From the NCBI GenBank assembly GCA_017499595.2, contig CM039002.1, positions 2,108,001 through 2,172,000 of the forward strand: a stretch of DNA of 64,000 bases, given 5' to 3'. Shown here piece after piece: positions 1-64,000 of this stretch (position 1 is its first letter; every line of letters starts with the position of its first letter). Origin of the DNA: Psilocybe cubensis (Eukaryota). Under the pieces are notes generated by a model. It did no database searches and was not told the origin of the DNA. It saw only the letters and a list, made by a program, of their open reading frames with translations. Made by a program: the position numbers and the translations under genes.

Positions 1-40
1 AGATTAATAGTGTCAAATAGAAATGAAAACAGTCCTTGAT

Positions 41-1473
41 CTAGTTCCCACCGACAGTGGCTGTCAACAACACGGAGATGTCGCTAAATTCCCCTCCACC
101 ACTAGGAACAACGGTAGGGAAAGGCGCACCAGTTGAGAACGAGAATCGACCTGCTGCAGAAGTAGTACTGCTCACGACTACAGGCGTGGAACTTGAGGCG
201 GAGGCGGAAGGGAAGGAGACAGTGAAGACAGGCGCGGAAGACGAAGCAATGATAACGGGCACTGTGGTCTCCTGAGGAGAAATAGTAGGAGTGGTGAAAA
301 ATGTGACCGAGGAGGAGGGGACAGAAGGAGTGATAATCGTGTTCGATGGGGCACAAGCCGTGGCTGGCGCAGTCACCGTGACGGTAGATGCAGACATGAT
401 GACGACAGTCACGATGCCATCAGCACCAGTAGCAGTTACGACAGGAATCGCACTACCTCCAGCAGTGTTCGAAGGAGCAACTGTGGTAGCGGGGTCTGAG
501 CCAGCAGGTGTAACGACAGCGGTGGGATTGGGAATAACCGTAATAGGAGTAACAGTTGACGCTGACGAGCTGGGAACCGCCGTGCCTGGCAGAGTACTTA
601 AGCCAATTACGACAATGTCTGGATTGGTAGAACTAGGCGTGGAAGACGCCTCAGAAATTGTGGTAGAAGAGACTGGTACAGGACTCGGCGTCTGAGGCCT
701 TTCACGGACAAACAAGGCGTTGGCGCTGGCTGAGGGTTCTACAGTGATTGTCGTAGTGCTCGTAGTGACAGTGACAACTTGATCGACGATAGTAGCAGAC
801 GATTTGGGCACATTTACAGTAAATGTGAGGGTCTGGTCGATTGAGAAGGAGCCTGAGGGTGGCAAGGTTGTGAACTTGGGAACCGGGGTAGAGGTGGCAG
901 TTGTGCAATGGCCTGTTGGATCCGAGCCAGTAATTCCACCAGTGACACCAGCATCTGCAAATATGTCTTTGGCAACACTCTCAGTGACGCAAAGGATCCC
1001 AGTGCCGTTAACGCCTTGTTTGGGAAGGGCGAAGCAGGACTTGGGGGGACCACACGAAAACACCTGCCATTTTTCGGATGCACAGAGGACAAAAAATCCA
1101 CTTATGCATGCTTGCTCTCCGTCTGGAAAAATAATTAGATAGAGCAAAAAAAAGTAGGATATATCAACGTACTTTGACAGGCATCATCCACATTCAAGTT
1201 GGCAAAACCAGCATTTTGTTGCTGGGCAGCCAGTGCATTCTGCCTGGTAATTTCTGATACACCGGTTTGTTCTGCCTTGGGAGAAACAATGGTGATCGAT
1301 GCGGTGGTCTGAGTGACAGAGGGGGCGGAGGTCGCTGTGACTCTCCCAGAAGAGCGAGGCAGATCATCGCCAATAATCGTAAATTCTTCTTGGGGCGTCG
1401 GCGCTGACTTGACCGGAGCAAGGACAGCAAGGACAGCGAGAGCGTAGAGCAAGGATCTAGTCTTCGAGAACAT
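41..1473 (-). CDS. Secreted Ser/Thr/Pro-rich protein with a Cys-rich CBM19-like module (2 exons)
   Basis: Signal peptide MFSKTRSLLYALAVLAVLAPVKSAP. Across a short intron (~1124-1171) it reads NALAAQQQNAGFANLNVDDACQ/DGEQACISGFFVLC...WQVFSC...CFALP...GTGILC, resembling basidiomycete CBM19-annotated proteins. Long S/T/P mucin-like tail. Confidence 0.7.
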
Positions 1474-1772
1474 TCTGCGATTTGATAGTAGGGTCTAAGT
1501 AGCGTTCACAAGTTCAAAATTGCGAGTCGTCGTTTTCAAGTCGTCAAGGCGCCTGGCCTGGTGAAAAAAAAGAGAAAAAGAAAAGAAGATGAAATGAAAT
1601 GAAAGAAGATGTGCAGGAAGAAGAGTGCGATGTGCATTGGGCATATTGGTATATATAGTTTTGGTGGAAGCAACGGTCAAGACAATACGAAAGGTCCTCA
1701 TTGTCTTTTTTTCCAACTCCGAACGACGTCCACAATAGGAAATCACCAGCGGATCAGAGGCGCGTAACTAGC

Positions 1773-1780
1773 TATTTATA
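1773..1780 (-). promoter_or_regulatory. Putative TATA box of the CBM19-like gene
   Basis: tatttata on + is TATAAATA on -, ~300 bp upstream of the ATG at 1473, followed by a pyrimidine-rich leader. Confidence 0.4.
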
Positions 1781-2306
1781 GCCGGGCCGTTGGCTCAAGA
1801 GGTGTGTAGTAACTCTGCACCGTCGCCTTGACGCTGTAAAATGCGGAAAAAGGACCCAACCAGAAAGAATAGCTTATAATCCTGTACACATGCATACTGA
1901 CTCTACTTTTTGGGCCACTGCTCAATTAGTTGAGGCCGGGAACTCCATGGCAAAGCCTTTATTATTGTCAAACTTGGGCTAAGCGCCTTGGCACTGCCTA
2001 TAGGCATAATCATCAGCGTCATGTAATATCTTGCCATATCATAAGGCCTAAGTGCAAAGAAATAATGGTAAACAAATTTCAATAAAACTATAAAAAAAAA
2101 GACAAACAGTAAGAGAACATAAATGAAATCAGAGAGTTCGCATTTCTAAAGACAATCTATGACAAACAGTCGGACGAGAGTTCGTAAAAATATCAGGCAT
2201 GGCAGACGAAAGAGTTTAAAAGAGCGTGTTGATAAATGAGTGCAACGACATGAACTGTCTAAAATGGGTATCATGCCCAATAAAAGGGTTATATAATGCT
2301 AAGAAA

Positions 2307-3471
2307 CTAAGCGTTTGCGGTGAAAGTCAAGGTCTAGCAGATTTCTGTTAGTCCAAGTCTTTCACGATGACATTCAAAAACTTACCGTGGCAAACCAGCC
2401 AGGGCCAAACACCGCGTTGAACGCGTCTATGTCACCGGTCGCAGCGAGGTCGACGCCATTGGTGATGATATAAGTAGCGGGAGTAGCTATAGCCTTCATG
2501 AGCTTTGTCATTTAACATAGAAAAAAGAAACGGACGCACATCCATCAGGATTTACCCATTGCAAGCTGATAGTACCAGTTGTATAGTCGAATGACCACTG
2601 TTTGCAAGGTCAAAATGTTTTTCGAGCCACCGAAAGAGAAATGACATACCACATCGGTTTCACCAGCCAGAGCTGGGCCAGTGTTGCCGTAGCTAGTACC
2701 GTAGGTTGGGGTCTCGCCAGAGCCAGCTATTTTTTGACGCTGAGTGGGTTGAAGAGATGATACTGTGCATTTTTACTTACTTCCGGGGTTTGCAATACCA
2801 GTTATTCTCAGGCCACTGAATAGAAAGGAAACATGAATATCTGCAAATATATAGATCGCATAAACTTACTTAGAGAGACCGGCACCGAGAGTGAGTCCAC
2901 TAGTGCTTGAGAACTGGACGACACCGAGGTTAGAGTATCCCTAAAAATGGCGGATCAGCGTTCCAAAAAACACAAATGAGCAATCTGTATAATTACAGGT
3001 AGTCCGTCAATGGTGATACGACGTTCGGTTTCAGATCCTGTTTTGCTGGTTCTGACAGTACCAAGAGACACTTCAGTGTCTGCTGATGTGGCAATACCGA
3101 GACCACTGCTGGTAATAGTAACACCACCGAGTGTTGAGCCTGTATCCCTGTTTCGGGCACCGACCTGGATGGAAGTGTCGACATTGATAGATTGTGCTGA
3201 AGCTTGACGTCTTTGGGCAGTGGCTGGTAAAAAAAATAAACAACCCGTGCTCGAGAAATTGGGATGCTGAAGGAAACTCACATCGACGCGTAGGTTGTCT
3301 GTGCGTTAGCTCCCTAGCGTATTCTTGGGCGGCAGTGAGTTTTTTGGTTTGAGAAGGAGTATTGTTGGATGCGAAGCGTCGCACAGCAGGAGCGCCAGGC
3401 ACGACACTAGCATTGGCGGTCAAGGCCGCCAGAACACTGAGTAACGAGGGTATGAGAAGGAAAGAACGCAT
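2307..3471 (-). CDS. Secreted hypothetical protein, multi-exon (about 8 exons)
   Basis: Signal peptide MRSFLLIPSLLSVLAALTANA, then a propeptide-like LTAAQEYARELTHRQPTRR. Gly/Thr-rich exons separated by ~55 nt GT-AG introns; last exon TLTFTANA* stops at 2307. Confidence 0.7.
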
Positions 3472-5112
3472 TACTATTAGTCGTAGGACGAATAAATTAC
3501 GGATCGTTGCGGGGGGAGAGAAACAGAATGGACGGTTTGACATTAATCCATCGCCTTGAAGATATATTCACAGCATGAACGTATCAGGGAAAATCATATC
3601 CGTCAAGAATGGTGTCAACGTTGTGATTTCCAATACCAGACAGCGCTGTCGGGGTGAATGCCTGTCGACGAGGTCCCCAATCTGTTTAATTCGATCAGGT
3701 AAGCATTGAAGCGACAATGTCTAAAAAGCGCCAAGAATCAACGTGTATGAGATCTCACGGCCAGTCTCCACAAAGTAACACACTGTGAATCAGTTCGCCT
3801 GCATGAACGACATTATCTTGGCGACACAGAAAGCTTCCTGGCCTGAGGACTGTTCACTTTTCTCTCCTGAGGCCTAAAAGGAATGAGCGTATGCTTAATC
3901 TCTGGGAACGAATAGTAGTGAATCTGTACACAGACCATTACGCAGAAAATTGCTCGATAGACGCGCGTGAATTGGTAAGACATTCGATGAATGGTCCATT
4001 GTCTGACTCGATCCAACATCAATGTTGGCTACTATGATAGTTGCCTTACCTGCGGTCATGACAGGCTGAAAACAGTACCGGCGGTATGTCACCGGCGCAC
4101 CATCGCCTTGCTCGAAAAAAGGAAAATTAAGAGCATCTAGAAGTCGGAATTTTTTCAGCAGTTAACGCTTCAGAAGGATTTCGAAGGTTGATGCACCCCA
4201 TAATTTTCCTCAAACTTGAAAGGCAGGCTTTCATGGAACCGATCAGAGGCGTAACCTAGTCATTGCTCGCTCAAATAACGATCGAACTGTACTTGAATTA
4301 TGAATGTTGATTCAACGAAAAGATAGGAAGCGAATAACCTGCCTCCACAAGCTTACACCATCTACCAGCTTCAGTCATCTTCCTTTGGCTCACAATTTAA
4401 GGATTTATTAAGCCTTTTGCCCTCAACCACAGAAATACCCAAAGCGGTAAAGGTTTCACTTGAATAGTAAACATAAACAGGCTTCTTCAGCGTTTCACGC
4501 CTGGCATTATCGCCCTATTACAGAGTCTTATGTGTCAGTGGAACCACAAAGCAAGGCTTCCGAACTCAGTCGCAAGGATATATCGCCGCAGAAGACAAGG
4601 AATTAACCAGCACCGCGGCCAAATGTATCGATGTGCCAGCGAAGTGGGCCGCGCTTTTCGCATAAATGGAAGAATCTCAAGCAACCGTGTCAGACTCTGA
4701 AACGGTTTTGTTAGTCTGGGTCTGTTAATGGCCATATGCGCAAGGTCGCGTATGTCGATATATTGGGTTTTCCAGAGGCGAGGGTTTATACTGGAAGAAC
4801 CAAAAAAGAACGTGATGGAACAAAGGGGCGTTCGGAGAGAAACCCCAGCAACGAGCAAAATACACCGAGATGAACGCTCGATTTAGACTGTTGTGTTAGG
4901 TATAAACCCAGGCGAGTGCATTCTCTGAAATAGGTCAAAATATACTCAATGAACGGTGTCGAAGGACAGCTTCTGACTTTTACTGATGTTACTGTAAGCC
5001 AGTGGCAACACAGGTGACAGACTATCGCAAACGATCACACAGTGCCAGAAAGATAGGTTGTTCTACCAACTTTCTCGGTTTCAGTCTATATTGTTCGAAG
5101 GGTTTGCGAAGT

Positions 5113-5683
5113 TTAGTCCTCTGTATCAACAGTTTCTGGCCTGGCCTGTAGGGAGAGCGTAATGAGGAAAGATATTTTACGACAGCGAGTTAACTATACG
5201 TGCCTTGTTCTCCTCCAGGCCGCCCAATTCTTTAACAAGACCGTCATAAGGGTATTCACGGCGGATTACGGGTGCATCTTGAAGTAAGACATATTTGACG
5301 CCAAAGCCAAATGCGACGAAACCAGCGGCCGCAATAAGGAAATGGCGCACAGCGGTGTTGGGGGCGATTGGCGGTACGTCGGGACCCCACATAGACAGAA
5401 CTTCTTCTTGTTCATGAAGCTATTTCAAGAGTAAGAAACTAATGGAGAGGTAGGGTTTGAATGAGTATACCGTGTCTCCAAAGTTTCTTCTGTACAAGGG
5501 ATCTTGCCAGCCTAAGGGTGGAAGTTCCTGTCTGGACTTCCATGGAAGTTGAGGATAACCATTGAGTTGAGGGTCGATTTCCTCGTTTGAAGGGGTCGCA
5601 TATGATCTAACAGAGTTCACAACAGTCCTACATCTGAGGGCAGGACGCGCAATGACTGCGCGGCGAATGATGGAGGAAGACAT
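5113..5683 (-). CDS. NDUFB8: Mitochondrial complex I accessory subunit NDUFB8 (ASHI/NIAM)
   Basis: Mitochondrial presequence MSSSIIRRAVIARPALR. Motifs DPQLNGYPQLP, GWQDPLYRRNFGDT/LHEQEEVLSMWGPD, a TM segment, and RREYPYDGLVKELGG. Confidence 0.85.
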
Positions 5684-5958
5684 AGTCGGACGGCGACGGC
5701 GAGGTAGCAAATCGGGTTCGTCGTCGTCGTAGGCCGTGCGAAGAAAAGCGGCACGTGGTGATGAGGACCACTAAATGGACCAGACCCTGGTTAAAGTCCC
5801 CGTTCTCTGCTTCTTTCCAGAAAATTGACGTTCCATCATATGTGTTTAATGCCTAAATCTCGTTACATGGAGATGTTAATATCCACAGGCTCGCAGGACC
5901 GAGGCTAAACTATCTCGCCTCTTTAAATCTCAGACCACTACTGCCATCTGCGTTCTCA

Positions 5959-7843
5959 ATGGCTAAAGATCTGCTCGTCAAAACTGTCGAGACCAACACG
6001 CAACGGAAGTCCAGAAGAGCTACAGGAGAAATTCCTTACCCTATAAAATACACCAATCAAATGGCTGACTTGTGAGTTCGTTTCCTACTTTTCGCGTTCT
6101 TTCCGGCTTAACCTTTTGTCTAGTGATATTTGGGATCATAAATTTCTGGCCAATTACTTCGGTGGTTTGACCAATCACCATTTTCAAGATCCTCCGCAAA
6201 TGGTTCTCGACCTTGGATGTGGCACTGGCTATTGGGCGATTGAAGCCGCTCAGCAATGGCCCGTGTGTTTTTTCTTTTTTGCAATTCATTCTGTTTGCTT
6301 AGTCGAAAGATAGAATTCAAAGATATACGGCTACGATGTTGCCAACGTGCAACCTTGCCTCGAACATATGGGCAAGTTCAAGCCACTGTCACGAAGGATT
6401 CAGTGGGTGCATGGAAATTTGTAAGAGGATATCCTCAACAACCGCTTCCTATTTTTGCCAATACCTGACATTAATCGCGGTCGTTACTCAGCTTGGATGG
6501 ATTACCCTTTCCATCAAACCACTTTGATCTTATCCGAATGGCCGGGCTAGGTCTAGCCATACCCGAAGATGAATGTACGGTCCTATTGGAGGTATGTTTG
6601 TATTCTAAGAAGTTACTGGCGATTCTTAAGGAGCACATAGGACGTCCACCGCATCTTGAAGCCTGATGGCGTCCTTGAAGTGCGATAAGTTTCTTGGAAA
6701 CTCTCTCTATTGTTATGTCTTACTCTCTGTTCTAGATAATTGAAGAAGAACTTCTTTTTCCATGCTCGTCAATACTTTTACAACGACCCTCCCATCAAAC
6801 AAGTCCAGTGTTTCCTATGACCGGACACCTTCCGATTTTTGACCTTTATAAAAACAAATCCACAGCATCTTATGAACATATAATCGGACCTCGTACCCGA
6901 GCACTTTCTCTTGCGACATCCCTGGACTCATTAACTGAATCAATGCATCTAAAATTCAAACCTCCGTCGAAAATATCTCTTACTCACCCATCGACTGGGA
7001 TATCATCTGCAGCTACTCTAGCTACTTCGTCTGCCTCCAGCTTTTTGGAGACCGAACATCCTCAAGACCATACCCGTCTCAAAATGGCTTGGGATGCAAT
7101 GCTTGCAATGCGCTTTCTTTCCCCCAAGCTTCTCTCGGTCATACCTTTTTATTTGACTTCGGCGTCTTTTAATCACATCAAGACGCAGCCGTCTTTGGTG
7201 ATCCCATTGCCTCAAAATTCTGGAATCATACCGGTTGTGGATGTGTATCGGCCAACGGGATCATTCCATGGCAATGAATCTCAAAAGTCCTTGGTTACAG
7301 AATGTCTTCCAATGTCGAAGTCGGAGTGGACTCCCCCTCGCTCGCCAGGTTTTACTCCTAAAGTTGCATCGTCGGATTGGAGTATGATGCACCTCGGGAA
7401 AACAGTCAGTACTATCCGAGGATGCAAAGAAGCAATATGGAAGGAATATGAAAAGTTGTATTCTGATGATGCACTTTATTTACTCTCAAGGACGGCCCCG
7501 GGTGAAGAGGATTACTCTTTACAGCAGCCGCATCACATTGCACGCAAATCTTTCGAAGTGGACTGGAGAAACTGGGAACTGTGAGTCTTTTGACTTCATC
7601 CTCTTTCTTCTCGATGCTTATGACCTGAGCGCTAGTGATATGATTGACCGTATCGGCATGCGTGATAGTCTACTGACACGTTTGCAATGGGCACAGTCGA
7701 TCCCTGACACAGAACGAGACCGTCCCGATTGGGTTACATGGAGAGAGAAACTAAACCGAAAGTCTGGTTCACGCCATCTCATCACAGGATACAATCCCTC
7801 CGACACGTGCAGATCCTTACGCGTTTTTAACGCGTTCAAGTGA
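5959..7843 (+). CDS. Class I SAM-dependent methyltransferase-like protein (LaeA/TAM-like), multi-exon
   Basis: SAM motif I VLDLGCGTGYWAIEAAQQWP, then WVHGN, LPFPSNHFDLIRM and HRILKPDGVLE across GT-AG introns. ATG at 5959, divergent from NDUFB8. Confidence 0.75.
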
Positions 7844-8279
7844 TCAAACTAACCGCTATGCGGCTTTATTGCTTTGCTTTTGCTATCACTAAGCTTCCTT
7901 TCTCTTGCTCACCAATGTTTTCGAAGTTGCTCTGCTCGTTGCTCTTTCATTATTTCGTAAGTGTTATTTAAATTTACTAATATTCTGACTTCTCTAGATA
8001 CGAGGACTGTACATATAAATCATTCTTTAAGATACTTTTTGCTTAATCTCTAGTGTTTATATCTTTTGACTTTTAATGTTTACTTTATCTTGCCTAAGGG
8101 GCTGGACCAGGGCCGGAAGGTCTCGGACTCTCGGCGAGAGATCAGATGGTTAGGCCATAAAACTTCCAAATTAGGAAGGTTGGGCAGATGCCTGATTGAG
8201 AAGCAAGCGACCGGCGTTCCACTGATCTATCTTCTTCATCTCGAACCTCGAATACTCCAATTTTCATCCCATAAACGCA

Positions 8280-9856
8280 ATGGCCGACATCGAGAAACCT
8301 GCCGCCGCTGAGGCTCCTGCGAAAACCACCACCTCGACTACCGAGGCCGACCTCACAAAATACAAGGTCGGCGAAGCGATCTCGAGTCTAAAACATGATA
8401 TAAAAAATCTAATCGTATAACAGACGGCAGCGGACATCGTCCATCAAGTCACCAAAAAACTTATTGAGCTCTGCGTTGAGGGGGCCAAGGTCATCGATCT
8501 CTGTATCGAGGGTGATAGACTCATTGAGGAAGGTACTGGAGCTGTCTACAACAAATCCGTGAAGGGTGTTAAGGTGCCGAAGGGTGAGTTCAATGTTGAT
8601 GGCACACTATCACGATTATCTAGATCTCAGCGACTGATTATGTGAAAAAAATGTCATAGGTGTCTCCTTCCCCACCAGCATCTCAGTAAACAACACAGTC
8701 GCCCATTTTTCACCTTTGGCGTAAGTCGTCTGACCCTTGTCGGGCCTTTTTCTCTCTGAGTAAACGAGACATTACGCGATCTAATCGGTTATGATTGTTT
8801 GAAGGTCGGATCCTCAGTCGTCGCAAGTCCTTGCCAAGGATGACGTCGTAAAAATCCAGCTCGGTGCCCACATTGATGGATATGCTGCAATCAGTGGCGA
8901 AACGATTGTTGTTGGTGCCAGTGCCGCCAACCCCGTTACTGGACGACGCGCCGATGTTGTGAAAGCTGCTTGGACCGCCGCCGAGGCCGCCATGCGAACT
9001 CTCAAAGTTGGCAACAAGAACTGGGCAGTCACCGAGATTGTGGCGCGTACCGCTGCAGCATGGGATTGCAAACCTGTTGAAGGTATGTCCATAATGTTCT
9101 TTTCCAAGTCAAATCTCCGGGGTATAAACTTGTGACTAGGCATGCTTTCCTGCCAACAAACGCAGAACGTTATCGACGGAAAGAAGAGAATTATTCTTAA
9201 TCCAAGCGAAGGACAAAAGCGTGATTTCGAAAGCGCAGTCTTCGCTGAGAACGAAGTTTATGGAATTGATGTCCTTATTTCATCAGGGGAGGATGGCAAG
9301 GTATGTTCTTACCGCGATATTGTTACTATGAAGTATTCACCGCATTTTTTCACAGGCCCGTCTGGAAGAATCCCGTACGACAATTTTCCAGAGAGACCCT
9401 ACTGTGACATACCAGCTCAAGGCAAAGAATTCACGCGCCGTGTTCTCGGAGGTCCAGAAAAAAGCTGGTTCCTTCCCCTTCAATATCCGTACTTTGGATG
9501 ACGAGAAACGTGCCCGAATGGGACTTCAGGAGGCTGTTCAGCACAGTCTGGTCAAGCCATACGAAGTGATGTAAGTACAGTATAAATTTCTTTGGCTTGT
9601 GCTAATAGCGTTTAGATACACACCTGCCAACACTTTCGTTGCTGGTTTCCACTTCACCATCGCCCTCCTCCCTGGAGGCCCAACACTTATCACCCATCCT
9701 CCAGTTTGGTACAAGTCTGAACTCGTGAAGACCGACAAGGAGCTCGATGACGAGGAGTTGAAGTCGCTTCTGGCAAGAAATTTGAGAGAAAACAAGAAGA
9801 AGGCTAAGAAGGCTAAGAAGGCTGAAGGTGCTGAGGAAGAGACGAAGGAAGAGTAA
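8280..9856 (+). CDS. cdb4: Curved-DNA-binding protein / PA2G4 (Ebp1) homolog, peptidase M24 fold
   Basis: [58 protein letters not shown], and a Lys-rich C-terminus KKKAKKAKK. Confidence 0.85.
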
Positions 9857-10674
9857 ATTTAACTGTGATAATCTGGCCAGACTCCAATAACTCGCCAATA
9901 CAATATTGTGCAAAACCCGTGTGCTGCTTCTACTTATATAAAAACAATGTCTTGTACATTCCGATCGTTAAGATGCTTGCTGTTCCGCGCCATCCCCAAA
10001 GACTTCAATTGTCCGGACAACCAAGTCCACGTTTTCGAGAAAACCGTTCAGCGTCAGTCTGGCTAGCCTGACCGTCAGTGTGTGGAAGGTCCTGGTAGGT
10101 ATATGGATGGTCAGCCTCTTAAATCGTTCCTGTAATTCCTTCATACGCAATTAGTTTGTCGTCCTGAACAGATAGTTCTCTTTTCACGGCATGAGGCTGC
10201 AGCTCTGCATCGACTTCAATGACTTGCTTCGCAATTAACGCATGTTTGTGTGATGCGAATGGGATCTCCACGTTACTTATAGCGTCGAATTAATACATCA
10301 GTATGTTTCCTAGACCCAGGCTTACATTGTATGCCAGTCTGAAGCCATGGACGATGTAAATTGTACAATCCGAGACGGGGGTTTAGTTACAAGACCAGAG
10401 GCGCTTATCATCTCGGGATCCAGTCACTGACCGTGAGAAAAATCCTTGCCGTTAGCATGCCGATCTTTTGCCGATTCAATGACTTTTTGACTCTATCGTG
10501 CACCTTACCCAGATTGATTGTGTTCCATTGCCGATATATTTACAGACACTCTGGCAAACCACCGTAGCTTGACTTGAGCCATACCATTTTTACGACTTTC
10601 TCACAGGCTCTTGCTTTCCTCAAAGTACTGAACAGGTCTACAATTCTGGTACGTAAACATAGTATTCGATTGCT

Positions 10675-11873
10675 ATGTCTTCAAGTTTCTTCGACCGGAG
10701 CACCACATTGTGTCTCGCATGTTCATCCTCCTTGCCACCCCTGAAAGGTGCCTCCACCTCTAGCAGCGCTAATTCGATACACGTTACAACATGCTGCCAA
10801 AGGCCCATATGTCCAGCATGTATCTCAGCTAATCCTCGGCTGGCAAGGTACAATCCCTGTTTGTCTTGTTTGGGAGGTGTAGATGTCGTGTCTGCTTCCA
10901 GAGACATAACATTTCTTTCTAACAAAAAGGGAAAAACGCCTCTATCGCCAAACTTTGGTCCAAGTTCCAATTTAGATGGATCTCTCAGAGATCAAGATAC
11001 TTTCATTCTCGGGGACGACGACGATGAGGACGACGTTCTAACCACATATGATGGTGGCATCCGGGTACGAGATAGTGGCGCACCACCACCTTATACTTCG
11101 ATATGTGAACATCCTAGCGGCGCTGTTGCGCCTCCGCAGACATCTCATGTGCAACACCCTTCTGATTCTACAAACCCAGACCCAAATGCTTCTCCAAACT
11201 CCCGGATGGTCACCATGTCGGCGAATTCTACGAAAGCAACACCATATAAGTATTACCTCGATCGGAAAGACACTCTGCAAGGATTATCGCTCCGTTTTGG
11301 CATAGACGTAAGATTTTGCCAACGACCGAATCAATAGCATTGTGAAACTGATGGCTTTATCCTTTGAAGGGACATGAAATTTGCCGTATGAACAAACTAC
11401 CGCCTTCTGTCTTACGGACAACACCACACCTTTTGCATACTCGATCTTTTCTTCTTTTGCCACCTTCCGCTAAACCCCATCCATCTTTGACATTAAGCAC
11501 TGCCGAGGAGGAGGCACTAGAGGCCAAACTAGTAAGGGAAAGGGCGGAGAAGAAGTTACAAACACTCACTAAAGAGGCGGATTGGCGTATCGCGAAAGCT
11601 TACGTAGCCCTCGCAGACGATTGTCAAGTGCAAGAAGATTTTTCGTCCAAACGAAAGGAGATGGGTTTTGCGAAAGGGAATGTCCAAACGGCTTCTGCAA
11701 GTAAATTGGATGGATTAGAGGCGTTAGCTGCTGCACACTATCTCGATGACGAGGAATGGGAGGCTGAGGAACGCCGTGCTGGCCGAGATGTCCAAGTTCT
11801 GCGCCTTCCGGCCCCAGATAGCAATCAAGCACAGGCGACGAACGGGCAATGGTGGGGTCGGCGCAAGTCATGA
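10675..11873 (+). CDS. Hypothetical protein with an N-terminal Cys-rich RING-like region and a LysM-like motif (2 exons)
   Basis: CLAC...CCQRPICPAC...PCLSC. YYLDRKDTLQGLSLRFGID/GHEICRMNKL joined across an intron at ~11308-11369. No signal peptide. Confidence 0.65.
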
Positions 11874-12682
11874 ATATTTTTTTGATATTGCAGAACATTA
11901 TGCAGTCTAACTCCAGTGATTTTGTTGCTTCTACGTCTACTATGTATTCCAAAGCATGTATTGACCAGCTTATCGTGAAGTTCTGCTTTTTATTAGTCGT
12001 GAATTTCAAGTCTACCATTATATTTACCATTATATAATCATTGTCTGTATAATAGAGACGATTGTATGCCAGGTTATTTCTCGTTTCGCGCGCCAGTCAG
12101 AGACCCGCGTTAGGACCGTGAGATATCAGGTTCCGGGGTGTGTGAAACGACAGGTACGGTGGGAGCGTAACGATCGAAAAGGTTTCCTCCCGAGTCATTC
12201 ACGAGGCCGAATATTCTCGAAATGTACGAAGATATGAGGTATGTATAGAATGACTTACGAAGACAACTCGTAAAACAACTGACACCACCTGATAGTATGT
12301 GATAATATGCCGAAAGTAACCTCACCTTGAGGATCAAATGCGGCGAATTTGCGACGGGAGTCCACCTGAGCCCACTATGCACTGTTTCCAACAACTTCCG
12401 ATGCCAATGGATGTCATATTCATTTTGAATATGGTTTTTGGCGAGCCTCGGTCGAAACAATCAAGATATTTTCGGAAGGAGCGATGCATCGATGACCACT
12501 GCGTGGCGTCAAAGTCGTATATGACCCTTACACATGGTCAAACCGGCCGGCGGTATAATTGAGACAGTGGTACTTATGTATATCAGTCAGCCAAGCTCAC
12601 GGAAGGCAAGCCGGAGACCCCTAGACCACTCCCCACATTATAAAACTAATTGAGAGCACGGGGATTCATTTTCTCACCTCTG

Positions 12683-15600
12683 ATGTCCAAGTCAACAAGC
12701 CCTTCGTTGAATTCCGACAAGGAAAGCGGTGACTCCAGTGAGGGTGCCAAGAAACATCAACAAGAATCTCCAGACGTCCTCCGACACAACAGATCTTGGT
12801 AAGAGGGCATCGACGTCATTTCATTTATTTCTTAGGCTTTGGTCTGATAGCCTTCTTTATGCAGGTGGCAGCGTGTTCCGTTCACTTCTACTAAAACCCC
12901 TCCTCCGCCATTGAAATCGCTCGATGATGCTCCTCTCCTTCCGGAAGCGACAGCTAATTTCCTCAGCAACATTACATTCACCTGGATAACCCCTCTCTTA
13001 AGTCTAGGCTATGCTCGTCCTTTGGAAGCTACCGATCTCTACAAACTACAACCTGACCGTGGGGCAGCTCATATCGCGCATCTTATCACTGAATCGTTTG
13101 ACCGTCGTACCCAAAAGGCTAACGACTACAATACCAAGTTGGCCAACGGCGAAATCGGCCCTGGTATAAAGGGCATCTGGTGGTCAATTCAAGGGAAACG
13201 CCAGGAAAAGGAAGCGGAATGGAGGCAAAAAACAGGCAAGAAGAAAGCCAGTTTAGTTTGGGCGCTAAACGACAGTGTAATGTGGTGGTTTTGGTCGGCT
13301 GGCCTTCTCAAAGTCGTCGGAGATACCGCACAAGTTACTAGTCCTCTCGTTGTAAAGGTGCGTGTTATTTTTTTTCTGGTTACCTCGTCTAACCTCTCTC
13401 CAGGCAATTATCAAATTTGCTACCGACTCTTATGTTGGCCATCGAACCGGGGCAGACAATATTCCTGGAATTGGTGTGGGCATTGGCCTAACATTTACCC
13501 TTTTTGCCATGCAAATTATAGTATCACTATGCACCCACCACTTTTTCTATCGCAGCACGTCTACTGGCGTTTTACTTCGTGGGGGGTTGATTACTGCCAT
13601 CTATGACCGTTCCCTCAGATTAACATCCCGAGCTCGATCTACATTGACTAACGGGAAACTTGTCAACCACATTTCTACGGACGTATCGCGCATCGATTTC
13701 TGCGCAGGTTTCTTCCATATGGTACGTACTGAATTAAGCAACTTTCTTTGTTCTGGATACTCACGTTCTATGTAGTCATGGACGGCGCCAATTCAGATGA
13801 TTATCTGTTTAATCCTTCTCCTCATCAACTTAGGACCTTCCGCTCTCGCCGGTTTCGCATTTTTTGTTCTTGGAACACCTGTTCAAACATTCGTCATGAA
13901 AAAACTATTTGCCTTGCGACGAAAGAGTATGGAATGGACCGACAAGCGGGCAAAATTACTTCAGGAACTTTTGGGGGGCATGAAAGTGATCAAATTCTTT
14001 GCATGGGAAATCCCATTCCTTGCACGAATTACACAATATCGCAGGAATGAGATGGCGTAAGTTCGGTTTTCGGAAATCCTTTGCACTCATGCTTAACTGT
14101 TTGATCTAGATATATCCGCACACTGCTCGTCATTCGTTCTGCCAATAACGCAGTAGCGATGAGCATGCCCGTCCTCGCGTCCGTTATTGCCTTTATCACT
14201 TATTCTGCCACTGGACACACTTTGGAGCCTGGAGTTATCTTCACTTCATTGTCTCTGTTTAATCTACTTCGGCTTCCTCTCATGTTTTTGCGTAAGTTTA
14301 TCTGCTTTGTCGGCGTAACATTCCCCTCACATCGTTTTAGCTGTCTCCTTCAGTTCTATCGCCGACGCTCAAAATGCCATTGGTCGACTGTACGGTGTTT
14401 TCGAAGCGGAACTGCTTGAAAAGACACATACAGTCGATCCTTCAATTGAGAATGCACTGGAAGTAAAAGCAGCATCATTCACTTGGGATGCTCCGCCTCC
14501 GGATGAGGGTGAAAAGAAAGGGAAAAAATCTAGCGGTTTGATGAAGTCTTCGAAAACGAAAGCCAAAGCCAAAGCCTATGAAAAGAAGCGCGCCGCCGAC
14601 ATGGAGGAAAAGGCTAACGGTGAAGAAGAGAGAATATTCAAGATGAACAATATTTCTTTGAGCATTCCACGAGGCCAGTTAGTGGCTATTGTAGGCCCTG
14701 TGGGTAGCGGGAAAACAAGTTTACTGCAAGGATTAATTGGGGAGATGCGAAAAACATCTGGTGATATCGTTTTTGGTGGAAGTGTCGGTTACTGCCCACA
14801 GAGTGCGTGGATTCAGGTACGCCCTCGGTTTAAACTTTTGAATCCGGACAACTCATCAACGTATTGATACTACTTGCAGAATGCCACTATTCGCGAAAAT
14901 ATATGTTTTGGGAGGCCCTTTGAAGAAGAAAGATATTGGAATGCTGTCCGAGATTCATGCTTAGGACCCGATCTTGAAATGTTGCCGCACGGAGATTTGA
15001 CCGAAGTTGGAGAAAAGGGCATTTCTCTTTCCGGTGGTCAAAAGCAGAGAATCAATATATGCAGAGCAATCTACTGTGACACCGAAATACAAATATTCGA
15101 TGTGCGTTGTTCTTTATTCCTACTTACGCGAATTTTTGACGAGCAATCGACAGGACCCCCTATCCGCACTCGATGCACATGTAGGCAAAGCTGTTTTCCA
15201 AAACGTCCTGCAGAACAGCCTTTCTGAAAAGACACGCATCCTCGTTACACATGCCTTGCATTTCTTGCCTCAAGTGGACTACGTTTATGTTATTGCCGAC
15301 GGGACCATTGCTGAACAAGGCACTTATGCGGAGCTCATTGCACGCAAGGGCGCATTCTCTGCTTTTATTGCCGAATTTGGCGCGGCCGAAGAAGACGAAG
15401 AAAAAGAGCAGGAAGATGAAGAGGTTGCCATTGATGAAGCTTCATCAGCTTCAACCAAGGTCAAGGAAGGCGCAGCTAAATCGAAGAAGGAAAAGGAGGG
15501 ATTGGACAAGGTCAAATCGTCCGTTGGCGGTGCTGCCCTGATGCAGACAGAAGAAAGAAATACTGGTGCAATTTCTTGGGACATATACAAGGATTATATG

Positions 15601-18600
15601 AAAGCTGGTCGCGGGTCTGTGGTGGTGCCGTCACTTTTGTTATCGTTGGCCCTCTTACAGGGTGCAACGGTGATGTCATCTTATTGGTAAGGAAATAATG
15701 CCTGACGCTTATATGCACTGTTTATTTACCGAATCATATAGGCTGGTTTGGTGGCAAGAGAAGTAAGTATTCTTGCACTTGCAAGCCGTTCTTTAGCTTA
15801 TAGCATTACAGCACATTTGAACGTTCCCAGGGTTTCTACGTACGTCGATGTATTTTTTCCGTTGGTTTTCATGTTAACGTCTCTAAATATTAGATGGGTT
15901 TATATGCAATGCTTGGAGTAGCCCAGGCTATATTCTCATTTACCATGGGAGCGACGTTTGCTTTGCTAACATTTTTTGCATCACAATCGCTTCATAAGGT
16001 ACGCTGTTTTTCGTGTCAATTTGTATACCTGACCAATGCCGTGTTGTAGCAAGCTATAAAACGAGTCATGCACGCCCCAATGTCATTTTTTGAAACAACT
16101 GTAAGTTGTTTATCGCGTAACCTTTCATCTATCTAATTATCCATCTATTAGCCCCTTGGTCGAATTATGAATCGCTTTTCTAAGGATATCGACACAATCG
16201 ACAACTTGCTGGGAGGTTAGTACAATTTTTATATACGAGGCAATGTTTGATGATATGCGTGATTGTAGATGCTCTTCGTATGTTCATGGCGACATTCTCC
16301 GCTATCATAGGCGCTATCATCTTGATTTCCGTTGTGCTCCCATGGTTTTTGATCGGTGTTTTCGCTATCTGTCTTGGATATGTTTATGCTGCCGCTTTTT
16401 ATCGTGCAAGCGCACGCGAATTGAAGGTTCGTGGCCATCTTCCGTAGTTCGAGTTCGTCATTAATTGGAGTTATCTTTCCAGCGACTTGGTGAGAACTTT
16501 TTTTCGGCTCCAAAACATCGTGAAGGTCGAACTGATGTTTTCTTTACGAAGATGCTGTATTGAGGTCTTCACTCTATTCACATTTTTCGGAAAGTCTTTC
16601 TGGTTTGGCGACCATTCGTGCATACGGAGAGGCAGATCGTTTCCGATCTGACAATGAAAAACGAGTTGACGTCGAGAACAGAGCATATTGGCTCACTGTC
16701 ACCAACCAGGTATTTCAGGTGTTAAAACATTTTTAATTTTATTACTAAAATCAAGTGTACAGCGTTGGCTCGGAGTCAGACTGGACCTTCTAGGAGCGTC
16801 TTTGACTTTTATTGTCGCAATACTCACCGTGGGCACACGGTTCAGTATTTCACCTTCTCAGACCGGTTTGGTTCTGTCTTACATTTTAAGTGTCCAACAA
16901 GCGTGAGTTATGTCTGGACCCGCTTGATTCGGATCGAGCTTTCACTGACATGGCGATTTTTTTAAATATCAAGTTTCGGTTGGATGGTTCGACAAAGTGC
17001 TGAAGTGGAAAACGACATGAACTCGGTAGAGCGCATAGTTTATTATGCCCATGGCGTCGAGCAAGAAGCTCCCCATGATATTCCTGACAAGAAGCCCCCT
17101 CCGTCTTGGCCTGCAGAGGGACGACTCGTGCTTAAGGATGTCGTGTTGAGCTATAGACCAGAGCTCCCTGCTGTGCTTAAAGGCATCTCAATGAATGTGG
17201 CGGCTGGAGAGAAAATCGGCATTGTGGGAAGGTAAATGGGAAAATGCTGTAGGGGGTATATGCGACTGACCAAAACCAAATTTTTATTTAGGACTGGCGC
17301 GGGAAAGAGTTCTATCATGACTGGTGAGCCCGAGTTGTGTGAATAATGCCGAGGGAGGCTTGATGATGATGATCCCCAATAGCTCTTTACCGCATTGTCG
17401 AACTTACGTCCGGTTCGGTTGTTCTGGACGATATTGATGTTTCCACCATTGGTTTGGCTGATTTGAGGAAGGGCCTCGCCATTATTCCCCAGGACCCGGT
17501 AAGCTTGTTCATCGAATCGATTCTTAGCTCAGAAATTAATGCGTTTATCTAGCTTCTCTGTAAGGCATTTCCCCCTATATCGGACACATTTATGTCGAGA
17601 TGTTGATTCATCCGTTTGCACAGTCTCCGGAACACTGAGATCGAACCTCGACCCATTCAATCTGCATGATGACGCCACACTCTGGGACGCGCTAAAACGA
17701 GCACACCTCGTCGAGTCTTCTGCCGCGAAACAACGCAACTCGACGACCGAGGACGAAACGCCTGGCAGTGGCACGCAGACGCCCGTGAACCGGTTCAGTC
17801 TCGACACGGTGATCGAAGACGAAGGTGGTAATCTCTCCGTGGGCCAGGTGTGTAAACCAAGCCATGATATATGATGGATGTGGACGCGCGAACGCGCGCG
17901 GTTCCTGACCTGGTTTTGTCCCCCCTTTTCTTTTTTGCTTCTTTTGAATTTGCTCTGTTAAAGCGGTCGCTCGTGTCGCTGGCTCGCGCGCTTGTCAAGA
18001 ACGCCAAAGTGATCATATTAGACGAGGCGACAGGTATTTGAAGCCCTTGTCAACTTCCAACCTCTGTGCGGTTGTGCTGATTCTGGTCCTAGCCTCCGTG
18101 GACTACGAGACCGATCGCAAAATCCAAGATACCATTGCATACGAATTCAAAGACCGGACGATTCTGTGCATAGCTCGTGAGTTTTTTCTTTTTTCGGTTT
18201 TCGGGTCAAGGATGGAGCTCCTTCCAAGCCCGTTTAATCCATTCATTCAATCGTTTTTGATTTTCTTCTGTTTCCCATCACCTGATCCATGACGCTTACT
18301 GTTTTGTGTTTCTGCCTCTTTCCTTCCATGAAAAACAGACCGGTTACGCACTATCATAGCGTACGACCGTATATGCGTGCTTGACGCCGGACAGATTGCC
18401 GTGAGTTGCCTCCCACCACGAATCCGTGTGAAAATGCATCTAACGTTTTTTTTTGCCACTTCTTGAAAAAAAACAAAAAAACGACAAATAGGAATTCGAT
18501 ACCCCTGCGAATCTGTATGAAAAACCGGACGGCATATTCCGCGGGATGTGCGAGCGCTCTTCGATCACGATAGACGATATCAAGTTGGCGTCCAAGGCGC

Positions 18601-18629
18601 TGCACGCTGACGACGTGGACGAAAATTAG
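12683..18629 (+). CDS. ABCC (MRP/YOR1-type) full-size ABC transporter, >20 exons
   Basis: NBD1 Walker [10 protein letters not shown], signature [23 protein letters not shown]2 [35 protein letters not shown] motifs [16 protein letters not shown] and [13 protein letters not shown]-like tataaaa at ~12639. Confidence 0.93.
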
Positions 18630-18698
18630 AAGAAACTGACTTTTTTTTATTCTTTCGATGCTGAACAATGCAGCTCTTCTGCAATTGTACCGCGACGA

Positions 18699-19985
18699 GA
18701 TCTGACATGATCTGACATGATTTTGATTTGGATATGTTATGTTATGATATGATATGGACGAATGTAGTTAATGCGCTTCCTATCTTCACATCTACACTTT
18801 TCTCTCCATGTTTTTTTTTTGTTTGTTTGTCACCAGACTGTAGCTTTGGGATTTCATGTACTTACATAGAATGCGAGAGCGCCCGGGCTTGTGCGTCGCG
18901 TAGACGGGTAGAAAGGGGGGTATACATGTACATTTTCATTGTACAGTTGTACATTTTAGTGTACAAGGAAGGGGAGTTGTCGTTGTCGTTGTCGTTGTTG
19001 TTGTTGTTGAGGAGGAGAGGGGCAATGTGTAAAGAAAAATGATGCTTGGATTGATTGATGGATGGGTGGATGGGATGGTTTGCATCCCAATGATAATGAT
19101 ATTAGATGCGAGCAACATTGAAAAAAAAGAAAAGAAAGGAAAGGAAAAGAAAAGAAAGAAAGGAAAAGAAAAAGAAAAAGTGTGTAGTGCAAGGAAGAAT
19201 TCAAGTGGTGTTGTGTTGAAAGAAAAAGTGTAAAGGGAGAACAATGAAAATTGAAAAAGTGAAGAAAAAAGAACACAAAATTTGTTTAGAAAGTGAAAAA
19301 CGGGCAAAACTGAAGAAAAAAGAAATGAAAAAAAGACACACAAAAAGAAAAAGAAAAAGAAATGAAAAAGAAAAAGAAAAACTGTTCGTACACTAGCCCT
19401 AAACAACAAGTACTAAGGCTACATGAATGTCAGCCAGCCAGCCAGTCAAAATCAGTCAAATCAAAATCAAATCAAATGGGTCGCATCGGGATTGGGGTCT
19501 GGTCTCGTCGGTTGGGGTCATCACTGGGCGTCATGAGAAAGGTGTATCTGTGTATCTGTGCATGTATGGTGCGTATGAATGTGAGGGGAAGGAAAGGAAA
19601 GGTCGTAATACAATCGAAGGAAAATCAAGCGGGACATGATCAAGGGATGGGCGATGGGCGATGGTTGGGTGGTTGGGTGGATGGGTGCGGATTCGGGTAC
19701 GGGTACGAGGTGAGGTACGGGGCGGTGCGGTGCGGTGTGTTGATGTGATATACAAACGAACAAACAAACAAACTGTGTGTGCTGTGTGGTGTTAAAGGTG
19801 CATGTATGTAACACTTGTGCATGTAAGCGAGAGAGAGGCAAACGGACAGACAGACAGACAGAGAGGGAGACTGAGTGAAAAGAGACGGAAAGATGGGACG
19901 ATGGAAGACGGAGAGTTAAAAGACAGACAGGACAGAAGAGAACAGAACAGACAGATAGAAATAACGGAAAGATATAACGGTGATT
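18699..19985. repeat. Compound simple-sequence/low-complexity tract between convergent genes
   Basis: Consecutive short arrays: (gatctgacat)2, (gttgtc)n/(gtt)n, (gatg)n, (gaaaa)n, (tcaaa)n, (gcggt)n, (caaa)n, (gaca)n. Strong purine bias on the + strand. Confidence 0.85.
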
Positions 19986-19994
19986 AAGAATTTC

Positions 19995-21983
19995 TCAATC
20001 CGTTAAAAACATTTTTCTGAGGTATTCCGTAGCGGCCTGCTTGAGATTCGCCTCTGCATTCGGGTTATTTATCAACTCCTACACAGCACACACAAAAAAA
20101 TATCAGATCAACAACACACTCAACAGCATAAAAAAGCATCACAAGATGAAAGAACGAAAGAAAAAAGAAAGAAAGAAAAGACACATACAATCGCTTTCTC
20201 CGTCTTATTCTTATTCACCGCAGACTTATCCTGCTCCTTCTTGGCATTAAGCTCGCTGACCTCGCGCGCCTCGCGCCGGCGTATATACTCGAGCTTCTCC
20301 TGCGCGAGCTTGGTCTGCAGCGTCAGCAGATTGAGGCAGCTCGAGATGAGGTCCTGTGTGATCGCCACGTTCATGAGCGAGGCCGGGTCGCCCGTGAGGA
20401 TCGGTGTGGGCTGGGGCTGGGGCTGGGGCGCGTGCGCTTGTTGTTGCGCTTGCTGCTGGACTTGTTGTTGTTGTTGACGCTGTTGTTGGTGTTGCGATTG
20501 CTGCTGCTGCTGCTGTTGTTGCTGCTGTTGTTGCTGGTGCGATTGCGGGGGCTGTTGGTGCTGGGGTTGGGGCGGCTGATGTTGTTGGGGTTGATGCTGA
20601 TGCTGCTGCTGTTGTTGTGGATGCTGCTGCTGCGGTTGCGTATGCGATGGACCAGGCCGCAGACCAACAGACGGCGTCTGCGCCAGAGGCGGCGGCGGCT
20701 GAGGCGGATTATCACGCAAATCTCTAGGGTTGATATACACATGCTGTTGTTGCTGTTGCTGTTGCTGCTGCTGCTGGCGGTCGTGCGCCAACCCATTCAT
20801 ACCATTCATATGGGACGACGGATCGCCAAAGTCGATCTGCTGCTCATCGTCGTCCTGCTCGTCTCCACCCACCATACTGTTATTACCCACGCCCGAGTTC
20901 CTTCCCTGCACCGGCCGCGTCGTCGCCGGATCGCCATGCCACCTTATACCCAGATTGTTTGAACATGCCACAAGAGATGGACGGGATGAATGCAAGGCAC
21001 CACTCACCGCTGATAAAAGAGGTCGTACCAGCCGACGCGATGCCAGTGGTCGATGGTGCGCGCGGTGATATTGCCGACGTCGCTGCCCGACTTGCGGGCG
21101 ATCTGCAAACGCCGCTCGTACTCCCGCAGCCTGTCGGCCTCGCCCATCTGCGCGAGATTCGCCTGCCCGGGCCCCGCTGACACATGCGCGGTCTCAAATG
21201 CGTATATCTGCTTGAACAAGTTGAAGTTGCGCTCATAGCAGCCTTTCAATGCCTGGTACGTCTTTTTCCCGCCAAAAACCTCTGCTGCGCACTGTTAAAA
21301 GAAAAAAAAAATTCCGGTGAATTAGCGGACAAAGACGATAGGAAAGAAAAAGAGACGGTACATCTCGCAGACACGAATTTTTTGTGGCACGGAGTGCATT
21401 CCAGTGGTCTTCGTGGCCCATGCCCATGAGCCAGGTGAAGAGCTTTGATTTTTCATCGTCAGTCCAGTGCTTTGCGCCCTGGCCGGCACCCTCGAGATCG
21501 TACATGTCCGAGTCGTCTGCGGGGCCGGTCTCGCGCCTGCGCTTGAGGGCGGCGGGAGCGAGGGCGGGGTCGACGTGCTTGCGCTTCATGGCGGGGGATG
21601 TAGCGGCGGGACCCTGCTGAACGGAAAAAGCGAGCGGGGGGTGGTTTGAGGCCGTGGGAGCATGAGAAGCGGCCTGCTGAGCGAGGGTGGGCGGGGAAGT
21701 AGATGGGTTGCGATAGTCGGCGGGGCGGGAGTAGGAGTTGGCGGGGAGATGGTTGCCCAGCGCCTGGCCGAGCGCGTTCTGGTGGAAAGAGGACTGGTGG
21801 TGGTCAGTAGAGTGGGAGAAGGGGAGAAAGAATGAGATGGACGCACGTTGGAGTCGAGGTTGGGGTCTCGCCTGTCCTGAATGGGAAGGTGGCCGTGGCC
21901 GTACTGCATGGCGGAGTCGCTAGACCATCGTGTTCAGTGAGTGTCAGACGCTCGCTCGCCCGCCGCACTCACCTTTGGTCCAT
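19995..21983 (-). CDS. Gln-rich hypothetical nuclear protein with a Myb/SANT-like WTDDEK motif, multi-exon
   Basis: Exons read KHWTDDEKSKLFTWLMG...LRATKNSCLR, ALKGCYERNFNLFKQIYAFE, then a polyQ tract and a coiled coil. Last exon ELINNPNAEANLKQAATEYLRKMFLTD* stops at 19995. The start may extend to in-frame ATGs at 22037 or 22049. Confidence 0.7.
20440..20777 (-). repeat. CAG/CAA trinucleotide repeats encoding polyglutamine
   Basis: (ctg/ttg)n runs on +, in frame with the Q-rich exon. Confidence 0.85.
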
Positions 21984-22100
21984 GCAAATTGAGCCACTTG
22001 CAATTGGATCGATCCAACTTGGCTCATCCTGGCTCATACTGGCTCGCATCACCTTTGATTACTAATATCCCCTATCTACTTATCTACACATATATATTTA

Positions 22101-26473
<4,373 letters not shown>

Positions 26474-27318
26474 TATGCATGTATATAGAGTAAATAGGGA
26501 CTTGTGAGGGCTAGTATAGGACAGAGGAGGAGGAGGGAGGAGCAGCTCGTCGACGGAGACGGTGAACTAGGTTGTTTGACTTTGTTTACGCATGCACTTG
26601 GCTGGTTTGGCGCGGTCTGACCAATTCAAGTCTCGTTGCGCCTTTGATCGCGAACCCCCAGCTTACCTGCTGACTATATTTATTCAGCGCACATGCGCTT
26701 GCATGGCCTCTGCAGCGCCGGCACTCGAAAAGCAGCTGCTGTGAACAGGAGATCATGGCATCCGACCGTTTTTCTGTCGGCTGGGACTGAGGCGAGCTGC
26801 TTACATGCAGCGGTTCACGGTGACAGCAGATTGATAATCGATTTGTGACTCCGGACCATGGATTGTAAATTACAGCTGGCAGACTTGTGAAAGGGCGGAT
26901 TAACTCCCTTGTGGGAGAGCCCAACATAAAATAAAAAAAAATAACATTCAAGTTTCATCCGGCACAGCACAAGAAAGCCACGGCTATTTCCAGGTCTGTC
27001 CTGGCTCCAACCCTCCCCAGTGAGCGTGCGAACGTGTGCGGTGCTCGCCCTTTGAATCTCTGGTTTTGAGGGGGTTTTGGAGCAGGCAAAAGGTGGATTT
27101 GTTTTTCAGCGGGGTATTTTCCCGGCAAGGATAATTGTAAAAAAAAGGAGGAACGGAGACATTGTGGTGGCACTGTCGGCGCCAAATAGGGACCAACAAT
27201 TGTATTAGCCTCCCGTCGTGGTGACCTGTTAAGGATCCATTTGGCTTTGCAAGCACACAGTGCTCTCCGCTTTTTCCCCTTAACCACTTCCACCACGTCC
27301 TACACAGCGACACAGACA

Positions 27319-29313
27319 ATGGCGGCGGTACATCCGCTGCCAACCCAGCTTCTTTCTCAGTATGCTCGTCAATCCCTAAATGGCATCAACCCTGCTGGTC
27401 CGAGCGGTATGCCCTCCTCACCGGTGGCGACCAGGAAGCGCAAGCGCGCCCATCAGTACACTGTCAGCTACAGCGAGGTCCAGGAGGTCGATAGCAACGG
27501 TCGCCTTCGAGAGGTCATCGTAATCGACGATACACCACCCCCTCCACCCACCATCTCTCCTTCCACGACCCATAATGGTGCTTACTCTGCGTCCTACCAA
27601 CCCCCAATGTATGCTGCCCCAATACGGACCAGAGCCCGCGCTGCAGCAGAGGCTCAGGCTCTCTCAGCCAGCTCCTCGTCAACTACTACCGCCCCAGCTC
27701 CCAAGAAGAGAAAACGGGACCACAATGAAGAGGTCCGTGCGCCGGCGTCCAAGAAGCCGGCAGCCACTAGCAGCCAGTCTCAGGCAGTTGTCACTGCTAA
27801 ATCTTGGGAGAGCCGCAGCGGAGCTGCCACTGACGATGTACGTTGTCTCTTGTTCGCTTTTTCGTATGTTTCTCATTGACAACATCGTCATTTTTCTTTA
27901 GACATCGAAAGGCCCTGTGTCCTGTGATGATAAAGAAGGCCACTACATTATCGTCCCCGATGACATGATCCACCGACGTTGTATGTTGCTCTTCTCATGT
28001 CATACATACCTCCTCTTAACTTTATGTCTCTAGATCGAACGGTTCGATTGCTTGGTCAAGGAACCTTCGGCAAAGTCGTTGAAGCCATCGACACTGAAAA
28101 CAATACTCGGGTAGCCATCAAGATCATCCGTGCTATTCCCAAGTATCGTGATGCTAGTAAGATTGAAGTACGGGTACTCCAGAAACTCAGAGAACGTGAT
28201 CCAACAAATCGAAAGCAAGTATCTATCTCTGTTCAAATATCTTGATGAAAGCCAACCGAATTTTCTTTTCTTAGCAACTGCATCCACCTCCTTAGTTGGT
28301 TCGACCATCGGAACCACATATGTCTAGTGTCTGAGCTTCTGGGGATGTGTGTGTATGACTTCATCAAGGAAAACGATTTCGCCCCCTTTCCTCGTCACCA
28401 CATCCAGAAGTTTGCACGACAGCTGCTCGGCAGTGTAGCATGTGCGTTTTTTTCATCGATGTTAATCCACTTTACTCACGTTCCACTTTCTATAGTCTTG
28501 CATGACCTGCGGTTGATCCACACGGATCTGAAACCAGAAAACATTCTACTGGTTCACAACGATTACCGGACTGTTCATGTTCCTGTGCCAAATTCGAAGG
28601 TAACCTACCTATCCTACTACACTTGCCACATGTCTAACTAATGCTCGGTAGCGCAACGCAACTAAGCCAAAGCGGATACTAGAGTGCACAGATATCCGCC
28701 TGATAGATTTTGGCTCCGCTACTTTCGAACAAGAGTACCATTCATCGGTGGTGTCCACACGACACTATAGAGCCCCAGAAATTATTTTGGGTACGGTACA
28801 CGTCACTGCATCCAACTGCTCCATTCTCACCACTCTTCATCAGGACTTGGCTGGTCGTTCCCCTGTGATGCGTATTCATTAGGCTGCATCTTGGTGGAGT
28901 TCTACACAGGTCTTGCACTCTATCAGACGCATGATAACCTAGAACATCTTGCGATGATGGAGATGGTTATGGGTAAAATGCCAGAACGCTTCGCCCGCGC
29001 AGGCGCCAGATCGAAACCTGAATTCTTCAAGGATGGCAAATTAGATTGGCCCAAGCCTAAAGCCACACGGCAAAGCAAAAAAGATGTTCGCGCAACACGT
29101 TCGTTGTCGGTACGTTGATAATGCCTTGATTTCATTGTGTATATGAGTTTAAATCTGGGCGTCTAGGAGGTGATACCGCCATCGGACAACATCAATCGAC
29201 AGTTTGCTGACCTGGTCAGGAAACTTCTTGCTTTCGATCCTGCTCAGCGGATCACTGTGCGAGAGGCACTACAGCATCCATACTTTTCCTTGAACATCCC
29301 TCCGGAGATATAA
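27319..29313 (+). CDS. lkh1: LAMMER/CLK dual-specificity protein kinase
   Basis: [54 protein letters not shown], and the signature [11 protein letters not shown]. Confidence 0.93.
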
Positions 29314-32300
29314 TTCTTGATCTTACCCTCGTCTTCTCCCCCTTCTTATCATTCATGGTCACTAGAGTGGATGCCGTATTTGCCCTCCCATCTCCTTCAG
29401 CACATCTTTCCTACGAAGCCCAATTGTACCACCAACCTCACCAACCCATGTCTTTTTAGTACAACCAACATCAAGGAAGTTTTGGTTCTCCTGTTGCTGT
29501 CCTGCTGTTTATGATTTGTACCTCAACTCAACTATCTCGAAATTTACGACCTCAACCGTAGACCTGGCTTGGCCGAGATCATCCAATTCCCCATGGTGGA
29601 TCTCGACGGATCCATGTCATATATTCGGACGCACCGTTCACGTAAAGTACTTGTTTCACTCCTTTTCATATCTCTTTTTCTTCTGGCTCTCGGCCATCAC
29701 AACACTATAATCATGACTCTCAAAGCTTTGCTCGTTATCATACTCCTTTGCGCGCATTGTATCATTCTCACTCTCCTTTTTGCATTTTATTTTTCTCCTT
29801 TTCAACTGTCTATTTTTCACTCCTTCCCCCTGTCCAATGTTTGTTTTGTCGTTTTCCTCTTTTTTTTAACAAAAAGAATTGGAGGCATTCTATCACTCTT
29901 TTTCTCCATCCGCGTCTTTCCTTTCACTCTGTTTCTCGTTGATTCTATCTGTCTCATTCCTTTTACTAAGTTTGTGGCTTTGTTTTTATGTTTCCTACGC
30001 CTTTCCTATCAGGATGGGCAGGATTATCTGATTACAAATTTCCTCCTTTTATCTTGTGTATCACTATTCAGAATACTAGATTCCTCGTCGAAAATATGGG
30101 GCGCGCCGCCTCGTCGAAGTTCAAGTCGCAGTCGAAATTCGAGGTTCGAAATTGCAAAAAGTAACGAGTCACTTACCGCTCCGCCCTATCTCCCGCATAC
30201 AGCCTTGCCGTGCACTCCACGCTGCACTGACACTGACGCACCGCGCTCCGTCGAGTCCGTTTTCCGCTCCTGGCCGCCCGGAATGCCCCATCACAGTGCA
30301 TCAATTTACCCTGAATGTATCGATGGGGTCCGTAGCCTACCTCACCCACCATTGTTGTGTCACCTCAATTCCGGATCCGATTCCACACTTTGCGTCACTC
30401 GCAATGGAGGGCTCCGGCGGAGAGGGGTTCTATCGTATCAGGTTCTATTTTTTGACTGTGCTCAGAGTTCTTACGCGTTGCACGTTTGGGTATCCATCAC
30501 GACTGGCACAGTACACACATGTCCTGTTCATGTCCATGTCCGTCAAGGCAGAACGGTCACGTCAGGCCACCATGCAGTATCACTATGCGTTGGAAATCTG
30601 CTGGAAATGGGGTAAAATGACGAGCCGATGCCAGAGCCGGGCTCCAGTGTGTTGCTTCCTTTTTTGTCTCTCTTTTTGCTGGGTCTGGTAGGTAGTGGTG
30701 ATCATTTCCCGCATATCACTGATTCGGGCTTCCTTGCCAGCGATACTGCGTTTCTGCGGTTTACTTGGGCCGGGTGACAGCGCGCTGGACCTCCTCTATG
30801 TCACTCGTACAGTCTGCTTGCCTTACAGCGCATCGCGCCGTTGCCATCGATTTCGACATTCTTTATTCTTGCCATCGCACCCGCCTTCCTTAACCCGTGT
30901 ATTGTGGCAGAAGTGACCTGACACGGTGTTATCTCGTATCTCGTCACGGATTGGTGACCCCCCAATAGCTCTTAGCCGCGGACAATTGGGCTTTTTCCAG
31001 AAATAAATGTGTGAAGAAAAGTTGCCCAATTATTCAATCGCGACATGACTCGGAGTCCCTCTCGTAACGCTTTATGGTTAAGGTTATGATTATGTGTTAT
31101 ATGCATGGCAAGATGGGTACCCGCTGGAGGCTCTGGGGCCTGAACAAGGACATCTGATGTCCTTTTGCTTTCGCAATTTCAAAAACCCGCCCTCGTTTCG
31201 TTGATCTCCTTGCCGTTTTCTTTCCAAAGCTCATCTCAAAGTCTCAGAGTCATAGTGATTCCCATATATATAGTGCATGGCGGCGCGTTCGCGTCGAAAT
31301 CCGCCTTCTTGGCATCCGGTGATGAAATTCGCAGGAAGCAGCCCCGAGCCAATCGCGAGCAATCACCAAGCTATCACCGGACATTTCTCGTGAACAATTG
31401 ACTTCGCCTGACTCGTCATTCCAAGCTGATTGTCACTTTTTTAATGCAGGGCGCAGACAACTCGATGGTCGGCGCGGTCTGGGTCTGGTGTGTGAACTAT
31501 GTCTGGTCTTCTCTCGAAACGAGCCCTAGGCACGCTTGGTGAATTCCCAGGTAACTTGTGATTACTTTCAATTATTATTTCAGAATGACACGAGGCCCTC
31601 AAGCGATGACCTATCACTCAGCGTTGGACCTTTTGGAGCTGCGCAAAGAAAACTGATGGAAGGCAAGCTTGCTTTACAAAATACCACTTACGATTCCGTC
31701 AGAAATCAACTCCTTGGGCCCATGGTCGAAGGTAATGATCGGAATATTACGAAGCACGACGGGTATGATGCATGCCTCGTCACTGCGGGCTGCTGATCGT
31801 ATTTACGAGGTATATGTCCTATTTTTTCTGCTTTGATGTCGTCGACTGTTGTGGTCAAGGTGCTCTGTGCCTCAAAGAGGCAGCGGTTTCGCATGGGTCG
31901 AAAGATTGGTTGTTGTGTATCACATTCCTAATGTTTTGATGTACTATTATTATGATCTTATCAGTAGAGAGGTAATTAGAGGCAAGTATACGCAATGCTA
32001 ATAAAAATGAAACCACCTGGGAATGGCACCTTCCTGTTGCACTGGATATTCGAGCAATATGTTAAACAGCTTTTCGCGTTCTGGTTCTCACTCCACAGTA
32101 TAAATCGTAAGCAATAGACTTGTACGTTGTCCAGATAAATACGCCTTGTTTCTTTGTCCAACCTCGGCGGCGGCGCAATGGTGAGATTTACATTGATTCA
32201 TGGTATATAGGTAGACAACGGTGAAGGGGTAATCGATATCATCGAAAGCTTTTTTAGATGTGACAAATGTAATACGTACCTCCAACTTGAAGTCATTTAC

Positions 32301-33011
32301 GAATCTTGAAGTGATGTAAAAAGCAAAGTGCCAACTATTTACTCGGAACTCCCACTGATTTGTAGTAACGGATTATCTCTAGCCGGCAACAGACTCGGGG
32401 CGTCAATCGATATTTAATACTAATAGATAAGCTACTCGCATTCTAGATTCAACTCTCGATTAACAAACACCCCTCCCACAAGCTTTATGAGGGCTGCGGC
32501 AAGTTTCGTCTCTGCGACACTTGTGCGCGTCAGCGTGGAAATGAAGATGAAATACCTAACTTCGACTGATGGTTGTTGTAGATGTAACTGAAACATTTCG
32601 AAATCAGCTCAAATAAAACCTGAGAAGAAATTCGACCTGCCAAATTTTGAGGACGATGCGGCCGTGTGGGCGCTGAATATTTGGTGTAGAACTCGTATAT
32701 GAATGATTTACATTCACAATCTGGCAGATGAAATTGATTTTGCGGACGAGCGCATCCCCGGCTACGCGGTCATTGCGGCACGCGTTTCACCCTGCCCTAA
32801 ACTTGATAATATAACTATCTATTTTTGGACAAGGATAAAAATAGCCACACTCTGACTCTGAAATACTCAGGGGGCTCAGATGTGACTGAGATGGGGACTT
32901 GTCATTCCTTATGGTACTCTCAAGGAAGGAAAGAAATGAGAATCATATTCGAGGTATATATACAGAAATATCTCGTTTTATCCAAATATTCGTGCTGACC
33001 AAGGTATTAAA

Positions 33012-35587
33012 TCAATTTTTTACCAACTCAACAATCAGCGGAAGATGATTATGCCCAATGTTCTCAATCCGCGATGTAGTTGGCGAGGCGATCGTATTCA
33101 TCTGCCAAACTATTTTCTTATCTGGAGGCGAAAATCTAAAAGTTTCGATCAGAATGGAAAGGGCAACCTCTGATGCACCAGGATTAGACGGTTCGCCTGC
33201 AATTTAAGAATTGACATGCTTACTCATTTCCAGCTGAGAAAACTTGAACCCGCTGGTAAGAAGATCAGAAAAAGTGAATAATAGATTCAAATGTACGCTT
33301 GAAGCACAAGCTTACATGCATGCCCTTCCTCCACCAAGGAATGTCATCCTAAAGTTCGCTCGAGATCAACATCACATCGGTAAAGTTGTGCTTCATATAT
33401 ACTCACAGATTGGAATATATTCCTGGCAGATGGGCATCCACTAAGGGATCAGGAAGAGGCTTCAGCCATCTTTCCGGCTTCCATTCGTAAGAATCTGGTC
33501 CCCAAAGCTCTGAATTCCTATTTGACGCCATGACGCCAATGATGATATTTGTGTTGTTTGGAACAGGGATCTCTGACATCTCTTTCCCGTCTAGCCCTCT
33601 GATAGGTTTAGACAGGGGTAAGACTACATCCTGACGAGTACTTAGTGCGGTAGAACTTATTCAGCTGAATAATGTCTGGCTGTGAACAACACACGTACGT
33701 TCTTTGGACCATAGAAAAAGGGGGGTACCTAATTATTTGGGTTAAAAATCTAGATAAAATCGTTTAATAGTTAAGCATACATCCTGAGCGTTTCTCGGCA
33801 CACAGCATCGAGGTAGGGTAGGGAAACCAATTGATCGTAAGCAAGATCACCGTCCTGAACCAGTTTTGCATCCCTCAATTCTTGACGGAGTTTCTCTTGT
33901 ACATCGGGGTGCATTGCAAGTAGGTGAAGGGTGCGAGACAGTGCACTCGATGTGGTGTCCATCGCAGCGAAAATCAGTGTCCTAAATAATGCTTATGAGA
34001 TACCGCGCGAAGTTCTGTATGGTATATTTAGGCAACTTACGACATTTGCCCAAGCAGCTCTTGGTCAGTTAGTCTGTCAGAATCCAGTGCTTTCATGTTT
34101 GCTTTCACTATAGATATAAATTTAGCCTCGCTGCCACTAAGTCAAAGGAAATACATAGATGCACGCACAGAGGATGCTGAGGATATCTTTTTCTTCCTGC
34201 ATAGCGATGGCCTCGTCACCTTCCGCCAGTGCTTTCTTTTTTGTTTCCAGGATTTCAATGGATGTTTCATGAAGAACGTCAATTATATCTCGGAGACGAT
34301 GGGCGTCTTTCCATGGTATCAAATCCAATATAGCACGGCGAAACCTCGGAGAACCGATTTTGACAATTGTTGAGACGAAGTATGTGCGAAGGAAAATGAA
34401 CTTGAAAGCCAGAGGCCTAAAATTGAGTCAGTAGTCTATACAGTTATGAATATTTGGGTCACCAAGGTGCTCACAAAAGTTCTTTTGCAGATTTAAGGTA
34501 CCGATGGGGAGGTTCATCCTCAGTTAATGGATCAAACGAATGACCTAGTCCGCTTTGAGCCACCAGCTCCAAGGCAAGCCTAGCCGTCCATCTCAAAAGA
34601 TCAATCTTTAGGTAACAAGTCTCTATATTAATTTCAGGTGAAACCAATATTAGAAAAACTGGCACCTCTTGTGGGCCGTTCTGAACCCTCATTTTGAGAG
34701 TAGCTCGAAGCTGATGTGTAACTTGATAGAATATAGGTACTTTTGTTATTGGTATTGCGATAAGTTATTGTCGATAGTTAACGTAAAATGAACGACGTAC
34801 CCATTTCGCGCATATGAGCAATCGAGAAAACAGGGTTTAACATTTTTCTCTGTTTACGATGTTGCTCTCCTACAATACAAGAAGACATGTTGATTAGTAT
34901 AACAATTAACGCTACATTATATCGTTGTACTTACCAAGGGTTCCAAGAAGTCCACGTCCAAATAACAATCTGTTCCCTCTACACATAGCAATATGAGTAA
35001 GTGTCTAACTGTGCCATGGTAGAGTAAAGGAATATCACAAACTCGATGAAAGCTGAGGTTTCTTCATACAAGTATTGATCCTAAAGCATTCGTTAGATCA
35101 TCTTGCTTCCATGGTTATTTCTCACTAGTGAATGCACTACCTTTACAACGATTTGATGCAGTGCCTTTGGATCAAAGACGTAAAGTTGGATATCCTGGTT
35201 ATTGAGCCGTCGATGAGCAATAATAAGATGGATAGGTATATAGAACAAACTCCAAGTAGCGCTTTAATTTTGATAACGCTTCCATCTAGGCAAGGGCAGG
35301 TCGCAATGGGTAAATAAAATGATAAAATCAAATGTGTAGGCCTTACACTTCTCAGCGATTTCTCGATGAAAACCCCATGCATTCGGATTGAAAACATCAG
35401 AGAAAACACCTACAACCACATGTTAGGAAGTATGTATATGTTGCACGGCGTACAGCCTGCCTTTCAGATTCCATGTTTTTGGAGCTGGTCCTGGAATGTT
35501 ATCGAGTGCTGACTTCTTGAAGAACAGTCGCCACAGGATCCATACAGCGACAGATAACGCAGTCGCTTGTAAAAGGTGGATTGACAT
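33012..35587 (-). CDS. Cytochrome P450 monooxygenase, multi-exon
   Basis: N-terminal TM plus LDNIPGP; I-helix FAAMDTTS; ExxR in LDAVCRETLR; KPERW; heme motif FLGGGRAC/IGFKFSQLEM. Confidence 0.92.
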
Positions 35588-36899
35588 TGGAGGGTGTAGA
35601 GTACGAAGAAGTTCAAGGATCATACCAGGCATATTGGCCTGCAATGAGGTCGACTTTATCTCATTTATACTTTAAACTCTGAGGGATGGGAAAGCTTGAG
35701 GGGATAAAGACGCACGATGAAATCGGCCCATCGGGCATGGAGCCAGATGATTAATATTAATGCCTGCAGCAGCAGCAGTGGACTGATAGTGGTTCTATTC
35801 CGACGTGGTATCCATAGACTTGATGGGGTTTCTCCTAGATAGCTTACTGCCCACAGTAACGTTAGTACACTGTGGGGAGGGTCATATGCGGGGAAAGTGG
35901 GTGTAAGGTCCAGAGTCTACTATAGATATACAGCGCGTTTCAAACACAGTCAATCACAGAGGTTGCTAGAGCAGGAGACACCCCAAGGCTCGAGATCATC
36001 CGTACCATCTCAAGGTGTTTGGAACATTAACTCCATCCTGCTATGAGCAAAGGACCCAGAGCCACCGGCAAAACAACAGCCTGGAGTATGCATGAAAAAT
36101 TTCCCAGAAGTGTAGCAGAACTGAACGACATCCTCATTGACAAGACAAAACCTACGTAGTAGGTGGCCACTGCGATCTGCAAACACAAGATTTGCTAACG
36201 AGAAACCGCAACTTTGCCTTCTGCGAAGACTCCTTGACAGGCTGGACAAAGACAAGAATAACGAAGGCACGATGACAGTAGTTGCGGATGGGCTCATCCG
36301 GATCGGTCGTCCCAGAGAATAATAGGGGCCTTTTGGTTGTACGTCGGACGATCACGTCCAAAGTTATGACGCGGGGTGCAATAAGCGCAATGATGGTGTA
36401 TGCACTTAGAACTTCTATGGTATGGTTGAAAAAAGGCAAGAAACTTTTCGGTTAGAAATCTTCCGGTAGTCCTTGTTTTTTTGGTGCATTGGTGTTTCTT
36501 TCCCTTGAAAGCGCGTTCAAGTTAAAGAGACAACTATAGAATCAGTGGAGTCCATTTGAAGCAAGGATAAGCGAGAAGTAAGACGCAAATGTATACCAGA
36601 AAATAAGGCTTTCTTGCAGGCAACAGTGTCCGAAGTAGTAAATTAGTCGCATCAGGAAGGAAATCATCTGAGGAGTCGACCTACAAGGACATTCCTGGTT
36701 TCTCAGCCAGGAGATCCCGTGGGAAGCCCACCGCACTCGGCGACTCCCTCAGTAATGAAGTTGACTTCGACAATATACATTGACAGGCCTCTGACCTTCA
36801 GCCCAAGCTTCGACGAGTGCAACGCTATGGCCAAGACTCGGAAGAAAATATTCTATCTGTTCAAAGTGGATTACTAACCTTCAAGTAGTGGTCAAGTCC

Positions 36900-37495
36900 T
36901 AAGATTGGGCTCATCAGAAACCAGCACCCTTACGTAATCAATGGGCTTGGCGCCAAGAGCGGCCAAAATCCAGCTCGAAAAAAAAATCAAAAGTTATGTT
37001 GACGGAAAATGGTTTCAGACAAAAAGTTTAAAAAAAAAAAATTCATAAATGTGCATATACAATCCTTACTACTAGCCTTTATGCCCACAATAATAGAATT
37101 ACACCTCAGAGGTCAAATTGTAGTCTCTGGAAGTCCATAATGAGTCTGAGAGGTATTACTTAGGCGTGACTTATTGTCACGTGTGGTCACGTGTACCATT
37201 ATATAAGCGGCCAAAAGAACATTGTCAAATTTTCGAAAATCTCCCAAACTCGAGAAAACACCATTTCTGACGTGTTAGACTAAAAAAAAAGGAAAAAAAT
37301 TAAAATCTTTATAACTTCTTGAGATCAAAATTTTTTTGAAAAAAAAAACCACAGATGTGTTCAAAGAAGCATAACCTACATATCTGTGGTTCAAAAATGT
37401 AGAATAGTGTGAGTGCAGAAGGGTTGAAAAGGTTCGGAGGTAAGCCAACTTTTGCTTACCTAAGGGGGTGCTGGTTCCTGATGAGCCCAATCTTA
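36900..37495. mobile_element. Non-autonomous TIR element (MITE-like), ~596 bp
   Basis: Left end taagattgggctcatcagaaaccagcaccc (36900-) is the reverse complement of the right end gggtgctggttcctgatgagcccaatctta (-37495) with one mismatch in 30. Looser similarity continues to ~50 bp. AT-rich non-coding interior; the outer TA may be a target-site duplication. Confidence 0.8.
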
Positions 37496-38701
37496 CCTTC
37501 AGCAGCCTCTACCCAATAATAGAGGCTGGCGAAGAGTGCTGCATGTATGATCTATACTCCGCAAGGATGTAACGGAAAATTCCATCCGAAGGACATATAC
37601 GGTTGGAAAAACCTTGCCTCCGGTGAACTTGTGTTACTTTGCTCTTTCGCGTCATACTGAACCTGGAATCTGGATGGAGTCCGATGGATAAGGCGGCCAC
37701 TGTGCTTTGGTTTTTGACTGTCTAACAAACCAATATGCAATTAAGACATACACAATCTTCAATTTAAATCACAAGAAATAGACATTGTGTACCAACCATT
37801 GGAAATGAATTGTTGCAACGATTCGAGAGTGTTCTATAAAAAGAACACGTTTTTTGGACTCTGGTAACGTTTCTGGCAAGCAACAAGGGAGGGCAAGCAA
37901 CAAAGGAGATAGACGACGGACATAGCGCAGCAGGACAAGGACGAATGGATGTAGACGACACCGAAGAGTATTTGAATAAGTGTTCAGTATCACAGATTTG
38001 TTGACTATCTCGCTTGAAATTGTGGAATACCGAAGTGTCGAATCACCGGGCGCCTGGTCTGTTATCCACGCATCAAGGGTGGAGGGGATTTCATTATTTC
38101 ATATCATAACTGAGAGATTCTTTGTTACGTCCTTCCAACGATTTAACGCCTTCTTTTGGTAAAATTTCAACGAAATTTCTTGAAAGTGGGAATCTTCAGG
38201 TGATTTAGAGTAAGGCATAGTCTTTGACTGGATGTACGATTAGCTGCGCACTCTCGGTTTTAGTCAGCCTAATGTTGGGTATTACAAAATGGGATAATCG
38301 CCTCTCCGTTGGCGGATTCTCTTCTCACCTGGATCCCAAATAAAGGAGTGTCTCTGAGATTCCGCCCCGGCATGACTATTACTTTTACGCAATAGGAACA
38401 AGCTGCGTACCATCAAGGATTACTTTGCTCATTGGTGTATGCCATCTGGGATGAGCCGGTAAGGTAAACAAAACGAAATTTCGGTACTTGAGATGGTGGT
38501 GGTAGCACTGTAGTGTAAGAGAGCGGAGGTGGCCAAATACAAAGGGACCTGTCACGGTCTCAGTAAAATAGGCTGTAATTAGTTTCCCACAACGCCATCA
38601 TTTGATTCATTTCGTATATGACTCCGGGCAACCTCTGAGTCTGGGGACCTAGGTCGGGGTGGCACCTTTCTTATCTTAAACAACGCTGGCAAAGAAAACA
38701 C

Positions 38702-40833
38702 ATGTCGTCACACCCCAAATCGCCAATTGCCTACAGTCCACCTTCAGTTGGACGAACTACAGCACCCCCAACACCAGTGGTGCCCACCGTAAACGTCCCG
38801 AGCCAGCCACATCTCGTGTCTCTCGTCGTCCAATCGAAGAAGGCGCTGCAACACGGTGAACAACTTTGCACAAGGGCCCACACGTCGTCAAATGAGTCAG
38901 CGCAAGCCTCAGTTGACGTCTTAGCACTGGACGCCAAAGTGCGTTGGATTGTTGAGGCAGTGGTGGAACAATTGCAGGTGCGCCGGTAATTTGGGCGTCA
39001 ATATTATCTCACACTTGTTCTAACGTATGTCAAATTGTAGCTGGCAGCAAGTGTCGCGAAAACGATAGAAGAGAAACGGACGGATATCTCAAGGCAAGCG
39101 AATGTACGTTCAATGCACTTACAATAAACATATGGAATACGAAATAACGCGTCAATAGGAATGGGATATTGCTAGAACACAACAAACAGATGCCTTGGAC
39201 GCCATCCTAGAGTCTCTAGGGGCACAACTCGTCCCGCCAGAATTTCACCAGCATTCCTCAGACTCGTCATTGTTTGGGAGTCAGCATTCGGCTGATTTGG
39301 AGAATGAAAGGCTCGCGTCGAAAGGTAATAACACTCAGCTCTCCCCTGCTATGTTGAGCAACAAGAAGCCGAATGGATCCTCGGACGACTACAGTCAACT
39401 ACGATCCCCTATATCGCCTGTGTCACCGTCCGCCACTCTTCGAAGAAATGGTTCTATACGTCAAGCTAACGAAACTAAAGACAAAGGGCGTACCAAGCAC
39501 CGCAATCCCAGCGGAACCCGGAGAAGTACGAAGGAAGAAAGGAAGCGTTGGAAGACGTTGCGGGACTTTGTGGACGACCAAGCTATTGAAACCGTTCTTG
39601 AGACTATAGAGAACGATAGATCGGCATTAGAGGTATGCCGTAGCTTGTGTTTGTCTGTTTTCGGCCATTGCTAACTTACCAAAGGAAATTATAAGCAAGA
39701 CGGACGACTATCCCGAGACCCTCACGCGCACCATACATACAATCCGATCTTCGTTACCATTTCCAAACCCTGATGAACCTGATGCACTGAAACGAACACA
39801 GCAAATTGTTGTGGAACAGGAACACCTGGTAAATTCAATGGCATCACTTTTAGAAAGTCTGGCAAGTCATTATGACGGTATGGCGAATGCCTTGAAAGAC
39901 TCCGAGAATGGGGAAGATTTTAGTGACGAAGATCTACAAGGCATGTAGAACTTTTTAACGTGTGCTAGTCATCCCCAGTGAGTTAACGCGATTTTTAGTC
40001 ATGAATCGGGATACAGATGAGTTGCCAGCTATCATGCGTGAACTTGAAGATAGTTTGAGGGTTATTGAAGAATATCAGTGGGTGGTTGTCGTTATTCTTG
40101 CTTGATGTTTGGTCTGAGAAACGTTAGTGGGCTACTCAATAAAACTAAAGGTAGTTTGGAGAAAGATCTAAAGCATCTTTCTACCGTTCTGGATGACCTA
40201 GATGAACTCGGAGAAATTATGAGTGAAATGTTACATACCCAAGAAATACTTGAAGTATGTACTTTGTTCTTTCTGTGGACACGTTTTTAATCTCTTTTAT
40301 AGGTTCAGGCTAACGAAGAACTCATTCGACTGCACGATCATCTGACGGCCCTTGAAAGCACCTTCCATATTCCTTATGTTGAATATAGAACCGCCTTTAC
40401 CAAATTATTGCTTGAAATTGAGCGACGGAGGCAATACAAGGAAGCCGCTGAAAACATTGTCAGTGGGATGATGAAGCATTTGGAATCTATGACAGAAGGT
40501 ACGGTACCATAATTTGATAGGAACAATCGATTTCCTGAATGTCTTTGTAGAAGAAACCCGTGTCAGAGAGCACTTCAACAAGGAATATGGCGGTAGTTTA
40601 CCCCTCGACCTTTGTTTATATGTTGCCAATTCTCCAACAAGATGGGAAATTGTCCCATGGCAGGGCACCACTCCAGAAGCTCTTCCCCACATAGACAACG
40701 ATCTTCTTGCGGAGGTGTGTAGTATATTTAATTAAAACTCGCCTTAGTTCAATAATAATGTATCAATCATTAGGCGAGGGCGAAAGTTGCTTCTTCTGAC
40801 GGACCACTGAAACTGGGACATGACAGCCAATGA
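38702..40833 (+). CDS. ATG17: Autophagy scaffold protein Atg17-like, multi-exon
   Basis: Coiled-coil protein with SKKALQHGEQLC, LDAKVRWIVEAVVEQL, KTLRDFVDDQAIE, MASLLESLASHYD, MNRDTDELPAI, LLLEIERRRQY, EETRVREHFNKEYGGSLPLDLC; matches the remembered Atg17 family pattern. Confidence 0.8.
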
Positions 40834-41065
40834 ATGATTTGGCTAGATCTAACATTATCATGTATTATTGAGGATGGATACAAATGCGATTGAACTAAGC
40901 ACCACTAAAAACAAGTACAAAAGTCAATTATTTCACTGGGATCCATTGAGCATGTATCTCGATGTTCAGGGGGTGCGCTGTTTGTTCCAAGGGCTTGAAC
41001 CAAATACAGTAGACCCTAATCATAACCACAGTATCATGTCAGTACGCAGTTCCTCATAATTAACA

Positions 41066-42870
41066 ATGTCTGTTCTGGCACCCATCATCTGCGATAATGG
41101 TACTGGATACTCAAAAGTGGGGTATGTACTTCTGTCGGATATAGGAGAAATGCATGTTCTTATAGTATCCGCGTAGTTTCGCAGGAAACTCAGATCCTTC
41201 ATTGTATGTTCAATCTATTTGTCTGAAACCATCCCATTGAAGGCAGGGCTAACATCGGGACGATCTATAAATCAGTGTCTTTCCAACTGCAATAGCAACG
41301 CGTGGATCTGCTGCTCAATCATCTCGCGCGCCAGCAGTCCCAAGCAAACCAGGGCATCTAGCATCCAAGCGGGGCGTCGAGGACCTTGATTTTTTCATCG
41401 GAGACGAGGCGCTTGCGAACGCGAAGACCCCTGGATATGGCGTGCACTATCCCATTCGACATGGTATGATTGATAACTGGGATCACATGGAGCGTTATTG
41501 GGAGCAGACGATCTTCAAGTACCTTCGTGCAGAACCAGAAGATCACTACTTCCTACTCGTGCGTACTCTCGCCAGTACTCCGTAGCCATCGACTGCGGCC
41601 ACTGACATCTATGACTTTCTTAGACCGAGCCACCTCTCAATCCTCCTGAGAACAGGGAACAGACGGCCGAAATCTTCTTTGAATCATTCAATATCAAAGG
41701 ATTATATATTGCCGTTCAGGCCGTGCTCGCGCTCGCCGCTTCGTGGTCATCGAACCGAGTTACCGACCGTACTCTCACTGGTACTGTCATCGACTCCGGC
41801 GATGGTGTCACCCACGTTATTCCATGCGCCGAGGGCTACGTCATTGGAAGTGCAATCAAGCATATCCCCATCGCTGGTCGTGATATTTCACAATTTGTGC
41901 TCAATCTTATGCGAGAGAGAGGAGAGATGGCCCAAGTTCCCCCTGAAGATCAACTGAGAGTTGCAAGCAAGGTCAAAGAGAGCTACAGTTACGTCTGCCA
42001 GGACATCGTCAGAGAATTCAGAAAGTACGACGAGGAACCTTACAAGTACTTTGAACGATACGAGGGAGAGCACAGTGTTACCGGAAGGGTGCGGTCTTCT
42101 ATCTATCTAAACTTGTTGCAGAAAACGCTGACACTTCCTTCAGAAATACGGTGTCGATGTCGGATATGAACGCTTCCTAGCCCCTGAAATATTCTTCAAC
42201 CCTGAAATTTACTCTTCTGACTTTCTCACCCCTCTGCCTGAAATTGTTGATGATGTGATTCAGCAATCTCCCATTGATGTGCGTCGAGGACTGTACAAGG
42301 TAAATTGTGAAATCCACCCCATCAATTTTTTTTGTAATGAACGACTTTTCTTTAGAACATTGTTCTCTCTGGAGGATCTACCATGTTCCAACACTTTGGA
42401 ACGAGGCTCAAGCGCGATTTGAAACAATTGGTGGACCGCAGGTTGGATGCTAGCGTTACAGCAAGCGGCAGTGCGCAAAGAGTATGTAGTTACAACTTGC
42501 CAAAATCTCCATTTATCTTAAGTTTGATGAACTGACTTGGTTGCTCAGTCCTCGGGTGTTGAGGTTGACGTCATCTCCCACAAACGCCAGCGGTTCGTTC
42601 TTTTTTCTTATTTTCATGGTCATACCTATTCCTGTATCAGCTCGAACCTGACCTGGTTCATAAATATCTCTTCAGGTACGCTGTATGGTTCGGCGGCTCA
42701 CTCTTAGCATCCTTGGTACGTAAATTGATTGACTCGCAAAGGCAAGCGCTTATTCTTGATTTTATGTCATCTAGCCCGATTTCTATACTTCCTGCCACAC
42801 GAAAGCGCAGTACGACGAGGTTGGCCCCAGCATTTGCAGACGTTACCAAATATTTGGCAGCTCTACATAA
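41066..42870 (+). CDS. ARP3: Actin-related protein 3 (Arp2/3 complex)
   Basis: [104 protein letters not shown]. Confidence 0.96.
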
Positions 42871-43141
42871 AGTTAGAACACTGCATTTTCAAAAGACGAT
42901 ACCATGCTTTTATAGTGCCCTTCTTACCAATTCGCTGCAACCAATGGAAATATTTGTAACACGGATTAAGTACAACGTCTCGCCCGCAAATTTCGTTCGT
43001 GCGTTGCTGAGAATTATGCTTCATGCAAGAGCGAAGTCACCGACCTGCTTAAATCCAAGAACTCATCCAACTACTATTGTAGGTTTGGTATCGAATGCTA
43101 TTATAAGTATACATACATTTGTCGTTTAATTCTAATCGATT

Positions 43142-45897
<2,756 letters not shown>

Positions 45898-47015
45898 AAG
45901 ATGAGTACCAATCGGCAGACCCGACTTAATGGATCGCCCTGGCTGGTGGGAATTCACGACGTCATTTATCAGGTCACCCGGTCACGTTTGATTGGATCTC
46001 GTGTTCTAAATTTACCGCTATCGCGTCTTTGCTTCCATCCACGATGTTCAAAAGCCATTCGTTTTCTGCTTTGCTATCCTCAGAAATTCTGTCTCAATTC
46101 AAGTCTCTCAGCGCTCTGTTAGTTTTGAAGAGAAAACAATAGCATAATTTCTCAGATTGAAATGCACTGCTCTCCGCCCAACAAGAGTGTAATCAGTCTA
46201 ACAAAAGCTCGCGTTTCTGACTCGCACATCTCGTGTCGACGCTTCGGACAGACACCGAGCACACTTTCTATGCTGTCCCCTATGTTGAATCTCTTGTCTA
46301 TCACTCAGTTATATCTCCTCTCGTCTCAAATACCTGCAATATCTTTCTATGTCTTCAATGAGAACAAACATCACATGCCACAGCTCTTTCTTCCTACGCG
46401 CGCTAGTTCCATCTATGGTAATTAACACGCATTGTTTTCTGATCATGCCCTTCTTTTCGGGCACTGCCATTATGTCCTCCCGATTTCTTGGTGATAATGG
46501 CCCCGATGTATGATCGACGTTGATTGGGCTGGAATTATTGTCCATTTATCCTCCGCCACTCCGCTTCATCCACAACTACGTGGAAAAAAAGACAAGTCCC
46601 TTTATCAGGGTACTGATTGGCCACACATTACCAAACACATACTAATGACTCCTTCCACCACTTAATTCCATCTCACACACTCCATCTGATACCACTTACA
46701 CCTCCTCTACACCATTGTATTTCTTGTCCTAGGTCCCTTCACCTGCGTGAAGGTCCTCCCTTGACACGCCGCTGAACGGCGCTACTGGACATGCATTGCA
46801 ACGTACAGATTTTCATTAACATTCTTGCCGTTGTCCTGTTCACCTCCGCTTTTATCCATCTCATTATCTCAATCATCTATACCAATCCGACAGAGGTAGC
46901 ATTCACAACGGCATTGAGCACAGCTGCCAACTCAGGCATCGCGCACCCTACTCTGATCTACAAAATCGCAGCTTTTGAGCCAACCGAAACACAAGTTTTT
47001 GTACACGCCAATAGC

Positions 47016-50000
47016 ATGCGCCACACGGGCAATAATCAATCACAGACTACACCAAACAATAAGGGAAAAGGGAAAGCTAAGGCAGTGAGCTAATTAGACT
47101 GCTTCAGTAACTGGTCGAAGGATTCTAACGTTGATAATTGAAATTTTTGCAGGTTGACAAACCCCATCAGCAACCTCTCGAAGGCCCTGCACAGAATAAT
47201 GACGACAGCTACCAAAATGACATCGAACAAGCCACAAAGAAGAGCAAGAAGAAAAATCTAATCAGAACTGAGCGCGAGCGCAAGGCTGCAACTAGCTCTG
47301 CAGGCGTGGGCCCATCTTCTCAGACGACAAGCCCTGTACGCAACTTTAATACCTCAAGATCATTGGCGATCGGCCATCGCGAGGTACGTTTTCATGTTAT
47401 CTCATTGTGTGCATCTGCAGTAACCCTCACACACAACATCTCCATATCAGGAAACAAATACCACAGACGTCTTTGCTCCTGCAGGCTCTACCACACACTC
47501 GCCAATACAAGTCCACACAAGGGACAATGCAACAACGGGTCGGAATCCATCAACTTTGGTACACTTTTTTGCTGTTATTGCCTGATATGATGGTAGCTCA
47601 TTGTGTGTTTTCCCGATTTAGCAGAGCAACCCCGCTGTTTCTAGCAGTACACAGCAATATATTCCTCCTCCATACAATGATGAGGATTCGATTTCTCCAG
47701 ACACTTATTTTGAGGCGCGGAGGGCACAAAATGAATACTATTCTTCCTTGGAAAATGAACCATTGTACACCGAGCACATTTCCCGATCGCCAACTCCTGA
47801 ACGCTCCGCACCCCCTGCTCCAAGGTGTAGGCCACAAGCAACTTTGAGGCCCGCTTCTCACCAACCAGTCTCAAGTAACAGTGACAATGAAGGCAGATAT
47901 TACAATATCTCCATCTCGTCTAGCCCTTCCCAGTCATTGTCTTCCATTGCCCAGAGCAAAATGTCAATCAACACCAATTGGCCTTTCTCTGTGCCTGAAT
48001 TCTCATTGCCACCATCCAGCCCACCATCTACCGATTATGAAGACGATGAGGATTATGTCCCCGTTCACATGCGGCAAATAGCACCATTACCCGTGAGACG
48101 CTCAACCGCAAGACCAGCTGTTGCCGTACCGCCAAACACATCTGAAGCAACACCTAATCCTTCGATTGATCCTTCTGTGCCAAGTCCTGCTATCCAGGAT
48201 GAGTACATAGAACCGGCTCAGCGGCCTATTGCTGCATTGCCCAGACGCCACCGCATTGCATCTGTAAATCAGGCTTTGTTGGTTGGTGTCTCCAACAGCA
48301 GTGTGGTTCAAGAAAATTCAAGTAGCTCTGGGTTTTCTCAATCAACATCATAATTGGCAATGGCGCTTTAAGCCGTTGGACTGACGGACCCTGGAGTCTT
48401 GTCTTCATTATTGTCAATGGCGCCGCCTCACACCCTCGGACTGACAGGCCATGGAGTCTCAACTTCATCGTCATCAACGGTGCCTGAAGCTTTTGGGCTG
48501 ATGGGTCCTGGAGTCAATTCTTTCAATTTTGGAAACATTAACCTGCCAGGACAAACCACGGGCTTTCCTGTTGCCGTATCTAATATATCTGGAGCGACAT
48601 CTAGTTCTTTGTATGGCGCTTTATCAAGTACTGAGGTCTCCGCTGAGTACATCAAGCCGGCTCGGAGGCCTATTGCTACATTGCCCAGACGGGGCCGCAT
48701 TCCATCTGTGAACCAGGCTTCATCGGTAGCCGCCTTGAACAGCAACACGAACAAGAATCCAGATAACTCTGGTATTTCTCAATCGACTTTGTCATCATCA
48801 ACGGCACCCCAACAGCCTCTTGGTCTCATGGATCCTGGAGTCAGCCCGTTCAACTCTGGAAATGGTGACCTGTATCAGCAGGAGCAGGACATGGCTCACT
48901 TCCTGGCATCTCTGAAATCATCCCAACAGTCCTCCGCTGCTTCAAGTCAGTCTCACAAAACGCAAACTGGTGCACCTCAGGCACATTTGCAGGCACCTAT
49001 CTGGACAAGCAACTCGGATCCAGTCTCAGCAAATATAGCGGCGTGGCAGCCTCCTCGTTCAAGGCTCGAACACGTCTATGTCACCACTCCCCAGGTTCGC
49101 GCAGATGCTAATTCATTCCAGCCTCGAAGGTCTGGACAGTCGTCTAGCAACACCGACGCAACTAGGTACTTTGATATGGATGCTGCTCGGAGGAACAGCG
49201 TTCCAATCGAATTCAACAGACTGGCACCGGGCACGCGCAAACTCGACGAGTGGTTTGATACTCCGGACAGATATCTGGAGGAGGCTGCCAGCATCACCCA
49301 AGGCAGCATGGGCTACAACAATGCCCGAAATCCCTACAGCAACGACGCCAACATGGAGGTTGCAGGACTCGGACAGGGATCGTCGCAATCGACCAGCACT
49401 GGTAGACAAGTCGGGACTGGCTTTCAATTCCACCAGGCTCAAGATTGGGGGTTCCACAACAATCAAGGTTCACGTAAGTTATATTTTTATTCTGAGCGCT
49501 TCAATGTGTTTCAGCCATCTTGTCTAACTTTCATTTATGCGCCCATTATAGACGTGCCGTCATCGTCGACGGCACACCGGAGGGCCCGCTCGAACATGGG
49601 CCTGGTCAACACAAGCGGCACTGGACTTACTAGGACGACCATACCATCATCTGAAATGCGCTCTTCTATTGAAGAGCCATACAGATTCACATTTTTGTCG
49701 TCCACAGTTACTGCTCCCAATTTCCAAATCCACCCGCTTTCCATCCCGACAATTGCTCAACCACCTCGGGCTTTTGAATTTGCTGAACCCCTGAACCTGG
49801 CCAAGTACAATGAGCAAGGAGTCAGCTACAACAGTGTACAAGGACAGGAGGATCCAGTCTACAATGGATCCCAGGAGGACACTCAGGTCATCGAATCCAT
49901 GGACATTGCATCGCAAAACCACGCCAGGGTTTTTGAAATGGAAAAGGACGGTATGAAGACGCCTGCTTATAGCGGGTTGGCTCCTGTCCAGGAAATTTTG

Positions 50001-52881
50001 GAAGCATCTGGTGAGTTTTACGGTCATCTTACGGATTCTCGACATTCCTTCCCAGCCACTGTCACACTGGATCAGGCTCCTAGTTTGGTATCAACATCGT
50101 TGCCGGAATTTGAAGGAGATCAGCGCATCGACACTCAAATGGATGGAAAAATGGATGGAACAGACGGACTGCAAGGTGCAGAGCAGTCCAACAACACCCC
50201 ACCAGCAAACAATGCCGACGAATTGCGCCAGGATTTCGCGCCATTGGCGCCAACAGCTGTGAGTTTTCTTATTGATTGTTCACCAAGTTGATTGTGTGTT
50301 GATGTCATTTGAAGACCCCGGATTTCTTGATGGGAACAGAGGAAACCGCGGACGCTATGTCTTTTGGAGAAGACGGTATGTGCATCAAAATTCTATATAA
50401 TTTTCAAGTCATTTCTAACTCATTATGACCAGGCAACTTTACCAAAGCAGCAATATCGTCAACATTACTAGCTGCCCACTTGACGGGGCAACCGCTGCGT
50501 GAAGCCAAACCAAAGTTGGTCCTTTACATAGCTCTAATTTTCTTTACTAACATCGGCTTGCATTGCATTGCAGCGAAGATCACGCTGCTGATCTATCGAG
50601 GCTTGCGATGGCTTCTGAACCTGTGAGTTCAGAAGTCAATTTTGGTACCATCAAAGCAGGAATTTTGCCAGCGCAAACAACTGCCCACCTGGCGGGGCAG
50701 CCGCAGCAAGAGGCCGTTCCCAGGTATTTGTCTATTATTATTCCAAAAAAGCATTCTTTTGACCATACCTCATCTTCTGGCAGCGCTGATTACCCTGCTG
50801 ATCAGCCGTGGCCTGTGGATTCCATCGACACATGGAATTCTCAATCCGCGGAAATGTGCGTACCTTTATCATGCTTTGAACTCAGTTTTCTAATCATTGC
50901 ACATACTTTGATAGTTTCGATATTGGCAGCGGCATTACAACCAGCGGAAACAACTTTGGGCAGCACATCTACGCCCAAATCCAGTCAAGAGAGGTTTCTG
51001 CATCGGATCCAGCCGATATCGAAGAAGATGGTGAACTCGACTGGCTAGCCAAGTCATTCCAATCAGGTAAGGTATAAACAAATCCTTTACCATCTTTGCT
51101 TACCTTTTCTCGAACTTGCAGTGGTGCCCAATGACCACAGCATGCAGGACTTGGATACTGGAGACAAGGGTGAAACTCCCTTGTCATCGACTCCTCAGCC
51201 TCCACCGCAGCAAAGTCAAGGTGACACTCTGGTAGAAGCCGCGTCTGACGACGCTATGGCTCCCTTACCGGCATTCGAAGGAGTCAACGCCGAGGTCAGT
51301 GCTTTAGGATTCAAGTCCGAGGCAGCTACTAACACATCCCAGATCCCCAGCGAGCTGGATGCCAAAGTAGGCAATGCATGATTGAACAACCTCATCGACC
51401 TGCTTGCCAATTGGTTGCTGACAGATCCGACTGATGCGACCCCCGTCCCCTCCGCCACTGCCCCTTCTGCTGCTGCCCATCAACCGGTAGCCACCGCAGA
51501 GCAGAAGGAGCACTCACCGGTCAACGGCGACTCTGGGACTGGAGAAGGGGAGAATTCTAGTGGTAGGCCACCACTAGAGGTCTCATCTTCTCCTTTTCCA
51601 AGTCCGGTTGAACCCACAGAACCGGCGGTCCTTCAAGGCTCGGATAACGGCTCAACGATGGCGCCGCCCTGTGCATCCCCGGAACCAACGCCAACCACAT
51701 CCCATGAAATCCCAGACTTGGGATCACTGGGTGTGCAGCAAGGTGAGGTCGGCGAGCCAACATCCGCTGAAGTCCTGGATGGGATGGGCTTTAGTACTGG
51801 GGAAACAGGTATGTTTTGACTTTTTAATATACCACAATTCACATGTAATTCCGACACTCTTGCTTCTCTATCTTCTTTACCAGGCAACAAGGTAGCGGCT
51901 CAGGCTCAACAGCCTATTACAGGGCTTTCGGACATCGAGTCAGCGGGAAAGCCCAAAGACAAGAAACGGCGGACCATCAGGCGACCACGTCAGGGCAGGG
52001 AAGAGCGCCCGACCATGGGATGGCCATACCACAGGCCCCCTAATCCCGCTGCGCACATCCGGCCATCGCGATTCGAAGGCAAGATCGTCCGCCATTCCAT
52101 TCCCACTCGCAGGTCGGAGGACATCCCAGTTGTGGAACCAGTGCCACCTACTCGGAAACCAGCGGCCAAGGACGCACTCAAGCGTCTGGAGAGAAGAAAG
52201 TTGGGTATCAATCCACCACCATACCCCAATCGCACCGAGCGACCGGCCTTGCTTGCAAGGCTCGCGCGATTCGGGGCTCAAGAGGTATCCGAGGCGGTAA
52301 CGGCGCCCACCAACTTGCGAGAGGCCCCCAAAGACCCGCTGCCCAAAGCGGCTTCTATCCAGGTTCAACCGGCACCTACTACACTCCCCCGCGTGTCCCA
52401 GGCCATCGTACACCCTCAGCCAACACCCGTCGGCCCGATTCAGGCTGTCCAACGTGATGCGACACCCCAGCCAACTCGAGCGCGAAATGGCGGCCTATTT
52501 GGACACCCCGCACGCATTGAAGGCACACACACGGGCATGCCGCGCGGTCAGGCGCTTCCATTCGAGTCCAAACCAGTGGCTAGGGTAGACCCCATTACTG
52601 CACTGCTCAGGCTCCGACCCCTGGAAGAGCCAGAGGAGGAGGACATGGATAGGAGGCATCGTCGCAATTGCGCTGATCGCAAACGGAAGCGCACTCAGCA
52701 GAGGTGGACGCGGCGCCAGGACCTGGTGGTTGAGACTGAGGAGATGGAGGAAGAGCCGGAAGCGGTGGACATAAGGGAGCTTGACCCTATTCTAACGCTG
52801 CGCGGGTTCGCGACGATGGTGGCGATGTTTGGGGCGGGGTTGTTTTTGGACAGCCTAGTCGGACGATGGTTTGGCGTCTAG
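47016..52881 (+). pseudogene. Large low-complexity orphan gene (S/P/Q-rich, internal repeats, C-terminal hydrophobic segment), probably disrupted
   Basis: A chain of + strand ORFs linked by short GT-AG introns, from MRHTGNNQ (47016) to ...FATMVAMFGAGLFLDSLVGRWFGV* (52881). ORFs 47748-48353 and 48399-50291 share a frame but are split by TAA at 48351 and 48369. Could be two genes. Confidence 0.5.
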
Positions 52882-53368
52882 TCGGCCAAAGCTGATATGT
52901 CGGGTTGTATTTCATTTCGGTAAGCCTCAAACTCCTTGTTCTTCGCTCTGACATGTGTTGACAACAAAATTGCCTCTAAGATTATTTTTATTTCAATTCA
53001 GATATAATAATCTGTAGCATCAGGGATTTGGGGAAAATCAGATACCACATGTAATCTGGCGTCGACACTTATTTGTCCTTGTATGATAATATATTGATGC
53101 TATATACATTATACCATCTTATAATGTTGCACATGTGGAATCCAAATGATACCACAATTACACCGATGATATCAGAAATATATAACCTTATATACCGCTT
53201 ATACCTATGCTGCCAGCCTGATATCATAATATGGTATGGAATAATGTATATACCAGCATTACATTTGTATATACCACATGTAGCTACTTAGGATTATTTA
53301 GTATTGCCTCGGGTGGTCGCTCAAGCCTTGTAGTAGAGTACATGTTCATATTGAAAGCTACAGACACT

Positions 53369-56300
53369 TTACAAATCATCAAAACCAAGATCGTCGTTAT
53401 CAACAGTGTCATTGTCAAAGTCCTCGTTTGCTGAATGACTGTCGATATCTTCATTATCGGACTCTGAGTCATCAGACATGTCATCGGGACACCCAGGTCC
53501 ATCATCTTCTGCTGCCTCAAGTTCTTCTGCAATGTCGGAAGGCTCTTCAAATTGAAATCTTCCTGAGGCTTCTTGGTGACCAATTCCAATGCCGAGATAT
53601 TGAGATAGCATATCACGATCAACAAAGCTGTAAAATTGAAGTCAACACAGTGCAAGACCAAACAATTAGAAACGTACATGTTGACATAGTAGTTCATCCA
53701 GTCATCGGTTTCCTGGGGCGGTCTGGCCTGAGTTGGACCTGTTGTGCGCAACAATTCATTTGTCCGCCCATCAACAAAGGATGGAAGTAGATGACATCCA
53801 CGAACAACCAAAGAAGGGTCCAAAAATCCAAACGCAAATTCATCGTCTTCTACAACAAATCCAATTTTGGGAAGACATGCTAGTTTTCGACCAGATTTGT
53901 ACCCAGGTTCTACCCCCAACCAACGTACCCATAGAAATTCCACTCGCTTTGGGCTGCAATTGCGTGATTTTGGCCCCGTGTGCTGAACGTCTGCATGAAA
54001 AACACCTATCACAGATGCATACCAGAAGGGATGGGCACCTGGTTCCGTTTCTGGAGATAGCACCATGACAAACGGATGGCTTCGTGTGCTGATGGTGTCA
54101 TATGCCCGTCGCATGTCATACGTAGTATAATACGTACGCATAGTATTAACTCAAAACATTGTATTGTTGATAAATCGAAGATTATTACGATCTTCATCAT
54201 CAAAAAGAGAATCTGTGTCGTCGCCGTCAAATGTTCTTCCAGTCAATCGGCCTAGTAGGTGATTCTTGAGGAGATGCAAAAAGTTCTATAAATAGCTATA
54301 TGAACTATTAAAGTGACTTGAACACAAACAATGACTTACCTTCTTTGCAGGATCAGTATCATTTTGCATAAAAGCGAAAATTGGGACTGGCGTATTTCGT
54401 GATTTTGAGATATAGTGCGTGTCTTGAAGATGCCCAGATACTGCTGCTTCTGCCCTTTCAGCTATACAATCCTATTGATAGGGCATTGTACTCTGCAAGG
54501 CCATCATGCGACTGTACTTTTGAGCAATCTGCTTGTTGGCATCCTTTTTGTTTGTCAATTTGTACAATGATTTTAGCAAACGATGGGCCACTTTGCTCTG
54601 CATGATTATATTAGACAGATTGGGTACGATACTATTCAAAACATACCAGTTGAGTTGAATAAGAATCAGTGGTTCCAAAATTTCGAATATGTCGGACATA
54701 ATCCCCTAAAAAATGAAACTTTGGTGTGTTCAGATTGAATTTTATTGAACGTCGGCTTGAAGGTGCTTTGGCTGGTGCATTATTTTCCACAGTAGACGCC
54801 TGTTTCTGTGCTTGACGACGCTGGCGTGCGGCAGTTTCTTGAGGAAGCTCAAAAGTTTCAAAATGAGTACAAGTTACATCTCGAAATTCACGCATTAATT
54901 TGCCAAATTCAAAAGTGAGCTCGTCGAGCAATTTTAAACTCCCTTCGGTATGTATTCGCATCTTGGCCAAACCGTGCCATTTGGCGGTACGGTACAAGAG
55001 CTTTGAAATTTGTCGATCATGTGGATCTGGAAACAGTCCTTCAAATATAGGAATAGCACACTATAGTAGGTATTAGCATGGAATGTAGGTGTGTAAAGCT
55101 TTAGATTCTTACTTGCAAAAGGTCTTCGAAATCATGTGCTGCCAATTTTTTTATTTCCAAAGAATTTTCAGCAAAGTTACGTATAGTACCATTGCCAAAG
55201 GTTGAGACCTGTCGGTATCTGTTATATTTTGAATATTAATTATTAGTATTCAGGCATAGTTTGCACACGTACCGTCTGTCTAGCTCTGTTACAAGTTCAT
55301 TGGAATCCCCTCTAGCAGCATATAGTAATCTAATCAGATGAGTAAATAAGCTTTTCCAGACCCCAATTTCAAACTCATGCAGCAAATCAACAGTTAGCAT
55401 ATCAGACGGGTTAAAATCAAGGCCCAAACGTGCAACAAAAGCATTCTGTGACAATCATCATTTTTGGTTTTTAATCATTAAGAAAATATACGTACTTCTG
55501 TTGGAACACTAGAAAACGGCTTGAGGAGGCGATTGACAACTTCTGATTTTATTGAATGCCCAAGACAATAAATGGCATCACGGGCGAGTGCAACTTGCTC
55601 GACAATGTATTGACGAACTGTTCTATTATCAGTTCGGAGATTCTTGTCACGTTTCAATCCAAGCTGGTCTAGCTTGGACTTTGGCACAAGACAAGTTGGA
55701 CAAGGGCATAGGCTCTTATCTCTAATCGTGACCAATAGAACCCTACAACCAAGGTCCAATCAGTAAAGAACATACAGCAGCAAATAAAACCACACTTTTC
55801 AGGATAATCAGCTGAATATGTGAATATACGCGGATAAAATCGTCTTTCAATGCCGTCATGGCATTTAATAACTATTCCATAAAGGTATGCATGCTTAAAG
55901 TCATTGTCCAATATAATCTTCCAGACACCGTGGATTAACTCGCGTCGACAATGTGTGAGCAGTTGTTGGCTTTGTGATTTCCATTTGGGGTGATTTTCCG
56001 ATGCGAAATCTTTAAACAAGTCTGGAAGCTGTCGGAAAAGTAAATATAAAATCACAAGTAAAGTTATAAAGCATACGCACCGAAGGAATATATGCTAGAT
56101 GATGCAATGCACCAGAGCCGGGCTGAGCACGAATATATTTAGACAAATTTCCTGCCATCACATATATGGGCCATCCTTTGGCATTCCCGAAATTGGTGTA
56201 GTGAGTTGCATCAGAGGCAATTTGAAGAGCAGCCACAACCTTTTCACGTTTACAATTGGGGTTGTCAGGAGGTAATGCACCACGACGCTGAATTGCTTCA

Positions 56301-57389
56301 CTTTTGGCAAGAAATGCATCAGAATTATAGAGTTCGGAAAAGATACGTTCAGATTTGTTGGTACAGGGAGATTGATGCCAAAGCTCAAATGGAGCATAAT
56401 GCATATGCTTGGCTAGAGGGCCCGTAAACATTTCAGTGATAAGAGAGGTGAAGAAGCGATGGAGGAGGCCTGGAACAAGATAAGGAAGAGGTGGACAGTG
56501 TGGGATTCCAGACGGCACCCAAATTCGTACACAGGTTTCTCGGAAATGAGCTCCAAGCCCCAATGTAGCAATTGCCTTGTCCATTCGAGCATGCTCTCGT
56601 CTAGCATCAAAACCAATCAGGTCCTGGGCATTGAAATTGGGTGCAAGTAAAACTGTATCAACGAGCTCATTGATCTGCCCAATAGACTTCAATGTTTGGC
56701 CGTTATTGGCCCATTGCAGTAGAAGATGTACGGTAGACTGAAGATTGGAGATATATGATGTGATCCCATCCAGAATTGAGGACGATAGCTGCTTAAAGGT
56801 AGCTGGTTTGGATGCCAGGTCTTCCAGAGAAAGAAAAGAGTTGGGATCGTGATGTGGGCGTCGAGGGTAGTAGCGCCAAACACCAAACACATTGATTACG
56901 GATGTGAATCGGTCGAGAACATACAGAGTAACCCGACGTGTAGCAGACAGTGGTAATGGTGGTAAAGATGAAACAGGTTCGGGCAGAGTTTGATTATTCC
57001 TACGCGGATTTCTGTGTTGGCGTGATGGGCAGCCAGACCAGGAGGGCATAGAGATCTCGCTATGTGATAACGGGCATGGATCGTGTGTGGAGGGGGTTGG
57101 TGAAGCGGGACAGATATCATCCATGGCACTGGTTTCCTATGCATAAAATGGGTTGGTGCACTGTATTCACAACAAAAGTCAGGCAAGTGCAAGTATGATA
57201 GAAAAAGCTCACATTATTTCTATGTTTTTCACTGCTGTGCCCGTTTGCCCGATTTCTCTTTATTTGGTGGGAAAGTGCTAGGGCCCTCTCGTTCATCTCG
57301 AGTACGTGCACACACTTTGCTGCATGCTTGGATATGCTAGTTTCTTGACTATACGTTGCTTTGCAAAGTGTAGCTGGGCATTTGTACAT
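53369..57389 (-). mobile_element. Plavaka-type transposase gene, degenerate (pseudogene)
   Basis: N-terminal Zn-finger-like YKCPATLCKATY...HAAKC. Motifs ERIFSELYNSDAF, SDATHYTNFGNAKGWPIY, RRFYPRIFTYSADYPEK, CPCPTCLVPK, VDLLHEFEIGVWKSLFTHLIRLL, WHGLAKMRIHT, KFHFLGDY...FGTTDSYSTQ, HPFWYA, EFLWVRW, FGFLDP, FVDRDM. In-frame stops at ~57137, ~54472 and ~54151. Confidence 0.85.
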
Positions 57390-57700
57390 CAGTATTCTGT
57401 ACTGGTTGCTCGCCTGAGAACGTCTAATGCTTCAATTATGAGCAAGAAGGCAGGGACGATTGTGAAAAATGTGTTAACGCGCAGTTGAGACGCGGGTCGC
57501 GCGTCACCGTTATGTGATCTAAGATGGCTGGCTGCTGCCCACCTTTGAACACTTTCTCTCTAGTACGACCCGCTCATCCAGCCTGCACTCCTGAGACACA
57601 ACATCACTTTGACCACCAACGCCACAAAGAATCGCCTCTGCGCGGTACAGCGCCGCCGTGCTGCCCGCATTTGGACTTTTCCAGCCAACGTCAAGAATCT

Positions 57701-57766
57701 CCACTATCCATCTGCGTCGCTCGCGGTTGGCCACCACTATCCATCTGCGTCGCTCGCGGTTGGCCA
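57701..57766. repeat. Perfect 33-bp tandem duplication
   Basis: ccactatccatctgcgtcgctcgcggttggcca occurs twice in tandem. Confidence 0.9.
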
Positions 57767-58023
57767 CCATCGCTCCAATTTGACGTTGTCGGAGTGCGTA
57801 CGAATCAACTGGAAGGTGCGTCGCATTGTCTTGCACAGTGCACAGTCACTGATATGATATGATAGCAAAACAAACATCTACTGGACGACGACGACGACTG
57901 GCCAGGCGGCGACAACTCTTCTCCTTCTCCAAACCCCCCTCCAACCCAAACACCAACCACACCTCCCCTCTCCCACCTGACTGGCTCGACCTCATCACCC
58001 CATCTCCGACGCCGCAACCTACC

Positions 58024-58475
58024 TGTCAGGGTTTCTCCAGTTTCCCCTCTTTATCTTCACAGAATTATCTTATCCTTTCATTATCTTATCAATTATCTGA
58101 TTAGATAGTTTATTTCTTTCATCACAGCCTTCTTGCTCCACTTCTTTCTAGTAAATTCTATATGATTCCTAGTCTTACTCATTCTTTTTCTATATGATGT
58201 CACTTTTATTCTTTAACCTTCCTTTATGATGTAATGTAGGGAATATTCTAGAATAGCTGTAGAGTATAAATACTGGACTTGTAGGTAGCTGTAGCTTCAG
58301 CTTCAATCTCTTAGGATATCCACTATCATTGGTGTGATCTCTTAGAACCATTGAATCTCTCTCACTCTCTTATTCTCTCTTTGCTCTCTTACTCTCCCTC
58401 TGCTCTCTCTCTCTCTCTCTCTTGCTTAATCTTTGTTGGTGGCCTTGTCACACTGATTATAGTGTTGCCCTGACA
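58024..58475 (+). repeat. 5' LTR (452 bp)
   Basis: TG...CA ends with an 8-bp inverted repeat (tgtcaggg/ccctgaca); internal TATAAATA at 58265; (CT)n tract in the 3' part. Confidence 0.9.
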
Positions 58476-58477
58476 GA

Positions 58478-58488
58478 AGATTGAAGCT
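58478..58488 (+). promoter_or_regulatory. Primer-binding site, self-priming type
   Basis: agattgaagct lies 2 nt after the LTR end and is the exact reverse complement of agcttcaatct at 58299-58309 inside the LTR. No TGG (tRNA CCA complement) start. Confidence 0.8.
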
Positions 58489-58979
58489 CTCTCAAGACAA
58501 CTCCACCATCTCTCTTTCAACACCAAACTCTTCACCTCTTCAACCTCTTCAACACCATTACCTCAACCTTCTTTCTCCACTTCCAACCCACCAACCTCTT
58601 CATCAACCTCTTCACCAATCTTCTTACCAATCTCTACATCTCCACCAATCTTCAACATCCTCCTCAAAACCTTTCCTCAAGACCTTTCCTCAAGACCTTT
58701 GGCTCATCATCTTTCCTACTCTCTGTTGTGTGCTGTGTGTGAACTTAGTAGATAGGGATACCAACTGTTGGGGCAGACACAGTCCTACTAGTGTTCTGTT
58801 TTTGGTGGTCTAGGAAATATCCAGTAACCCTGTGATCCTAGGTTTAGAGCCCTGAGTGGTGTGACAACTGGGTATCCAGTAGATAGATATTTTTTTAGAA
58901 TACTTAGTATAGTTTCAAGGGCACTTTCAGTAGATAGCTTCTCCCACACACACATCAGAGAGCCTACCTACCCCTACCC

Positions 58980-60089
58980 ATGGACATGGACCCCTCCCAA
59001 TTGCCTCCCACCACTCCTTCTGTGGAAGAGCTCATGCATCAGGTCCAGCTCCTTACCCAAGAGTTGAATTTTCTTAGACAGCAACAGCAGTCATTATCCA
59101 CTCTACCACACCCTCAGCAACCAGTCAGTCAGTCACCATCACCACCACCACCACCACCACCTGCTGCTCTAGATATTCACTCTTTCCCTACCCCTCATGT
59201 TGCCCCTTCCTGTTCACACTCTGCCATTAAAGTCTCACCTCCAGATCCATTTGATGGTTCTATGGAGAAGGCAGAAAACTTCCTCAGTCAGCTTAAATTA
59301 TATTTCTATGGGAAAGGGATTACAGATGACTTTCAGAAAGTTATTTGTGCTCTATCTCATATGAAAGGAGGTACTGCTGGGAAGTGGGCATATGAGAAGA
59401 CTAAAGTAATAGACAATGCTCAGTCCCAAGAAGGTCTTTGGGCTGACTTTGTTTATGAATTTAGGGAAGTGTTTGCAGATCCAGACCCCTCCAACACAGC
59501 TAAGCATAAAATGCACATGCTCAAGCAAGGCAGACAGACTGCTGATGAGTATGTTGCTAGCTTCAGGGCTCTGATCTCAGATACTGGGTATAATGATGCT
59601 GCTTTGGTAGACCAATTCAAGGCTGGGCTTAATGAAAATCTCAGGAATGCAGTCTACTATGTTCCTGACATGCCCAAAACCTTGGATGGATGGATTAAAT
59701 GGAGTACTAGGCTAGATAGGCAGTGGAGACAGAGTGAGGCCTTTACCAAGTCTCTTTCCTCCTCCTCTTCTTCTCCCTTCCTTAAAGCCCCAACTCCCAA
59801 GGCTGTTCCTAAGCCTACTCCAAATCCTCCAGTCTTTTCCAACAGCAGCTCAAGGACTTTTGGTGCTCAGGCAAAGCAACCAGATGTAGTTCCCATGGAG
59901 GTTGACTCTGGATGGAAGTCAGTTAGGCCAATTGTTTGCTTCAAGTGCAGAAAGCCTGGTCATAAGGCTGTAAACTGCAGGTCATCAGTTAACATCAATG
60001 CTATGACCCATGAAGAACTGGCTGACTACTTTGGGAAATTAATCTTGGAAGGCAAGGAGCAGAAAGATGAGGAAAAGAAAAATTTTTAG
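58980..60089 (+). CDS. gag: Retrotransposon Gag
   Basis: PDPFDG...FLSQL, LKQG...ADEYV...F, VVPMEVD, and the CCHC knuckle CFKCRKPGHKAVNC. Confidence 0.93.
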   Translation: MDMDPSQLPPTTPSVEELMHQVQLLTQELNFLRQQQQSLSTLPHPQQPVSQSPSPPPPPPPAALDIHSFPTPHVAPSCSHSAIKVSPPDPFDGSMEKAENFLSQLKLYFYGKGITDDFQKVICALSHMKGGTAGKWAYEKTKVIDNAQSQEGLWADFVYEFREVFADPDPSNTAKHKMHMLKQGRQTADEYVASFRALISDTGYNDAALVDQFKAGLNENLRNAVYYVPDMPKTLDGWIKWSTRLDRQWRQSEAFTKSLSSSSSSPFLKAPTPKAVPKPTPNPPVFSNSSSRTFGAQAKQPDVVPMEVDSGWKSVRPIVCFKCRKPGHKAVNCRSSVNINAMTHEELADYFGKLILEGKEQKDEEKKNF

Positions 60090-60097
60090 AAGCACCA

Positions 60098-63000
60098 TTG
60101 GTGAAAGACATGTCCCAATGGAATAGATTTAATGTACTAGAAAATGAAATTGACAGACTTGATCCTCAGTCTTCAGATTCTGGTGCAGAAATCATGTCTT
60201 CTTCTTCCTCTCTTTCTACCTTCCCTGAAAAGATCTACATCCTCAACCATAATCCTAAAACCTCTACCCATTTGTCTGTCATCTTAAAGACAATGGACAC
60301 AGAGAAAAGGTTATCTGTTGATGCTTTGCTTGATTCTGGAGCTACTGGCCTCTTTCTGCATTCTGGTTTTGTGAAGTATCATAATCTCAATACAAGGAAA
60401 CTTCCTAGAGCCATTCCAGTCTATAATGTTGATGGTACTCTCAACAAGAGTGGCTCTATCCATGAGGAAGTAGACTTAATTATGGTACACAAAAACCATA
60501 CAGAAAGGGCCACCTTTGCTGTTTGTGACTTGGGAGACAAATCTGCTATCATTGGACATACTTGGCTTTGGCACCATAATCCAGATGTTGATTGGAAGAC
60601 AGGAGATGTTCAGTTTATTAGATGTCCCTCTGACTGCCAAATGGAAGCCAAAAGAGCCAGAAGAAAAAGGCAGAGAATAGCTGCAGTCAAAAGGAGGAAA
60701 CTCCCTCAATTTGATGAAGAAGAAGATGATTCTATTGAAGATTCTTCTGATTCTGAGATTGAGCCTGAGGACAGAATTTTTATCTCATACCTTCATCCTC
60801 AGAAGCAGTCTATTAATGCTACTTCTACTATGTCTCAAAGATTAGCAGAAGAGTCTCATCAGCAAGCTGTTTCCCCTAAGAAAACCTTTGAAGAAACTGT
60901 TCCTAAGCACTATCATCAGTTTAAAGGTGTTTTTTCAAAGGAATCTTTTGATAGGCTACCAGACAGAAAGCCTTGGGATCATGCTATTGAGCTGAAACCT
61001 GGTTCTGAACCTTACAGATCCAAGATTTATCCTCTTTCTCCCAATGAACAAAAGGAACTTGATGCCTTTTTAGAGGAAAATCTGAAGTCTGGCAGGATTA
61101 GACCCTCCAAGTCACCTATGGCCTCCCCTGTATTCTTTGTCAAGAAGAAGGATGGATCTCTTAGGCTTGTCCAGGACTATAGGAAACTGAATGAAATGAC
61201 CATCAAGAACTCCTACCCCCTTCCATTGATTTCTGACATTATCACCAAACTCAGCAAAGCCAAATACTTCACCAAACTTGATGTTAGGTGGGGATTTAAC
61301 AATGTCAGAATCAAAAAGGGAGATGAATGGAAAGCAGCCTTTAGAACCAATAGAGGGCTGTTTGAACCATTGGTCATGTTCTTTGGTTTAACCAATAGTC
61401 CTGCTACCTTCCAAACTATGATGAATGATATCTTTATTGAGCTCATTGATGGAAATGTTGTCATTGTCTACATGGATGACATTTTAATTTTCACTGAGAC
61501 TCTTGATCATCATAGAGAGGTAGTCAAGCAAGTTCTGCAAATCCTAGAACAGAACAAACTCTACCTTAAAGCAGAGAAATGTGAATTTGAAAAGGAAAAG
61601 ATTGAATATCTTGGACTAATCATTTCACAAGGCAGGATTGAGATGGATCCTGTTAAGGTAGAGGGAGTTTTTAAATGGCCTGAACCTGAAAATGTCAAGG
61701 ATGTCCAATCATTCTTGGGATTTGTTAATTTTTATAGAAGGTTCATAGAGGATTTTGCAGACATTGCTAAGCCCCTTCATGAATTGACAAAGAAAGGAAC
61801 AGTCTGGAGATGGGGTCTTAGACAGCAGGAAGCCTTTGACCAGTTAAAGAAGAAAGTCACTTCTTCACCTGTCTTGATTTTCCCTGATGATAACAAGCCA
61901 TATAAAGTTGAAGCAGACAGTTCAGATTATGCTACTGGGGCTGTTTTATCTCAGGAAGGATCAGATGGGAAATGGCATCCTGTAGCCTTTATGTCTAAGA
62001 GTCTATCTGAAGTAGAAAGGAATTATGAGATCCATGACAAAGAGATGCTGGCTATTATCAGAGCACTAGATGAATGGAGACATTATCTTGAAGGAACCCA
62101 ACATTCCTTTGAGATTTGGACAGACCACAAAAACTTAGAGTACTTTATGGTTGCCCAAAAGCTCAGCAGAAGGCAAGCCAGATGGTCACTCTTCCTGTCC
62201 AGATTTGATTTTACTCTTCATCATAGGCCTGGTAAAAGATCTCTTAAGCCAGATGCTTTGTCTAGGAGACCAGATCATAAAAAGGGAGAGAATGATAACC
62301 AAAATGTAGTTCTCCTCAAACCTTCCTACTTTAAAATCCAGGCTCTCAAGCAGGGTCATGCTACCATTACTGGTGCAGAAAATGATCTTCTTAAGAAGAT
62401 TAGAGAAGCTAAGGAGATGGATGAAAAGGTGGTCAAGGCAGTTCAGGAGCTCAAGAAATCTTCAACCAAGAAGATTGAAGGACAGGAATGGTCAGAAGAA
62501 CAAGGTCTTATTCTCTATAGGGGGAAGGTGTATGTTCCCAAGGACAAAGATCTTAGAAGAAAGATTGTGGAACTGCACCATAATGCCTTCATTGCTGGAC
62601 ATCCAGGGAAATGGAAGACAATTGAGCTAGTCTCTAGGAATTATTGGTGGCCAGGAATGTCACATTTTATTGCAGCCTATACCAGAGGTTGTGATAGATG
62701 CAACAGAACCAAAACCTTTCCAGCCAAACCTCTTGGTCTTTTAATTCCTACTGAGATTCCCTCTGATGTCTGGCAATGCATCTCTGTGGACTTTATTATG
62801 GGGTTACCAGAATGTCAAGGGTATAATGCCATTATGGTGGTTGTGGATAGACTTAGTAAAATGATCCACATTATCCCTACTACAGATGAAGTCACTTCTG
62901 AAGGGACAGCCAGACTATACAGAGATTATGTCTGGAAACACCATGGCTTACCCATTAAAATTCTGTGTGATAGAGGTCCACAGTTTGTCTCAAGGTTTAT

Positions 63001-63967
63001 GAAAGAACTCAACTCAATACTTGGTATCCAGACAGCCTCATCTACAGCCTACCATCCCCAAACTGATGGTCAGACTGAAAGAGTTAACCAAGAAATTGAG
63101 CAGTATCTTAGACTCTTTATAAACCATAGACAAGATGATTGGGTTGAATGGTTAGCTCTAGCTGAATTCTCTTATAACAATAGAGTTCAGGCTTCAACCA
63201 GGCAGACACCATTCATGCTCAATAATGGCAGACATCCCAGAATGGGCACTGAACCCCTTAGAGATAGTAAAATGGACACTGTGGATACCTTTGTGAAAAA
63301 TATGGAAGAAGCCAGGAAAGAAGCAGAGTCTGCACTTAGAAAAGCTGCTGATGATATGGCTAAATTCTATAATAGACACAGAGGTACTCCAACTCAGTAC
63401 AAAGTTGGGGATTTGGTATGGTTGGATGGCAAGGACCTCAAAACTGATAGGCCCTCCAAAAAATTGGATGATAAAAGATATGGGCCTTACAAAATTACCA
63501 AAGTTATTAGCCCTAATGCCTATGAGCTTAAGCTGCCATCTACCATGAAAATCCATCCAGTGTTCAATGTGGTTAAACTTCTACCTTATCACCCAGATAT
63601 TGTAGGAAGAAAGCCTCCTTCTAGACCACCACCTGTCATTCAAGGAGAAAATCCTGAGTGGGAAGTTGAATTTATCAAGGACAGTAGACTTTTTAGAAAC
63701 AAACTTCAATATTTGGTCAAGTGGAAGAACTATCCTAATGAAGAATGCACTTGGGAGCCTGCAGAGCATTTGAAAAATGCTTCTAAGGCTATCAAGGACT
63801 TCCATGCCAAACATCCTTCAGCACCTAGAAGGATTTCTGCTGTGACCTTTGATAGACTTTCTTTCACTCCTATTATTAACTTTACTGAACCTCCTCCTCT
63901 TCTTAAACCCTCTAAACTAACCCATCCATGTGCACATTGTGGAAAATGTGCCTTAGAGAGGGGGTGA
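60098..63967 (+). CDS. pol: Retrotransposon Pol (protease, RT, RNase H, integrase, chromodomain), likely expressed by -1 frameshift from gag
   Basis: LLDSGAT (PR); LRLVQDYRKLN and YMDD (RT); DSSDYATG...NYEIHDKEMLA (RH); HHCC, SVDF, DRGPQF, TDGQTER and GPY (IN); WEVEFI...YLVKWKNY...TWEP (chromodomain). Confidence 0.96.
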   Translation: MVKDMSQWNRFNVLENEIDRLDPQSSDSGAEIMSSSSSLSTFPEKIYILNHNPKTSTHLSVILKTMDTEKRLSVDALLDSGATGLFLHSGFVKYHNLNTRKLPRAIPVYNVDGTLNKSGSIHEEVDLIMVHKNHTERATFAVCDLGDKSAIIGHTWLWHHNPDVDWKTGDVQFIRCPSDCQMEAKRARRKRQRIAAVKRRKLPQFDEEEDDSIEDSSDSEIEPEDRIFISYLHPQKQSINATSTMSQRLAEESHQQAVSPKKTFEETVPKHYHQFKGVFSKESFDRLPDRKPWDHAIELKPGSEPYRSKIYPLSPNEQKELDAFLEENLKSGRIRPSKSPMASPVFFVKKKDGSLRLVQDYRKLNEMTIKNSYPLPLISDIITKLSKAKYFTKLDVRWGFNNVRIKKGDEWKAAFRTNRGLFEPLVMFFGLTNSPATFQTMMNDIFIELIDGNVVIVYMDDILIFTETLDHHREVVKQVLQILEQNKLYLKAEKCEFEKEKIEYLGLIISQGRIEMDPVKVEGVFKWPEPENVKDVQSFLGFVNFYRRFIEDFADIAKPLHELTKKGTVWRWGLRQQEAFDQLKKKVTSSPVLIFPDDNKPYKVEADSSDYATGAVLSQEGSDGKWHPVAFMSKSLSEVERNYEIHDKEMLAIIRALDEWRHYLEGTQHSFEIWTDHKNLEYFMVAQKLSRRQARWSLFLSRFDFTLHHRPGKRSLKPDALSRRPDHKKGENDNQNVVLLKPSYFKIQALKQGHATITGAENDLLKKIREAKEMDEKVVKAVQELKKSSTKKIEGQEWSEEQGLILYRGKVYVPKDKDLRRKIVELHHNAFIAGHPGKWKTIELVSRNYWWPGMSHFIAAYTRGCDRCNRTKTFPAKPLGLLIPTEIPSDVWQCISVDFIMGLPECQGYNAIMVVVDRLSKMIHIIPTTDEVTSEGTARLYRDYVWKHHGLPIKILCDRGPQFVSRFMKELNSILGIQTASSTAYHPQTDGQTERVNQEIEQYLRLFINHRQDDWVEWLALAEFSYNNRVQASTRQTPFMLNNGRHPRMGTEPLRDSKMDTVDTFVKNMEEARKEAESALRKAADDMAKFYNRHRGTPTQYKVGDLVWLDGKDLKTDRPSKKLDDKRYGPYKITKVISPNAYELKLPSTMKIHPVFNVVKLLPYHPDIVGRKPPSRPPPVIQGENPEWEVEFIKDSRLFRNKLQYLVKWKNYPNEECTWEPAEHLKNASKAIKDFHAKHPSAPRRISAVTFDRLSFTPIINFTEPPPLLKPSKLTHPCAHCGKCALERG
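63955..63967 (+). other. Polypurine tract (plus-strand primer)
   Basis: agagagggggtga immediately before the 3' LTR, overlapping the last pol codons and the stop. Confidence 0.8.
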
Positions 63968-64000
63968 TGTCAGGGTTTCTCCAGTTTCCCCTCTTTATCT
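63968..64000 (+). repeat. 3' LTR (partial)
   Basis: tgtcagggtttctccagtttcccctctttatct is identical to 58024-58056. Confidence 0.95.

Follow-up and report, generated by a model that had tools for sequence, protein, structure and literature searches.

The right-hand end of the window (the whole 64,000-nt stretch of Psilocybe cubensis DNA that was analysed) is occupied by a complete-looking Ty3/Gypsy chromovirus, whose features are the following:

58024-58475, + strand: 5' LTR of 452 bp, ends TGTCAG...CTGACA; no CpG (13.6 expected)
58265-58272, + strand: TATA-like box TATAAATA in the LTR, its function presumed from sequence, 27 nt upstream of the predicted transcript start
58299-58309, + strand: predicted first 11 nt of the transcript, the putative self-primer (start placed from the TATA-like box)
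58478-58488, + strand: putative primer-binding site of the self-priming (Tf1) type, 2 nt past the LTR end
58980-60089, + strand: gag ORF, 369 aa; no CpG (57.3 expected)
60080-60086, + strand: candidate -1 frameshift heptamer A_AAT_TTT, abutting the gag stop TAG (60087-60089)
60071-63967, + strand: pol frame, 1298 codons open, -1 relative to gag; no CpG
60326-60349, + strand: protease motif LLDSGATG, from the translation and nearly invariant alignment columns; DSG is pol aa 79-81
61139-61624, + strand: reverse transcriptase, RT (Pfam RVT_1, 1e-37)
61886-62206, + strand: RNase H (Pfam RT_RNaseH, 5.5e-39)
62543-62716, + strand: integrase zinc domain (Pfam Integrase_H2C2, 2.7e-19)
62774-63058, + strand: integrase core (Pfam rve, 3.1e-10)
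63407-63592, + strand: SH3_Tf2-1 (Pfam, 3.7e-18)
63659-63808, + strand: chromodomain (Pfam Chromo, 2.5e-15), pol aa 1188-1237, C-terminal of the integrase
63955-63964, + strand: putative polypurine tract AGAGAGGGGG, assigned from its position 3 nt upstream of the 3' LTR, inside the end of pol
63968-64000, + strand: first 33 bp of the 3' LTR (the rest lies beyond the window), 33/33 identical to 58024-58056

Raw reads of X18, a different strain, have loose ends at both edges of the LTR, where they run into many distinct flanks (58022-58024, 63+659+1149 reads; 58475-58478, 951+289+84 reads), and 809 reads join 63967 to 58024. The original prediction had an element of ~6 kb reaching to the end of the window. 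Its internal part in fact stops at 63967 and the final 33 bases are the beginning of the 3' LTR; the whole element is therefore ~6.4 kb long. The gag and pol ORFs, described as unbroken at 369 and 1289 aa, are indeed both open. The 1289-aa pol, however, is the ORF as listed from a TTG codon (60098-63967), whereas the real frame is the -1 frame relative to gag, open from 60071, and its product is most probably translated as part of a Gag-Pol fusion. Gag matches Ty3_capsid (3e-10), Retrotrans_gag (3.5e-9) and zf-CCHC (3.3e-4) of Pfam, i.e., a capsid domain and a CCHC zinc knuckle, and the pol domain order PR-RT-RNaseH-IN-chromodomain is that of Ty3/Gypsy elements (Metaviridae), with the chromodomain that marks chromoviruses.

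The predicted transcript start and the segment past the LTR (58299-58309 and 58478-58488) are complementary at 11/11 positions and form the sole inverted repeat found in 58024-58620 (597 bp). Both arms are paired in the minimum-energy and centroid folds; the z of the whole fold, -1.57, is not significant. Judged by its motifs (protease DSG, RT YMDD, integrase zinc and core motifs, chromodomain, self-priming primer-binding site, polypurine tract and slippery heptamer), the machinery of the element looks functional.

Absence of CpG and the recoding of codons

A reading by eye had suggested that no CG dinucleotide occurs from the first LTR base to the end of the window, and counting bears this out: positions 58024-64000 (5977 bp; C 1305, G 1162; 41% G+C) contain zero CpG where ~254 (253.7) are expected, which is not an ordinary CpG content, and GpC is present in the same stretch 201 times (o/e 0.79). 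Zero CpG holds in the LTR, leader, gag and pol alike. The minimum among 2000 mononucleotide shuffles of this stretch was 212 CpG and the lowest count in the other 5977-bp stretches of the window was 213; taken by themselves, the 956 non-coding bp of LTR and leader have an expectation of 34.4 CpG, and the minimum across 5000 shuffles was 20. The final CpG of the window lies at 58013, 10 bp upstream of the LTR start, and the resulting CpG-free run is 5988 bp long, the runner-up within the 64-kb window being 192 bp. The flank at 57480-58020 contains 43 CpG (o/e 1.07), and the switch at the element edge is therefore as sharp as had been predicted from this CpG-rich flank. The CpG deficiency is confined to the transposon, with an o/e of 0 in the element versus 0.965 in the host-gene part of the window.

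TpG and CpA have o/e values of 1.23 and 1.15 in the element versus 1.12 and 1.13 elsewhere in the window. With so mild an increase the lost CpGs are not traceable to deamination; their loss may lie far back or may have followed other routes. The signature of ascomycete-type repeat-induced point mutation (RIP), a bias towards CpA-to-TpA change that raises TpA/ApT and lowers (CpA+TpG)/(ApC+GpT), is absent from the element: TpA/ApT is 0.76 and (CpA+TpG)/(ApC+GpT) is 1.56, the usual thresholds of these indices being 0.89 and 1.03.

The coding part has been recoded. All 91 arginine codons are AGA (58) or AGG (33), as the original prediction had it, with no CGN, and GCG, CCG, TCG and ACG codons are likewise missing. 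A third-base C precedes a codon starting with G in 0 of 479 cases, versus 27%, 19% and 30% before A, C and T. The arginines conserved among nine intact relatives of normal CpG content (see below) are arginine here at 14/14 positions, always as AGA or AGG, and the same positions in the relatives are CGN in 82 of 122 cases. Deamination of CGN would instead yield Cys, Trp, stop, His or Gln. Among the 19 codon positions where at least five of the nine relatives have an in-codon CpG, the same residue is kept at 18; the comparison rate over all majority positions is 533 of 636. The recoding of CpG-bearing codons is thus synonymous.

The family, its relatives and mutation in the host genome

The X18 reads give a depth of ~45 in the flank and ~1480 in the internal part, corresponding to ~33 internal copies, and the LTR depth of ~3770 points to extra solo LTRs beyond these. 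The copies are near-identical, with 40,281 of the 70,590 placed reads (57%) at least 99% alike. Four near-fixed differences between the window copy and the X18 family create no CpG, and neither do the variants listed (four indels and three inserts); the absence of CpG throughout the family is read from these listed variants, any others probably being minority variants. Contigs of two further runs, X1 and X3, differ from the element at 0-7 positions over 300-1900 bp, and the same element sequence is thus carried by three independent runs.

Related chromoviruses were compared at 71 loci, each spanning 1000 aa or more of pol. The original prediction had asked whether such relatives retain CpG, and the nine loci without a stop or frame change do (o/e 0.63-1.29), while all 42 loci with an o/e below 0.63 are broken by stops or frameshifts. 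Over the 71 loci, which are metagenome contigs at 41-60% identity whose stops may in part be assembly errors, CpG o/e is negatively correlated with the breakage of the pol frame (Spearman -0.64, p 2e-9). In ten loci 1000 aa or more are open in one frame, at an o/e of 0.65-1.30; the element described here has 1298 codons open at an o/e of 0 and is an exception to the link between CpG loss and broken frames. The nearest protein cluster (the 90% cluster of P0001, which has 88% pol identity) includes seven Psilocybe cf. subviscida proteins, six of which are 1253 aa long, and the presence of such close relatives in another Psilocybe fits a long residence in the genus.

CpG-directed mutation acts in the P. 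cubensis genome, and CpG-biased decay is observed in the neighbouring transposon relic. Among the 36 differences listed between the window and X18 in one 2-kb stretch of the flank, compared with no outgroup, 20 are CpG in X18 and TpG or CpA in the window and two are the reverse. The original prediction allowed that all transposon families of this genome might be equally CpG-free; the neighbouring Plavaka-type relic keeps CpG (o/e 0.76), and therefore not every transposon in the window is CpG-free. In Pleurotus ostreatus (Agaricales), cytosine methylation is described as almost wholly restricted to CpG in repeats (PMC6191308). By analogy with other Agaricales as described there, and given the CpG-biased flank differences, P. 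cubensis probably methylates CpG as well.

How the CpG-free state may have arisen

We consider it probable that the element is one copy of a young, ~33-copy family of Tf1/sushi-like self-priming Ty3/Gypsy chromoviruses, the whole lineage of which has been recoded to zero CpG. The best reading is that this recoding took place under CpG-directed methylation or mutation combined with purifying selection. Methylation in Agaricales would target CpG in repeats, where methylated CpG would mutate fast to TpG or CpA. Copies carrying CpG would have been methylated and silenced, would have acquired stops and damaging replacements by mutation and would have left no progeny, and over a long time only lineages with synonymous CpG-free codons would have kept transposing, with CGN exchanged for AGA or AGG, NCG for other codons and C|G codon junctions for T|G. 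The end state would offer neither a substrate of CG methylation nor CpG mutation hot spots, and would help copies to stay intact and able to amplify.

Because the element contains no CpG, a defence based on CpG methylation may have nothing to act on. We tentatively suggest, as a possibility somewhat short of even, that zero CpG is an evolved counter-defence, which would render the element invisible to CG-only methylation and immune to CpG hypermutation, and hence transcribed, intact and currently mobile, whereas families that carry CpG fall silent and decay. For the element described here, an escape from silencing, activity at the present time and a role of selection are inferences.

It is rather unlikely, although this is the strongest of the alternatives, that the CpG-free state is a neutral end point, where a very efficient hypermutation of CpG to TpG directed at repeats, either RIP-like or by methylation and subsequent deamination, eliminated all CpG, purifying selection kept the proteins, and the lack of CpG brought no benefit. 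The mutational driver is common to this scenario and to the recoding under methylation or mutation proposed above, and the sole difference is whether escape matters. CpG-biased C-to-T mutation of basidiomycete transposons appears in published accounts (PMC4352252, PMC6980582, PMC3318451), the flank shows its 20 versus two CpG losses among the differences listed, and related contigs as well as the record behind L094 have multi-kb stretches nearly without CpG. Hypermutation that is strong enough could reach zero without any selective benefit of escape. How strong it would have to be can be gauged from a simple mutation balance over the 862 TpG and CpA sites of the element, in which zero CpG becomes likely only at a loss/gain ratio of 150-300, P(zero) being 0.06 at 300. 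The ratio derived from the flank, ~30-55 by a hand estimate, predicts 16-29 residual CpG, with P(zero) <1e-6. Moreover, the most CpG-depleted fungal relatives still have an o/e of 0.12-0.13 in pol, and the relatives that lost CpG also lost their frames, none of which is lost here. Mutation alone thus seems insufficient for zero CpG.

A recent horizontal arrival, in which the CpG-free state evolved in another, extremely CpG-depleted host and was followed by invasion of P. cubensis and a burst, appears improbable. It would agree with a young family of near-identical copies, with a G+C content (41%) and dinucleotide make-up unlike those of the host genes, with the presence of near-identical sequence in runs under several organism labels and with the location of most close protein relatives on metagenome contigs. 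Transposon composition is, however, usually unlike that of host genes, the organism labels possibly denote strains or close relatives, and no donor has come to light. The nearest relatives with a species name, seven proteins at 88% aa identity, belong to another Psilocybe, in keeping with an element resident in the genus.

Depletion of target motifs under editing enzymes is known for viruses, and a CpG-preferring cytidine deaminase that edits cDNA during reverse transcription would purge its motif from retroelements only, in agreement with a retroelement that has no CpG next to a DNA-transposon relic that keeps it. This we regard as very improbable, since the element has no strand asymmetry (TpG 416, CpA 446), related retroelements retain CpG, and the flank, which is not a retroelement, likewise shows CpG-biased change.

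That a single copy died and decayed passively, or that the sequence is an artefact of assembly or sequencing, would account for the bare loss of CpG and nothing more, and the probability of either is negligible: as the original prediction had argued against decay of one copy, there are ~33 near-identical copies with open frames, synonymous recoding and the same sequence in three independent runs, and the link between CpG loss and broken frames in relatives, set against intact frames and 14/14 arginines here, excludes passive decay.

Significance and comparison with known systems

In mushrooms, CpG methylation is the main DNA-level mark of transposons, and CpG decay is usually taken as the signature of a dead element. 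An autonomous 6.4-kb element with zero CpG, open genes and ~33 near-identical copies reverses this reading, because CpG loss here accompanies survival, and a family of this kind would be misclassified by filters that recognise "old, inactivated" repeats by their CpG o/e. If unmethylated and active, the family would provide a natural test of whether CG methylation is needed for transposon silencing in basidiomycetes, of whether other marks such as H3K9 methylation and small RNAs can act on DNA that cannot be CG-methylated, and of the extent to which transposon evolution can circumvent a defence aimed at particular sequences. If the proposed counter-defence is true, it would be a natural "stealth" element that escapes DNA methylation by eliminating the target sites.

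CpG-poor basidiomycete transposons are already known, and the new aspect is a family that is CpG-free, intact and amplified; none was found in the literature searched, and Clutterbuck 2017 may already describe CG-free intact elements. A CG-deficient transposon fraction of basidiomycete genomes comes from that work (Fungal Genet Biol 104:16, as described in PMC11451569), and CpG loss in transposons is linked to their inactivation in the accounts of Amselem 2015 (PMC4352252) and of Tricholoma matsutake (PMC6980582). As in these accounts, CpG loss in P. cubensis is confined to transposons, genes being normal, and the neighbouring relic shows C-to-T change at its CpG sites. Unlike what they describe, the loss here is total (0 of ~254), in an amplified family whose gag and pol remain open and whose codons have been exchanged synonymously. 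The degeneration by stops, frameshifts and radical replacements that characterises CG-depleted hypermutated basidiomycete transposons is not seen, gag and pol being open and the conserved arginines kept.

In Microbotryum, transposon lineages are described as poor in TpCpG where C-to-T change alters the protein (Hood et al. 2005, via Horns 2012, PMC3318451). They resemble the element in being depleted of the target motif of a mutation process of the host, which was read there as a counter-adaptation; as described, however, the target is a trinucleotide, the depletion is partial and the host belongs to another subphylum, whereas here every CpG is gone, including those of the non-coding LTR and leader.

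RNA viruses and retroviruses also suppress CpG, and transgene vectors made free of CpG resist silencing. The likeness lies in the loss of CpG as an evasion of a CpG-reading host system; in these cases it concerns RNA sensing or engineered DNA in animals, and natural depletion in viruses is partial, while here it is total.

With respect to its structure, the element is closest to the Tf1/sushi chromoviruses, which are self-priming and include Tf1 and Tf2 of Schizosaccharomyces pombe. It shares with them the PR-RT-RNaseH-IN-chromodomain order, SH3_Tf2-1 and complementarity between an 11-nt 5' segment and the sequence just past the LTR. Unlike Tf1, which has a single frame, it divides gag and pol between two frames and has a candidate -1 slippery site; it differs from both Tf1 and Tf2 in its agaricomycete host and lack of CpG. 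A sister family in Psilocybe cf. subviscida (e.g., KAF5321726.1), with 88% pol identity (P0001), has an identical set of domains and is present in several full-length copies.

CpG content of the element and its surroundings

The element at 58024-64000 (5977 bp, G+C 41.3%) contains no CpG dinucleotide, whereas 253.7 are predicted from its 1305 C and 1162 G; the same stretch contains 201 GpC. The fewest CpG found in 2000 shuffles of this sequence were 212, and every other stretch of this length in the window has at least 213. The final CpG of the window lies at position 58013, 10 bp left of the element, and the longest CpG-free run in the window is the 5988 bp that comprise the element, the second longest being 192 bp. 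The absence extends to every part of the element, coding and non-coding.

CpG expected and observed in parts of the element
LTR: expected 13.6, observed 0
956-bp non-coding 5' part: expected 34.4 (minimum 20 in 5000 shuffles), observed 0
gag: expected 57.3, observed 0
pol: expected 156.3, observed 0

The observed/expected ratio (o/e) of CpG is 1.07 in the 541 bp of the left flank (43 CpG), 0.965 in the host-gene part (1-46000) and 0.756 in the Plavaka-type region (53200-57500). Within gag and pol, arginine is encoded by 58 AGA and 33 AGG codons and never by CGN, there are no NCG codons, and C does not precede a G-initial codon in any of 479 cases, while it is the third base of 19-30% of codons before other letters. 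The original prediction of a CpG-free element next to a CpG-rich left flank, with arginine encoded by AGA and AGG only, is thus borne out; every point of observation that was checked proved correct.

No further copies or fragments of the element were found within the window by tblastn or blastn, and the Plavaka-type relic is therefore the sole in-window comparison. When ten of the window's long ORFs were compared with Pfam, its transposase domain gave the sole match:

56015-57136, minus strand: Plavaka transposase domain

Long ORFs that match no Pfam family lie at 20123-21193 (minus strand) and 47622-50288 (plus strand); one is very rich in glutamine runs, and two Ser/Pro-rich frames have an internal 280-bp repeat in common (48118-48398 and 48568-48842, 69% identity). 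An ABC-transporter exon within the window matches a P. cubensis UniRef protein at 100% identity, the next best matches (65-73%) being from other Agaricales.

Anatomy and copy number of the element

The element is a Ty3/Gypsy chromovirus with the following features:

58024-58475: 5' LTR, with ends TGTCAG...CTGACA; its edges are set by hundreds of reads entering many different flanks
58299-58309: predicted self-primer segment of 11 nt, 27 nt past the TATAAATA box, at the predicted transcript start
58478-58488: putative self-priming site, 2 nt past the LTR, a perfect complement of 58299-58309
58980-60089: gag, with Ty3 capsid and CCHC domains
60080-60086: candidate -1 frameshift heptamer A_AAT_TTT, abutting the gag stop TAG (to 60089)
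from 60071: pol, in the -1 frame, open from this position, with a protease DSG motif, RT, RNase H, integrase zinc and core domains, SH3_Tf2-1 and a chromodomain
63955-63964: purine run just ahead of the 3' LTR
window end: first 33 bases of the 3' LTR, identical to 58024-58056

Because the 3' LTR begins at the window end, the complete element is about 6.4 kb long; 809 reads join 63967 to 58024. The heptamer fits X_XXY_YYZ, the rule for -1 frameshifting. The two 11-nt segments form the sole inverted repeat in 58024-58620; the minimum-energy and centroid folds of the leader both pair them, with further stems predicted between the arms. The whole structure of the 202-nt leader is no better than that of shuffled sequences (z -1.57), so that what counts is only where the 11-nt duplex sits. 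In Tf1, such a layout means self-primed reverse transcription, and the element resembles Tf1 in this respect, the layout being known here, in an agaricomycete chromovirus, from sequence and predicted fold.

At least 15 public runs from 7 studies share part of window 56000-64000, 11 of them sharing half of its words or more, and four were compared with it in detail; the depth figures are rough, being drawn from reads at least 85% alike. In the raw reads of another strain (run X18, which bears the same species label as one of the matching runs), the flank has a depth of ~45 and the interior of the element of ~1480, the ratio of which gives about 33 copies, and the LTR depth of ~3770 leaves room, roughly, for some 15-20 solo LTRs. 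The copies are close to the one in the window: 40281 of 70590 reads are at least 99% like it and 27041 are 95-99% like it, and contigs of two further runs (X1 and X3) differ from it at 0-7 positions over 300-1900 bp. Among the differences listed, four substitutions inside the element are present in almost all X18 reads and none makes a CpG; neither do the four indels and three inserts listed. A further 253 variants exist beyond these, but since the flank differences listed reach down to ~50% support, the remaining variants of the element would be minority ones, and we infer that the majority sequence of the family is CpG-free too.

The leader varies in length from copy to copy: 682 of 1566 reads lack 13 bp at 58661, and 584 of 1389 have 1 bp inserted at 58889. 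Reads appear to be cut at a (CT)n run inside the LTR (58391-58433). At 58024, one X1 contig leaves the flank and continues into a different sequence, a faint hint of an empty insertion site in that strain. No RNA run is among those listed with a match; X14, only presumed to be RNA, has six pieces of 152-231 nt (depth 2.4-4.5) in the element and none in the flank.

CpG and integrity in related elements

Among 8000 scored candidates, 5763 protein relatives of pol were found at E <=0.001. Most of the closest (60-88% identity), among the 120 listed, are on metagenome or run contigs of 4-6.6 kb, roughly the size of one element with one LTR; these contigs could be collapsed repeats, transcripts or circular forms. 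The cluster at 88% identity includes seven Psilocybe cf. subviscida proteins, six of them of 1253 aa. While protein relatives reach 88%, the DNA compared comes from 94 more distant loci of 29-60% identity, of which the best 80 metagenome loci are at 41-60% and three loci on prokaryote genome contigs at 29-59%; three scans of viral contigs gave no match above 53% identity.

Whole-locus CpG o/e ranges from 0.13 to 1.22 across the 80 metagenome loci listed, and the 12 closest loci among those listed (54-59% identity) have an o/e of 0.60-1.29 over the match, which means that the purge of CpG is younger than that divergence. In the 71 loci covering at least 1000 pol residues, CpG o/e falls as defects accumulate (Spearman -0.64, p 2e-9): the nine loci without a stop or frame change have an o/e of 0.63-1.29, and each of the 42 loci below 0.63 carries 2-25 such defects. 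The use of CGN for arginine declines in parallel, with CGN making up between 101 of 118 arginine codons in one locus (L021) and 1 of 74 in another (L063). The window element, with an o/e of 0 and no defect, is far off this trend.

Passive decay of the element is excluded by its open frames and by the retention of arginine at all 14 positions where it is conserved in the nine intact relatives, which use CGN there in 82 of 122 codons. Likewise, at 19 positions where most intact relatives have an in-codon CpG, the residue is kept at 18, vs 533 of 636 overall. Deamination of CGN leads to Cys, Trp, stop, His or Gln and not to AGA or AGG, and thus the recoding must have passed through selection.

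The usual appearance of CpG loss in this group is shown by other sequences. A record of 6.65 Mb that is given as the chromosome of an actinobacterial MAG (G001, C1, with loci L094-L100) contains 105 pol matches, all in its last third (4.38-6.65 Mb), with 34-41% G+C and CpG o/e of 0-0.18. They carry many stops, chiefly TGA, with 35 TGA opposite an Arg and 27 opposite a Trp of the query; the latter could also point to a different genetic code. Since the pol-bearing part is surely eukaryotic, the record must carry a wrong label or be a chimera. The same appearance is shown by several metagenome contigs with A+T-rich flanks. In these, flanks of 25-38% G+C and CpG o/e 0-0.12 (L080, 4400-8808; L013, 5400-9649; L017, 1-2900; L023, 1-1690) surround chromoviruses that keep an o/e of 0.3-0.6, as if younger elements had inserted into old repeat DNA whose CpG had already decayed completely.

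Mutation pressure and origin of the CpG-free state

Over the 2 kb that adjoin the element on its left (56018-57933), 36 differences from X18 are listed; here X3 has the sequence of the window unchanged, and X1 is mosaic. CpG sites account for 22 of them in a sequence where about a tenth of bases are CpG; 20 are CpG in X18 and TpG or CpA in the window, and 2 are the reverse. Such a bias fits methylation-linked decay of the Plavaka-type relic, and the 20:2 asymmetry, from a comparison without an outgroup, may stem from heterochromatin that spread out of the insertion or from haplotype history. A crude hand estimate from the flank counts puts CpG loss at ~30-55 times the rate of transition at other sites. 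Given the 862 TpG and CpA sites of the element that could recreate CpG, this ratio predicts 16-29 CpG at equilibrium, with a probability of zero CpG below 1e-6; zero becomes likely at a loss/gain ratio of 150-300. The estimate, crude as it is, suggests that repeats experience a far stronger process than does the flank, or else that CpG-carrying copies leave fewer descendants.

In our best reading, the lineage was purged of CpG by the joint action of CpG-directed methylation or mutation and of purifying selection on transposition, the end state of which would be a sequence that can be neither CG-methylated nor CpG-mutated. CpG methylation in P. cubensis is presumed here by analogy with Pleurotus ostreatus, whose methylome (4.0% at CpG vs 0.5-0.6% at CHG and CHH; PMC6191308) is the source of the view that Agaricales methylate cytosine nearly exclusively at CpG, in repeats. 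The original prediction of a purged, methylation-evading lineage is supported in part, in that passive decay is excluded and the recoding passed selection; escape from silencing, its second part, may be the benefit selected for, and the family may be unmethylated and currently active.

The lack of CpG may instead be a by-product. Alternatively, the CpG-free state may have been imported by horizontal transfer, but the sister family in Psilocybe cf. subviscida speaks mildly against a recent import. Removal of CpG by a cDNA-editing deaminase is without support, as TpG (416) and CpA (446) are symmetric, with no strand asymmetry. Ascomycete-type RIP is excluded by the RIP indices. An assembly or sequencing artefact is excluded as well.

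The purged lineage of our preferred reading can be set beside what is established for other fungi. In the literature searched, we found no fungal retrotransposon that is entirely CpG-free yet intact and amplified, and nothing on CpG in Psilocybe transposons; part of the searches led only to the general papers on CpG hypermutation cited here, and PMC12543289 contained no passage on CpG. Clutterbuck 2017 or supplements may nevertheless contain a prior description of such an element. It is established that basidiomycete transposons are deficient in CG and undergo CpG-biased C-to-T mutation (Amselem 2015, PMC4352252; Horns 2012, PMC3318451; for Tricholoma matsutake, PMC6980582; for CG deficiency, Clutterbuck 2017 as cited in PMC11451569 and PMC10787394), and the CpG excess in Agaricomycotina was attributed to methylcytosine deamination (Horns 2012, PMC3318451). 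The same paper describes, after Hood 2005, Microbotryum element lineages that are poor in TpCpG at non-synonymous sites, a scarcity that was read as counter-adaptation.
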